From Candidatus Latescibacterota bacterium (GTDB lineage: Bacteria; Latescibacterota; UBA2968), in contig OZ242010.1 in the NCBI GenBank assembly GCA_965204745.1, positions 736,001 to 800,000 on the forward strand: a DNA stretch of 64,000 bases, given 5' to 3'. The notes under the pieces were generated by a model. The model had not been told where the DNA came from and did not search any database. It saw only the letters and a program-made list of their open reading frames with translations. The position numbers and the translations under genes were made by a program. Position 1 is the first letter of the stretch. Each line of letters starts with the position of its first letter. Below are positions 1 through 64,000 of the stretch, piece after piece.

Positions 1-1537
1 GGCGCGCAAACGGCTGTGGGGTCTTCACCTCGAGATTGAAAAACGCCGCCGCGTCTTCGAGGGACTTGCCCGTCTTGATCTGCCCGAGCACCTCGGTCAA
101 CCGGCCCTCCGCCACCTTCACTTTCTTCTTTTGCTTCACGCGGGCTTGGATCTGTGCTTTGACTTCGTCCAAAGGCCGCGGCCCGGCACCCCGAATCTCC
201 CGAAGCCCAAAAACGTGAATGCCCTGATCGTTCTCATACACGCTGGAAACATCCCCGACAGAACCGCGCAGGAACTTGTTGACCAAGCCCGACGTGCTGT
301 TGCCCAAAATCGGGAAAAAGCTCCCGGCAGTGATAAAATCCGAATCCTGGCTTTGCAACTCCTTCTGGTTGACCGCCGCGTCAAACCCGATGTCCTCGGC
401 GATCTCTGCAAACTCCTCGGCCAACACGCGCAAACTGTCCAAGGTATCCCGCCCGGGGCGCACCTCGATGAGGACGTGCCGCGCGTGAACCTCGAGGCTA
501 TCTGCCGCCCCCCGCGTCTCCTCCACCTTGATAACGTGCCAGCCGAACTGGGTTTTGACAGGCTCCGACACCTCCCCCGGCTCGAGCGCGAATGCCACAT
601 CCTCAAAGGGCTTGACCATGCGCCCTTTGCCAAAAAAGCCCAAGTCTCCGCCGCTCGGCCCGCTCGGCCCGTCGGAATACACCCGCGCGAGTTCGGCAAA
701 ATCCTCGCCCGCCTTGGCCTCCTGAAAAACGCGATTGATCTCGGCTTTGGCTTCGGCTTCATCGCGCTCTGTCGCCGTCTTTGGCAACGACACATAAGCC
801 GTGCGGATGGCCGCATCTTGCTGGTACTCGTCCAAGTGCTCATCGTAATAGGTCTGAATTTCCGCATCGGCGATCAGCGCGAGCGAGTCGGGAATATCAC
901 TCGCATCAAACCCGATGTACGACACGCGCACCTTTTCATTCCGTTCGAGATAAGTCTGCTCGACTTCGGTATCGGTCACTTTCACCGCACCCGCGATGAG
1001 CGTTTCGAGTTTTTGCGACAGCAACAGGCTGCGCGCATTGGCTTCGGCAGCAAAGACAAATTGCTTCGCCTGTAGGTCGCTGTGCGTGCCGGGATTGTCG
1101 AGGAATTGGTTGTATTTGGCGAGGTCAAACGCGCCATCGGTCTGGAAAGATTCTTGTTGCTGCACCCACTCGGCGGGTTGCGTGCGGTTGACGTGATTGA
1201 CTTCGGTATCGGAAACCTCAATGCCGTATTTGTCAATCTGTTGCCCGATCAAAATTCGCGTCACCACGCGCTCCCATGTTTGAGAAATAACCTGGCTGAT
1301 ATCCGGATCTTCATCGCCCTGCGCTTTGGCCTGTTGCAAGTCATTCCGAATCTCGGCCTCAAACTCCTTGACAGAAATTTCCCGTCCATTCACAGACCCG
1401 ACATTGTCGCTAGCCGTGGCAAACCCCCGGCTGCTAAAATCGGCCCCCCATTCAAACACCATCAAACCGACAAAAGCAACGGCAACGATAATCATCATCG
1501 CTTTGATAAACGCAGCACTACGCATTTGGGCGAGCAT
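1..1537 (-). CDS. PpiD/SurA-like peptidyl-prolyl isomerase (runs off the left edge)
   Basis: Not in ORF track. GGAGG RBS then MLAQMRSAAFIKAMMIIVAVAFVGLMVFEWG (N-terminal TM); rotamase motif EDFAELARVYSDGPS..GGDLGFFGKGRMVKPFEDVAFALEPGEVSEPVKTQFGWHVIKV. Confidence 0.9.
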   Translation of the reverse strand, partial: MLAQMRSAAFIKAMMIIVAVAFVGLMVFEWGADFSSRGFATASDNVGSVNGREISVKEFEAEIRNDLQQAKAQGDEDPDISQVISQTWERVVTRILIGQQIDKYGIEVSDTEVNHVNRTQPAEWVQQQESFQTDGAFDLAKYNQFLDNPGTHSDLQAKQFVFAAEANARSLLLSQKLETLIAGAVKVTDTEVEQTYLERNEKVRVSYIGFDASDIPDSLALIADAEIQTYYDEHLDEYQQDAAIRTAYVSLPKTATERDEAEAKAEINRVFQEAKAGEDFAELARVYSDGPSGPSGGDLGFFGKGRMVKPFEDVAFALEPGEVSEPVKTQFGWHVIKVEETRGAADSLEVHARHVLIEVRPGRDTLDSLRVLAEEFAEIAEDIGFDAAVNQKELQSQDSDFITAGSFFPILGNSTSGLVNKFLRGSVGDVSSVYENDQGIHVFGLREIRGAGPRPLDEVKAQIQARVKQKKKVKVAEGRLTEVLGQIKTGKSLEDAAAFFNLEVKTPQPFAR

Positions 1538-1750
1538 TGAAACATTCCTCCAGCTAGTAATGGATGAGACGAGGGCCGCAGAGCACTCATTTTGAGGTCC
1601 TTACGATACCGGAATCCCGATCCGCATTGGGTTTCGCGCTCCCTCTCGAACGGATTTGGTAATCTACTCGTTGGGTTATGGACTGGCAAGTTTTTTTTCA
1701 AAATGCGGGTCAATTGATGGCTTAGGTTGCTCTGATGGCGTTGCGCGAGG

Positions 1751-2140
1751 GGACCTATCCCCCCGGCCCCGTTATTCGCTTCGCTCATTGTAGGCTACGC
1801 CTGTGCCTATGAGGAAAGGGGGAGTAAAGTTCCTTTGATGGCTTATATCAAGGGTTGCTCTGATGGCGTTTTGCGAGGGCATAAAGCGATTAAATATCCC
1901 TCATCAATACCCTCGCAAAATCGATCCTCATTGCCCAATGGGACCTATCCCCCCGGCCCCCTTTCCTAAGAGGAAAGGGGGAGTAGGGCTTTCTGGATAG
2001 CTGAACGCAAAGGCTGTGCGTGATGGCTTTGGCGCGTGTGGATCAGGCCATGAATACCCCCAAAACCTCTCACATAATCCTTCGCAAAACCGCTCACAGT
2101 TCCCCCCTTCCTCGCAGGAAGGGGGGTTAGGGGGGTAGGT
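1751..2140. repeat. Two tandem copies of palindromic MITE-like family A (GGACCTATCCCCCGGCCCC..TTCCT / AGGAAGGGGG..GGGGGTAGGT)
   Basis: Copies start at 1751 and 1941; 1751-1920 closely matches 31680-31815; also at 9509-9694 and partly at 40799-40900. Confidence 0.85.
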
Positions 2141-2231
2141 AAAAATAAAGAGCGGTCACTTGACGCGCCTTGGGAAAAGTCCTATACTGACCTTACATCC
2201 TGTAAATGTTCCAATCCTTCAATCCCGATCC

Positions 2232-4241
2232 ATGAGCCGTTTCTCCACCATAACCTGCATCTTGCTCTGCCATATCGTTGCGAGCGCGGAAGATTACCAT
2301 TGGCCGCTAGACGCGCCCCCGGCATTGACCTCGACCTTTGGCGAATATCGCGGCGGGCGATTGCACGCGGCCATCGATTTGAAAACCTGGGGCGATGAGG
2401 GGTACCCCGTCACAGCCGTTGCCGATGGGCATGTCTGGCGCGTGCGAACCTCGCCATGGGGATACGGTCGCGTGGTCTATGTCCAACTCGACAATGGCCG
2501 TTTCGCGCTGTGGGCACACTTGTCGGGATTTTCCAAGCGCATCGAGCACTACGTCCAACAAGAGCAAGCGCGGCGCGGCGCGTACAGCGTGAACCTGTAC
2601 TTTCGCCCGGATCAACTGCCCGTCAAGCGCGGTGAAATCGTGGGCTACTCGGGCAGCACGGGCATTGGCGTGCCGCACCTGCATTTTGAGATGCGCGATG
2701 CCGACCATCGCCCCATCAACCCACTTCTCCACGGCTTTGACATTGAAGACACCTTGCCCCCAACCATCCAAGCCATCGGCCTCGCCCCCTTAGACGCCGA
2801 GGCGCGGGTCGACGCCGGGCACAATCCCATGTCCTATCCCATGACCTGGCGCGCCCAAGAAAAGCAATACACCCATCGCAATACCGCGGTGATCTGGGGC
2901 CGCGTGGGCATCGGCGTCAAAGTCTATGACCGCGCAAACGCCTCGCAACTCGCAAACCGCTTGGCCCCGTATCGGATGCGCCTGCTCGTCGATGGCAAAG
3001 ACGTCTTTCAAAAAACCTTCGGGCAATTCGGCTACGACGCAACGCACCACGGGGAACTGGCTTATGATTTCTTCATGAGCCGCCGCGGTCTGGGGCGGTT
3101 TCACAGCCTGTACCGCAAACCGGGCAATCAACTGCCTTTTTACAACGATGCCGAAGTGGGAGAAGGCGTATTATTCGCGGGCACAGCGTCCGATGGGGTG
3201 GGATACGAACTCGCGCCGGGCGCGCATCGCGTACAAATCATAGCCGAAGACGTCATGGGAAACCGCGCAACCGCCGTGCTAAACGTGCGCGTTGCGCCAG
3301 AGCCGACCGGTCAAACGCGCAAACCGGCCCGATTGGAAAAACCGCGATTGGCAAAGCTCATCGGCAGGGTCTCCTACTTTCCCACCTTTGCCGTTATCCA
3401 CCTCAAAGCCGATCAAACGCCGACAACAATGCCCAAAGTGCAGGCACTGTTCCCCAACGGGCAAACCCAAGCACTCGACACGCGCCAAACCGGGGTGCAA
3501 ATCTATGAGGCCGCACTCGCTTTTGACGAAACACACACCGGTGACATTCAGGTGCAAATCGAGCGCGACGGACCGCCCTTGCGGGTCATCCAGCAAACCG
3601 TGACAAAACGGGGCGGAGAACTCCGTTCAGACGATGGGATGGCGCGGGCGCGATTTGAAAAAGAAGGCGTTTACCAAACCCTCTATGGCCGCATCTTGCC
3701 CGACAGCCAGAGAACAGACGCGCAGATGGTGGGAACAGCGTATCGGTTGATGCCCGAGGACGTCGCATTCCAAGAAGCGGAGATCGCGTTTGTCTATCCC
3801 CGAGATCATCCAGACGCGACTAAACTCGGCATCTATGAATGGAACGCGAGGAAGGGGTGGGTTTTCGTGGATATGGGCCGCGACTCAACCCTGGGCGTCA
3901 TCACCGGCAAAGTGAGGTCCTTCGGCGTGTTCGCCTTGTTGTACGACAATGTGCCGCCTACGATCTCCAGCGTATTCCCCCCCCACGGCGCCGTGCTCTC
4001 GGCGCGCCAGCCAAAAGTCGTCGTCCAGGTTACAGACGAGTATTCGGGTATTTGGCGAGAGGAAGACATGGTGATGCGAATGGATGGCAAGCCCCTGATC
4101 GTGGAATACGACCCGGAAGAAAACCGCATGGTTGCCCAGCCGCGACACCCCCTGATGCCCGGATCCCACCGCTTGGAAATTGTGGTGCGCGACATATCGG
4201 GCAATGAATCGCGGCGCGCGACCGCGTTTAGGATCAAATAG
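2232..4241 (+). CDS. Secreted M23-family metallopeptidase
   Basis: Signal peptide; HAAIDL (HxxxD) and PHLHFE (HxH) motifs; Ig-like C-terminus. Confidence 0.9.
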   Translation: MSRFSTITCILLCHIVASAEDYHWPLDAPPALTSTFGEYRGGRLHAAIDLKTWGDEGYPVTAVADGHVWRVRTSPWGYGRVVYVQLDNGRFALWAHLSGFSKRIEHYVQQEQARRGAYSVNLYFRPDQLPVKRGEIVGYSGSTGIGVPHLHFEMRDADHRPINPLLHGFDIEDTLPPTIQAIGLAPLDAEARVDAGHNPMSYPMTWRAQEKQYTHRNTAVIWGRVGIGVKVYDRANASQLANRLAPYRMRLLVDGKDVFQKTFGQFGYDATHHGELAYDFFMSRRGLGRFHSLYRKPGNQLPFYNDAEVGEGVLFAGTASDGVGYELAPGAHRVQIIAEDVMGNRATAVLNVRVAPEPTGQTRKPARLEKPRLAKLIGRVSYFPTFAVIHLKADQTPTTMPKVQALFPNGQTQALDTRQTGVQIYEAALAFDETHTGDIQVQIERDGPPLRVIQQTVTKRGGELRSDDGMARARFEKEGVYQTLYGRILPDSQRTDAQMVGTAYRLMPEDVAFQEAEIAFVYPRDHPDATKLGIYEWNARKGWVFVDMGRDSTLGVITGKVRSFGVFALLYDNVPPTISSVFPPHGAVLSARQPKVVVQVTDEYSGIWREEDMVMRMDGKPLIVEYDPEENRMVAQPRHPLMPGSHRLEIVVRDISGNESRRATAFRIK

Positions 4242-4243
4242 CG

Positions 4244-4924
4244 ATGATGATTCCCCTCAAAGACGAGACCCCGTCCCGCCGCGTACCCGCGTTGGTCATT
4301 GCAATTTTGCTGGGCAATGTGGGTGTTTTTGTGTACGCATACCTGTTGGGCGACGTCGGTTTTCACGTCTTCACAGCGCGATACGGCGCGATTCCCTTTG
4401 AGGTGCGGTACGGCGTGGATGCGATTTCCCCTACGCCTGTCCCGGTGTATCTCACCTTGCTCTCGTCGATGTTCTTGCACGGCGGCATCGTCCATCTGGG
4501 CGGCAACATGCTGTACTTGTGGATTTTTGGAAACAAAGTGGAAGAAGCCCTAGGCCATGCGCGGTTTGTGTGCTTCTATCTGCTCTGCGGCATCATCGCA
4601 ACGCTGGCACACGTCTTTTCCGATTCGGAATCCACCATCCCCATGGTGGGCGCCAGCGGGGCCATTGCCGGCATTTTGGGCGCGTACTTGGCGGCGTTTC
4701 CCAGCGCGCGAATTTTGGTGCTGGTGTTTTACTTCATCCTCCGCGTGCCCGCGCTGATCGTCTTGGGCGGGTGGTTCGTCATCCAACTGCTCAACGCTTC
4801 AAACGACGCGAGCGATGTGGCGTGGTACGCGCATATCGCCGGCTTCGTCATCGGCTATATCCTAATGCACCGCTGGGCGACCAGAATCCCCGCCAAACGA
4901 TTGTACGAGCGATGGGAGTATTAA
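4244..4924 (+). CDS. Rhomboid family intramembrane serine protease
   Basis: MFLHGG..HLGGNM, GASG and AWYAHIAGF motifs; multiple TM segments. Confidence 0.95.
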   Translation: MMIPLKDETPSRRVPALVIAILLGNVGVFVYAYLLGDVGFHVFTARYGAIPFEVRYGVDAISPTPVPVYLTLLSSMFLHGGIVHLGGNMLYLWIFGNKVEEALGHARFVCFYLLCGIIATLAHVFSDSESTIPMVGASGAIAGILGAYLAAFPSARILVLVFYFILRVPALIVLGGWFVIQLLNASNDASDVAWYAHIAGFVIGYILMHRWATRIPAKRLYERWEY

Positions 4925-4927
4925 CCC

Positions 4928-4953
4928 GTAAGGACAGGCCCCCGTGCCTGTCC
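4928..4953 (+). repeat. GTAG-type REP-like palindrome (family C)
   Basis: GTA(G/A)GGACAGGC-CCCCGT-GCCTGTCC; further copies near 11043, 21875 (rev), 22807 (rev), 31959, 41003, 54358, 54960, 55500, 63228. Confidence 0.85.
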
Positions 4954-5010
4954 GCATATCATAGAGGTCAGCAGTCAACCCAGCCGACAACCAACCCATC
5001 ACAAAAAAAC

Positions 5011-5044
5011 AAAAAGCCCGAGTTCGCAATGAACCCGGGCTTTT
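5011..5044. terminator. Bidirectional intrinsic terminator-like hairpin
   Basis: AAAAGCCCGAGTTC-GCAAT-GAACCCGGGCTTTT between convergent genes. Confidence 0.7.
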
Positions 5045-5668
5045 GCACTGAAACAGGATATAGACTACATCTTCGGCATCTTGGTCAGAATGTCAAAGAG
5101 AGCGGTATCGCCATCAATCTATTAGAGAGGTAGGCGGGCAATGTTGGTTCCAGAGATCACGGGAAAGGTTATTATCTACACTCTTGATAGGGAGCAAAGT
5201 TTTGGGTGTGAACGAGTTCACGATTTTGCCCGGCACAGAGGACTTGTTGCCTACGCAGACAAATTCGACCTCGCGTATGTTGACCATATCGGCATTTTTG
5301 AATTCAACAGCCGGCTCGTAACGCCATTCGCTGGTTACCCGTGCCAGTAAATATTCCCCGTTCAATTTGGTCATTCTCGTCCAGACAAGGTCGCCAATTT
5401 CAACATCTTCCTTCCAACGCCGGACATTATCGTTCAACTTCCCCCCGTCTCGGGCCTGATTTTCTTTTTTGTATCGGGCCACATATTCAGGCCAGGAGAT
5501 GTTTTCACCTGGATCGGCCTCCACTGACCATCCCATTCCGAGCACCGAGCGATCAAGGCACAAGATTTGAGCCCCCTTGCGGATTTCGGCAATTTTTTGC
5601 CAATCATCTTCCCCGCGCGTGGGCAGGAGGTGGAGTCGCCAGATTGTTGCTGGATCATTTATTGTCAT
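5045..5668 (-). pseudogene. Probable truncated/frameshifted restriction-endonuclease-like gene
   Basis: ORF 5114-5668 (LGMGW..EIGDLVWTR..YLLARV..WRY); coding-like text continues past the stop in other frames (ALFDIL / DQDAEDVVYILFQ); lower GC than neighbours. Confidence 0.45.
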
Positions 5669-5670
5669 GA

Positions 5671-5940
5671 TCAACCTCCATTGCTAAAGTGTTGATTTTT
5701 TGGGATTCCGTGAAAACCAAAAGTAACAAATTTGAATCTTATGTCACGCACTTTTTTTGAATCCATCGCCGCTTTGCTTATCTCAACGACATTTCTATCG
5801 CGCCAGAGCTGTCGTTGCCACTTTGTATAATCAAATGGTTCTCGCAAGATCAAGTTGATGAATCTCTCGGCTTCAACAGCACCCAAAACTTCTACCAGCG
5901 CGTGAAGTCCATCTACTCGTATTTCCGTGTCGGTTCTCAT
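5671..5940 (-). CDS. Small antitoxin-like hypothetical protein
   Basis: MRTDTEIRVDGLHALVEVLGAVEAERFINLILREPFDYTKW resembles small proteins usually found downstream of PIN-domain toxins. Confidence 0.55.
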   Translation of the reverse strand: MRTDTEIRVDGLHALVEVLGAVEAERFINLILREPFDYTKWQRQLWRDRNVVEISKAAMDSKKVRDIRFKFVTFGFHGIPKNQHFSNGG

Positions 5941-6080
5941 AGATTCATCTCGCAAATGCAGTTCATCGGTTAAGCGGTAGGGCGGTGGGGGTAATCCGCG
6001 CAATCCCCTAATCCGCGAAAATCCGCGATTCAGACACGGTGGAACGGATGGGCACGCACGGGCGGTTGGGCACGCACCGC

Positions 6081-8168
6081 CTACCCCGCCTCCACAATCT
6101 GCATATCCCCGAGCGAGACCGCGTCTAATTCGCGTTTTAATGCCGCGTGCGACGTCAGGTTTGGGTCGTGGGCTAATAGGGTGCCTGCTTCTCGGCGGGC
6201 CGCGCGAATGATCGCGCCATCGCGGCCGAGATCGGCAAAGTGAAACCGGGGAAAGCCGGCTTGTTGCGTGCCGAAAATGTGCCCGGGGCCGCGGATGCTC
6301 AAATCCGCTTCTGAAATCTCGAATCCGTCCGTCGTGCGCGCCATCGCGTCCAAGCGGTCGCGTGCGTCTGCTGATAGCGCGTCTTGGGGATCGGCGATCA
6401 AAATACAGTAGGATTGGCATGGCCCGCGCCCCACGCGGCCGCGCAACTGGTGCAACTGCGACAGGCCAAACCGCTCCGCGTGTTCGACCATCATGACCGT
6501 GGCATTGGGCACATCCACGCCCACTTCGATCACGGTCGTCGTCACCAGCGCGTCCAAGTCCCCGCGCCTGAAACCCGCCATCACCGCCTCTTTTTCCTCG
6601 CGCTTGAGCCGGCCGTGCAACAAGCCCAAGCGAAACTTGGACAGCGCGCCCCGTTGCAAATTTTCAAACGCCTCGGTCGCTGCTTGCAGGTCGCTCTTTT
6701 CGGATTCGGAGACCAGGGGATACACGATATACGCCTGGCGGCCCTGTTCCAATTCGCCACACAAAAATTGCAACGCCCTATCGCGGTCGCGTGCAAAACG
6801 CCACCCCGTACGCACGGGCAACCGGCCAGGCGGCAAAGCATCGATGACCGTCACGTCCAAATCCCCGTACAGGGTCAGGGATAGGGAGCGCGGAATCGGC
6901 GTGGCGGTCATCACCAAGAGATGCGCTGCCTGGCCCTTTTCGCGCAACGCAGCGCGCTGAACCACGCCGAACCGGTGTTGCTCATCCACCGCGATCAGCG
7001 CGAGATCGGCAAACGCCACCTCGGGTTGCAACAAGGCGTGCGTGCCCACGACCAGTTTGATGGCGCCAGAACCCAATCCCTCTATCGCAGCCGCGCGTTC
7101 GGCCTTTCGCATGCGCGCGGTGATCGACGCCACCTCCAGGCCCAAGGGCGCGACCCATTCCCGGATGGTGCGGGCGTGTTGCTCGGCCAAAATCTCGGTC
7201 GGCGCCATCAATGCGGCCTGCGCGTCGCTGTCTGCGGCGGTCAACATCGCCAGAAGAGCCACCAGTGTTTTGCCAGACCCCACGTCGCCTTGCAACAAGC
7301 GGTGCATGGGCACGGGCCGCTGTAAGTCGCGTTGGATCTCTGCGATGGCACGCGCTTGGGCCTGCGTCAATGCAAAGGGCAAGCGCGCGATGAGGGCTTG
7401 CGCGAGTGGGCCATTGCACGCGAGCACGCGCCCGGGCATGCGTTGGCGCGTCTTTTTTCGCTGCCCGATATGGAGTTGGATGTAGAGAATCTCGTCAAAC
7501 GCCAGCCGTTGCCGTGCGGCATCCACGTCGGTCATGGCGTCTGGAAAATGGAGTTTTTCCAGTGCCTCGCGCAGGCCCATTATCCCGTATCGCTCGCGTA
7601 TCTCCTCGTCCAATGGGTCTTCAACGCCCACCGCTTCCAATGCCGCGAATAACAAGCGGCGAAGCGCGCGCGCCGTGAGCCGATCCGCCTTCATCTTCCC
7701 CGTCGTGGAATACAGGGGGATAATGCGCCCGGTGTGCAACCGCCGATTGTCCTCGCCCTCATTTGCCAGCACTTCGACTTCCGGATGCACCATCTGCAAC
7801 ACACGTCCAAACCGCGTCAACTTCCCCCCAAGCGCGACGATATCGCCGGCCTGATACGCATTTTTGAAGTACTGAAACCCGGCAAACCAGGTACACGCAA
7901 TCGCCCCGGTCACGTCCTCAACCGTCATCACAAACCGCCGCCGCTTGCCCGGGATCACCTGCATGCTCACGATCTCGCCGACCGCGGTCACTTCCCGGTC
8001 CAACGGCAACCGCGCGATCCGCACCTCGGTCGATCTATCCACATACCGGTAGGGCAAGTACAACAACAGATCGCCCACCGAAGCTATGCCGGCGTCCTCC
8101 AATACCTTTTCGCGCTTCACCCCAATGCCCGGCAGGGTTCTCAAGGGTTGGTTCAAATTCGAGAGCAT
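6081..8168 (-). CDS. recG: ATP-dependent DNA helicase RecG
   Basis: Wedge/OB domain; QGDVGSGKT, DEQHRFG, MTATPIPR, QLRGRVGRG motifs. Confidence 0.98.
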   Translation of the reverse strand: MLSNLNQPLRTLPGIGVKREKVLEDAGIASVGDLLLYLPYRYVDRSTEVRIARLPLDREVTAVGEIVSMQVIPGKRRRFVMTVEDVTGAIACTWFAGFQYFKNAYQAGDIVALGGKLTRFGRVLQMVHPEVEVLANEGEDNRRLHTGRIIPLYSTTGKMKADRLTARALRRLLFAALEAVGVEDPLDEEIRERYGIMGLREALEKLHFPDAMTDVDAARQRLAFDEILYIQLHIGQRKKTRQRMPGRVLACNGPLAQALIARLPFALTQAQARAIAEIQRDLQRPVPMHRLLQGDVGSGKTLVALLAMLTAADSDAQAALMAPTEILAEQHARTIREWVAPLGLEVASITARMRKAERAAAIEGLGSGAIKLVVGTHALLQPEVAFADLALIAVDEQHRFGVVQRAALREKGQAAHLLVMTATPIPRSLSLTLYGDLDVTVIDALPPGRLPVRTGWRFARDRDRALQFLCGELEQGRQAYIVYPLVSESEKSDLQAATEAFENLQRGALSKFRLGLLHGRLKREEKEAVMAGFRRGDLDALVTTTVIEVGVDVPNATVMMVEHAERFGLSQLHQLRGRVGRGPCQSYCILIADPQDALSADARDRLDAMARTTDGFEISEADLSIRGPGHIFGTQQAGFPRFHFADLGRDGAIIRAARREAGTLLAHDPNLTSHAALKRELDAVSLGDMQIVEAG

Positions 8169-8286
8169 GAGGTGTCCAGTGGGTTTTAAGTTCTGCGGTG
8201 TGTGCGACCTGAAAACTTGAAAAAAATAAAACAGAGGCTATATTCTGTCATGAACTCTTTTCTTTTTTTTGCGAAGGGAGCAAATC

Positions 8287-9354
8287 ATGTCTGCAAGACG
8301 CCCAAATCACACGGCCCTCCATCTTCCCAGTCTGGCGGTCAAAGGCTTTCGCGGGATCGCTGATCTCTCGATTCCGCGGCTGGGTCGCGTGACGCTGATC
8401 GCCGGGAAAAACGGAGTTGGCAAGACCACATTGCTCGATGCGGTTCGCATCTATGCTGCACGCGCCAGTTTTTCCGTTCTCTGTAACATATTGCAAAACC
8501 GGGAAGAGCTCAGCGTCATCGTTGACGAAGATGGCGCCGAGGTGTCCGTGCCCGATGTTGAAGCACTTTTCTATAGCCGAGGTGCCGCATCTGATTCTCG
8601 CATCTCAATAGGGCCATGTGAAAAGCAACAACTCAGCATCGGGATCGTCGACGACGGTGAATTGTCGCTCATTATCAAATTCCAAGGCAAAGAGCAAAAA
8701 ATACCCGTGGATTTCCCGTTTCACAACTCTCGTTCCCCATATCGCAGATCGCGGAATGACGACTCCGCACATCCATCCGAAATTCGGTGTGCGTCTCTGG
8801 GGCCGAGTTTGCCGAGCAATAGCGATATAGCGCGATTTTGGGATGACGTCGCCCTTACGGATGACGAAACCCAAGCCGTACACGCATTGCGGCTGATTTA
8901 CGGCGATGACGTGGAGCGCGTTGGCGTGATTGGCGATGAAAGCTCAAGGCACATCGGTCGGCGGGCGATAGTGAAGTTCAACGGGCAAGCGCGGCCAGTT
9001 CCATTAAAAAGCCTTGGCGATGGTGCCGTGCGCTTGTTCGGCGTGGCTTTGGCACTTGTCCACAGCCGGGACGGCTTTTTGGTTATCGACGAAGCGGAAA
9101 ACGGCGTCCATCATTCGGTGCAACGCGATTTCTGGAAGATGGTTATGAAAACAGCACTTCAAAACAACGTGCAGGTTTTGGCGACAACACATAGCTGGGA
9201 CTGCGTCGCGAATTTCGCGCAAGCGGCAACGGATTTAGAGGGAATGGAAGGCATGCTCATTCGCCTTGAAGAAAAGGGCGAACACATGCGCGCCGTAGAA
9301 TATTCCGAGGAAGAACTCCAAATCGCGGCCAGCCAGGGCATTGAGGTGAGGTAG
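8287..9354 (+). CDS. AAA_21/ABC-type ATPase of a putative defence pair
   Basis: Walker A GKNGVGKT, signature SLGDG, Walker B VIDEAENGVH, TTHS. Confidence 0.85.
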   Translation: MSARRPNHTALHLPSLAVKGFRGIADLSIPRLGRVTLIAGKNGVGKTTLLDAVRIYAARASFSVLCNILQNREELSVIVDEDGAEVSVPDVEALFYSRGAASDSRISIGPCEKQQLSIGIVDDGELSLIIKFQGKEQKIPVDFPFHNSRSPYRRSRNDDSAHPSEIRCASLGPSLPSNSDIARFWDDVALTDDETQAVHALRLIYGDDVERVGVIGDESSRHIGRRAIVKFNGQARPVPLKSLGDGAVRLFGVALALVHSRDGFLVIDEAENGVHHSVQRDFWKMVMKTALQNNVQVLATTHSWDCVANFAQAATDLEGMEGMLIRLEEKGEHMRAVEYSEEELQIAASQGIEVR

Positions 9355-9357
9355 GTT

Positions 9358-10337
9358 ATGAACAATCCAAATACACCGGTGCCAAACCGTATCCTTTTAG
9401 TCTAAGGGAAAAACGATGAGCATGTCGTCAGACATATCCGTGATCGCCATCCATCAGCACCGTCGTTTGACATTGTCAATGCGAATAAAGCGTTGAATCC
9501 ATTTATTGGGACCTACCCCCCTGGCCCCCCTTCCTGTGAGGAAGGGGGGAATGGCGAGAGGTTGTGCGAGGGGTTTGGGTTTCCAGGGCGTGATCTATTT
9601 GCTCAAAGCCATCAGAACAGCCAGGGAGACAAACCTTCAAAAAACCATGCGCTCCCCCTTTCCTTGTAGGAAAGGGGGCCGGGGGGATAGGTCCTACGAG
9701 GAAGGGGAAGAACCTCTCTCGTTTGTTTTACGACGAGTTCTAAAAGGCGATTCGGTAATGGATGACTCGTCCATGTCTTTGGGCGATTGGGCGCGGCTTG
9801 CTTCCTACTCGCTTTCTACTCTTAATTCGCATTGTAAATAAGGAGGGCATCGACGGAGTGCTCAAGTCCATTAGCGGTGAAATTAAGGCGTCGGGCCGGC
9901 TGGCCGTTGGCATTCTCGTGGATGCAAATAGCACTTTGATGGACCGTTGGAAATCTGTAAGAGATAGAATTATGAGGGCAAATATCCAAGTGCCCACACA
10001 TCCCAATCCCGATGGGACAATTATTGAGGGCACGCCCCGAGTCGGCATCTGGCTGATGCCCGATAATGAATCGAGCGGCGAACTTGAGGATTTCGTCAAG
10101 CAAATGATTCCCACGGACGATCCCGTGTGGCCTTTGTCTCAGCGTTATATTGACGGGATTCCGCAAGCCAATAGAAAATTTGCAGATCATAAGAAACCGA
10201 GAGCACAACTTTACGCTTGGCTAGCAACCAGAGAAGATCCCAAAAAAATGGGTTCGGCCATTGGGGCACACGATTTGAATGTGGATGGCACACTCTGTAA
10301 GAAATTTGTTGCTTGGCTTATGGCATTGTTCGAGTAA
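9358..10337 (+). pseudogene. DUF3226-like TOPRIM-fold protein, disrupted by a stop and an insertion
   Basis: RILLV*GKNDEHVV (TAA at 9403-9405 in place of Glu); removing 9477-9835 restores the frame FDIVNKEGID; later GILVDAN, GIWLMPDN..GELEDF. Confidence 0.8.
9477..9835. mobile_element. 359-bp non-autonomous MITE-like insertion with nested family A palindrome
   Basis: TIRs CAATGCGAATAAAG / CTTAATTCGCATTG; CATTGT at both junctions; family A at 9509-9694; the same end recurs at 31888-31914. Confidence 0.8.
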
Positions 10338-10390
10338 TACGAATTTGATTTTCTGTTGGCCTAATGCGATGCGATATGCTACCCGCCAGC

Positions 10391-10586
10391 GATCCGCCTT
10401 TCCTCCGCCTTCCTCTGCGCCATCCGTTTAATCCGTTTAATCCGTGATCCGCCTTTTATCCGCGCCATCCGCATAATCCGTTTAATCCGCGATCCGCCTT
10501 TCCTCCGTGCCATCCGCGTAATCCGTTTCCTCCGTGATCCGCCTTTCCTCCGCGCCATCCGCGTAATCCGTTTAATCCGCGATCCG
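10391..10586. repeat. Tandem repeat of about 45 bp (4 copies) built from ATCCG/CTCCG subunits
   Basis: GATCCGCCTT recurs at 10391, 10446, 10491, 10536 (GATCCGTCTT at 10581); related AATCCGCG motifs near 5993 and 21910. Confidence 0.9.
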
Positions 10587-10589
10587 TCT

Positions 10590-10979
10590 TTACTTTTTGT
10601 TTTTTTTGTCGTCCGTCTCGCCATCTTCTTTCTTTTGTTTGCGTTTGTCCTTGAACGCCTTGATTTTTTCGAACAGGCCGGGCGCGTATTTGAGCAAATC
10701 CCCGATAGACATGCTCTTGTCATCCAGTGCAAGCAGTTGGGCCTTGCCCTTTTGAATGACGATAAAGGCCACGGGTTGCACGGATCCGCCGCCGCCCGTG
10801 CCACTGCCGCCGTCGTCCTTTTCGCTCTGTGACCCACCCGCGCCGAAGCCAAAGGAAATTTTGGACACCGGGATGATGGTCACATCGCCTGTGACGACAG
10901 GCTCGCCCACCACGGTTTCGGTTTTCACAATCTCGCGCAATTCGTGCAACATCGTTCTCACCACGTCTTCAATAGCCAT
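10590..10979 (-). CDS. GerW/YtfJ-family protein
   Basis: TETVVGEPV..TIIPVSKISFGFGAGG..GGGGSVQPVAFIVI. Confidence 0.9.
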   Translation of the reverse strand: MAIEDVVRTMLHELREIVKTETVVGEPVVTGDVTIIPVSKISFGFGAGGSQSEKDDGGSGTGGGGSVQPVAFIVIQKGKAQLLALDDKSMSIGDLLKYAPGLFEKIKAFKDKRKQKKEDGETDDKKNKK

Positions 10980-11102
10980 GTTGTCTCCTCAGTTGTCAGT
11001 TATCAGTCCACCCCGTCCCAAGCCCCAAGTGGTACATCAATCGTAGGGACATGCTCCCGTGTCTGTCCTCAGTCCATACATCGGGGGATGGACTGAGGAT
11101 CG

Positions 11103-11852
11103 TTATTTTTCGGCGGTCAGCGTGGCTTCGCGTTGAACCTTGCGCTGTGCCCACCAAACGCTCGCGGCCAAGCACCCGCCGCGTGCTGCCAATGCGAGGG
11201 CGGCCCACAGCAAGCGCGAGAGATAAACCGAAAGCCGAACGGACCCGGAACCCGCAAAGCGCGGTTGCATAAAATCGGGCGTTAGGGAAATGCGAACGCG
11301 CTTGCCGAGAACGCGCTTGACCGCTTCGACATAGCCGAACAAACGCCCGGTGAAAGCGGGATCGCCCAACCCCACCTCCAAATCCATTGCCGCATCCCGA
11401 AATCGAATCGCGCGCAACAACCGCTTGGCAAATCGCATCACAATGGGGCGCGCATCCGCGGCATAGCCCATGTATTGTTTCGCCTGCGCGTAACGCGACC
11501 GCCATGGCGACTCGGCTACCGGCATCGCATCCGCCGCTTTTTCCGCACGCGCCGCTTCATCGCCCCCTCCTTCGGGATCCCCCTCCGCATCGGATTCGAC
11601 CACTCGCGGCGCAGGTGCCTTGGGCCGCCAAACCGTGCAAGGCCCCAACACCACGCGCCATTGCAACCCGGTATCATCGACCTCGCACACAACGCCGCAC
11701 AGGCCGCCCCATGCCCGCGCAAATCCGGATACGCGGTACGCGTCCTCGCGGTAAAAACCCGCCGCACCGACCCGGATGGGCAAGACGATAAAGCCCGCCA
11801 ACACCGCGAAGATAATCGAGCCAATGCCAATGAAAACTTCCGCGAGCATCAT
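11103..11852 (-). CDS. DUF2953-like membrane protein (usual YtfJ partner)
   Basis: N-terminal TM; GLGDPAFTGRLFG..LTPDF motif; adjacent to ytfJ. Confidence 0.75.
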   Translation of the reverse strand: MMLAEVFIGIGSIIFAVLAGFIVLPIRVGAAGFYREDAYRVSGFARAWGGLCGVVCEVDDTGLQWRVVLGPCTVWRPKAPAPRVVESDAEGDPEGGGDEAARAEKAADAMPVAESPWRSRYAQAKQYMGYAADARPIVMRFAKRLLRAIRFRDAAMDLEVGLGDPAFTGRLFGYVEAVKRVLGKRVRISLTPDFMQPRFAGSGSVRLSVYLSRLLWAALALAARGGCLAASVWWAQRKVQREATLTAEK

Positions 11853-11868
11853 GGATAACCTTTCGCAT

Positions 11869-12175
11869 CTTGTATCTTTGGGCGAGGCACAGGGCATCGC
11901 CTAAAAAGGTGAGAGGTGAGAGGCAAGACGTGAGAAGGCCACCCCTCTCCCCTCTTGCGTCTCCCCTCTTGCCTCTCCCCTCTTGTATCTTTGGGCGAAT
12001 ACAGGGCATCGCCCAAAAAGGTGAGAGGTGAGAGGCAAGACGTGAGAAGGCCACCCCTCTCCCCTCTTGCGTCTTCCTTCTCCCTTTTTGTATCTTTGGC
12101 TTGCGAACCGCCTTTGGGCGGAGATGGGCGGGGACTGACCACTGACTACTGACCACTGACCACTGACCACTGCCT
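11869..12175. repeat. Tandem family B repeats plus ACTGACC heptamer run
   Basis: Unit TGTATCTTTGGGCGA..TCGCCCAAAAAGGTGAGAGGTGAGAGGCAAGACGTGAGAAGGCCACCCCTCTCCCCTCT x2; also at 16075-16155 (rev) and 42369-42455. Confidence 0.9.
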
Positions 12176-12304
12176 CTCGCCTTTTCAAATAGCGAAAAAA
12201 GAAGCCGCAAAGTCAAGCGGTTTTGCCTCTGCACTTGACACGATGGGATAGCGCGTGCAATATATGGCAAATGGCTACAAGGCAACGCGATAAACGGAGA
12301 CTTT

Positions 12305-14140
12305 ATGACCGCACATCGACAGATCGAAACATGGGCCGCGGAAGGACGGATTTCCGCCTCGGCATCGCACGCGCTTTTGCAATGGCTGGCGGACCCGAAA
12401 TTTGCCGATTTTGTGGCCGACATTCAACGGCTCGTACAAACGGGAGATACGGACGAACTCGACGATGCGTTTCGCACCCACATCGAGTTTGGCACGGGCG
12501 GGATTCGGGGCGAGATGGGGCCAGGGCCCAACCGCATCAACCTGCGAACCATTGGCGAAGCCGCGCAGGGCTTGGCGCGGTACATCCTCAACTCGGGCAT
12601 TGCAAACGCCCGGGAAATGGGCGTGGTCATCGCGCACGACACGCGCAACAACTCGGCCCGCTTTGCTCGGGAAACCGCCTCGGTCATCGCCGGGCATGGC
12701 ATTGTCGCCCGCTTGTTTGACGGGCATCGCGCAACGCCCCATCTCTCTTTCGCGCTCCGGCAAACCGGCGCCGTTGCGGGCGTGGTCATCAGCGCGAGCC
12801 ACAACCCGCCTGCGGACAATGGCTTCAAGGCGTATTGGACAGACGGCGGGCAGGTCGTTCCCCCGCACGACAAAAACATCATCGCCGAAGTCATCGCGGG
12901 GCAAAACACGCGCATTAAAAAAATGGACTACGAAACCGGGGTCAAGCGCGGCCTCATCCAACCCCTCGCCGCACCCCTCGACGCGCACTACATCGAAAAA
13001 CTCGCGGGCGTCTCCCTGTCAGACGCGCGGGACATCCGCATCGTCTATACGCCCCTACACGGGGTCGGCGCGACGAGCATTGTGCCCGCGCTTCAAAAAC
13101 TCGGGTATGACCAACTCCACCTCGTCGAAGCGCAAACCATCCCGGACGGGAATTTCCCAACCGTGGCGGGTGGCATTGCCAATCCCGAAGCCCCCGGCAC
13201 ATTCGCGCTGGCAATCGAACGAGCCGCGCAACGCCACGCGGACCTGGTCATCGCCAGCGACCCAGACGCGGACCGGCTCGGCTGCGCGTTGCCCCATCCG
13301 CAACAGGGCTGGCATGCCCGCCCGGAAGAACTCGCCCTCACCGGCAACCAGATCGGCGTGATTTTGTGTCATTATCTCCTCAACGCCCTCAAAACCCAGC
13401 ACGCCTTGCCGACCCAAGGCGTCGTGTGCAAAACCATCGTCACCACGGACCTCATCAGCTTGATCGCCGCGTATTTTGGCATGACCCCGGTGGATAACCT
13501 CCTCGTCGGCTTCAAATACATTGCAGACGTCATCGACAACCTGCAAGCGGACCAAACCTTTGTGTTCGGCGCGGAAGAGAGCCACGGGTACTTGGCGGGC
13601 GATTTTGTGCGCGACAAAGATGCGGCCATTGCCGCGGTCTTGCTCGCAGAATGCGCGGCCCAACTCAAATCGCAGGGCCGCACCGTGCGCGATTACCTCG
13701 ATGAAATTTATCGCACATTCGGCTATTTTTGCGACATCCAAAAATCCGCGTACCGCACGGGCGCGCAGGGCAACGAGGAAATCGCGCGGATCATGCAGGG
13801 CCTGCGCCAAAATCCACCGCGCGCGATAGGGGGGCACGAGGTCATCGAAGTCATCGACTATCAAACCCTCGCGGCGCGCCATTTGAAAACGGGCACCACG
13901 CGCTCGCTCAAAGGCACGGCTGGCAATGTGCTCGCGTTCACCCTCACGGAACGGGGCCACACCCGGGTCACGGCGCGGCCTTCGGGCACGGAGCCAAAGA
14001 TCAAATACTACGTCTCGGCAACTTGGGCGGATCGCGCGGATGTGCCGCGCGCGCGCAGCTCCATTGACCGCCTCGCGGACGACCTCATGCGCGGCATGCG
14101 CCACGCGGCAGAACGCGCCCTTCTATCGGTAACGCCATGA
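12305..14140 (+). CDS. pgm: Phosphoglucomutase/phosphomannomutase
   Basis: FGTGGIRG, SASHNP, DPDADR, GAEESHG, RPSGTEPKIKYY. Confidence 0.93.
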   Translation: MTAHRQIETWAAEGRISASASHALLQWLADPKFADFVADIQRLVQTGDTDELDDAFRTHIEFGTGGIRGEMGPGPNRINLRTIGEAAQGLARYILNSGIANAREMGVVIAHDTRNNSARFARETASVIAGHGIVARLFDGHRATPHLSFALRQTGAVAGVVISASHNPPADNGFKAYWTDGGQVVPPHDKNIIAEVIAGQNTRIKKMDYETGVKRGLIQPLAAPLDAHYIEKLAGVSLSDARDIRIVYTPLHGVGATSIVPALQKLGYDQLHLVEAQTIPDGNFPTVAGGIANPEAPGTFALAIERAAQRHADLVIASDPDADRLGCALPHPQQGWHARPEELALTGNQIGVILCHYLLNALKTQHALPTQGVVCKTIVTTDLISLIAAYFGMTPVDNLLVGFKYIADVIDNLQADQTFVFGAEESHGYLAGDFVRDKDAAIAAVLLAECAAQLKSQGRTVRDYLDEIYRTFGYFCDIQKSAYRTGAQGNEEIARIMQGLRQNPPRAIGGHEVIEVIDYQTLAARHLKTGTTRSLKGTAGNVLAFTLTERGHTRVTARPSGTEPKIKYYVSATWADRADVPRARSSIDRLADDLMRGMRHAAERALLSVTP

Positions 14141-15825
14141 CCCATTCCACACACGCGGGCATCTATCGCAACCCGACCAGTTACGCGGACCCGGAATTTA
14201 GCAAGTACCTGCGCCGCGCATTTCTCGCGGCCGTGGGCTATGACCGCGAAGACATCACGCGGCCCGTCATCGGCATTGCCTCGACAGCGTCGGATTACAA
14301 CCCCTGCCACGCGCAGATGCCGGATTTGATCGAAGCGGTCAAGCGCGGGGTGCTCGAAGCCGGGGGCCTGCCCTTTGTGTTCCCCACGCTTTCGCTGAAC
14401 GAAATTTTCTTTTCGCCCACCACCATGCTCTTTCGCAACCTGCTGGCGATGGAAACCGAGGAACTCATCACCGCGCAGCCGATGGACGCGGTGGTGCTCA
14501 TGGGCGGGTGCGACAAAACCGTGCCCGCGCAAGTGATGGCCGCTGCGTCGGCCGATATCCCCGCGATCCAAGTCGTATCCGGCGCGATGCGAACCGGCGC
14601 GTGGCAAGGCGACCGCTTGGGCGCGTGTACAGATTGCCGCCGGTACTGGGCGCGCTACCGCGCAGGCGAACTCACCGAGCCGCAGATCCAAGGCGTGACC
14701 CAATCCCTTTGCAGCACCCCCGGAACCTGCATGGTGATGGGCACGGCCTCCACGATGGCCTGTGTGGTCGAAACCCTGGGGCTGATGCTTCCCGGGGGCG
14801 CGGCTCCGGTCTCGGGCACGGGCGACCGGTTGCGCGTGGGCACGCGCTCTGGACGCATGGTCGTCGCCCTTGCCCGCGCAAACCGCGGCCCATCGCAACT
14901 GCTCACCCGCGCGTCATTTCTCAATGCCCTCACCGTGCTCACTGCTGTGGGCGGCTCGACCAATGCAATCGTTCACCTCTTGGCTATCGCACGCCGCGCA
15001 GGCACTCGCCTCACCCTTGAAGACATGCACACTGTGGCGCAACGCGTGCCCTTGCTCGTAGATTGCAAACCCGCGGGCGAGGGATACATGGAGGACTTTC
15101 ACCGCGCGGGCGGCCTTCCCCCCTTGCTCAAAACGCTCGAACCCCTGTTGCACACCGATGTGCCCACGATCACGGGGCAATCCCTCGGGGAATACTTGAA
15201 CGCGGTACAACCGCCTCAAGCGTGGCAAACCACGATTCGCACGTTGGACGATCCCCTGGGTCCAACCGGCGCGCTCGCGGTGATTCGCGGGAATCTCGCC
15301 CCAGAAGGCGGGGTGCTCAAGGTCGCCGCAGCAACGGCTGACCTGCTCGCGCACCGAGGCCCGGCCATTGTATTCGACTCGGCCGAAGACGCCGCCGAAC
15401 GCATCGACGACCCCGGGCTCAAAATCACGGCCGACCATGTGATGATCCTCCGCAATGCCGGCCCGGTCGGAGGCGGGTTTCCCGAAGCCGGCTCGTTGCC
15501 CATTCCCAAGTACCTCGCGCAAAAGGGCGTCAAAGACATGGTGCGCGTTTCCGATGCGCGCATGAGCGGCACGTCTTACGGCACGGTGGTCTTGCACTGT
15601 TCGCCCGAAGCCGCGACCGGCGGCCCGCTCGCCCTGGTGCGCGATGGCGACCTGATCGAATTGAACACCGCAGAACGCCGCCTCGATTTGCTCGTCAACG
15701 CCCCAGAACTCGCACGACGCCGCGAAGCCTTCGTTCCCCCGCCAATCCCCGAGCGCGGCTGGCGCCATCTACACGCCAACCACGTCCTCCCCGCACACCT
15801 CGGCGCGGACTTGGACTTCTTGTGA
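14137..15825 (+). CDS. IlvD/Edd-family dehydratase (dihydroxy-acid or sugar-acid)
   Basis: NPCH, GGCDKT, GTCMVMGTASTM, GGSTN, SDARMSGT. Confidence 0.92.
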   Translation: MTHSTHAGIYRNPTSYADPEFSKYLRRAFLAAVGYDREDITRPVIGIASTASDYNPCHAQMPDLIEAVKRGVLEAGGLPFVFPTLSLNEIFFSPTTMLFRNLLAMETEELITAQPMDAVVLMGGCDKTVPAQVMAAASADIPAIQVVSGAMRTGAWQGDRLGACTDCRRYWARYRAGELTEPQIQGVTQSLCSTPGTCMVMGTASTMACVVETLGLMLPGGAAPVSGTGDRLRVGTRSGRMVVALARANRGPSQLLTRASFLNALTVLTAVGGSTNAIVHLLAIARRAGTRLTLEDMHTVAQRVPLLVDCKPAGEGYMEDFHRAGGLPPLLKTLEPLLHTDVPTITGQSLGEYLNAVQPPQAWQTTIRTLDDPLGPTGALAVIRGNLAPEGGVLKVAAATADLLAHRGPAIVFDSAEDAAERIDDPGLKITADHVMILRNAGPVGGGFPEAGSLPIPKYLAQKGVKDMVRVSDARMSGTSYGTVVLHCSPEAATGGPLALVRDGDLIELNTAERRLDLLVNAPELARRREAFVPPPIPERGWRHLHANHVLPAHLGADLDFL

Positions 15826-16334
15826 AAAGACCCCGATTCGTTTGTGAATTAGGACAGCAAATTCCAAATATCGGAGTTAGCAACCGCAGTGCCATTTATG
15901 TCGATTTTACTCGATTCGATACCGCCCGAACAAATCGACAAAATTTCTTTGAGTCATGACGCGCTGTAAAATAGGTTGCGGGCAGGGCAAATGGGCTTAT
16001 ACTTCAACATGCCTTTCTGACGCCCCGCCCAACCCCCTTCGGTAAGACGGGAGAGGCAAGACGCAAGACGCAAGAGAGGAGTGGCCTTCTCGCGTCTTGC
16101 CTCTCACCTCTCACCTTTTTGGGCGATGTCCCGTGCTCGCCCGAAGATACAAGAGACAAATCGCATGCCCGGGAATGTGAAACGCACACAGCAGGGTGGG
16201 GATGGGACGGGCACGCACGGGTGGCGGGGTTAGGATGGGCAGGGAAACGCACACGGTGGGGCAGGGTAGCGGATGGGATCGCACTTGGGCGGATGAGGGG
16301 AGAGGGGTGGCCTTCTCACGTCTTGGGAGAGAAA

Positions 16335-18683
16335 ATGGCAGATCGAAAATCCGTGATGATACAGTTGTTGCGCGGGGAGGTGACGGTCGAGCAGGCGGCC
16401 GGTGAATTGGGGGTTTCGCGCCGAGGGGTTCGGGATATGCAGCGGCGGTTTTTGCAACAGCGATTGCCCAAAGCGCGGGAGGTGGTGCGCGCGCCGGTGG
16501 ATCAACCGGTGACGGTGTTGCGCGACAAGTGGGGCGTGGCGCACATCGAGGCCGCGTCTGTGGGCGATTGTTTTACCGCGCTGGGCTATGCGATGGCGCA
16601 GGATCGGCTGTGGCAGATGGATTATATGCGGCGGTTGGCGCACGGGCAGTTGGCGGAAATTTTGGGTGCGGAGTATGTGGCGCGAGATCGGTTGCATCGC
16701 ACGATTGGCCTGACGCGCGCAGCACGGGATGCGGCTTCGGCGATGTCGAGCGAGGTGGCGATGGTGTTGCGGTCTCTGTGCAATGGGATCAATGCGTGGA
16801 TGGCTGCGATGGGCGAGCGGCGGTGCGTGGAGTTCGACATTTTGGCGTACGACCCGACGCCGTGGACTGCGGTGGATTCGATAGCGATATGGAAATGGCG
16901 ATGGTGGATGCTGACCGGGCGATTGGACATGATCGCGATCAACGAGGCGGCAAAACGGCATTTGCCCGCGGAGTTGTTCGATTTGTTTTTGATGACCGAG
17001 GCCGCAGAGGAGACCATTGTGCCATCTGACGAACCCGCGGGCATCGGGGGATACGACGCGGGCATTGGCAGCAACAACTGGGTGGTCGGGGGACGGAGTA
17101 CCGCGAGTGGCAAGCCGGTGTTGGCGACAGATCCGCACAACGACGTGAGTTTGTGCAGGCAGTGGTATCAGGCGCAGGTGTGCGCGCCGGGCATGGATGC
17201 GGTGGGCGCGTTTTTCCTGGGCACGCCGGGGATTTATTTGGGGCATACGCGCGATACGGCGTGGGGCGTGACGAATCACACGGCTTCGGCGCGCGATTTG
17301 TACGTGGAAGAGCTGTCCGCAGGAGATGGGGATTTGTACCGCGATGGCGATGCGTGGCGGGTGGTCGAGGTGGAGCGGCAGGAGATTCCGGTGCGCGGTG
17401 CCGATGCGGAGGAGTTGGTGATTCGCCGAACCCGGCGCGGGCCGATTGTCGATGCGTTTGTGCCTGCGGTAGATGATGGGGAACGACCCGTGCTGTCGTT
17501 GCGCTGGGTGGGGGCCGAGGCGACCACCGGGTTTGAAGCGATGCTCGCGTTGATGAAGTCGCAAAATGTCGCGCGGGTTTTAGACGCGCTGGCACAGTGG
17601 CCCATGCCCATTTTGAATTTTGTGTTTGCCGATTCAGAGGGGCGCATCGGGTACCACGCGGTCGGGCATGTGCCTAAGCGCAAGGCGGTGCATTTTGGGT
17701 TTCGCCCGGCCAATGACCCCGCGCACGAGTGGGGCGCGCCGCATGCGTTTGACGAATTGCCGCAGTTGATCGATCCCGACTGCAACTGGGTGGCAACCGC
17801 GAACAATCCCCCGTGGGGTGGCAAGGGTGCGTACATGAGCTTGGGCGGCTGGTCAGAGGGGTATCGGTTTCGCAGAATCAAGGCGCGCATCGAGGCATTG
17901 GAGACGCATACGCAGGAAAGCGTGGGGGCGATCCAAGCGGATGTGGTTCACGGTCGCGGGCAAGCCTTCGCGCCCATTGTGGCAGCGATGGCGCTGAAAG
18001 CGCGGGACGAGGGCTTGCGCGAGTGGGGCGCGTTGTTGCGCGACTGGGATGGCGCGTATTCGGTCGATTCCGTAGCGGCGACCTTGTTCACGGCATTTTG
18101 GGAGCACTGGGTGCGGCGGGTGATGCGCGTGCGGTTTCCGGACGGGGTGGTGCGATTGGTGGCCGGGCGCGGGGGCAGTGTGGCGCGGCGCGTGTTGGCG
18201 GGCGATGCGCGAGAATGGACGCCCGAGGGGTGGGATGTCGAGGAGGAGGTGTGCGCCGCATTGCTCGACGCACGCGATTGGTTGCACCGGCATGTGGGCA
18301 CGCGCGAGGCGCAGTGGCGTTGGGGGCGGTTGCACACGGTTACATTTCGGCATCCCTTGAGCGATGGCGGGGCCTTGTCGCAGGTGTTTGACGTGGGGCC
18401 GTTTGAGTCGTCTGGCAGCGCGGGCACGGTGCGCGCAACCGGGTACAATTTTGGCGAGCCGTTTGAGGTGACCGGGCTTTCGACCTATCGCATGGTGGTG
18501 GATCTGGACGATCCCGCCCACGGCGTAGCAACCGCGGCCGGTGGACAATCCGGGCATCCGGGCAGCGCGAATTACCGCACGCAATCCGAACTGTGGGCCG
18601 TTGACGCATATCACCCCCTGCTGATGGACAGGGCAGATGTCGAAGCAAATTTGCAGAGCAGGTTGGAGATGTCGTGTAGTTGA
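16335..18683 (+). CDS. Penicillin acylase (Ntn-hydrolase) family protein with N-terminal HTH-like segment
   Basis: RDKWGVAHI, AQDRLWQMD, catalytic GSNNW, GQSGHP; N-terminus LLRGEVTVEQAAGELGVSRRGVRDM; no signal peptide. Confidence 0.9.
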   Translation: MADRKSVMIQLLRGEVTVEQAAGELGVSRRGVRDMQRRFLQQRLPKAREVVRAPVDQPVTVLRDKWGVAHIEAASVGDCFTALGYAMAQDRLWQMDYMRRLAHGQLAEILGAEYVARDRLHRTIGLTRAARDAASAMSSEVAMVLRSLCNGINAWMAAMGERRCVEFDILAYDPTPWTAVDSIAIWKWRWWMLTGRLDMIAINEAAKRHLPAELFDLFLMTEAAEETIVPSDEPAGIGGYDAGIGSNNWVVGGRSTASGKPVLATDPHNDVSLCRQWYQAQVCAPGMDAVGAFFLGTPGIYLGHTRDTAWGVTNHTASARDLYVEELSAGDGDLYRDGDAWRVVEVERQEIPVRGADAEELVIRRTRRGPIVDAFVPAVDDGERPVLSLRWVGAEATTGFEAMLALMKSQNVARVLDALAQWPMPILNFVFADSEGRIGYHAVGHVPKRKAVHFGFRPANDPAHEWGAPHAFDELPQLIDPDCNWVATANNPPWGGKGAYMSLGGWSEGYRFRRIKARIEALETHTQESVGAIQADVVHGRGQAFAPIVAAMALKARDEGLREWGALLRDWDGAYSVDSVAATLFTAFWEHWVRRVMRVRFPDGVVRLVAGRGGSVARRVLAGDAREWTPEGWDVEEEVCAALLDARDWLHRHVGTREAQWRWGRLHTVTFRHPLSDGGALSQVFDVGPFESSGSAGTVRATGYNFGEPFEVTGLSTYRMVVDLDDPAHGVATAAGGQSGHPGSANYRTQSELWAVDAYHPLLMDRADVEANLQSRLEMSCS

Positions 18684-18716
18684 TATTTCGTTGACTACTG
18701 TTAAACATTGTTGGCT

Positions 18717-18938
18717 ATGTTTGATTGGAAGGAGGTGGGCTTTGTTGCCCTATTGGAGCAGTTACGTAGCCGGGAAGAGTCGTGCGTTGTGGTTGCCTGG
18801 CGATTCGTCGTTGGCGGTGTTAGAGGGCTGGCAGAGCAAGACGGGTGCGGCGTCGTGGTTTTCTGTGGCGCAGAGCATGGTGCGGAAGCACCGTGCGAAA
18901 AGGCTGTTCTGTCCTTTTGCCATCGGTTCTCTCGTTAG
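18717..18938 (+). pseudogene. tnpA: Degenerate IS607 serine-recombinase TnpA fragment
   Basis: FDWKEVGFVALLEQL..VVVAW..EQDGCGVVV..LSFCHRFSR resembles the IS607 TnpA C-terminal half; HTH and catalytic Ser region missing. Confidence 0.6.
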
Positions 18939-18960
18939 CACGGCGAGCAACAAAGCCCTT

Positions 18961-20070
18961 GTGACGAAGGCGCGGAAGGTGCGTATCTCTCTGTCGGCTG
19001 ATCAGCGTGCGCTGGTGAAGCATTGGATGGCTGGCAGTCGGTGGTGGTATAACAAGGCCGTCGAGCTGTACCGGGCAGGCTTCAAAGTGTCGGAGTATGA
19101 CCTGCGTCGTATTGTCCGTGCGGTCAGTCCCAAGTGGTTTGCGGATGTTCCGAGCAAGATTCTGTGCGGTGCGATAGCCGATGCTCACCGGGCCAATCAA
19201 GCCGTATGGCGTAAGCGAAAGACAGGAGAAAAAGCAGCGTTGCATTATCGTAGCCGGAAGAATCCTATTCAATCCTTGTCGTTGTGCAATGTGGCGTGGA
19301 ACAAGGATCGGTCAACGATCTATCCACTCAGTCTGGGACAAATCCGCTTATCCCGCCCGGTTCCGGAAGCTCCGAAGGATGGGCGGCTTGTTGTTCATCA
19401 GGGCCGGTACTATGTGACCGTGCCCTATTCGAGTCCACGGCGCGTAGCCGAGAGCCAAGGGCGCGTCGTGGCACTCGATCCGGGTATTCGTCGTTTCTTG
19501 ACGTTCTATTCTGAAACGGATTGTGGTAAAATTGGCGAAGGTGATTTTGGTCGCATCCAGCGGTTGTGTGCTCACCTGGATAGTTTGATTGGTCGCATGG
19601 TGAAAGCGTGCGGCTTTCTCAAGGTGCGCCTAAAGCGTGCCATCGAGCGCATGCGCTGGCGCATCCGCGACCTCATCGATGAACTCCACAAGCAGGCAGC
19701 ACGATGGCTTGTGGACAACTACGATGTCATCCTGTTGCCAACGTTTGAGACGAGCGAGATGGTTGTGCGCGGTAAGCGGTGCCTTCGCCGCAAGTCTGTC
19801 CGCAACCTGCTCACCTTCGCCCATTATCGCTTCAAGCAATTCCTCAAGCACAAGGCTTTCGAGACCGGCAAGTTGGTCTTAGATGTGAATGAGGCATACA
19901 CGTCCAAAACAGTCAGTTGGACAGGCGAGATTGTGAAGAACTTGGGCGGAGCGAAAGTCATCCGTAGCAGAATGGATGGCCATACCATGGATCGAGATAT
20001 CAATGGCGCACGGGGTATTTTTCTCCGTGCTTTGGGCGATACACCCAAGTTGCGTGATTGCCTGGCGTAA
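18961..20070 (+). CDS. tnpB: TnpB RNA-guided endonuclease, IS607 type
   Basis: SRWWYN; RuvC-I ALDPG; LPTFETSEM; VNEAYTSKT; RuvC-III DRDINGARGI; GTG start assumed. Confidence 0.92.
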   Translation: MTKARKVRISLSADQRALVKHWMAGSRWWYNKAVELYRAGFKVSEYDLRRIVRAVSPKWFADVPSKILCGAIADAHRANQAVWRKRKTGEKAALHYRSRKNPIQSLSLCNVAWNKDRSTIYPLSLGQIRLSRPVPEAPKDGRLVVHQGRYYVTVPYSSPRRVAESQGRVVALDPGIRRFLTFYSETDCGKIGEGDFGRIQRLCAHLDSLIGRMVKACGFLKVRLKRAIERMRWRIRDLIDELHKQAARWLVDNYDVILLPTFETSEMVVRGKRCLRRKSVRNLLTFAHYRFKQFLKHKAFETGKLVLDVNEAYTSKTVSWTGEIVKNLGGAKVIRSRMDGHTMDRDINGARGIFLRALGDTPKLRDCLA

Positions 20071-20145
20071 CTTGCACTCGTTGAACCACTATTGGAAGGT
20101 CAATAATGGTCAACAGAAAGGTATCAGTTTTGACCCATGAAATTG
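19990..20145 (+). ncRNA. Putative omegaRNA (tnpB 3' end through right end plus flanking guide)
   Basis: Inferred from position only; 5' boundary not determined. Confidence 0.4.
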
Positions 20146-21225
20146 ACGCTTTTAAGTCCGCGTTCGCGGGCGGCGCATTTGGCGGTTATTTCCGCGCCTG
20201 AAGGGTGCGACGCACGGTTGTTGCAGTTGCAGGGCAAAGGGGAGACGTCGATTGCCGAGCGCGATCCGGTATCCCCTGTTTATCACGTCAATCTGCCCGC
20301 GCTGGACAAAGGGCAAGAGATGAGTTTTGAGGTGTCGGCGTTGGACAGTGCGGATGCGGCATCGGGGATTTCGCATTGCAATGCCGCTGGGAAATTGGAT
20401 GTTTCGCTGGCTGGATCGCCGTTTATAGTATTTCACCACGAGACGGATTATCCCAAGCCGGTTATCAATCCGATTTTGACCCCGAAAGGCGCGAATATGT
20501 TGCGCGAACCCATGCCCGCATGGGGCGAGGGCGAACACCCATGGCAGCGCGGGTTGACCCTGATGCAGGGCGCCATCAATGGGGTGGATTGCTGGAACGA
20601 GCGGCCCAACCGACCGGGGTATGGGCGCACGGCACAAGATGCGATTTCAATTTCGCACGCGCCCCTGTCTTTGGTGATCGCGTCTGAAAATACGTGGTAT
20701 GAAGGGGACCGGCCCCTGATGACGGATAGCCGATGGTATCGGTTGTTCGATTCCGGGCGCGATGCCGCGGTGTTGGATGTCGCGCTGACCCTGAAGGCGT
20801 CTCATGGCGCGGTGACGATAGGCGATACCAAAGAGGGCGGCTTTTTGTGCATTCGCGTGAATCCGTCCATGAATGCCAATGCGGATGGGCAGATGTGCAA
20901 TGCGTATGGCGCGACCGATGAGGCCGGGTGTTGGTCACTGCCGTCGCACTGGATGGATTATTGCGGGCCGGTGGGCGATGAGGTGGCCGGGTTTGCGATT
21001 TTTGACCATCCGCAGAATTTCCGGTATCCCACCACTTGGCATGTGCGCGGCTATGGCTTGTTCGCGCCCAACTGCTGGATGTTTAAGCCGGATCACCACT
21101 TGCCCGCAGGCGCGTCCATGACCTTTCGCTGGCGCGTGATCGTGCATACGGGAGATACGGCGCAGGCCGATATCGCAAATCGCTTTTTGGATTATGTGGA
21201 TGGCCCTCGTGCGACGTGGGAATGA
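20137..21225 (+). CDS. PmoA-like/DUF6807 family protein
   Basis: HPWQRGL, GDTKEGG, WMDYCG, FDHPQN..PTTWHVRGYGLFAPN. Confidence 0.8.
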   Translation: MKLTLLSPRSRAAHLAVISAPEGCDARLLQLQGKGETSIAERDPVSPVYHVNLPALDKGQEMSFEVSALDSADAASGISHCNAAGKLDVSLAGSPFIVFHHETDYPKPVINPILTPKGANMLREPMPAWGEGEHPWQRGLTLMQGAINGVDCWNERPNRPGYGRTAQDAISISHAPLSLVIASENTWYEGDRPLMTDSRWYRLFDSGRDAAVLDVALTLKASHGAVTIGDTKEGGFLCIRVNPSMNANADGQMCNAYGATDEAGCWSLPSHWMDYCGPVGDEVAGFAIFDHPQNFRYPTTWHVRGYGLFAPNCWMFKPDHHLPAGASMTFRWRVIVHTGDTAQADIANRFLDYVDGPRATWE

Positions 21226-21257
21226 GAGGCGGATCGCGGATTGGCGTCGGGCGAAAG

Positions 21258-21285
21258 TTGACATCTGTCAAAAAGGGCGTATATT
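21258..21285 (+). promoter_or_regulatory. Sigma70-like promoter with overlapping palindrome
   Basis: TTGACA-16 nt-TATATT; inverted repeat TTGACA-TC-TGTCAA. Confidence 0.55.
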
Positions 21286-21307
21286 TGTAAGACGCAACTG
21301 AAAGGAC

Positions 21308-21793
21308 ATGAACATGAAAAACATCTTCTGGATCGTTTGCCTTCCATTGGGCTTGATGCTCGACGCACCGATTGGCGCGCAACAGCAGGCCAGTCAAAAA
21401 CCCGCACCAACCACAAGCGCGTCGCAAAACCAAACCGAACTCGGCAAGTTGATCGGCATAGTTGAACAAATGGACAAACGGCTTGATCGCATGGAAAATA
21501 GATTTGATCGCATTGAAAACAGACTTGATCGCATTGAAGACAGACAAGACGTGCTCGACAAAAAGATGGACGCCAAGTTTGAACATTTGCACAATCGGAT
21601 GGATACCATGTTCTATTGGTTTATGGGCATTATTTCGGCTCTTGTCGCGCCCATTGCCATTACCCTTGGCTTCGACACGTACAGACGATTGAAGAACCCA
21701 AGCCCCCTGTTCCCAGGTGAGGGAGCCGCCCATCCGCCAAGCCCTCAAACGATCAGGGAGCAGGAGTCGGCAAAGCAAGCGACCGGCAGTTAA
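21308..21793 (+). CDS. Signal peptide + coiled-coil + C-terminal TM protein
   Basis: Heptads MDKRLDR/MENRFDR/IENRLDR; TM FYWFMGIISALVAPIAITLG. Confidence 0.75.
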   Translation: MNMKNIFWIVCLPLGLMLDAPIGAQQQASQKPAPTTSASQNQTELGKLIGIVEQMDKRLDRMENRFDRIENRLDRIEDRQDVLDKKMDAKFEHLHNRMDTMFYWFMGIISALVAPIAITLGFDTYRRLKNPSPLFPGEGAAHPPSPQTIREQESAKQATGS

Positions 21794-21811
21794 TGCCCCG
21801 TAGCCTCGAAA

Positions 21812-22833
21812 AAAACAAAAGCGGCGATCTGAAGATCGCCGCTTTTTTGTGTTCATTTTTGACATTGACCACAAAGACAAGCATAGAGCCTGTCTCGACG
21901 GGGCGGGGTAATCCGCGCAATTCGCGATTCAGACAACTGACTACAACCTCAATGCACCAATTGAAGACCCCAATCAGCACACCGCTCTTCAACCTGATTG
22001 AGCGGGGCCATCGTGACGATCACGCCATCAACGATCTTTTCCGGATGCAAGGTCCGCATCAATGCCACTTTATCGGCAAAGCGATCCACATCTTCCAACT
22101 CGCACACGGACTTGACCTCAAACACCAACAAGGCACTGTTATGCACCAAAATATCGACCTCGTAGCGACGACCCGCAGGCCCGATCATCCCCTCGGCATC
22201 TTCAAGGGGTTGGCGCAAGCGCACATGCTCCGAGAGAACATCGTCCCGGCCGAGTACCAGCCGCATCGTGCCGGCGACCACATCTTCCAATTTTCTGCCG
22301 GATCGGGTTTGAAAGCGTCCCACGATCATTTCGACCCAATCTCGCAGATCGGAGAATTGTTGCCCCATCTGATCAAGCCTGCCCTCGACTCGGTCAAGTC
22401 TAGCCTCGACTCGGTCAAATCGTTTATCGACTTGCACGCGATATTCGTCAAATTCGTTCCGAAACTCGCGCAATTCGGACAGCACTGCCGCCACTTCGTC
22501 CTTCGTGGCAAACGTCCGCATGAACGTCGAATAGACGCGCATCTCAAATTCGGGATGCCGTTCGAGCAAGGCCGGTAGTTGTGTCTCCAGCGTGTCCATC
22601 AATTCCTCATCGGTCAACAGAGCCATTGTGCCCTCCTTAAAAAAGTTTTACAACGCACTTCTTCATCCCCACCTACTCGCGACAAATATAGCCACCTTTT
22701 GCCCGATCTGCAACCCCAAATCTGTGTGTGGTAATCCGCGCAGAAAACAAAAGCGGCGATCTTCGGATCGCCGCTTTTTTGTGTTCATTTTTGACATTGA
22801 CCACAAAGACAGGCATGGAGCCTGTCCCTACGA
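21812..22833. repeat. About 90-bp direct repeats (terminator hairpin + REP) flanking one gene
   Basis: AAAACAAAAGCGGCGATCTNNNGATCGCCGCTTTTTTGTGTTCATTTTTGACATTGACCACAAAGACA at 21812 and 22744. Confidence 0.9.
21949..22626 (-). CDS. Coiled-coil + PD-(D/E)xK nuclease-like protein (DUF3782-like)
   Basis: FATKDE, heptad stalk, EVDILV..VFEVKS. Confidence 0.75.
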   Translation of the reverse strand: MALLTDEELMDTLETQLPALLERHPEFEMRVYSTFMRTFATKDEVAAVLSELREFRNEFDEYRVQVDKRFDRVEARLDRVEGRLDQMGQQFSDLRDWVEMIVGRFQTRSGRKLEDVVAGTMRLVLGRDDVLSEHVRLRQPLEDAEGMIGPAGRRYEVDILVHNSALLVFEVKSVCELEDVDRFADKVALMRTLHPEKIVDGVIVTMAPLNQVEERCADWGLQLVH

Positions 22834-22964
22834 TTGATGGCGGCGAGGGATGCGACGGACAGACGGAGCTAACGCACACGGCAGGGCGGTGATGGGACGG
22901 GCACGCACGGGCGGTTGGGTGGCGAGGTGAGGTCGCACGGGGGAGGCCGGAAGGGTGGGGATAA

Positions 22965-24560
22965 TCACCGCATCCATTTTTGAATGTCGGCGCGGATTTT
23001 TTTGGCGTCTAGGTGATCGGGTTGCAGGCGCAGCGCGGTTTGGAGTTGTTGGATGGCGAGGTCAAAGCGTCGGTGTGCGGCGTGGAGATAGCCGAGTTGG
23101 AGACGCGATGGGATGTGCGCTGGGCTGATGGCGATGGCGTGTATGTAGTGGGCCACCGCGCGGTCATAGTCGTCGTTTTGCCGGGCGATTTCGGCCATTT
23201 GAAAATGCGGGCGGTGGTCGTCCGAGACAAGGGCCGCGTATTGCTGAAAGGCGTGATACGCCTGTTGGGGTTGCGCGGTCGCGAGATGGGTCAAGGCGAG
23301 GTGATAGCGCGGGATGGCGTAATTGGGTTCTGCGTCAATGGCGTTTGCAAAGGCTTCGATGGCCGCGTCGTAGCGTTTGATCAAGTAGAGGATGCTACCC
23401 AAGCGGAAATGGACGCGGGTGAATTGGGTGTTGTGCGCGGCGGCTTTTTGCAGGTGGTCAACGGCTCGTTCGTGATCGCCCTTGCGGTGCATGATCAGGC
23501 CGAGTTTGAAATGCGCGTCTGCCAGTGTGGAATCGCGTTCCAAGGCTTGCAGGTAGTACTCGGTGGCTTCGTCGATGCGGTCGAGTTCGTCGTACGCATT
23601 GGCTAATTCATAGCAGGCGACGGGATCGTCCGGGTTGGCTTGGATGGCTTCTCGCAGTTGCGCGGTGATGGTCTCAAAGGTCTGGGCGTATTGGTTGAAA
23701 AACATGCCGGACAGCGCGGCTTGGATGTCGGCGTCTAAGGGCGATAGCCGGATGGCTTGTTCGAGTTCGCTCATGGCCTCGTCTGCGCGCCCGCGCTTTT
23801 TGAGGATGAGGCCGAGGCGATAGCGCGCGACGACGTGTTCAAAGTCGATTTCCAAGGCTTTGCGATAGGCGGTTTCCGCGGCTGCGAGGCGGTTGCGCGT
23901 TTCGTAGATGCGCCCGAGATAATAGTGGGGCATCGCGCTTTTTGCGTCGCGTTGGGCCGCGCGTTGCAGGCCGGTTTCGGCTCGTGCGAGCAAGGCGTGG
24001 TCGATGGGCGATTGGCGCAGGCTCTGATGCAGGGCCATCAGGCTTTCGGTCGCCATGCGGAGGCTTTCCGAGTCGCGGAACAGGGGCAGTTGCAACCGGG
24101 TTTTCTCATGCGCGGTGAGGGTGATCTTGAAGTGATCCGCGATGGCGTAGAGCACGGGCAAGATCGCGTCCAATGGCGCGGAGACGGACGCCTGTCCCAT
24201 AAAGGTTTCGATGACCTCGCCCGTGGATGCCCGAAGCACGTCGGTTTTGAGATGGATGCGCGATCCCGCGATGTGGTACTGCCCGGTCAAGATCAAGTGG
24301 ATGTTCAATTTGTCGGCGAGGTCAGCAGAGGTCACGCGCGTTTCCCCGAGGGTGTGGCGCAGGTAGTCTTCGTCAACCGCGTAGATTTTGGGGACGTGGT
24401 AATAGGCGTTGACATACCCTTCGACAATGCCCAACGAGAGCCAATTCCACTGCGGGTCGCCGCTGGTGTTTTCGTGTGGCAAGACGGCGATGTGCCACTG
24501 CGCGTCGATGGGCGCGTGGGTCAGGGCGATGAGGATGCAGAGTTGGAGGAGTTTTTTCAC
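22965..24560 (-). CDS. Secreted TPR protein with TolB-N/CsgG-like N-terminal domain
   Basis: Signal peptide, IAVLPHEN..WLSLGI, many TPR repeats. Confidence 0.85.
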   Translation of the reverse strand: MKKLLQLCILIALTHAPIDAQWHIAVLPHENTSGDPQWNWLSLGIVEGYVNAYYHVPKIYAVDEDYLRHTLGETRVTSADLADKLNIHLILTGQYHIAGSRIHLKTDVLRASTGEVIETFMGQASVSAPLDAILPVLYAIADHFKITLTAHEKTRLQLPLFRDSESLRMATESLMALHQSLRQSPIDHALLARAETGLQRAAQRDAKSAMPHYYLGRIYETRNRLAAAETAYRKALEIDFEHVVARYRLGLILKKRGRADEAMSELEQAIRLSPLDADIQAALSGMFFNQYAQTFETITAQLREAIQANPDDPVACYELANAYDELDRIDEATEYYLQALERDSTLADAHFKLGLIMHRKGDHERAVDHLQKAAAHNTQFTRVHFRLGSILYLIKRYDAAIEAFANAIDAEPNYAIPRYHLALTHLATAQPQQAYHAFQQYAALVSDDHRPHFQMAEIARQNDDYDRAVAHYIHAIAISPAHIPSRLQLGYLHAAHRRFDLAIQQLQTALRLQPDHLDAKKIRADIQKWMR

Positions 24561-24563
24561 GTT

Positions 24564-26339
24564 TTACCTCGGGGTTTCATCGTCGTTGGTGACGTAGAGA
24601 AAGGCCGTACACATTTCGTCGGTCGCGTTTTCGCCCCAGCGCACCAAGCGGGGCGGATCGTTGGGGTTTCGGGGGTTGTCGGCGGAGTTGTCGTAATGGG
24701 CTTCAAGGGCGATGCGAGTGCCGCGTGGGAGCGGGACCGGAGTTTTGTACACGTAGGTTTCCTGCCAGTTGAAGTCCCAGGGTTTGACCCAGATCAAGGG
24801 GTGTTGCGTGCCATCGGGATAGGTGGCGGTGAGTTTCATCTCCGTGCCGAGCAAGTGCATGTGGGGCAAGATGCCGAGCAGGTGCTGGTCTTGGGCTATG
24901 GTGATCGACCCCGCGACCCGGTGGCGTTTGACATTGGGCGGGATGAACAGCAGGCGGCTGTTGATGACGACCTCGCGGAGGCGTTTTTCGACGGGTTTTT
25001 TGGCAAAGTAAATGCCCAACCGAGAGTGGTCGGTTGCGGCGCGTCCAATTTTGTGGTAGTGGATTTGGAGAATGATGTCGCTGTTGGGCGGCAGATGTCG
25101 CCCGATGCCATCGGGGAGGATGAACGGCGTATTGCCGGGTGCCCATCCCCCCAGGGATTCGTAGAGGGGCACGCCAATGCCGCCGAAACACGGATAGCCC
25201 GGCCCCGGCGCGTTGTTCTGTTGCAGGCGCGCTTTGCCCGAGACGTCGATGTACGCGCTGACGTGGTGGACGACTTCGCGGTCCCCGGGCAGGACTTCGA
25301 TAGCCGAGACATAGTTGGCGGCGGCCCGTTCGGTGGGCAAGACAAAACAGCGGTATTCGTCGCGGCCCGCGGCTTCGAGGGGATACGGGGCTTCGGGCGT
25401 GAGGATCAAGTCGGGCGTGCCCAAGGTCCAGCCGGTTGGAAAGGCGCGGGGTTCGGGGCGATGCGCGGGATCGCCTTCGGGCATGCCGCCATCCACCCAT
25501 TGCGCGAAGGTGTGGATTTCCGCGTCCGTGAGCCTGCGGGAATTTTTGAAGTCGCCGTATTCCGGGCGGGCTTTCCACGGGGGCATGATGCGGGCTTGGA
25601 TGGAGTCGCGCATCTGATAGGCCCAGGCGAGTACTTCCGCGTAGTCGAAAAAGGGCACGCGGCCCATGCCGCCCGGGCGGTGGCAGGTTTGGCAGCGGTT
25701 TTGAAGCACGGGCAAGATGTCGCGGTAAAATGTCGGGGCGGATGCTTGCGCGGCAGGGGTTACGCGGGGCAGGCGTCTGATTTCACAGCCAAAGCTGGGC
25801 AGGATGGGATCGGCGATTTCCCGGTCGGCGAGCAGGGCGTCGAGGGCGTCCCACAGACCGCGCGAGGTCGCGTTTTCGGCTATGCCCCAACCGTTGTCGA
25901 GTTCGCCTTTGTAGCGCAGGCGGCGTTGCGCGTCAAAGAGGAAGGCTTGAGGGGTGTGCGTCGCGCCCAAGTGGTCCGCGAGTTCGGCGTGCGGGTCGCG
26001 CAGGACGATGAAGGGCACGGGATTTTGGGCGTAGTGGGCGCGGATGTCTCGGTCGGTTTCGTTGAAGTTGGCATTCACGGCGATCAGGCGAATGCCTTTG
26101 GGCGCGTACTGCTCGTGAAGTTGCGTGCGGACGAGGTCGTATTTGACCGAGGCCGGGCAGACGATGGAACCGAAGACGATGACGAGGGCGCGATTGATGG
26201 GCAAATCCGCGAGGGAGACGGGCGCGCCATCGAGGTCCGCGAGGGCAAAATTGCCGAGGGGGGCGCCGATGCCGAGGGGTTCGGCGCATGCGTGGCGCGG
26301 CAAGGCGAGGAAGAGGGCGATGGCGAGGAGGCGTTTCAT
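24564..26339 (-). CDS. Redoxin + CxxCH + copper monooxygenase-like domain protein
   Basis: AhpC/TSA fold (CPAS, TPQAF); CQTCH; VVHH, IHYH, PHMHLLG, EMC motifs. Confidence 0.85.
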   Translation of the reverse strand: MKRLLAIALFLALPRHACAEPLGIGAPLGNFALADLDGAPVSLADLPINRALVIVFGSIVCPASVKYDLVRTQLHEQYAPKGIRLIAVNANFNETDRDIRAHYAQNPVPFIVLRDPHAELADHLGATHTPQAFLFDAQRRLRYKGELDNGWGIAENATSRGLWDALDALLADREIADPILPSFGCEIRRLPRVTPAAQASAPTFYRDILPVLQNRCQTCHRPGGMGRVPFFDYAEVLAWAYQMRDSIQARIMPPWKARPEYGDFKNSRRLTDAEIHTFAQWVDGGMPEGDPAHRPEPRAFPTGWTLGTPDLILTPEAPYPLEAAGRDEYRCFVLPTERAAANYVSAIEVLPGDREVVHHVSAYIDVSGKARLQQNNAPGPGYPCFGGIGVPLYESLGGWAPGNTPFILPDGIGRHLPPNSDIILQIHYHKIGRAATDHSRLGIYFAKKPVEKRLREVVINSRLLFIPPNVKRHRVAGSITIAQDQHLLGILPHMHLLGTEMKLTATYPDGTQHPLIWVKPWDFNWQETYVYKTPVPLPRGTRIALEAHYDNSADNPRNPNDPPRLVRWGENATDEMCTAFLYVTNDDETPR

Positions 26340-26356
26340 GGGGCAACGGTTGGGGG

Positions 26357-27070
26357 TCAGCGGTCGCGCTGCCGCAGATGGTCGATGAGGAAAACGAGCG
26401 CGAGGATGCCGAAGAATGCGGCGACAGCGAGGGCGATAAAGTGGCTTTCATCCGGCAGGCGCCAGTATTGTACCCCGACAAATATCAGGGCGGGAACGAA
26501 GAAGATGAGCGCGCCCAACAAGGCATAGATGGATCGCGCGCCCGGTTCGGGTTGGGGATTTTGGTCGCGCTGTGGTCGTGTCGGCCGGATCGTGGGAGGG
26601 GCTGTCTTGGGCTTGACCGGTTCGGGTGGTTTGACTTGGGCGAGCATGGCGATGACGCTTTTGCGATAGGCGTTGTCCGCCGCCGCATAGACGGTCCAAA
26701 ATGCCGCGATTTCCTCCGCGCCTGTGCGGGTGAATTGCTTTTCGAGTGCGCGTTTGCGGTCGAGGGGCAGTTCGGCCGGGGCCTGTTTTTGGTGCTTTTT
26801 GAGGTCGTGGAGGATGTGCGTGAGGCTGGCGTCGTACCCGTGAATCCAGGGATAGGTGGCGTGCTGGAGCAGTTTTTCGTCGGGGTTGGTGGTGGCAAAT
26901 TCGCGGGTGTACGCGGCGATGAGTTTTTCGCGGCCGATTTTAGACCCCGCGCCGGGAAAGTGTTTTGCCCGCAACGCACTGTCGCGCTGAAAGGGCTGCG
27001 AGAGATGGGCGTGATCCGCGATTTCGAGGATGCGGTTGAATGCAGCGATGAGGGGTTGGCGACAGGACAT
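26357..27070 (-). CDS. Hypothetical protein with Pro-rich linker and two C-terminal TMs
   Basis: ORF co-oriented with operon; hydrophobic C-terminus. Confidence 0.7.
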   Translation of the reverse strand: MSCRQPLIAAFNRILEIADHAHLSQPFQRDSALRAKHFPGAGSKIGREKLIAAYTREFATTNPDEKLLQHATYPWIHGYDASLTHILHDLKKHQKQAPAELPLDRKRALEKQFTRTGAEEIAAFWTVYAAADNAYRKSVIAMLAQVKPPEPVKPKTAPPTIRPTRPQRDQNPQPEPGARSIYALLGALIFFVPALIFVGVQYWRLPDESHFIALAVAAFFGILALVFLIDHLRQRDR

Positions 27071-27163
27071 ACGAAAGGCGTGAGAGGGGAGAGGCGAGAG
27101 GCAAGAGGGGAGAGGCAAGAGAGACAGCGCGGCGGTGCTGAACGCCGATAGCCAGTTTTCAAA

Positions 27164-27511
27164 TTATGCAGGAACACCAGAATAACTTTCCCGCTTTGAA
27201 ACCGCGCTTGACGACAATGGTTGGGAAACGCTTTGATCTCTTTCACGAGACGCCTTCCAGCATACAGCGAGAATATGACCAACATGTTCGCGGATATAAT
27301 CGCGCTGACTTGCAACGTGTTCAAGAATATGCTCGACCTCATTCATATCAATATCATACTTTTTAAGTGCAGGTACAATCTCTTTCGTCAAAGCGGCCTT
27401 AAACAAAGGCACATCTCCATCTTCCAACAACACATCGATGTATTCGACAATATCCTCCGGCGTATCCAAACCAAACAACGGATCATAAGGCTCAGGTTGC
27501 GTTTTTCCCAT
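27164..27511 (-). CDS. Addiction-module antidote-like small protein
   Basis: LDTPEDIVEYIDVLLEDGDVPLFKAAL resembles antidote N-termini; no clear HTH; GGGAG RBS. Confidence 0.5.
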   Translation of the reverse strand: MGKTQPEPYDPLFGLDTPEDIVEYIDVLLEDGDVPLFKAALTKEIVPALKKYDIDMNEVEHILEHVASQRDYIREHVGHILAVCWKASRERDQSVSQPLSSSAVSKRESYSGVPA

Positions 27512-27562
27512 GACAACACTCCCTAAAATCTAAGTAACCAGACAAATTCTAAGAAGCGATCT

Positions 27563-27598
27563 AAAAACAGGCCCCCTCCCCGAAACAGGGAGGGGGAG
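27563..27598 (-). terminator. Intrinsic terminator after the selenoprotein gene
   Basis: Minus strand CCCCCTCCC-loop-GGGAGGGGG followed by CCTGTTTTT. Confidence 0.7.
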
Positions 27599-27669
27599 AT
27601 GTTCTCTGGTAGGGAGTGGCTCAATTCCCCCATTTCTTCAATGAGCGGAGCGAAGGGGGTAGATCACAT

Positions 27670-29286
27670 TCAGTTGACTGACTTTCCAAAATTTGCGACA
27701 AAGATGAGAAAATCGGGAAAATCCACGCTACCCGAGTTGTCGAGATCGAATTTTTCATTGGCTGTGCCAAAAGCTTGGGCAAACAAGAGGAAGTCTGAAA
27801 AGTCAATCTTGCCCGACTCATCAAAGTCGGAGCGTTTGAGTGGCCCGGTGACCGATCCGGTGAGGGTCAGGCTGATCGTGGCGTTTTCCGGATCGTCCGA
27901 TTGAATGTCAATGGTGCCTGTGATTGCCCCTTCGGATTGCGGGTCAAACGTCACGGTGATGTCGTGAGATTGACCGGCGGGCACGGTGAATTGGGTTTCC
28001 GAAAATGTGATGCCCGCAATGTCGGATCGGATGTCCGTAACGGTGAGCGGGCCTGTGCCGCTGTTGTCGATAGTGATCGTTTCCGTGATGCGGTTGCCCA
28101 CCTCAATTTCGCCCAAACTCACACTTTCTCGAATGAGTGCAATGCTCGGGACGGGGATAGCAGTGACCGATCCGGTGAGGGTCAGGCTGATCGTGGCGTT
28201 TTCCGGATCGTCTGAAAGGATGTCAATGGTGCCTGTGATTGCCCCTTCGGCTTGCGGATTGAACGTCACGGTGATGACGCGAGATTGACCGGCGGGCACG
28301 GTGAATTGGGTTTCCGAAAATGTGATGCCCGCGATGTCAGATCGAATGTCCGTAACGGTGAGCGGGCCTGTGCCGCTGTTGTCGATAGTGAATGTTTTTG
28401 TGATGCGGTTGCCCACCTCAATTTCACCCAAACTCAAACTTTCTTGAATGAGTGCAATGCTCGGCAATGGAGCCATTTCAATGGTGAGATTCAACACAGG
28501 TACTCGCAAGGTGCCGACGCTTTGGTCCCTGTGTTGCAAGGTGAGGCTGCCCGAAAAAGTGCCGGGTTGCGTTGGCGTGAGGGTGATTTGAACGGTTGCA
28601 GTTTCGCCGGGGCCGATAGTCAGGGTCTCTGGCGTCATGGTGATGCCGTCGGGTGCTCTGTATCCGGTGATTTCGAGCGGCCCCGTGCCCGTGTTGCGGA
28701 TTTCGAGTTCAACGGTTTTGGACTGCCCCACTTCAAGCGTTCTGCCAAAGTAAAGCCCTTGAGTGGGATCAGGAAATAGGGAAATCACCGGCCGGCGATT
28801 GATGAGGGCGTCGACTTCTCTGTTGACTGCGGCATAATTGCCAGTGCCGAGTGCATTGGTCCTCAGGCGCAAGATGCCTTCTTGGTCAATGACGAGGATA
28901 GCTTCGTTGCGGGTGCCATACTCTCTGGATATGTCGTGCGCCTGCATGATCATAGGCGTCGTTACCCTGGCTCGTCTCCGATAGGACTCTGCCTGCTGAC
29001 GATTGCCTCTGTATCTGTCGAGCGTGAGGACTTGGACGCCGGGTTTGTTGCGGTTGGGTTGATGAACCTGGGATTCAAAGGCGGGACCCGCCCCTATACA
29101 GGTATCTCAGTTCCATCCGACAAAAAAGAGGACGGAGATCGTGTTGCTCGAATGGCTGACGCCATACGACCGACCATCGGTGGCCCCAAGTTGAAATTCG
29201 CTCATTTTGTCACCCACCCGTGGTTGGGCGAAAGCGGTCGTACACAGACCAAGCGACAAAAGAAAAAAGAAAATACGGTGTTTCAT
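27670..29286 (-). CDS. Secreted selenoprotein: UxxC redoxin + 3 Ig-like (ASH/choice-of-anchor-D-like) domains + dockerin/EF-hand-like tag
   Basis: GGAGG RBS, signal peptide, FFVGWN-TGA(29107-29109)-DTC reads in frame into ORF 27670-28953; 538 aa with readthrough. Confidence 0.85.
27848..28465 (-). repeat. Intragenic 315-bp near-identical tandem domain duplication
   Basis: ACCGATCCGGTGAGGGTCAGG at 27851 and 28166. Confidence 0.95.
29077..29095 (-). promoter_or_regulatory. Bacterial SECIS-like hairpin
   Basis: AGGGGCGG-GTC-CCGCCTTT; GU-starting loop 19 nt after the UGA. Confidence 0.7.
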
Positions 29287-29521
29287 GGTGTTCCTCCATA
29301 AAAGGTGTGAGACGGGACGTTGGCTACGCTTGCGCGTGCGCCAGAGTGACGATATGGTTGGGCGGGGTGGACTGACCACTGACTACTGACCACTGACCAC
29401 TGAATATAGCAAATCTCTTTCGTTCGCGCCAAGAAAATGTATCGGGGTTTGCGCTTGATTTTGGGGGGTGGCTTTTCTACATTGTGTTCACGTTTTGGCG
29501 TTTTTGGAGTTCCCATTTTTT

Positions 29522-30655
29522 ATGTCTCTATCTTCAAATGACTTTGACGCCGCGATTCAGCAGGCGATAGCGCGCCGCGATAGTGGCGATTTGGACGCGG
29601 CGATAGCGGGGTTTGATGCGGCTATCGCGATCTGCGATAGCGACCCGGCGGCGTATGTGCATCGCGGGATCGCAAATGGGCAACTGGAGCGATTCGACGC
29701 GGCAATAGCGGATTTTGACCGCGCCATCGCGCTCGCGCCCGGCGATCCATGGGTGTGGACGAATCGGGCGATAGCATGCGGGTTGATGGGGCAATTCGAC
29801 GCGGCGATAGAGAGCTTCGACCGGGCTATCGCGCTCGATCCAAGGGATACGCAGGCCCTCGCCAGCCGCGGGGAAACCCTGCGCGAGATGGGGCGGCTTG
29901 ACGAGGCGTTGGCGGATCTCAACCGGGTTTTGGAATTGGATGCGGATTATTTTGGCGCGTTGATCAGCCGAGGGCATGCGTGCCTGGCGATGGGACAATG
30001 CGATGCGGCAGCGGGTGATTTTGATCGGGCCATCGCCGTGGGCAATGGGCATCCGGATGCGTTTGCCGGGCGGGCCGAGGTCTATCGCCGGGTGGGGGCG
30101 AGCGAGGCCGCGATTGCGATGTACGGGCAGGCCCTCGGCGCGATGCCCGATCACTTGGGCGCGTTGATCGGCCGGGCCGAGGTGTTGCGGGCGAATGGGC
30201 AATGGGCAGACGCGCTCGCGGATTTTGACCGCGCGCTCGGTCTCGCGCCGGATGATCCCGATTTGTTGGCCGGACGAGGGGATGTCGCGTTGCAACTGGG
30301 GCAAAGTGCCGAGGCGATCCGCGATTTTACCGCGGCATTGAATCGGGCGCCGGATCATCTGTGGGCGTTGATGGGGCGTGGGGTCGCGCTGCGAATGGCG
30401 AATGATCTGGAGGCGTCGCTCGCGGATTTTGACCGGGCCGTGCAAATCGAGACCGGGGATACGTGGGTTTGGGCACAGCGCGGGGAGACGCGGCGGATGC
30501 TCGGGGAATACGAAGAAGCGGTTGCAGATTTTACGCACGCGCTGGATCTCGATCCGGAAAACAGCTACGCACGGGAATGCCGGGCAGAGGCGTTTCGGCA
30601 ACTGGGCCGCTTTGTGGAAGCGGTTGAAGATCTGAACAGAGCAAGGGCGGAATGA
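29522..30655 (+). CDS. All-TPR repeat protein
   Basis: About 11 repeats of the type RG..G..A.ADFDRAI.L.P. Confidence 0.92.
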   Translation: MSLSSNDFDAAIQQAIARRDSGDLDAAIAGFDAAIAICDSDPAAYVHRGIANGQLERFDAAIADFDRAIALAPGDPWVWTNRAIACGLMGQFDAAIESFDRAIALDPRDTQALASRGETLREMGRLDEALADLNRVLELDADYFGALISRGHACLAMGQCDAAAGDFDRAIAVGNGHPDAFAGRAEVYRRVGASEAAIAMYGQALGAMPDHLGALIGRAEVLRANGQWADALADFDRALGLAPDDPDLLAGRGDVALQLGQSAEAIRDFTAALNRAPDHLWALMGRGVALRMANDLEASLADFDRAVQIETGDTWVWAQRGETRRMLGEYEEAVADFTHALDLDPENSYARECRAEAFRQLGRFVEAVEDLNRARAE

Positions 30656-31659
30656 GCGAATCGCATCACATTGTCATTGCGGACCGCACGGTTGCGTTTG
30701 AAGAGACGATAGCCCGGTTTGGCGCGGCATTGTCCAAGATGTGTCGGTTTCAAACGCGGGCGCGGCGGTTTTACAAGACCGTGTGGATCGCGGATTGTTA
30801 TACGGATTACGTGCAATCCGCGCTGTTTCGCAAGTACGAAGGGCCGCTGATGGAGGGCATTGCCCTGCGGACCATGGGCAAGGGGTTGTCCAAAGCGCAA
30901 GTGTTGGCAGGGGCCCTGGCCGAGGCCGTGGAGCGCGTGTCGTTTTTTGACGCGCTAGCCCATGGGCGCGAGACCCCGATTTACGAGTTGACGCCGGATG
31001 TCGCGCTTGTGCAGACTGACATGAAAGCGGCGGATGTGCCGCATTTGAACGATTCGGCCAATGGAGTCTCGGCGGGCAATACCGTGCTGGAGTGCGTGTT
31101 TCACGGCTTGTTGGAGATGCACGAGCACCTGGATGTGGGGATGCACTTTTACTGGCCGGGGTTGAAACACCGGCAATTTGTCGATCCCATGCTGACGGGA
31201 TTTCCCGCACACATTGCCGAGAAGATGCTGGCCGTGGCCGCGCCGGGGGAAAACGAAAAGGTGACGACGGTTCACGCGGTTGTGTGTCCCAAAGACCTGG
31301 GGCCGCTGGTTCGCACATGCACGCATTTGGACGGGCGAATGGCGTTGCAACGGGCGTTTAATGAAACGGTGCAGAGTCACAAGACCCGGTTTGTGTCCGA
31401 TTTGCAGACGTTTGCTCCGGAGATCGACGTGTGGGATTTGCCCAATCATTTTACGGATGATTTGGTTGCGGATATTCAGGTGGTGATGAGCGGCATGAAG
31501 CATCCGGTTTACGTGCAAGATTGGACGCATCCCGAGATGCAGATTCCGGTGTTGCGCCCCTTTAGCTTGCAGACACCAGCACGCGATCACGCGATGGTCG
31601 AGACGTATGTCCATCGCATTATGGTGGATTCGGGGGATTATATGGTGTGGGGATTTTAG
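30652..31659 (+). CDS. Compact YcaO-like protein
   Basis: MGKGLS..ALAEAVER and SANGVSAGN..GLLEMHEH ATP/Mg motifs; ATGA overlap with the TPR gene. Confidence 0.75.
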   Translation: MSESHHIVIADRTVAFEETIARFGAALSKMCRFQTRARRFYKTVWIADCYTDYVQSALFRKYEGPLMEGIALRTMGKGLSKAQVLAGALAEAVERVSFFDALAHGRETPIYELTPDVALVQTDMKAADVPHLNDSANGVSAGNTVLECVFHGLLEMHEHLDVGMHFYWPGLKHRQFVDPMLTGFPAHIAEKMLAVAAPGENEKVTTVHAVVCPKDLGPLVRTCTHLDGRMALQRAFNETVQSHKTRFVSDLQTFAPEIDVWDLPNHFTDDLVADIQVVMSGMKHPVYVQDWTHPEMQIPVLRPFSLQTPARDHAMVETYVHRIMVDSGDYMVWGF

Positions 31660-31983
31660 GGCGTGTTGACATTTAAGGAGGACCTATCCCCCGGCCCCTT
31701 TCCTACGAGGAAAGGGGAGTAAAGCTCTTTTGGTGGCTTATAGCTATGGTTGCTCTGAGGGCGTTGACCGAGGGTATAAAGCGATTAAAAATCCCTCATC
31801 AATACCCTCGCAAAACCGCTCGCCATTCCCCCCTTCCTTGCAGGAAGGGGGCCAGGGGGGTAGGTCCAAACAAAAAGACAAGTACGCAATGGATTCAACG
31901 CTTAATTCGCATTGTCAGTAGTCAGTAAAACCAGTCAGTTCACCCAGTCCCATCAGTCGTAGGGACAGGCCCCGTGCCTGTCC
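31657..31983. repeat. Composite repeat stack: TAGGGCGTGTTGACA end + family A MITE (31680-31867) + TIR end + REP
   Basis: Parts match 1751-1920, 9477-9503, 40963-40978 and the REP family. Confidence 0.85.
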
Positions 31984-32006
31984 ATTGAGGTGCGAGGGTC
32001 AAAAAT

Positions 32007-32879
32007 ATGACGCCAAAAACGATGGATTTTTTGAGTTGCGTTGTCGGCGTGCCAACTGTGCGTTTGTTCGGCACTTTGGCCGTTGTGTTGACGGTGGCAT
32101 GTGGCAAGGCGGTGGAGCCTGAATTTGTGATTGAGGAGTCCATCGTCACCACGCCTGCGGGCACAGAGCATGTGCAGGTGTTTGTTCCGGCGAGCGCGTT
32201 CACGATGGGGTCGAGCGATGGCCCGGCCAATGCGCGCCCGGCGCACGAGGTGATGCTCGACGCTTTTTACATCGACAAGTACGAAGTGACCAACGCACAG
32301 TACTTGGCGTATGCCGAGGCCACGGGCAGCGAACGCCCGCAGTTTATTCGGGATGAGGGTTTTAATGATCCGAACCAACCTGTGGTGGGAATCTTGTGGT
32401 ACCAAGCGCGGGATTATTGCCAGTGGGCGGGGTTGCAGTTGCCGAGTGAGGCGCAGTGGGAATTGGCCGCTGCGGGTACGGATGGGCGCGTGTTTCCTTG
32501 GGGCGACGAGCCTGCGGATGCGTCCCTGTGCAATTTCAATTTTAGTGCTGGGCCAACGCCCGTGGGCGAGTATCCAGAGGGGGCGAGTCCGTTTGGCGCG
32601 CTGGATATGGCGGGCAATGTGTGGGAGTGGACGCGGGATGAATACCAGCATACGTTTTACGCAACCAGCCCGGTTCACAATCCGGTCAATTTGAAAAACG
32701 CAGGTATGGAAGATGGCCCGGACCGCACACTGCGCGGCGGGAGTTGGTTCTCGACTCAGTACAATGTCCGCGTGTTTGTGCGGAGTTCGGTGCTCATTAT
32801 GGAAGAACAAGCCGAGTCACGCGACGATGGCCTTCAGATATATGCTTATATCGGGTTTCGATGTGCGCGGGAGAAGTGA
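32007..32879 (+). CDS. Formylglycine-generating enzyme (SUMF1/FGE-sulfatase) domain lipoprotein
   Basis: Lipobox LTVAC; FTMGS, YEVTNAQY, LPSEAQWE, DMAGNVWEW, RGGSW, GFRCA; start uncertain. Confidence 0.9.
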   Translation: MTPKTMDFLSCVVGVPTVRLFGTLAVVLTVACGKAVEPEFVIEESIVTTPAGTEHVQVFVPASAFTMGSSDGPANARPAHEVMLDAFYIDKYEVTNAQYLAYAEATGSERPQFIRDEGFNDPNQPVVGILWYQARDYCQWAGLQLPSEAQWELAAAGTDGRVFPWGDEPADASLCNFNFSAGPTPVGEYPEGASPFGALDMAGNVWEWTRDEYQHTFYATSPVHNPVNLKNAGMEDGPDRTLRGGSWFSTQYNVRVFVRSSVLIMEEQAESRDDGLQIYAYIGFRCAREK

Positions 32880-32891
32880 GGTTGAGATTTG

Positions 32892-35180
32892 ATGGTGTTG
32901 ACAAAAAAATATATTGCCGTCGCTATTGCGCTGGGGGTTATCGCGTTTGTCGGGGTGATGGTGTACCTGCTTTCGCGGGTCGAGCGGGTCGAGCAGACGG
33001 GTGGGCCGGAGGATCGGGCGTTGTTTGCCGAGGGCTATGTGGGCGCAGAGCGTTGCGGCCCGTGCCACGGGGAGGCGTTTGAGACGTGGTCGCATTCCGC
33101 GCACGCAGAGGCGATGGCCGTGGCGACGCCGGAAACGGTGAAGGGCGATTTTGTGGGGCAGACGACGCACGAGTTTGACGGGCAGACGTATCGGATGTTT
33201 GTGAAAGATGGTCGCTATTTTATCGAGGCGCCCAACCGCGATGGGCTGATGCAGACGTATCCGGTGGTGTACACGCTGGGCGCGCGTCAGCACGAGAATT
33301 ATTTGACGCGGTTTCCGGACGGGCGGCTACAGGTGTTGCCGGTGTATTACGATTTGAATCAAAAACGCTGGTTTGACGCGGCAGAAGGCACGTTGGAGAT
33401 CGGGCACGCACTTCGGGGAGATGCGTTTTATTTTTGGGCGAATCACGGACGGACGTGGAACACGCGGTGCTTTGATTGCCATGCGTCGCAGATGCGGAAA
33501 AATTACGATTTGACGACCGATACGTACAGGAGCGTGGTGGGCGATTTGAGCATCAACTGCGAGGCGTGCCACGGGCCTGGCGCGGCGCATGTCGCGTTTT
33601 GGCGCGCCGCGGCCGAGGATCCGCAGTTGGCGATGCAACCGGATCGGTCATTGCCGGATTTGAGCAGTTTGAGTCCGCAACAACAGGTGGAGGCATGCGC
33701 GCAGTGCCACGCCTTGAAAATCCCCTTGCGGTCGGGGTACGTCCCCGGGGATGATTATTGGGATTATTACGAGTTGCGCTTGATCGATACCGACGATGCG
33801 TTTTGGCCTGACGGGTTGGCGAAAAAGTTGGCGTATCCGTATTTGCAATTCGGCAGCAGTGCTTGTTTTCTCAAGGCGGGGTTGACGTGTACCGGATGCC
33901 ACGCGACGCACGGCAGTTCGAGGCGGTCGGAATTGATCGCGGACCCGCGCGGGGTGGGGCTTTGCGCGCGCTGTCACCCGGATATCGCCGCGGATGTGAA
34001 TGGGCACACGCATCACAAGGCCACCGGGCCGGGCGGAGATTGTCAGGCGTGCCATTTGCCGCAACAATTTCGCAACCAACTCGTGATGACCGATCACCGC
34101 ATTGCCGTGCCCGTGCCGGAGAATACCGCGCGCTTGGGCATTCCGAATGCGTGTGGGCAAAGCGGTTGCCACGCGGATCGATCCGCTGAATGGGCGTCGG
34201 AAAAAGCGCGGGCGTGGTATGGCGATTATCAAGATGTGCGCGTGGCACACGCCGATGCGATTCACCGCGGGCGAGAAGGCGATACCGAGGCCGTGGGCGC
34301 GTTGCAGGCCATGCTATCTTCTGAGTTGCCGCCGCTGACGCGCGCGGGCGTGATTGCGATTTTGGGCACGTTGAGCGATGCGCGGGTCGTGGGAGGGTTG
34401 ACGCACGCGCTCGTAGATTCGCATTCCGCAGTGCGGGCGCAGGCCGCTGTCGCGCTGGGGCGAATCGGGCATCCGAGGGCATTGCCCTATTTGGTGGCCG
34501 CGCTCGGTGACAGCGTGTTTTCCGTGCAAATTCGGGCCGCGTATTCGCTGGCGCGGATGGATTACGTGCCGGAAAATGGCGAGGATGAAGCGCGGTACAC
34601 GCGGGCATTGGACGCATTTCGGGCCATCGTGAGCGGCGATGGGCTTTTGGCGGATGATGCGTTTATGCACCTCAATGTGGGGCAGATTCACGAGTTTGAT
34701 CGGGCGTTTGATCAAGCGCGCAACCACTACGCTCACGCCTTGCGTTTCGCGCCCGGCCTGGCCGATGCACAGGATCGCATGCAGCGGTTGTTGGAAGACG
34801 AGGCGCGGTACAAAAAACTGGTCGAGATGTTGACCCCTGCGGTGGAGAAAGACATGCGCGCGCGCATCGCGCTGGGACTGGCGCGTATCCACCGGGGCGA
34901 GGTGCGCGAGGGCATCGCGCTGTTGAATGTGGATGCGCGGTCCGAACTCGTGCAAACCGGACTGGGCGACGCGTATCGCGCATTGGGCAATTTTGAACGG
35001 GCAAAGCAGCATTACAAGACGGCGTTAGAGATGGCGCGAGAATTTCCCGGCGCGCACCGCGGGCTGGCATTGATCGCGTATTCACAGGGCGATAGCACGG
35101 CTGGCAAAGCGCATTGGGATAGGTTTGTGCAAGGGCGAGATGGGGCTTCGGATGGGGTGAAGCGGTTGATGGGGAGGTAG
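32892..35180 (+). CDS. Multiheme cytochrome c with HEAT and TPR repeats
   Basis: N-terminal TM; 7 CxxCH plus CGQSGCH; HEAT then TPR repeats. Confidence 0.9.
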   Translation: MVLTKKYIAVAIALGVIAFVGVMVYLLSRVERVEQTGGPEDRALFAEGYVGAERCGPCHGEAFETWSHSAHAEAMAVATPETVKGDFVGQTTHEFDGQTYRMFVKDGRYFIEAPNRDGLMQTYPVVYTLGARQHENYLTRFPDGRLQVLPVYYDLNQKRWFDAAEGTLEIGHALRGDAFYFWANHGRTWNTRCFDCHASQMRKNYDLTTDTYRSVVGDLSINCEACHGPGAAHVAFWRAAAEDPQLAMQPDRSLPDLSSLSPQQQVEACAQCHALKIPLRSGYVPGDDYWDYYELRLIDTDDAFWPDGLAKKLAYPYLQFGSSACFLKAGLTCTGCHATHGSSRRSELIADPRGVGLCARCHPDIAADVNGHTHHKATGPGGDCQACHLPQQFRNQLVMTDHRIAVPVPENTARLGIPNACGQSGCHADRSAEWASEKARAWYGDYQDVRVAHADAIHRGREGDTEAVGALQAMLSSELPPLTRAGVIAILGTLSDARVVGGLTHALVDSHSAVRAQAAVALGRIGHPRALPYLVAALGDSVFSVQIRAAYSLARMDYVPENGEDEARYTRALDAFRAIVSGDGLLADDAFMHLNVGQIHEFDRAFDQARNHYAHALRFAPGLADAQDRMQRLLEDEARYKKLVEMLTPAVEKDMRARIALGLARIHRGEVREGIALLNVDARSELVQTGLGDAYRALGNFERAKQHYKTALEMAREFPGAHRGLALIAYSQGDSTAGKAHWDRFVQGRDGASDGVKRLMGR

Positions 35181-35211
35181 CGGTCAGTTGTCAGTTCCCC
35201 TCTCGCGCCTC

Positions 35212-37326
35212 CTAAAAGCTGACCGCAGAGGGCTGATGGCTCAGCGTAAAATGTGCCCAGCCTTTCCAGCGATCCACGCCTGTTAGGCGCAGGGCGATTT
35301 CGTCGCCGACCTCGACGGGGTGCGCCGGGTAGATGACGGTCTTGAAGGGATGGTCGAGGAGTTCTACGAGCACGCCGCGCATCTTGAGGTGGAGAACAAC
35401 CGCGCGAAATTCCCGGCCGAGTTGGCGTTCCCAAGATTGGAGTAGCAGGTCGCGGGTGTGGCGATACACCAGTCCATCGATCAGGCCCTGAGTTTCCCAC
35501 AAGCGATAGCGCAGGGTATTGAAATCGTCAACCGAGTAGAGCACTTGCTCGGTCTGAAGATAATGCGCGATCTGGCGTTGCATCGCCAAATCCGCGTAGC
35601 GCACGAGCGGATGCGCGATGGGGCAACAGTGCGAAACGCCGTGCCCGTGATGGAACCCCGGCGCGGTGTTGAGATCCGTGCGCGGGGTGTGCCGGTGCAA
35701 TTCATGGCGGCGGACAACAGGGTGTGGAATCTGCCGAATGGCCGCGGCGTTCTCGACCGGGTCTCGCGTCTCGTAAATCGCGGGAATCCCCTTGTTGTCG
35801 CACCACCGGCCCGCGGCCATAGCCGCGAGCAAGCGCGCTTCTCGCGCAATGCAGATGCGTTTTGCAGGGCCGTCCGATTGTCGCGCTTGGCAGAGGCGCG
35901 TCGCCAACTGAGAAAAAAATTGAAGGGCGCGGTGCTGCGGGTGAGTCGAATCCGCGAGAGCCTGCTCGACATTCTCCGGCGTCAGGTCCGCTTTGTTCAC
36001 GGCGGTCGTCTGCGCGATGCAAAAATCCTCGATACGCCCTTCCCGGTTCACGCGCCAGAAAATGCTCAGCGCGGGCCGCGCCTGTTGGAACTTGCCCAAG
36101 TCAGAAACAATGCGCGGGGGCAACATGGGGATGGGGTGATCCGCAAAGGGAATGCGTGCTACCCGCTCCGCTGCTTCTCGGTCGACAGCCGAATCCTTTG
36201 GGATGAGGGCCGCGACGTCCGGAATGTGGACGCCAAATTCCGGGCCGCGAAACACTCTGCGGCGGAACGAAAGCGCGAGGGCTTGCTGGCCGGGCAGGTG
36301 GATCACAAAGACCTTTTGCTTTTTGCGATGACCGAGCGCGGGGGCGAGGGTCAAGGCTTGGCGCAGGGCGTCTTCCGAAAATGCAATGGGCACTTCGGCG
36401 CGGAGCAGATCGAGGTTTTCATCGCGACCCCACACCTGTTTTTGAACGAGCAACTCAACCGCTGATTTTTGGCGGTTTTTTTTGTTCGGGCAGATTTCAG
36501 CGAGCAATGCCTGCGCTTGGGTGGCGCGTTGCGATTCCCTGCCCCAAAGGGCGTATTGCCGAATCTGGTCCAAATAGGTCTGCTGGCGCGGGGTCATGGT
36601 GTGGGCGGCGATGGATTCGGCTTGGTTCTGCATGGCGTGGATAAATTCCTCGCGCTCTTCATCCCGATCTCGTTGCCGGCTCTCCCGCTGCCGGCGGAAC
36701 CCCACTTGATCGAGTGTGTACGGCGAATACACATTGGAAGCGCGGGGCCGAAAATACACACAGGCCTGGTGCAAGTGCAAGTACAGGGCCATCCACTGCG
36801 TGGCGTCGGCATCGCCATCAAAAAAGAGATCGGCGATTTCGGACAGGGAAAGGGCCGTATCGGATTCGACCGCGAGTTCCCACACGGCTTCGAGGTCGAG
36901 TTCCCGGCTCAACGTGCGCACGGCAGTCGCGTACGCCTTGAGCGGCACGTCCTGCATGCCGCTGAGGTACACGAGATTTGTGCGATGAAAGCGGAGGCGG
37001 CGATCATCCTCGGCCAAAACCGCGATCTCGGAAATATTGCGGGACAAAACCCCTTGGCAAGTGCCGAGCAACAAACGCTTGCGAAACCGAAACAGGACGA
37101 TCTCATCGCGAACAGGCATGCCGGGCAACCGGGCCGCCACATCCTTTGGCGGGATCATCCCCTCGGGCAGGGGACTCAGCACCGGGTCTTCGTCCAACTT
37201 GCCCGTGTAGCGTTCGTCCCTTCCGTGCTCCTTGCGGATGATGAACCCGTAAACGCGCTTGAGCAGGCTGGCATAGTAGTAGAGATAGCGATTGGAAATG
37301 GCGATTTCGCGTTTGGATTTTTGCAT
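35212..37326 (-). CDS. RNase II/RNB-like protein, catalytic motif degenerate
   Basis: GVHIPDVA, IPMLP, HPLVRYADLAMQRQI, C-terminal S1-like domain; DxDD motif absent. Confidence 0.75.
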   Translation of the reverse strand: MQKSKREIAISNRYLYYYASLLKRVYGFIIRKEHGRDERYTGKLDEDPVLSPLPEGMIPPKDVAARLPGMPVRDEIVLFRFRKRLLLGTCQGVLSRNISEIAVLAEDDRRLRFHRTNLVYLSGMQDVPLKAYATAVRTLSRELDLEAVWELAVESDTALSLSEIADLFFDGDADATQWMALYLHLHQACVYFRPRASNVYSPYTLDQVGFRRQRESRQRDRDEEREEFIHAMQNQAESIAAHTMTPRQQTYLDQIRQYALWGRESQRATQAQALLAEICPNKKNRQKSAVELLVQKQVWGRDENLDLLRAEVPIAFSEDALRQALTLAPALGHRKKQKVFVIHLPGQQALALSFRRRVFRGPEFGVHIPDVAALIPKDSAVDREAAERVARIPFADHPIPMLPPRIVSDLGKFQQARPALSIFWRVNREGRIEDFCIAQTTAVNKADLTPENVEQALADSTHPQHRALQFFSQLATRLCQARQSDGPAKRICIAREARLLAAMAAGRWCDNKGIPAIYETRDPVENAAAIRQIPHPVVRRHELHRHTPRTDLNTAPGFHHGHGVSHCCPIAHPLVRYADLAMQRQIAHYLQTEQVLYSVDDFNTLRYRLWETQGLIDGLVYRHTRDLLLQSWERQLGREFRAVVLHLKMRGVLVELLDHPFKTVIYPAHPVEVGDEIALRLTGVDRWKGWAHFTLSHQPSAVSF

Positions 37327-37344
37327 GGTTTTGCCCCCTATTGA

Positions 37345-37373
37345 AAAAGCCCCGGCGCGTGACCAGGGCTTTT
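37345..37373. terminator. Terminator-like hairpin
   Basis: AAAAGCCCCGG-loop-CCAGGGCTTTT downstream of the DUF1501 gene. Confidence 0.6.
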
Positions 37374-37397
37374 GTGGTTCGAGGCGATGCTGCGCCT

Positions 37398-38813
37398 TTA
37401 GCGGTTTCGGTACGCCTCGACAAATTGCAGAAAATCGCCAAACCCGACATTGCCATCGCCATCCAAATCGTACTGGGCTTCTGTGCCGCCGTAGGCTTGG
37501 GCAAATTGGAGAAAGTCATTAAAATCGACTTTGCCATCGGCATTGAAATCGGCCTTGGCGAATTGAGAGGTCGAACTGAGAAGGGGAATGAGCGCGGGAC
37601 TGGACGAAAAAATATTGGCGAGCACATTTTCCGACACGGCAAACCACTGGTTGAGCACCGAGGCATAGACTTGGCGGAAGTCGTAGTCGTAGAAAAAGTC
37701 CCCGCGGTTGTCAACCCGGTCGAAATTGGGATCTGCGCCGACGACGCCCGCGTTGATGGAAGGGCCAAAAAAGAACATGGGCGCGGACGTGCCGTGGTCC
37801 GTACCCGCGCTGCCGTTTTCCTTCACGCGCCGCCCGAACTCCGAAATGCTCATGCCCAAGACCCGGTCTTGCAACTGGTGTTCCCGCAGGTCTTGCACAA
37901 ACGCCGCGACCGAGGCATCGAGGTCGCGCATCAAAACGTCGTGTCGGTTGATCTGATTGGCGTGCGTGTCGTAGCCGCCTTGGGAAACGAGGTACACTTT
38001 GGCCTTCAAGCCCCCTGCGATCAAGCGCGTAACCAAACTGAGTTTATCCGCGAGCGAGTTATCGGGATATGCCACGCGGTTCGCGCTTTGGCTCGCGGCA
38101 TCTTGAACTTGCGCGGAGTAGCGCAGGGATTCAAAATTGATGCGGCGGACAAAATCGAGCTCATACCCGGCCGGCGTGGGGATCTGGTTGTCTTCGATGA
38201 TTTTGTTGCCCCGCTCCACGAGATAGACAAATTGCCTGGGGTTGCGAAGCGCGATGCCCATCGCGCCGTTTTTGCCCAACAGCGCGAGCGAAAGCACGGG
38301 GCCGATATCGACAGCTAGGGGATGTTCGGGCAGGGTATCTGGTCCCGAAAGTTGGGTTTCGAGATAGCGACCCAGCCAGCCGTGCGTCAAAAATTCATCG
38401 GCGTCCGATGCGGTCATCCAGATATCGGTGGAGCGAAAATGCGAGCGGTTGGGGTTGGGATAGCCCACGCCTTGCACGACCATCAACTGGCCTTCGTCAT
38501 AGAGTTCCTTGAACCCGGTCAGTTGCGGATGCAAGCCCTGCAGATCCGTGAGTTTGAGGGCGTCTTCCTTTTTGATGTGGACGCCCGGCCGCGCCTGATA
38601 ATAGGCATCGTTTTCAAAATTGATCACGGTGTTGAGGCCGTCATTGCCGCCGTTGAGGCGAATGATAACGAGCACGCGGTCGGTCTGGCTGAGTGCGGCG
38701 GCGGCCATGGGGCCAACGGCTTCGGCGCGGCCATAAGCGCGCGTCATAAAACCGCCCAGCGCAAACCCGGCACCGCCTCGGCTTGCGTTTTTGAGAAAGT
38801 CGCGTCTGTTCAT
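37398..38813 (-). CDS. DUF1501 Tat-exported protein with dockerin/EF-hand-like C-terminus
   Basis: MNRRDFLK; LNGGNDGLN, NRSHFRSTDIW, GGYDTHANQ, SEFGRR, GTDHG. Confidence 0.92.
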   Translation of the reverse strand: MNRRDFLKNASRGGAGFALGGFMTRAYGRAEAVGPMAAAALSQTDRVLVIIRLNGGNDGLNTVINFENDAYYQARPGVHIKKEDALKLTDLQGLHPQLTGFKELYDEGQLMVVQGVGYPNPNRSHFRSTDIWMTASDADEFLTHGWLGRYLETQLSGPDTLPEHPLAVDIGPVLSLALLGKNGAMGIALRNPRQFVYLVERGNKIIEDNQIPTPAGYELDFVRRINFESLRYSAQVQDAASQSANRVAYPDNSLADKLSLVTRLIAGGLKAKVYLVSQGGYDTHANQINRHDVLMRDLDASVAAFVQDLREHQLQDRVLGMSISEFGRRVKENGSAGTDHGTSAPMFFFGPSINAGVVGADPNFDRVDNRGDFFYDYDFRQVYASVLNQWFAVSENVLANIFSSSPALIPLLSSTSQFAKADFNADGKVDFNDFLQFAQAYGGTEAQYDLDGDGNVGFGDFLQFVEAYRNR

Positions 38814-38847
38814 AACGAACTCCTGTGGCGAAAGGCGGATGCCATTT

Positions 38848-48232: not shown

Positions 48233-49249
48233 ATGAAAGCATCGGTTTATTTGGGACCCGAGCGCGTTGAATTGCGCGACATCGACGTGCCGCGGCCCTC
48301 GGCTGGCGAGGTGCTCATCAAAGTGGCGCGGGCGGGCTTGTGCGGCACGGATCTGCACATTTATCAGGGCCACATGGATCAGCGCGTGCAAATTCCGCTG
48401 GTGATGGGGCACGAGATGTGCGGCGAAATTGTGGAGACTGGAAAAGATGCCGCGTTCACCGTGGGCGACCGCGTGGTGGTTGAACCCACGGTGGCTTGCG
48501 GCGCGTGTGCGGCCTGCCGGCGGGGGCATCGGCACGTCTGTCAAAATCTGAATTTTTTGGGGATCGATTCCGCGGGCGCGTTTCAGGCGTTTTGGAATGC
48601 GCCGATCCATCGCTTGCACCGCGTGCCCGACGCCTTGGATGACGACGCGGGCGCGTTGATCGAACCCTTGGCCGTGGCGGTACACGATGTTCGGCGCGCA
48701 AAAGTGGAATTGGGCGACCGTGCGGTTGTCATTGGCGGCGGGCCGATTGGGATGCTCGTCGCCATGGCCGCCCGATTGGATGGCGCCGAGGTGGTGATCG
48801 CCGAAGTGAATCCCTTCCGGCTGGCAAAAGCCGAGGCATTGGGCTTTGCGGTTGTGAACCCCTTGGCAACCGATCTCATCGCGTACACAGAGGATTGGAC
48901 CGAGGGCGCGGGCGCAGATCTGGTGTTTGAAGTCAGCGGTAGCGCACCAGGTGCAGAGGTTATGACCGCGTTGGCCCGGGTGCGTGGAACCATTGTGCTG
49001 GTGGGCGTACACGCCGAGCCGCCGCCTGTGGATTTGCAGCGTTTTTTTTGGCGAGAATTGCATCTAATAGCCTGCCGCGTCTATGAACCCATCGATTTTG
49101 AACGCGCCATTCGCTTGGCATCGTCCGGCGCGATTGATGTCAAAGCACTGGTGACAAACACGCTACCGCTAGACGACGCGGCAAAGGGATTTGAACAAAT
49201 GGCCGCAGGCGGCGAGGTGGTGAAGGTGCTGTTGGATTGTCAAGCGTAA
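48233..49249 (+). CDS. Zn-dependent alcohol/sugar dehydrogenase (MDR)
   Basis: GLCGTD, GHE, CGACAAC..C, GGGPIG. Confidence 0.93.
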   Translation: MKASVYLGPERVELRDIDVPRPSAGEVLIKVARAGLCGTDLHIYQGHMDQRVQIPLVMGHEMCGEIVETGKDAAFTVGDRVVVEPTVACGACAACRRGHRHVCQNLNFLGIDSAGAFQAFWNAPIHRLHRVPDALDDDAGALIEPLAVAVHDVRRAKVELGDRAVVIGGGPIGMLVAMAARLDGAEVVIAEVNPFRLAKAEALGFAVVNPLATDLIAYTEDWTEGAGADLVFEVSGSAPGAEVMTALARVRGTIVLVGVHAEPPPVDLQRFFWRELHLIACRVYEPIDFERAIRLASSGAIDVKALVTNTLPLDDAAKGFEQMAAGGEVVKVLLDCQA

Positions 49250-49308
49250 GAGGTGAGACGGGAGACGGGAGAGGCAAGACGGGAGAGGCAAGATACTCTC
49301 TTAAAAGG

Positions 49309-50316
49309 TCAAGGGGTTTTCGGGGTGATTCGATAGAATTTTTCGCCCTCAAAATCTTGGTCATGGCGCAACATGCCCCAGATCGAATGGAGCAACTTTC
49401 GCATCACCGCAACGATAGCCTGCAAAGGTTTCTTGCCGCGGGCGATGAGTTGGTCATAGAAGGCTTTGACATGGCCTTCGTGTCTGATGGCCACCCAGGC
49501 AGGCATATAGAGGGCATGGCGGAGGTACTTATTCCCGGTTTTCGAGATGCGTCTTTGTGGATTGGCGGTTCCGGATTGTTTGGGTTTGGGATCCAGGCCT
49601 GCATGTGCGACCCACTGGGGCGGTTGCATCTCCTCTGGCAAAAGGGTCAACTCGGCCAAGAGCCGCAAGGCACTCGTTTGCGCGATGCCAGGCGTCGAGC
49701 AGAGGCGTTGGTAGGCACGCTTGAGGGGCTCATCGTGCAAAACGAGATCGAGGGCTTGGCTTTCCAAGTATGCAATCCGGCGTTTGAAGTGTCGAATATT
49801 CACCTGAATATCGCGTGCGATGAGACGTGTGCTGCGGATGTGGTAGCTCTGCGCGTGGTTGCGGCTCTGTTCGCGGATGATCTCCTGCTTGAGTTGGTCA
49901 ATGCGTCTGGTGAGGGCTTGCAGTTGAAGCCGTTGCTCGCTCGGCGCTTGCCAAGGCACAAAAGGCATGCGCTCGGCATAGTCGAGGATCAACAACGCAT
50001 CCTTCGCATCCGTCTTCGCCCGTTGCATGCAGGCTTGGGCGTACTTGCTCATCGCTTTGGGATTGACGACCATGACCTTTGTGTGGCGATGCCGATGCAA
50101 GGCCAAGGCCACCCCCAAACTGTAAAGCCCGGTCGCTTCGAGGCACACAGAGACCATGTGCCCGCCCTTCGTGAGCCACTTCAGCAACCGCTTATGCGCT
50201 TGGGGATCATTGGCAAAGGTCGCTTGCATGACAGCTTGTCCGGGTCTGGACAGGGCAACGGACAACGTGCGGGCACTGACATCAATGCCGGCAAAAGCGG
50301 GGTGAGATTTCGACAT
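49309..50316 (-). CDS. IS110 DEDD recombinase
   Basis: Matches copy 1 except five C-terminal residues. Confidence 0.97.
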   Translation of the reverse strand: MSKSHPAFAGIDVSARTLSVALSRPGQAVMQATFANDPQAHKRLLKWLTKGGHMVSVCLEATGLYSLGVALALHRHRHTKVMVVNPKAMSKYAQACMQRAKTDAKDALLILDYAERMPFVPWQAPSEQRLQLQALTRRIDQLKQEIIREQSRNHAQSYHIRSTRLIARDIQVNIRHFKRRIAYLESQALDLVLHDEPLKRAYQRLCSTPGIAQTSALRLLAELTLLPEEMQPPQWVAHAGLDPKPKQSGTANPQRRISKTGNKYLRHALYMPAWVAIRHEGHVKAFYDQLIARGKKPLQAIVAVMRKLLHSIWGMLRHDQDFEGEKFYRITPKTP

Positions 50317-50388
50317 GGGGGCCTCCTGTGATGAGGGGGTTGTAAGGGATCTGGTGCGCGCTCGGGGTCGCGTCCCGACCATTGACGC

Positions 50389-50569
50389 CAAGTCTACCGG
50401 TCTTGTATATGCAGCCTCAAGGGGCTTAGATACTCTTCGGCATAGACCCGGCGGTCGGGGGGCCTATCTTACCTACAAGGTCATCGCCTTCAAGAGGGGC
50501 CGGCCTTCCCCGAGCCGGGCATCAAGATGGCTTATCTCGATACGAGGGCGCAACTCCTAATTAACCCTT
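50389..50569 (-). ncRNA. Bridge RNA, copy 2
   Basis: Reverse complement of 42470-42650. Confidence 0.85.
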
Positions 50570-50701
50570 ACTTCCAAGATACAAGAGGGGAGAAGTGAAA
50601 GGCGAGAGGCCGGGGAATATGAGCCGGAACAACGCACACGGCGGAGCGGCGGCGGGGATGGGCACGCACGGGCGGCGGAGCGGAAGCGGGGGACTGATTC
50701 C

Positions 50702-51361
50702 ATGATCAAAATCGCGCCATCATTTCTCTCTGCGGATTTTCGAGCGCTGGAACAGCAGGTGCGCTCGGTTGAAGACGCGGGGGCAGAGTATATCCATCTG
50801 GACATTATGGACGGGCATTTTGTGCCCAATTTGACATTTGGCCCACTGGTGGTTGAGGCCATTCGCAAGACCGCGGATTTGGTGCTAGATGTCCATCTCA
50901 TGATCGCCGAACCGGGGAAATATCTGAAGGATTTTGTCCAGGCGGGCGCGGATATTTTGACGGTGCATGTGGAGGTGGAAGAAGATGTGCCCGCGCTGTT
51001 GTATCGCATCCACGAGGCCGATGTGAAAGCCGGGGCCACGTTGCGGCCGAGCACGCCGGTCGAGGCGTTGTTCCCGTTGCTACCCGAGTTGGATCTCGCG
51101 CTGATTATGTCGGTCGAGCCGGGGTTTGGGGGGCAGGCGTTTATGCCGAAATCGCTGGATCGGGTGCGGGCATTAAAAGCCGAGATCGCGCGCCGAGGGT
51201 TGGATGTCGAGATCGAGATCGACGGGGGCATTGACGTGGATAATGCCCGCGAGGTCGCCAAAGCCGGGGCGCGAGTGCTCGTCGCGGGGTCCGCGATATT
51301 TCGCAATGGGGCGATAGCAGAAAACGTGCGGGCGATTCGCAGCACCGCGATGGGGGGATGA
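50702..51361 (+). CDS. rpe: Ribulose-phosphate 3-epimerase
   Basis: IAPS, HLDIMDGHFVPNLTFG, MSVEPGFGGQ, IDGG. Confidence 0.98.
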   Translation: MIKIAPSFLSADFRALEQQVRSVEDAGAEYIHLDIMDGHFVPNLTFGPLVVEAIRKTADLVLDVHLMIAEPGKYLKDFVQAGADILTVHVEVEEDVPALLYRIHEADVKAGATLRPSTPVEALFPLLPELDLALIMSVEPGFGGQAFMPKSLDRVRALKAEIARRGLDVEIEIDGGIDVDNAREVAKAGARVLVAGSAIFRNGAIAENVRAIRSTAMGG

Positions 51362-51439
51362 ACAGATGAATTGCTTGCGTGAATGAGGCGAATCCTCTAT
51401 ATTGTGCAATCTTTACCCGCGATTTTGAAGGGTTTTTTT

Positions 51440-52759
51440 ATGTTTGAAATGCTGACAGATCGCCTCAATGGCGTTTTTAAGAAACTCCGCAACCGCGGCC
51501 GGTTGCGCGAGTCGAACATCGACGAGGCCATGCGCGAGGTGCGCCGCGCATTGCTCGAAGCCGATGTCAACTACAAGGTTGCCCGCTCGTTCATCGCGCG
51601 TGTCAAAGAACGCGCGCTCGGACGAGCGGTGATCAAGAGCATTGCGCCCGGGCAACAGGTCGTGAAAATCGTCCATGACGAATTGATCGCGCTGATGGGC
51701 GAGCGCAATGCCGGGTTGCAATTTGCAGAAACCCCGCCCTCGGCAGTGATGATGGTCGGGCTTCAGGGATCGGGCAAAACCACATCCGCGGCAAAATTGG
51801 CCCGGTTGTTGGCATCGCAAAACAAAAAGCCCCTGCTCGTGGCAGCCGATATTTATCGCCCGGCGGCCATCGATCAACTCTGCGTGCTCGGCGAGCAAAT
51901 CGGCGTGCCCGTGCATCGGTCCCCGCAAGGGACGGATCCGGTCGATATCGCGCTTCGAGGGATGGATCGGGCGCGGCGGGAAAACCGCGATGTGGTCATT
52001 CTCGATACCGCGGGCAGGTTGCATGTGGATGACGAGCGCATGGATGAGGTGTCTCGCATCCGCGAAGCCGTATCGCCCTCTGAAATTCTGTTCGCGTGCG
52101 ACGCGATGACCGGGCAAGATGCGGTATCGTCTGCGTCTGCGTTTTACAAAACCCTCGCGTTTTCGGGCGTGATCCTCACGCGCATGGACAGCGATACCCG
52201 AGGCGGCGCAGCCTTGTCCATCCGCGAAGTGACGGGCGTTCCGATCAAGTACATCGGCGTCAGCGAAAAGGTCGATGGCCTCGAGGTGTTTCACCCAGAC
52301 CGCATGGCCTCGCGCATCTTGGGCATGGGCGACGTGGTGACGCTGGTGGAAAAAGCACAGGCGACCATTGACGAAGCGCAGGCCAAAAAGGTCGAGCAAA
52401 AATTTCGGTCCGCGTCGTTCACATTCGACGATTTCCTCGAGCAACTGGGGCAAATCAAGCAGATGGGGCCGCTGGATCAGTTGATGCCAATGATCCCCGG
52501 CATGGGCAAGTCCATGCCGCAGGTGGATGAAAAAACCTTCTCGCACGTCGAGGCGATTATCTATTCGATGACGCCTATCGAACGCGCCAAGCCGCACATC
52601 ATCAACGGCAGCAGGCGCAAACGCATTGCAAAAGGCAGCGGACGCACGGTTCAGGACGTCAACAAGTTGCTCAAGCAATTCAACGCGATGCAAAAAATGA
52701 TGAAGCGCGCGGCCCGAATGGAAAAACAGGGCAAAATGGCATTTCCCATGTTCAGATAA
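51440..52759 (+). CDS. ffh: Signal recognition particle protein
   Basis: ALLEADV, GLQGSGKTT, DTAGR, M domain. Confidence 0.98.
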   Translation: MFEMLTDRLNGVFKKLRNRGRLRESNIDEAMREVRRALLEADVNYKVARSFIARVKERALGRAVIKSIAPGQQVVKIVHDELIALMGERNAGLQFAETPPSAVMMVGLQGSGKTTSAAKLARLLASQNKKPLLVAADIYRPAAIDQLCVLGEQIGVPVHRSPQGTDPVDIALRGMDRARRENRDVVILDTAGRLHVDDERMDEVSRIREAVSPSEILFACDAMTGQDAVSSASAFYKTLAFSGVILTRMDSDTRGGAALSIREVTGVPIKYIGVSEKVDGLEVFHPDRMASRILGMGDVVTLVEKAQATIDEAQAKKVEQKFRSASFTFDDFLEQLGQIKQMGPLDQLMPMIPGMGKSMPQVDEKTFSHVEAIIYSMTPIERAKPHIINGSRRKRIAKGSGRTVQDVNKLLKQFNAMQKMMKRAARMEKQGKMAFPMFR

Positions 52760-52774
52760 GCAAAGGAGTGAGCT

Positions 52775-53086
52775 TTGGTTCGACTTCGCTTGCGCCGTAT
52801 GGGCGCGAAAAAAGCACCGTTTTACCGCGTGGTGGCAGCCGATGCCTCGTCGCCGCGCGACGGTCGGTTCATCGAGGTTTTGGGGCATTACAATCCCACG
52901 AAGAACCCTCAAATCATCGAGTTGAAAGAAGACCGCGTGATGTACTGGTTGGGCGTGGGCGCGCAACCCTCCGAGACGGTACGCAGTTTGTTCCGCAAAA
53001 AGGGCTTGTTGCAAAAGGCGCACAAAGCGCGTTTGGCCGCTCGAGAACCCGCAGAGGCCGAAGCGCAACCCCCGTCTGAGGAGTGA
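52775..53086 (+). CDS. rpsP: 30S ribosomal protein S16
   Basis: [25 protein letters not shown]. Confidence 0.98.
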
Positions 53087-53089
53087 GCC

Positions 53090-53590
53090 TTGCAGCCGGA
53101 TTTTGTCGCCATTGGCAAAATTATGAAGCCCCGAGGCATTCGCGGCGAGGCGTTTTTGCTCCCGCTGACCGATTTTCCCGAGCGGTTTGAAGATTTGGAT
53201 GCCGTGCGCGTGGAATCACCTGATGGCGCGTTTTCCTCATTGGATGTGGCGTATGTCCGCGCTTATGGGCCGCGCACGGCAATCAAGTTTCAGGGCATCG
53301 ACACGCCCGAAGATGTGGGGCGTTTGCGCGGGCATTTTGTTTTCGTGACGCACGATGCCGTGCATCCCTTGCCCGAGGATGCGTTTTATGTGTTTCAGAT
53401 CGAAGGGTTGCCGGTTGAAACCGCGTCGGGACAGAGGGTGGGACAAGTGGTGGAGGTCTTGTCGTATCCGGCCAATGATGTGTACGTGGTGGATCGCAAT
53501 GGCGAAGATGTGTTGATCCCTGCGGTGCGCGAGTTCGTCCGCGTGGATAAGGACAAAATTGTGGTGCAAGAGATCGAAGGGCTTTTGTAG
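53090..53590 (+). CDS. rimM: Ribosome maturation factor RimM
   Basis: GKI..PRGIRGE, ANDVY, LIPAV; synteny. Confidence 0.95.
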   Translation: MQPDFVAIGKIMKPRGIRGEAFLLPLTDFPERFEDLDAVRVESPDGAFSSLDVAYVRAYGPRTAIKFQGIDTPEDVGRLRGHFVFVTHDAVHPLPEDAFYVFQIEGLPVETASGQRVGQVVEVLSYPANDVYVVDRNGEDVLIPAVREFVRVDKDKIVVQEIEGLL

Positions 53591-53593
53591 GCG

Positions 53594-54262
53594 ATGATGC
53601 GAATTGACGTCCTCACGATTTTTCCGGATTTGATTCGGGATGTGCTGAAATACAGCATTCCGCGCCGCGCAATGGCCTCGGGATTGGTCGATGTCGTCGC
53701 GCACGACCTTCGGGATTACGCGGATGACAAGCACAAAACGATTGATGCCGCGCCCTACGGTGGGGGCGCGGGAATGATCTTTAAGCCCGAACCCATCGCA
53801 CGCGCCCTGAAAGCCCTCCCATCGGGGGGGCGCGTCGTTTTTCTCACGCCGCAAGGCCGGCCATTTACGCAATCCGTCGCCAACGCGCTGTCGCTGGTTG
53901 ACCACCTCATTTTGCTGTGCGGGCACTATCGCGGCATTGATGAGCGCGTCCGCGAGCACTATGTCGACGACGAGATTTCCATAGGCGATTACGTGCTCAG
54001 CGGCGGCGAATTGCCCGCCCTGGTTGTGATCGACGCGCTGATTCGCCTGATTCCCGGTGCCCTTGGCAATGCCGAGTCCGCGCTCGAAGATTCGTTTCAA
54101 AATGGCTTGTTGGATTGCGCGTGGTACACGCGACCACGAGAATTTGAAGGCGCGACCGTGCCACAGGCCCTGTTGAGCGGGGATCACGAAAAAGTCGCCC
54201 AATGGCGACGCGACAATGCAAGACAGCGCACGCGGGCACGCCGGCCCGATCTTAAGGCGTGA
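53594..54262 (+). CDS. trmD: tRNA (guanine-N1)-methyltransferase
   Basis: PYGGGAGM, GIDER, SIGDYVLSGGE. Confidence 0.97.
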   Translation: MMRIDVLTIFPDLIRDVLKYSIPRRAMASGLVDVVAHDLRDYADDKHKTIDAAPYGGGAGMIFKPEPIARALKALPSGGRVVFLTPQGRPFTQSVANALSLVDHLILLCGHYRGIDERVREHYVDDEISIGDYVLSGGELPALVVIDALIRLIPGALGNAESALEDSFQNGLLDCAWYTRPREFEGATVPQALLSGDHEKVAQWRRDNARQRTRARRPDLKA

Positions 54263-54411
54263 GAGGTAAGAGGCGAGAGGTGAGAAGGCCGCTCACCCCC
54301 AACCCCAAGCGGTTAGCAAAACCAGTAGTCCTTTACCCTGTCCTGGTCTCATCAACCGTAGAGGCAAGGCCCCGTGCCTGTCCTCGCACCCTAAAAAAGA
54401 AAGGAATGAAC

Positions 54412-54792
54412 ATGGCAACAACAGTTGAAGAACTCGCAAAAGAGCAAGCGATACTCGACGCCAAATTGCAACGGGTTGAGCGAGAGCAACAAGCCCTAAG
54501 TCGATCCCAAGCGGATATTCGAGAGCGTCAAACGCGAGCAGAAGAAACGGATAAACGGATATTAGACCAGTTGACGTTTATCCATGCCGATATGAACAGG
54601 CGATTCGAAAGCGTGGAGAGGCAATTTGACAATGTGGAGAGGCAATTTGACAATGTGGAGAGGCGATTTGCCGAACTCAAAGCGGATATTGACGCGCTCA
54701 AAAACAACAGGCGTTGGATGATTACGACCTTCATTGCATGCGTCATTGCCATATCGGCTTTGGTTTCTCTCGGCGTGAAATTGTGGGAATAG
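54412..54792 (+). CDS. Coiled-coil protein with C-terminal TM anchor (paralog 1)
   Basis: AAAGGA RBS; VERQFDN heptads; WMITTFIACVIAISALVS. Confidence 0.8.
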   Translation: MATTVEELAKEQAILDAKLQRVEREQQALSRSQADIRERQTRAEETDKRILDQLTFIHADMNRRFESVERQFDNVERQFDNVERRFAELKADIDALKNNRRWMITTFIACVIAISALVSLGVKLWE

Positions 54793-55013
54793 CCCAAGCG
54801 GTCAGCGGTTAGCAAAACCAGTAGTCAGTAGTCAGTCCACCCAGGCCAACCCCAAAAGGCGTGAGAGGTAAGAGGCGAAAGGGGAGAAGGCCGCTCACCT
54901 CCAACCCCGAGCGGTTAGCAAAACAAGTAGTCCTTTACCCCGTCCTGGTCTCATCAACCGTAGAGGCAAGGCCCCGTGCCTGTCCTCGCGCCAAAAAAAA
55001 GAAAGGAATGAAC

Positions 55014-55331
55014 ATGGCAGTAACAGTTGAAGAACTCGCAACAGAGCAAGCGATACTCGACGCCAAATTGCAACGGGTTGAGCAAGACCAGCAAAATCTT
55101 GGGCAATCGCAGGCCGATCTGCAAGGACGCCTAACGCGAGCAGAGGAAACGGATAAGCGGATATTAGACCAGTTGACGTTTATCCATGCCGATATGAACA
55201 GGCGATTTGCCGAACTCAAAGCGGATATTGATGCGCTGAAAGATAGTAGGCGTTGGATGATTACGACCTTCATTGCATGCGTCATCGCCATATCGGCTTC
55301 GGTTTCTCTCGCCGTGAAATTGTGGGAATAG
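55014..55331 (+). CDS. Coiled-coil protein with C-terminal TM anchor (paralog 2)
   Basis: Near-identical to paralog 1 but three heptads shorter. Confidence 0.8.
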   Translation: MAVTVEELATEQAILDAKLQRVEQDQQNLGQSQADLQGRLTRAEETDKRILDQLTFIHADMNRRFAELKADIDALKDSRRWMITTFIACVIAISASVSLAVKLWE

Positions 55332-55579
55332 CCCCAAGTGGTCAGTGGTTAGCAAAACCAGTAGTCAGTGGTCAGTAGTCAGTAGCCAGTCCACCCAGTC
55401 CGACCCCAAAAGGCGTGAGAGGTAAGAGGCGAAAAGTGAGAAGGCCGCTCACCCCTAACCCCAAGCGGTCAGTGGTCAGTCCATCCCACCCCATCAACCG
55501 TAGGGACAGGCCCCCGTGCCTGTCCTTGCACCTAGCCATAAAGACAAGCATTTACTTTTCACTTTTTCAAGGAGTAATC

Positions 55580-55930
55580 ATGGATGCCATTTTGGAATCT
55601 GTTGCTCACGCGCAACTACGAGGCGATGTGCCCCCGTTTGGCACGGGCGATACCGTGCGCGTGCATGTGCGCGTGGTGGAAGGCGAGAAGGAACGCATTC
55701 AGCTTTTTGAGGGTGTGGTGATTCAGCGCAAAGGCACGGGCATTCACGCGACATTTACGGTTCGCAAAATCAGCACGGGCGGCGTGGGGGTCGAGCGCAT
55801 CTTTCCCCTGCACACGCCGCGCATTGCCCAAATTGACGTGTTGCGCCGCGGCAAAGTGCGGCGGTCGAAAATTTACTACATGCGCGATTTGCGCGGTCGC
55901 GCTGCCCGCATTGCAGAACGGAGGACCTAA
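55580..55930 (+). CDS. rplS: 50S ribosomal protein L19
   Basis: [30 protein letters not shown]. Confidence 0.98.
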
Positions 55931-56193
55931 TGCCTTCGCGCCGCTACCAACGCCGAACGCCCAAACGCGATCCAAAACGCGCCTTGCCCTATTCAGAGCG
56001 CAACTGGCGGCTTTTTGGACTGGGGCTTGGCGTCATCGCACTGGGCTATGTGTTTTTGTCGCGCCCGCCCGTGGATGGCTTTTTGTCGCTCACGCTGGCG
56101 CCCCTGTTGCTCGTGCTCGGCTATTGCGTCTTGATCCCCATGGCTTTGCTCAAGGGCGAGAAGAAGGAGGAATCGGCAACCGATTCGCAATAG
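55930..56193 (+). CDS. Small two-TM membrane protein (DUF3098-like)
   Basis: SLTLAPLLLVLGY motif. Confidence 0.7.
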   Translation: MPSRRYQRRTPKRDPKRALPYSERNWRLFGLGLGVIALGYVFLSRPPVDGFLSLTLAPLLLVLGYCVLIPMALLKGEKKEESATDSQ

Positions 56194-56203
56194 AAATCTC
56201 CAG

Positions 56204-56277
56204 GGGCGGTTAGCTCAGATGGTTAGAGCGCCTGCCTTACAAGCAGGAGGTCACTGGTTCGAATCCAGTATCGCCCA
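56204..56277 (+). tRNA. tRNA-Val (TAC)
   Basis: Cloverleaf GGGCGGT/ATCGCCC, anticodon loop CTTACAA, GGTTCGAATCC; CCA not encoded. Confidence 0.97.
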
Positions 56278-56302
56278 CCCCATAAACGAATATCGAAAAT
56301 GA

Positions 56303-56337
56303 AAACGGCTTGTGTGAATCCATAGCACAAGCCGTTT
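56303..56337. terminator. Bidirectional terminator hairpin
   Basis: AAACGGCTTGTG / CACAAGCCGTTT. Confidence 0.75.
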
Positions 56338-56353
56338 CTACGAGGTGGGATAC

Positions 56354-56686
56354 TCAAGGCATCCCCAATTTTGTGTTGGCAAGCCGGTTTAGGCTGATGC
56401 CCGCCTCGGCTGCTTCGAGTGCCAACTGCCGGTGCAATGCGGGGGGGACGCGCACCATGAATTTTCCACTATGAGATTTGGCAGCAATCGGTTTCGGAAT
56501 GGATTCGCCATTTGCCGCCAAATCGACCACCACATCGGCCACGACTTTGCGAATGCCTTTGAGCGCGGCTTCAGGCGTGGATGCCAACCAACTCAGGCTG
56601 GAAAATTCCGCGCACAATCCCACGTATTCCGAGTCGGTTTCGGACCAAGTGACCCGGTACGTATATCGGTCGTTTTTCAATGCCAT
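56354..56686 (-). CDS. hicB: HicB antitoxin
   Basis: YTYRVTWS..YVGLCAEF; RHH segment SGKFMVRVPPALHRQLA. Confidence 0.92.
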   Translation of the reverse strand: MALKNDRYTYRVTWSETDSEYVGLCAEFSSLSWLASTPEAALKGIRKVVADVVVDLAANGESIPKPIAAKSHSGKFMVRVPPALHRQLALEAAEAGISLNRLANTKLGMP

Positions 56687-56687
56687 G

Positions 56688-56933
56688 TCATTTCCCCTTC
56701 AAGCGCGCGATGGCTTTTAGGACTTGCGTGATTTGATAGACTTTTGCCATGCCTTTGTCGTTCTGGATGTTCACCCTCGGGTCCCCGGCCCAAGGGGTTT
56801 TGTAAATGCGATGACTGCTACCGCGTTGCCGGGGCATGCCAAAGTAGGCATCGCACACCTTGCACAGATCGCGGAAACGAATCCCTTTTGGATTCCGTTG
56901 CATCGCCGCGAGGATTGCTTCAATATCGGACAT
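56688..56933 (-). CDS. hicA: HicA toxin
   Basis: GSSHRIYKTPW..AKVYQI. Confidence 0.9.
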   Translation of the reverse strand: MSDIEAILAAMQRNPKGIRFRDLCKVCDAYFGMPRQRGSSHRIYKTPWAGDPRVNIQNDKGMAKVYQITQVLKAIARLKGK

Positions 56934-56939
56934 ACCATA

Positions 56940-56968
56940 ACAGTATCAATATTGATACCATTTGTCAA
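56940..56968 (-). promoter_or_regulatory. hicAB promoter with palindromic operator
   Basis: TTGACA-17-TACTGT, 6 nt before ATG; perfect palindrome GTATCAATATTGATAC at 56943-56958. Confidence 0.75.
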
Positions 56969-57062
56969 TCCGTTGATAGGTATTCGTTTTGGTGGACAGG
57001 TGGGGTGATTGGCGTTATACTCCAAATTGATTTTTTCACGCGATGATCGAAAGGAGTTTGTT

Positions 57063-58265
57063 TTGAATAGCGATCCGGGTATTCCCACGGTTGCGCCAGA
57101 AGATGTGGGGTTGTCGGCTGTGCGGTTGCGCCGCATCAATGCCGTGATGCAACGCTATGTTGACGAGGGCAACTTGGTCAGCATTGTGACGATGGTCTGT
57201 CGGCAGGGCAAGGTGGCGCATTTTCAGTGTTTTGGCACGCAAGACCAAAAAGTGCCCACGCAACGCGATACGATTTTTCGGATTTATTCGATGACCAAGC
57301 CGATTACGACTGTGGCGGCGATGATGCTCTACGAAGAGGGGTTGTTTCAACTCGACGATCCGGTGGCGGATTTTATTCCGGAATTGAAAGATGTGAAGGT
57401 CTTTGCCGGCGCGGGCGTGCCACCTGTGGAGTTGGCGCGTCCCATCGCGATTCGGCATTTGATGACCCACACCTCTGGGCTGACATACGGGTTTTTGGGC
57501 GCGTCGCCGGTCAGTGCGATGTACAATCAGGCGAAAATTTTACGCCCGGACCATTCGACAAAACAGATGGTGCAAACGCTATCGACCCTGCCGCTGGCGA
57601 ATCAACCGGGCGAGGCGTGGCGGTACAGCGTTTCGACAGATGTGCTCGGGCACTTTGTCGAAGTGGTGTCCGGCATGTCGCTCGACGCGTTTTTCAAAAC
57701 GCGCATTTTTGAGCCGCTGGGCATGGTGGATACCGGGTTTTGGGTGCGCGAGGGCCAAGGGCATCGGTTTGCGACGAATTACGGCCCGGCACAAGGCGGT
57801 GGGATTCGGGTGATCGACGACCCGGCGACGAGCAAGTTTTCCAGTCCGCAAAAATTCTTCTCCGGTGGTGGCGGCTTGGTCTCCACGGCGGCTGATTACT
57901 GCCGCTTTTGCCACCTCTTGCTCAACGAGGGCGCGTTTCGCAACGTGCGCTTGCTCGGCCGCAAGACCGTTGAATTGATGACGATGAACCACTTGCCCGC
58001 CGCGATTATGCCGATTTCTCTGGGCCTGTCCAAGTTGCCGGGCGAGGGATTTGGATTGGGCGGCGCGGTTTTGCTCGACATTCCCGCGTCTAACAGCCCG
58101 GGTAGCGTGGGCACATTTCGCTGGGGCGGCGCGGCTACGACCGCGTTCTGGGTCGATTACCGCGAGGAACTCGTCGGGTTGTTGCTCACGCAGTTCATGC
58201 CCGCAAATCACTATCGTATCCGCTCTGAATTTAAGACGCTGGTGTATCAAGCGGTGGTGGAATAG
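57063..58265 (+). CDS. Serine hydrolase, beta-lactamase family
   Basis: SMTK, LMTHTSG, YS, WGG; AAGGAG RBS before TTG. Confidence 0.92.
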   Translation: MNSDPGIPTVAPEDVGLSAVRLRRINAVMQRYVDEGNLVSIVTMVCRQGKVAHFQCFGTQDQKVPTQRDTIFRIYSMTKPITTVAAMMLYEEGLFQLDDPVADFIPELKDVKVFAGAGVPPVELARPIAIRHLMTHTSGLTYGFLGASPVSAMYNQAKILRPDHSTKQMVQTLSTLPLANQPGEAWRYSVSTDVLGHFVEVVSGMSLDAFFKTRIFEPLGMVDTGFWVREGQGHRFATNYGPAQGGGIRVIDDPATSKFSSPQKFFSGGGGLVSTAADYCRFCHLLLNEGAFRNVRLLGRKTVELMTMNHLPAAIMPISLGLSKLPGEGFGLGGAVLLDIPASNSPGSVGTFRWGGAATTAFWVDYREELVGLLLTQFMPANHYRIRSEFKTLVYQAVVE

Positions 58266-58281
58266 CACGGAGGAGGTTATC

Positions 58282-59133
58282 GTGAAAACCCCCAAATCCC
58301 CAAATCCCGAACGCAGATTCGGCTACAACATGGACAAGACCGTGCCGCTGGAAGAGGGCATTGCTTGGGGCGCGGCACACGGGTTTTACTACATCGACTT
58401 TCAGGCCGATATGCCGCCCAATGATTTGGCCTCGTTTGACCGGGTGCGCGTCAACCGCATTCGCAATTTGTGCGAACAACACGCGGTGCAAATCGGGGTG
58501 CATCCGTCTTCTGCGATTAACAATGCCGAGTACGTGCCGATTCTGTCCGAAGCGGTTGAGGACTATGTGAACGCCAATTTCGATCTGGCGGTTCGATTGG
58601 GTTGCGGTTGGTTCGTCGGGCACGGGGGCTATCACTTCGGGGATATTGGCTTGCGCCGCGATGTTGCGATAGACCGCATGAAGCGGCTGGTGCATCGGGC
58701 CGAACAAACCGACGTGGCGATCTATTTTGAGAATCACAATTTGGAACCCGAACACGCCGAGATGCACTACTTGCCGCACGATGTCGAGGAGACGCAGTGG
58801 TTTTTCGACGCGATTCAGTCCGATCATTTCAAGTGGGCGTTCAACGTGGCGCACGGCCACCTCGTGCCCGAAGGCTGGTCTGGCTTTCTCGATGCGTTTG
58901 GGGTGGAGAACATCGGTCAAGTGCGCGTGAACGACAACAACGGGGATTACGAAGTCCACTTGGTGCCGGGAGAAGGCACACTCGATTTTGACGCCCTGTT
59001 CAAACGCCTGAACGCGATGGGCTATGCGGGGTGGTTCAGTTTGGGCTTTGGCAATGCCGCGGATAAAATTCGCGTGAAGAAGGAGTTTGAAAGGAAGTGG
59101 TCAGTTTCCACCCCGCTCAACCCCCTTCGGTGA
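58282..59133 (+). CDS. Sugar-phosphate isomerase/epimerase (xylose-isomerase-like TIM barrel)
   Basis: FEN, NVAH, DNNG..HLVPGEG..DF. Confidence 0.85.
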   Translation: MKTPKSPNPERRFGYNMDKTVPLEEGIAWGAAHGFYYIDFQADMPPNDLASFDRVRVNRIRNLCEQHAVQIGVHPSSAINNAEYVPILSEAVEDYVNANFDLAVRLGCGWFVGHGGYHFGDIGLRRDVAIDRMKRLVHRAEQTDVAIYFENHNLEPEHAEMHYLPHDVEETQWFFDAIQSDHFKWAFNVAHGHLVPEGWSGFLDAFGVENIGQVRVNDNNGDYEVHLVPGEGTLDFDALFKRLNAMGYAGWFSLGFGNAADKIRVKKEFERKWSVSTPLNPLR

Positions 59134-59276
59134 GACGTAAGACGGGAGAGGCGAGACCGCCCCGCCACCGCCCAAGCGGTCAGTGGTCAGTGGTCAGTTC
59201 TCACCCCGCCCAACCCCCTTCGGTGAGACGTAAGACGGGAGAGGTGAGACCGCCCCGCCACCGCCCAAACGGTCAG
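59098..59276. repeat. Tandem repeat of about 92 bp x2, overlapping the gene end
   Basis: CAACCCCCTTCGGTGAGACGTAAGACGGGAGAGG..; related copies at 16024 and 63263-63358 (rev). Confidence 0.9.
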
Positions 59277-59354
59277 CCAGTCGATCCGTAGTTTCGCCGA
59301 TTATTCGCTTCGCTCATTTGTGTAGATTCGTCGATTCCCAAAGGAGATTGAACT

Positions 59355-60077
59355 TTGTCGTTGATTACAGTTATCGGACGCGGGCATTCGGGTACGCGGT
59401 TGATTTCGCATACGCTCTATGCCAGCGGGGTGTATATGGGGCGATTGATCAATGCGTCTGGGGATAAGATGCCGCCCGACGCGATGTACGATGCGTGTCG
59501 GGTGATGGCGAAATACGTGTGGTGGAATGGCGGGTTGTCGTGGGATTTTGAGGCGTTGCACACCATGGATATCGATCCCGAGTTTACGCGCTTGGTCGAG
59601 ACGTATCTGCACGATGTGCTACCCCCGCGCAATCGGATGGCGCACTACGGTTGGAAGTTGCCCGAGACCACGTTGGTCTATCCGTGGATCGTGCGGATGT
59701 TTCCAGATGCGAAATACATTCACTGGGTACGCGATCCGCGCGATTGCATTTTGCGCCGGCACAAAACCGATGATTTGCGCGATTTTGACATTCCGTATCC
59801 GCAAACCGAGGACGAGCGCGAGCGCCGGGCGATTTCGTGGCTGTACCAATACGAAATCATGAAATCCACGCCCGCGCCCGAGCATTGTATCACCGTGCGC
59901 TTTGAGGATGCGATTCGCCATCAGAAGGAGACGCGGGCGAAGCTGGAGGAGTTTCTCGGCTTCCCGCTGGGCAAGGTCATCGTGCGTCCCGATTCCGTGG
60001 GCAGGTGGAAGACCGATGATGGCGTCCATGATTTCGCGTTCCTGCACCCCGCGATGAAAGCGTATCAATACATTTAG
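59355..60077 (+). CDS. Sulfotransferase family protein
   Basis: GRGHSGT PAPS loop, GWKLP, RDPRD, VRFED. Confidence 0.85.
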   Translation: MSLITVIGRGHSGTRLISHTLYASGVYMGRLINASGDKMPPDAMYDACRVMAKYVWWNGGLSWDFEALHTMDIDPEFTRLVETYLHDVLPPRNRMAHYGWKLPETTLVYPWIVRMFPDAKYIHWVRDPRDCILRRHKTDDLRDFDIPYPQTEDERERRAISWLYQYEIMKSTPAPEHCITVRFEDAIRHQKETRAKLEEFLGFPLGKVIVRPDSVGRWKTDDGVHDFAFLHPAMKAYQYI

Positions 60078-60229
60078 ACGTATTTAGCACAGTGCCGTGA
60101 ACGCGGGATGGCGTATCTCCTGCTTGACTCATGATGCAAAAGCTGGTATTGTTGTGTTTCCAAACGAACTCTGAGTTCGCATTGAAAGCCAATAGCTGAC
60201 AATCCCGCCCTTTTTCAGGATCGCGTATC

Positions 60230-61111
60230 GTGAATGCCGAATTGGTACCTGCGAGAACGCTCGTGAGCGATGTCTTGACTTTGATTAAATTTCGGATCGC
60301 GCTGATGGTCGCGTTCAGCGCGTTTGTGGGTTATGTGCTGGGCATGGGGCAGGCAATAGATCCGATGCATGTGTTCCACGTCCTGTTCGCCACCTTTTTG
60401 ACCGCTTCTGGCACGGGCGTTTTGAACCAGTTTATGGAGCGCGAGCGCGATAGACGAATGGGCCGCACCGCGGATCGCCCCCTGCCCGCGGGCCGCGTCT
60501 CCCCGGAAACCGCCTGTTGGTTCGGCCTGATTTTAGCCGGGATGGGCATTGTCTATCTCGGCGTGCTGGTCAATGCTTTGACCGGGTTGGTCGGCGCATT
60601 AACCGTGGGAATCTACCTGCTCCTGTACACGCCCTTAAAGCCCAAGACCGCGCACAACACCGCTATCGGTGCGATTGCAGGCGCGTTGCCCCCGGTCGGT
60701 GGATGGACCGCCGCAACAGGCGCGTTGAGCGGCGAGGCACTGGCGTTGTTCGGCATTTTGTTTTTGTGGCAATTTCCCCATTTCTTGTCCATTGCTTGGC
60801 TCTATCGAGAAGACTACGCCCGAGGTGGCTTTCGCATGCTGCCAGTCGAAGACCCGCAAGGCCATCGCACCGCGCATCAGGTGGTGCTCTACACCTTGGT
60901 CTTGCTCTCGTGTAGCCTGATGCCCGCACTGCTGGGCATGGCTGGCGTGGCGTATTTCGGGGTCGCCATCTCCCTCGGCTTGGGCCTGCTATACGCCAGT
61001 TTGACCTTTGCGCGGTATCGCACCGATTTGCACGCCCGCAGGCTGATGCGCGCAACGCTCGTTTATCTGCCCGTGTTGTGGCTGGTGATGATGCTGGATA
61101 AACTTGGGTAG
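60230..61111 (+). CDS. cyoE: Protoheme IX farnesyltransferase (heme o synthase)
   Basis: NQ..ER.RD..M.RT..RPLP.GR, YTPLK, WQFPHF, YREDY. Confidence 0.95.
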   Translation: MNAELVPARTLVSDVLTLIKFRIALMVAFSAFVGYVLGMGQAIDPMHVFHVLFATFLTASGTGVLNQFMERERDRRMGRTADRPLPAGRVSPETACWFGLILAGMGIVYLGVLVNALTGLVGALTVGIYLLLYTPLKPKTAHNTAIGAIAGALPPVGGWTAATGALSGEALALFGILFLWQFPHFLSIAWLYREDYARGGFRMLPVEDPQGHRTAHQVVLYTLVLLSCSLMPALLGMAGVAYFGVAISLGLGLLYASLTFARYRTDLHARRLMRATLVYLPVLWLVMMLDKLG

Positions 61112-61131
61112 GCAAGAATAGGTAGGTTTTT

Positions 61132-61350
61132 ATGTCGATGAAATCAGAAGCAGGATTTGACGAGCTCCAGGCTGAAGCAGTGGTGACAACTGTCGGCAAT
61201 GCGTTTGACGATACTGTTGCAACCAAAGCGGATATCGCGGAGTTACACGCCCAGATTCGAGAGCTCGAACAGCGCATGACGATCAAGATGGGGGGATTCG
61301 CCGCGGCTATCGTCGGCCCGATCACCGCCCTCGGCAAATTGCTCGGGTGA
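61132..61350 (+). CDS. Short CCDC90/DUF1640-like protein
   Basis: EAGFDELQAEAVV..ATKADI..LEQRMTIKMG; N-terminus appears truncated. Confidence 0.65.
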   Translation: MSMKSEAGFDELQAEAVVTTVGNAFDDTVATKADIAELHAQIRELEQRMTIKMGGFAAAIVGPITALGKLLG

Positions 61351-61459
61351 GCATGGGCAACAGCGGTTGGGGCATTGATGTCGATTGCCGACGCAGGGGC
61401 GATGCCATATAAGCCGAGAAAGGGAATGGGTTGCCCGCTGAACAACTCGCGCCCCCACA

Positions 61460-61492
61460 GAGGTGATAGGAAAACCTATCACCTTTCTTTTT
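61460..61492 (+). terminator. Intrinsic terminator
   Basis: AGGTGATAGG-AAAA-CCTATCACCT followed by a T-rich tail. Confidence 0.7.
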
Positions 61493-61512
61493 ATGAACGC
61501 TGGAGAATAAAT

Positions 61513-62442
61513 GTGCAAGTGGCAATAGAGGTTGAAAATGTGAGCCATTGGTTTGGCGAGCGCGTGGCCTTAGACCGCATCGCGTTGCGCGTGAAGACCG
61601 GGGAAATGTACGGGCTTTTGGGGCCTAATGGCGGGGGTAAGACCACCCTGTTTCGCATGTTGTGTACCGCGTTGCGCCCCGATCAGGGCACGGTGCGCGT
61701 GTTGGGCAAAAACGCAGTTGCCGAAGCCCATGCGGTGCGTGCGCGAATTGGCGTGGTTTTTCAGCAGCCCAGCTTGGATGCGCGGTTGACCGTGTTGGAA
61801 AACTTGCGCCATCAAGGCCATCTCTACGGGTTGAAAGGCCACTTGCTCGCCCAACGCATTGCAGAGGCATTGGACATGATGGCCCTTGCAGATCGCGTAG
61901 CGGATCGCGTGGAGATTCTATCCGGCGGATTGCAGCGGCGCGTGGAGTTGTGCAAGAGTTTGTTGCATCGCCCGCAAGTGTTGATTTTTGACGAACCGTG
62001 CGCTGGGCTCGACCCCGGCGCGAGACGCGGGTTTTGGAATGACTTGGACGTGTTGCGCCGCGCCTGGGGCACGACCCTATTGCTGACCACGCATTTTATG
62101 GAAGAGGCCGAGCGGTGCGATAGAATTGGCATCTTGGACAGCGGACGCCTGATCGCCGAAGGCACGCCCGCTGCGTTGAAGCGCGAGGTGGGCCGCGAGG
62201 TGATCACCCTTGAAGCGCGCGACCCGGAGGCATTGCGATTGCACATCGAACCGGTTGTGGGACACGACGCGCAAGTGATCGACGGGCAGGTGCGGATTGC
62301 GTGTTGCGAAGGGCAGCGGCTCTTGGCCGAGTTGTATCCCCTCCTGCGCGAGGAGGTGCGCGCCATGACCTTGAGCGTGCCCACCCTTGAGGATGTGTTC
62401 GTCCAGCGAACAGGGCATGGATTTCACAGGGAGGAAGCGTAG
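61513..62442 (+). CDS. ABC-2 transporter ATP-binding protein
   Basis: GPNGGGKT, LSGG, FDEP, TTH. Confidence 0.95.
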   Translation: MQVAIEVENVSHWFGERVALDRIALRVKTGEMYGLLGPNGGGKTTLFRMLCTALRPDQGTVRVLGKNAVAEAHAVRARIGVVFQQPSLDARLTVLENLRHQGHLYGLKGHLLAQRIAEALDMMALADRVADRVEILSGGLQRRVELCKSLLHRPQVLIFDEPCAGLDPGARRGFWNDLDVLRRAWGTTLLLTTHFMEEAERCDRIGILDSGRLIAEGTPAALKREVGREVITLEARDPEALRLHIEPVVGHDAQVIDGQVRIACCEGQRLLAELYPLLREEVRAMTLSVPTLEDVFVQRTGHGFHREEA

Positions 62443-63203
62443 TGCGGTTTTGGTTGCCTGTGGTGTCGCTTTGGCGGCGGGAGTTGACGCGCTTTGCCCG
62501 AGATCGCAACCGCTTGTTCGGCGCGATTGGGCAACCCCTTGTTTTCTGGCTGATCTTGGGGTCCGGCTTTGAAAAGTCCTTCGCGCCCATGGGGATTTCC
62601 GGGGGGTATTTGGAATATATTTATCCGGGAACCCTGTTGTTGATCGCGTTGTTCACCGCGATTTTTTCCACCATCTCCGTCATCGAAGATCGGCGCGAGG
62701 GCTTTATGCAGGCCGTGCTGGTCGCGCCCGTGTCCCGAATTGGCTTGGTGATGGGCAAGGTCTTGGGCGGGGGCACCTTGGCGTTTTTGGAAAGTGCGAT
62801 CTTTCTCATATTCTTGGCGTTTTTGGACATTCCCATCAGCGTAGCATCACTGGGTCTGACCCTCATGTTTCTGGCCATCTTGGGCATCGCCCTGACCGCG
62901 CTCGGGTTTGCCATAGCTTGGCGCAGCACATCCACGGCCGGGTTTCACGCGGTGATGAGTTTGTTGCTGCTGCCGATGTGGGTGCTCTCCGGCGCGGTCT
63001 TCCCCCCGGATGGCGCGTCCCGCTGGCTCACTTGGATAATGGCCGTCAATCCCCTGACGTATGGCATGGCCGGATTGCGCCACGCGCTTTATTTTTCCAC
63101 CTCTGACGCCCATGCCCAATTATGGCTCTACGGCCTCATCACCATCGCCTTCGCCTGCACGACCATCAGCGCGGCCGTGTGGCAGGTAAAAACAAAGAAA
63201 TGA
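62442..63203 (+). CDS. ABC-2 transporter permease
   Basis: Six TMs; EDRREG..LVAP, LSGAVFP, NPLTY. Confidence 0.93.
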   Translation: MRFWLPVVSLWRRELTRFARDRNRLFGAIGQPLVFWLILGSGFEKSFAPMGISGGYLEYIYPGTLLLIALFTAIFSTISVIEDRREGFMQAVLVAPVSRIGLVMGKVLGGGTLAFLESAIFLIFLAFLDIPISVASLGLTLMFLAILGIALTALGFAIAWRSTSTAGFHAVMSLLLLPMWVLSGAVFPPDGASRWLTWIMAVNPLTYGMAGLRHALYFSTSDAHAQLWLYGLITIAFACTTISAAVWQVKTKK

Positions 63204-63431
63204 GTGGAAAGTGCAATCCCATTAGCCGTAAGAACAGGCCCCCGTGCCTCCCAGCGGGCGGCCTGACAACTGACAACTTGGGCGGTGGCGGGGTTGCCTC
63301 ACCTCTCCCGTCTCCCGTCTCACCGCAGGGGGTTGGGCGGGGTGAGAACTGACAACTGATTTTTTCGGAACATTGATATGACTAAATTGTTGGAACAATA
63401 TTGGAAAAAAGAACACACTTTCGGTCTCGCC

Positions 63432-64000
63432 ATGCAAAAATTGACGCGCCTCTCAATCATCGCCTGTATCTGCCTGTTCTGCGGTTGCTCCGTGCTCGAC
63501 CGGCAACAAAGCCCCAAATTGCTGGACTTGCGGACAGACCGCGGCTCGGAACCGTCGGTGGGACGCGGGCAGGAAGTGCATATCACCATAGTGACGGATG
63601 ACCCGGACAACGACGAGTTGGACTTTCGTTGGATTGCGTCCGGGGGCGTATTCGCGGCCACTCGGCAAGACACGTTGATCGACCTGTTTCAAGATTCCGT
63701 AACTGTGGTGTGGCAAGCACCGCTCGAACCCGGTATCTATGAGTTGTTTTTGGAATTGGGCGACGGCCAATCCGAGACCCTGGTGACTTCGGGCGTGCGG
63801 ATTGCCGTAACGCAGGCGCCGCCCGTCGCGGCTGTGGGGCCGGATAGGGTGATAAATTTTCACGACACCTTGCGCGTGGTCTTGGATGGCACGGGCAGTT
63901 CGGATCCGGATCAGGACGCGCTGATGTACTTTTGGACGCAGATCGGCGGCCCGCGCGTGGGATTGCAAAACAGCAACAGCCCATCGCCCGAATTTCAGGC
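63432..64000 (+). CDS. Lipoprotein with PKD-like domains (runs off the right edge)
   Basis: Not in ORF track. MQKLTRLSIIACICLFCGC; DPDNDEL.F.W and LDGTGSSDPDQDALMYFWTQIGG. Confidence 0.8.
   Translation, partial: MQKLTRLSIIACICLFCGCSVLDRQQSPKLLDLRTDRGSEPSVGRGQEVHITIVTDDPDNDELDFRWIASGGVFAATRQDTLIDLFQDSVTVVWQAPLEPGIYELFLELGDGQSETLVTSGVRIAVTQAPPVAAVGPDRVINFHDTLRVVLDGTGSSDPDQDALMYFWTQIGGPRVGLQNSNSPSPEFQ

Follow-up and report, generated by a model that had tools for sequence, protein, structure and literature searches.

Family B, the repeat under study, is composed of host intergenic repeat modules joined in a mosaic and is not a discrete mobile element. The seven bases that it has in common with the end of a resident IS110 element look more like the stub of lost IS copies than a sign that the repeat jumps, and the IS target site happens to lie in its tail. 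Taken together, the host mosaic, the guided landing of the IS and the leader as an IS110-derived stub form the account that we consider probable for the window, which is the whole 64,000-nucleotide stretch of contig OZ242010.1 (positions 736,001 to 800,000) analysed here.

Three units of the family lie on the forward strand of the window, and the repeat search recovered them as one family (D5) with 79-89% identity over 100 nt. Unit 1 (11869..11983), the D5 reference copy, was read directly. Its core CT (11869-70) is followed by TGTATCTT (11871-78), which includes the leader TGTATCT (11871-77), and then, as delimited by the sequence and the DNA fold, by the REP-like hairpin (11877-11905), the purine heptamer arm (11903-11938) and the pyrimidine heptamer arm (11939-11983). 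Unit 2 (11982..12089; reading and repeat search) has its core CT at 11982-83, TGTATCTT at 11984-91 and the leader at 11984-11990, followed by the hairpin, the purine arm and the pyrimidine arm. Unit 3 (42369..42455) closes with CTCCCCT-CT, and these last nine nucleotides are the left target and core of IS110 copy 1. Since the left end of the IS, TGTATCTTGGAAG, begins at 42456, directly after the CT at 42454-55, the IS sits exactly at the end of the unit. Direct reading thus bore out the features on which the original prediction was built, namely unit starts of CT-TGTATCTT, in which the core is followed by the 8 nt that open the IS110, unit ends of CTCCCCT-CT-TG, and the adjacency of unit 3 and IS copy 1. 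A fourth, family-B-like unit, absent from that prediction, lies on the reverse strand (16074..16153; query positions 1-81 against genome 752153-752074), and comprises the leader, hairpin, purine arm and turn. At 11975..11991 (+), the left target, CT and leader together read as a pseudo left junction, a 17-mer (CTCCCCTCTTGTATCTT) identical to the true left junction of the IS at 42447-42463. A third GTATCTT, at 12090-12096, follows unit 2 with no CT before it.

Although the three units do form one repeat family, as had been claimed, this family has no fixed ends: an 87-nt query split into 267 local matches, most of which cover either positions 1-34 or about 35-87, but not both. Family B combines four modules, which are the 7-nt leader TGTATCT, a REP-like, GC-rich hairpin ending in CTAC and found genus-wide, a purine-rich heptamer array, and a pyrimidine-rich NNNNTCT heptamer array that pairs with the purine array. 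The leader lies within 50 nt upstream of 23 of the 86 purine-arm modules. The predicted DNA fold of unit 1 contains two hairpins (-27.3 kcal/mol, z -4.13), and 0 of 200 shuffles folded as well. The REP-like hairpin, a palindrome within the 20-40 nt range of REP elements and presumably intergenic in position, has 116 copies at up to 3 mismatches. REP elements are defined in part by a conserved GTAG next to their palindrome; here, both the search pattern and the sequences that it matched have CTAC after the hairpin on this strand. All 18 genomes searched within the genus contain the hairpin, including 15 without the IS, vs 0 of 12 genomes of another family. The REP-associated Y1 transposase (PF01797) had no match in this genome, in a search whose control matched in 6 of 14 genomes, and Rfam returned only sub-threshold microRNA-type hairpin matches at 11500-12500, none at gathering score.

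Because every module of this host repeat grammar ends in TCT, repeat boundaries at CT are not diagnostic here. The 148 GTGGCTAAA... modules, for instance, mostly end in CCATCT or CCGTCT. This 3' module stops at ...CATCT, sometimes before unique sequence, and the stop resembles ...GCCAT-CT, where both 62-nt pieces of the IS left end stop. A two-ended mobile element made of leader, hairpin and GTGGCTAAA...CCAT-CT was considered and rejected, as its end is an ordinary NNNNTCT heptamer with CAT, CGT and CCT variants; the paralogue search gave it no empty-site support either.

The element next to unit 3 is a bridge-RNA-guided IS110. Copy 1 (42456..43748, +; 1293 bp including the right-hand CT), delimited by junction reading, copy search and Pfam, consists of a non-coding left end (42456-42722), an ORF of 335 aa (42723-43730) and a right end, ...AGAGAGTAT-CT, that ends at 43748. 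The right target and a heptamer array follow directly (43749..43800, +; TGCCCTG, then a CCTCTTG run). A second copy with 99.3% identity lies at 49270..50593 (−; genome 786593-785270), and the genome holds 52 near-full copies. In assembled contigs from four runs, the shorter side of joints like that from 42450 to 43777 measures 20-35 nt, and the joints fall within repeats. The IS110 identification in the original prediction was correct, as judged by the Pfam domains (DEDD_Tnp_IS110, PF01548, 1.2e-24; Transposase_20, PF02371, 1.2e-19), the CT core and the target encoded in the bridge-RNA loops. The copies have no terminal inverted repeats and are bordered by the short CT core at both sides, with CT preceding TGTAT at 59 of 59 left junctions and every right end stopping in ...GTAT-CT. 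All 57 PF01548 matches in the genome are copies of this IS, leaving no other IS110 lineage there that could own such ends.

In its predicted fold, the non-coding end has two internal loops, one matching the target halves and the other the donor halves. In the target-binding loop (42540..42575, +; predicted fold and covariation with the flanks), the 5' side CCCCTCTTG (42540-48) matches the left target in sense, and the 3' side GTAGGTAAGATA (42564-75) contains GGTAAG, the antisense of CT-TACC. In the donor-binding loop (42602..42638, +; predicted fold and variant loops), the 5' side AAGAGTATCTA (42602-12) matches the right end in sense, while the 3' side GCATATACAAGA (42627-38) contains ATACAAG, the antisense of CT-TGTAT. 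Rfam 15, which may or may not hold a bridge-RNA model, gave no match at 42300-43900 at E-values up to 1.

The 59 left and 55 right IS junctions define the target as CTCCCCT-CT-T(G/A)CC. On the left, C at -5 and CT at -2/-1 are present in 59 of 59, and on the right (n=55) TACCTCT occurs 22 times and TGCCTCT 17 times. The left half and core of the target had been predicted correctly, but the right half that best matches the guide is CT-TACC, not CT-TGCC: against the loop GGUAAG, CT-TACC pairs perfectly, whereas CT-TGCC requires one rU:dG wobble. The target loop specifies CCCCT-CT-TACC, with TGCC tolerated. In four IS variants, the loop changes agree with the variants' own flanks, and the 57 target loops read in this genome represent 8 guide pairs, all of which have left targets that fit them. 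At sites with the left target CTCCCCTCT, 15 TACC sites are occupied and 15 empty, as compared to 15 occupied and 58 empty TGCC sites (odds ratio 3.9, p 0.004). There is a measurable preference for the right target with perfect pairing over the wobble target.

The IS lands in the pyrimidine arm of family B and in many other heptamer arrays because its target loop spells such sites, and for that reason alone. The window contains five matches to the 13-mer target at up to one mismatch, vs 0.08 expected, and none of 100 shuffles reached five. Two of them are the perfect, empty targets CTCCCCTCTTGCC (CTCCCCT-CT-TGCC) that had been predicted: one in unit 1 (11961..11973, +), where pairing with the right target guide involves one wobble, and one in a heptamer array outside any family B unit (27100..27112, −). 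The one-mismatch copies lie at 11947-59 and 12059-71, as found by the 13-mer search, and at 49273-85 (−). Genome-wide, there are 51 paired occupied sites and 73 empty ones, and the 13-mer occurs 73 times in this genome vs 0-11 times in relatives.

The leader is a separable unit that is present or absent among paralogous copies. CT-TGTATCTT occurs at 156 non-IS sites of the genome, with upstream 30-mers in 121 clusters, and the 10-mer CTTGTATCTT has 212 copies, as compared to 2 for the reversed control. The leader sits at CT|T junctions between modules. In the CCTCG(C/T)AGGCAC family, the leader is present in 16 of 147 copies, and 128 show CT-T or CT-TT alone. For three leader copies there are paralogues that lack the 7 nt but agree exactly in the 16 nt to the left and the 14 nt to the right. 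By module body, the nearest neighbour of 9 of the 16 leader copies is a leaderless copy, and by upstream context a leaderless copy is nearest or tied for 7. The search for paralogous empty sites recovered only the 1293-bp IS and the 7-nt unit, all other lengths being array flanks.

According to the original prediction, family B would be a non-autonomous passenger or product of bridge recombination that also seeds new landing pads. Units starting with CT-TGTAT would then be moved in trans by the IS110 recombinase, maybe via a single donor half-site, and would spread landing pads as they go. The unit start is the right donor half-site as read by the donor loop (CT-TGTAT), the similarity among the 156 sites starts at about the CT, and the target 13-mer is abundant in this genome only. 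According to the parts available of the respective reports, excision and insertion can proceed with no more than a single half-site (10.64898/2026.08.31.748434), partial circles reuse a single terminus and integrate again (10.64898/2026.08.14.744561), and ISPpu9 mobilises the ssr9 module in trans (PMC12288879). However, family B has no right-end-like terminus, AGAGA-GTATCTT occurring 50 times, or about the IS copy number. Its right boundaries vary from unit to unit, and the paralogue search revealed no unit-length presence or absence at otherwise identical sites. The canonical left target CCCCTCT lies upstream of only 17 of the 156 leader sites, so that the two target halves do not generally flank the units, and the leader adjoins 0 of 55 IS right junctions. 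The hairpin itself is genus-wide, with or without the IS. Movement of family B by the recombinase is therefore very unlikely, and the proposed feedback loop fares no better, as only 7 of the 73 empty targets in the genome are near family B. The 10-mer could also have a function common to the IS circle junction and host repeats, for instance as a -10-like TATCTT promoter element; judging from the sequence, joined IS ends would put the right-end TTGACC 18 nt before the left-end TATCTT. A promoter scan of 11700-12400 returned 0 sites, and the sequences upstream of the leaders (121 clusters) are unrelated and therefore provide no constant -35, which makes this explanation highly improbable.

As the origin of the leader we lean, with limited confidence, towards deletion of IS110 copies, with the remaining stub later carried along as host repeats spread. 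Each inserted IS copy is flanked by the direct repeat GTATCTT(G), which consists of left-end bases 2-9 on one side and, on the other, of the right end together with the first bases of the target. Deletion between these repeats would remove the IS and leave left target-CT-TGTATCT-right target, and the 7-nt stubs might then multiply along with host repeats. We infer both this route and its extension to the leader before the family B hairpin. In two decayed IS copies (genome 1263486 and 1433017), the loops GTTCCCCCTTG or GCCCCCCTTG with CAGGAAGAGA specify TTCCCC-CT-TCCT, exactly the leader junction of the CCTCG-module, and the copies sit on it. An IS right-end remnant adjoins the same CCTCG-type module at 5088575, an 18-nt IS remnant is found next to a leader at 2459529, and at two loci the genome also contains 62-nt pieces of the IS left end, besides a 205-nt IS piece with the bridge RNA only. 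If the leader and the IS are related, the IS would be the source, because its termini are found again in a 54%-identical IS of another family and in the IS621 donor oligo ACAGTATCTTGTAT, as given in the accessible part of its report (PMC13396178).

For the leader of family B itself, a stub origin is suggested by analogy only, because none of the 57 loops in this genome matches the hairpin flank CT-T(T/C)GGGCG. Among 13 leaders with a following heptamer, one (genome 4397647) continues into TGCCTCT, its left side being non-canonical, and by eye at least two further leader sites among the matches listed continue into TACC or TACG. None of the stubs among the matches listed has both target halves canonical, beside the 73 empty and 51 paired occupied sites. 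Slippage between flanking CTT repeats could likewise give the presence and absence pattern of the leader, which weighs against a stub. The titles and abstracts on IS110 excision, footprints and non-autonomous bridge-RNA elements contain no report of a 7-nt IS110 stub, while the supplements may bear on half-site logos.

It is also possible, if somewhat doubtful, that TGTATCT is a native host NNNNTCT heptamer, usually beside REP-like hairpins, and that its match to the IS110 end is coincidental or results from a shared ...TCT|T... phase. Coincidence is not remote because TGTATCT fits the NNNNTCT grammar, with its ...TCT at the end of all modules, and differs by a single transition from TGCATCT, a heptamer that is also present. 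The lack of fully canonical stubs among the matches listed points the same way. We retain this explanation because the leader also occurs in three relatives in which neither IS protein nor IS DNA was found, G001 (56), G014 (37) and G009 (35), where it heads other hairpins or arrays. In the tandem arrays of G014, TTGTATCT is one of several related octamers, alternating with TTATGTCT and TTGTGTCT much like a native variant, and in G018 the leader heptamer is sometimes doubled in tandem. On the other hand, a native heptamer leaves unexplained the repeated gain and loss of exactly this 7-mer at the junction programmed in decayed IS copies. In six IS-free genomes with 17-79 of the same hairpins, the 10-mer stays at background (10-17), and in IS-free G008 the leader heads 0 of 20 sampled hairpins.

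Equal abundance in relatives lacking the IS had been named as evidence that would count against the original prediction. The 10-mer is in fact unequally distributed, with 212-294 copies in the three IS-bearing genomes vs 6-56 in the 15 others of the genus, or 4-8 times more than in any other, but kinship confounds this comparison: the three IS-bearing genomes are each other's closest kin (RecG 88-92%), so that the association of IS and leader counts as one event, not three. For 15 IS loci from G016 and G018, both flanks are adjacent in this genome at only two, and at both the spacer consists of unrelated repeats, which makes the site state unreadable across species.

Bridge-RNA recombinases of the IS621/IS110 group, reportedly described by Durrant et al. 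in 2024, resemble the present element in their DEDD plus Transposase_20 protein, their CT core and their non-coding left end with two internal loops reading target and donor. This group is also the subject of Hiraizumi et al. 2026 (PMC13626964; available in part), and the donor termini ...AGTAT-CT-TGTAT... are as in the IS621 donor oligo. In contrast to IS621, which targets an E. coli REP, the target here is a heptamer array, and, unlike in that group, a single genome carries 8 guide pairs with a distinct kind of site for each. REP/BIME elements are said to be targets of IS110-family elements (Tobes and Pareja, 2006). Like them, the hairpin described here is high-copy and GC-rich, ends in CTAC (GTAG on the other strand), and stands in mosaics with an IS110 inserted beside it. 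Unlike for them, no Y1 transposase (PF01797) was found in the genome, and the IS core lies in the heptamer arm, outside the hairpin. A stem-loop gate is described for ISPpu10 in the accessible part of a preprint (10.64898/2026.03.19.712850).

As with ISPpu9 ssr9 and the IS110 partial circles, in the available parts of those reports (PMC12288879; 10.64898/2026.08.14.744561), short IS-derived pieces occur here at independent sites, namely the 62-nt pieces at two loci and the 205-nt bridge-RNA piece. Unlike ssr9 as presented there (PMC12288879), family B shares only its first 8-10 nt with the IS, without a second end. With respect to half-match recombination, as far as the accessible part of the preprint describes it (10.64898/2026.08.31.748434), the leader is by sequence a right-donor half-site (CT-TGTAT) and, from its second CT, a partial left-donor half-site (GTAT-CT). 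In contrast to that system, 0 of 55 insertions are retained at such sites here, and the half-site role is putative.

It is conceivable, though we think it unlikely, that the IS110 writes its own donor half-site into the host, in that lost copies leave TGTATCT stubs that are copied with the repeats and act as half-match substrates. If so, the stubs would reach about 150-300 per genome in the IS-bearing lineage, may shuffle repeat modules by half-match recombination, and could help to explain the differences in spacers and gene order around IS sites between sister species. Such half-site writing would be a repeat-recombinase feedback unlike the one originally predicted. The genome is a natural data set for RNA-guided recombination, with 52 near-full copies, 8 guide pairs and insertion sites as the loops spell, and the preference for the paired over the wobble right target is useful for modelling guide tolerance. 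If the leader is indeed a stub of IS110, the stubs would represent standing half-sites for off-target recombination, a topic raised for genome editing in the accessible parts of two 2026 preprints, and their recognisable 7-nt signature would make past IS110 activity traceable where a genome has lost the element.

The source is a single contig of 5.48 Mb (56.5% G+C), of which the window comprises bases 736001–800000. The region 11869–12100 of the window carries two tandem units of family B, an intergenic repeat composed of a 7-nt leader (TGTATCT), a REP-like hairpin, a purine arm and a pyrimidine heptamer arm, together with a third GTATCTT. In units 1 and 2, the CT at 11869–70 and at 11982–83, respectively, is followed by TGTATCTT. 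Unit 3 (42369–42455) ends in the CT at 42454–55, and the left end of IS110 copy 1, TGTATCTTGGAAG, starts immediately 3′ of it at 42456. A repeat search of the window grouped these three units as one family (D5); a fourth unit (16074–16153) and a second IS110 copy (49270–50593) lie on the minus strand. The empty target CTCCCCTCTTGCC occurs exactly at 11961–73 (+) and 27100–12 (−), and five matches with at most one mismatch are present in the window, as compared to 0.08 expected. The CT-TGTATCTT starts, the two exact targets and the IS110 directly after unit 3, all read from the sequence in the original prediction, are thus borne out.

The tandem occupies the spacer between the divergent genes for a DUF2953 protein (11103–11897, −) and a phosphoglucomutase/phosphomannomutase (12305–14140, +). 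As the longest ORF call of the former overlaps unit 1, the actual start codon of this gene is probably the ATG at about 11852. The CTGACCA-type heptamer arrays at 12127–12180 and 29364–29403 form a second array family (D16), unrelated to the NNNNTCT arrays, and frequently adjoin hairpins without a leader. Tandem repeats of 12 nt (nine copies, 41341–41484; D1) and 45 nt (four copies, 10410–10634; D4) are also present in the window.

The ORF of IS110 copy 1 (42723–43730) matches DEDD_Tnp_IS110 and Transposase_20. The element is 1293 bp long, one CT included, and the genome contains 52 near-full copies, mostly 99% identical, in addition to 96% and 88% subfamilies and fragments. The left target is (T)CTCCCCT + CT (59 left junctions; C at −5 in all 59, C at −4 in 58, T at −3 in 56), and the right target is T(A/G)CCTCT (55 right junctions; TACCTCT in 22, TGCCTCT in 17). 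The 267-nt non-coding left end, the bridge-RNA region, folds with −103 kcal/mol (z −2.6) into two stem–internal loop–stem units, and has no match in Rfam. In the first loop, the 5′ side CCCCUCUUG has the same sense as the left target, while the 3′ side GUAGGUAAGAUA contains GGUAAG, the complement of CT-TACC. In the second loop, one side, AAGAGUAUCUA, has the same sense as the IS right end, and the opposite side, GCAUAUACAAGA, contains AUACAAG, the complement of CT-TGTAT.

Between IS elements, the first loop varies along with the flanks, while the second is nearly constant. The first-loop sides are GCGCCTCTTG and AAGTAAGATA in the 88% subfamily of this genome (flanks CGCCT-CT and TACT), ATCCTCCTTG and AGAAAAGATA in the element of the same-genus genome G016 (...CC-CT and TTTCT), and CTCGCCTCTG and AGG-GAGATA in that of G018, of the same genus (CGCCT-CT and CCC(G)TCT). 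The 57 readable target loops in this genome represent eight guide pairs (46, 4, 2 and five singletons), and for every pair the left targets agree with the guide. This diversity, mostly at sites fitting the element's own guides, looks like natural reprogramming inside one lineage. Among sites with the left target CTCCCCTCT, 15 of the TACC type hold an IS and 15 do not, as against 15 with and 58 without for the TGCC type (odds ratio 3.9, p 0.004). The IS110 target had been called correctly overall, but the TGCC targets described as perfect contain one wobble, as the guide is complementary to CT-TACC.

The genome has 73 empty CTCCCCTCTT(G/A)CC sites, of which seven are found no more than 70 nt downstream of a family B turn, and seven no more than 120 nt downstream of a leader-hairpin. 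In a census of purine arms, an IS left end stood at most 130 nt away in ten rows, representing eight distinct junctions. Family B arms are good IS110 sites, yet a minority among all sites. The target 13-mer, found 73 times here, occurs 11 times in G018, never in G016 and 0–1 times in the other 16 same-genus genomes. The tuning of each IS variant agrees with the repeat flavour common in its own host, and either may be older.

An 87-nt family B query gave 267 local matches in the genome, few of them to the full unit; the majority span only positions 1–34 (leader and hairpin) or only about 35–87 (arrays). With up to three mismatches allowed, this genome contains 116 copies of the hairpin GGGCG(A/G)GCAC..CGCCCCTAC, which is present in 18/18 same-genus genomes searched (1–522 copies) and in 0/12 from the neighbouring family. 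Of the 86 copies of the purine arm AAAAAGGTGAGAGG..., 23 lie no more than 50 nt downstream of a leader and about 57 carry a GAGAAGGCC/GACC turn, followed by a pyrimidine array in some copies and by a different module in others. Given these separate distributions, family B is one among many combinations of common modules. As single-stranded DNA, the unit forms two hairpins, the REP-like one and a long, imperfect one between the purine and pyrimidine arms (−27.3 kcal/mol, z −4.1); since no Y1 transposase was found in this genome, "REP-like" is a statement on shape only.

Family B is therefore a host repeat mosaic presenting the IS110 target, rather than the passenger of IS110 or the feedback engine that the original prediction had proposed as possible. 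A single donor half-site is reported to drive IS621 excision and off-target insertion, with right-donor-only at 50/168 insertion sites (10.64898/2026.08.31.748434), and ISPpu9 is described as mobilising the ssr9 module in trans (PMC12288879), so that a CT-TGTAT-headed unit would by analogy be a conceivable substrate. However, the leader is abutted by 0/55 IS right junctions, a right-end-like terminus occurs nowhere outside IS copies in the genome, only 17/156 leader sites have the canonical left target, and a paralogue search found no unit-length presence/absence: no retained product of such moves is seen in this genome. We consider mobilisation of family B by IS110 very improbable.

The 10-mer CTTGTATCTT occurs 212 times in this genome, as compared to two for the reversed control. 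Once IS ends are removed, 156 CT-TGTATCTT sites are left, where TGTATCT is followed by the hairpin (114), the CCTCG(C/T)AGGCAC module (16), a heptamer (13) or other sequence. Upstream, C is at −5 in 138 and the 30-mers form 121 clusters. Similarity between copies does start at about the CT, as predicted, but this boundary is weak evidence, because all modules in this genome end in ...TCT. A GTGGCTAAA(A/C)T(C/T)CCATCT module has 148 copies genome-wide, mostly ending CCATCT or CCGTCT; its similarity halts just past ...CATCT, with unique sequence thereafter in some copies, and the same CCAT-CT stops the 62-nt IS left-end pieces described below.

Close IS relatives (76–84% protein identity) are found only in G016 (nine matches) and G018 (19 matches); G030, of another family, has a 54% relative, and the remaining protein matches are distant. 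RecG identity to this genome is 92% for G018, 88% for G016, 85% for G001 and 80–82% for the rest, so the IS-bearing genomes form one subclade and were counted as one event. The 10-mer occurs 242 times in G016, 294 in G018, 56 in G001, 37 in G014, 35 in G009, 6–17 in the other 12 same-genus genomes and 1–8 in the other family. In IS-free G001 and G009, leaders stand before other hairpin modules; IS-free G014 has arrays of TTGTATCT alternating with related octamers, and in IS-free G008 the leader is at 0/20 hairpins. Among 15 sampled G016 hairpins, three have an adjacent leader-like heptamer (one being GAGTATCT), five have such a heptamer but displaced upstream by one more heptamer, and seven have none. 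In G018, leaders are chiefly before a GGACAGGCAC hairpin, with the heptamer doubled in two cases. At one G016 locus (C1:646470–646670), the hairpin follows GAGTATCTTT, which equals the final 8 nt of the IS right end, instead of the usual TTGTATCTT. The leaders in three IS-free genomes, and the agreement of their motif with the host heptamer grammar, favour a native host heptamer, a reading that we hold plausible but less likely; both points count against an origin of the leader as a stub of deleted IS110 copies, towards which we lean slightly.

The stub origin draws on the CCTCG(C/T)AGGCACAGGCGTAGCCTAC module, of whose 147 copies 128 directly follow ...CCCC-CT-T or CT-TT, 16 follow ...CCCC-CT-TGTATCT-T and three follow other sequence. 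Three leader copies have paralogues that lack the 7 nt but match them exactly in the 16 nt to the left and the 14 nt to the right. The nearest neighbour is a leaderless copy for 9/16 leader copies by module body, and includes one (tied or not) for 7/16 by upstream context, indicating that the leader was gained or lost several times. Decayed IS copies at genome positions 1263486 and 1433017 stand on ...TTCCCC-CT; their target loops, GTTCCCCCTTG or GCCCCCCTTG with CAGGAAGAGA, specify TTCCCC-CT-TCCT, exactly the CCTCG-module junction, and an old IS right-end remnant directly adjoins the module at 5088575. One programmed site class thus comprises empty, occupied-and-decaying and 7-nt states. An inserted IS110 copy is bounded by the direct repeat GTATCTT(G), formed on one side by left-end bases 2–9 and on the other by the right end together with T(G) from the right target, and deletion between the repeats would leave exactly left target-CT-TGTATCT-right target.

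Internal deletions of IS110 do occur, as seen in an 18-nt stub at 2459529 (TGTATCTTGGAAG fused to TATCT, next to a leader), in two 62-nt left-end-only pieces and in one longer piece. The 62-nt pieces, at unrelated loci (C1:950639–950704 and C1:2089406–2089473), both end ...AAGCCAT-CT, followed by a heptamer at one and a leader at the other; they resemble the partial IS110 circles reported to reuse one terminus and then reintegrate (10.64898/2026.08.14.744561). The longer piece (C1:2972651–2972855, about 205 nt), a single instance, is a direct fusion of the IS left end, complete bridge RNA included, and the final 7 nt of the right end; it is transposase-less and bridge-RNA-only, has its own right target guide ACGGGAGATA and precedes CCCTTCT.

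G016, G018 and the G030 relative (54%) have the same IS termini, TGTATCTTG at the left end and AGAGAGTATCT at the right, and ACAGTATCTTGTAT is part of an IS621 donor oligo given in the Methods section of PMC13396178. By this sequence comparison, the termini predate the repeats of this host, so that the IS would be the source, if leader and IS end are related. On the other hand, none of the leader rows read was a stub with both target halves canonical: the leader at 4397647 precedes TGCCTCT, but its left side is non-canonical, and two more sites, read by eye among the matches listed, continue TACC or TACG. None of the 57 target loops has a guide matching the hairpin flank, and the leader may also have been lost by slippage between the CTT repeats on either side of it; both points likewise count against the stub origin.

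Synteny with this genome holds at only two G018 IS loci (corresponding to C1:3725130–3725420 and C1:5170740–5170990), where the spacers contain entirely unrelated repeats; for 13/15 IS loci from G016 and G018, the left and right flanks map to separate places in this genome. Repeat turnover is fast, and IS sites are at rearrangement points. The 7 nt common to leader and IS end are most plausibly a separable unit, probably an IS110 stub, and this is the part of the finding that merits follow-up.
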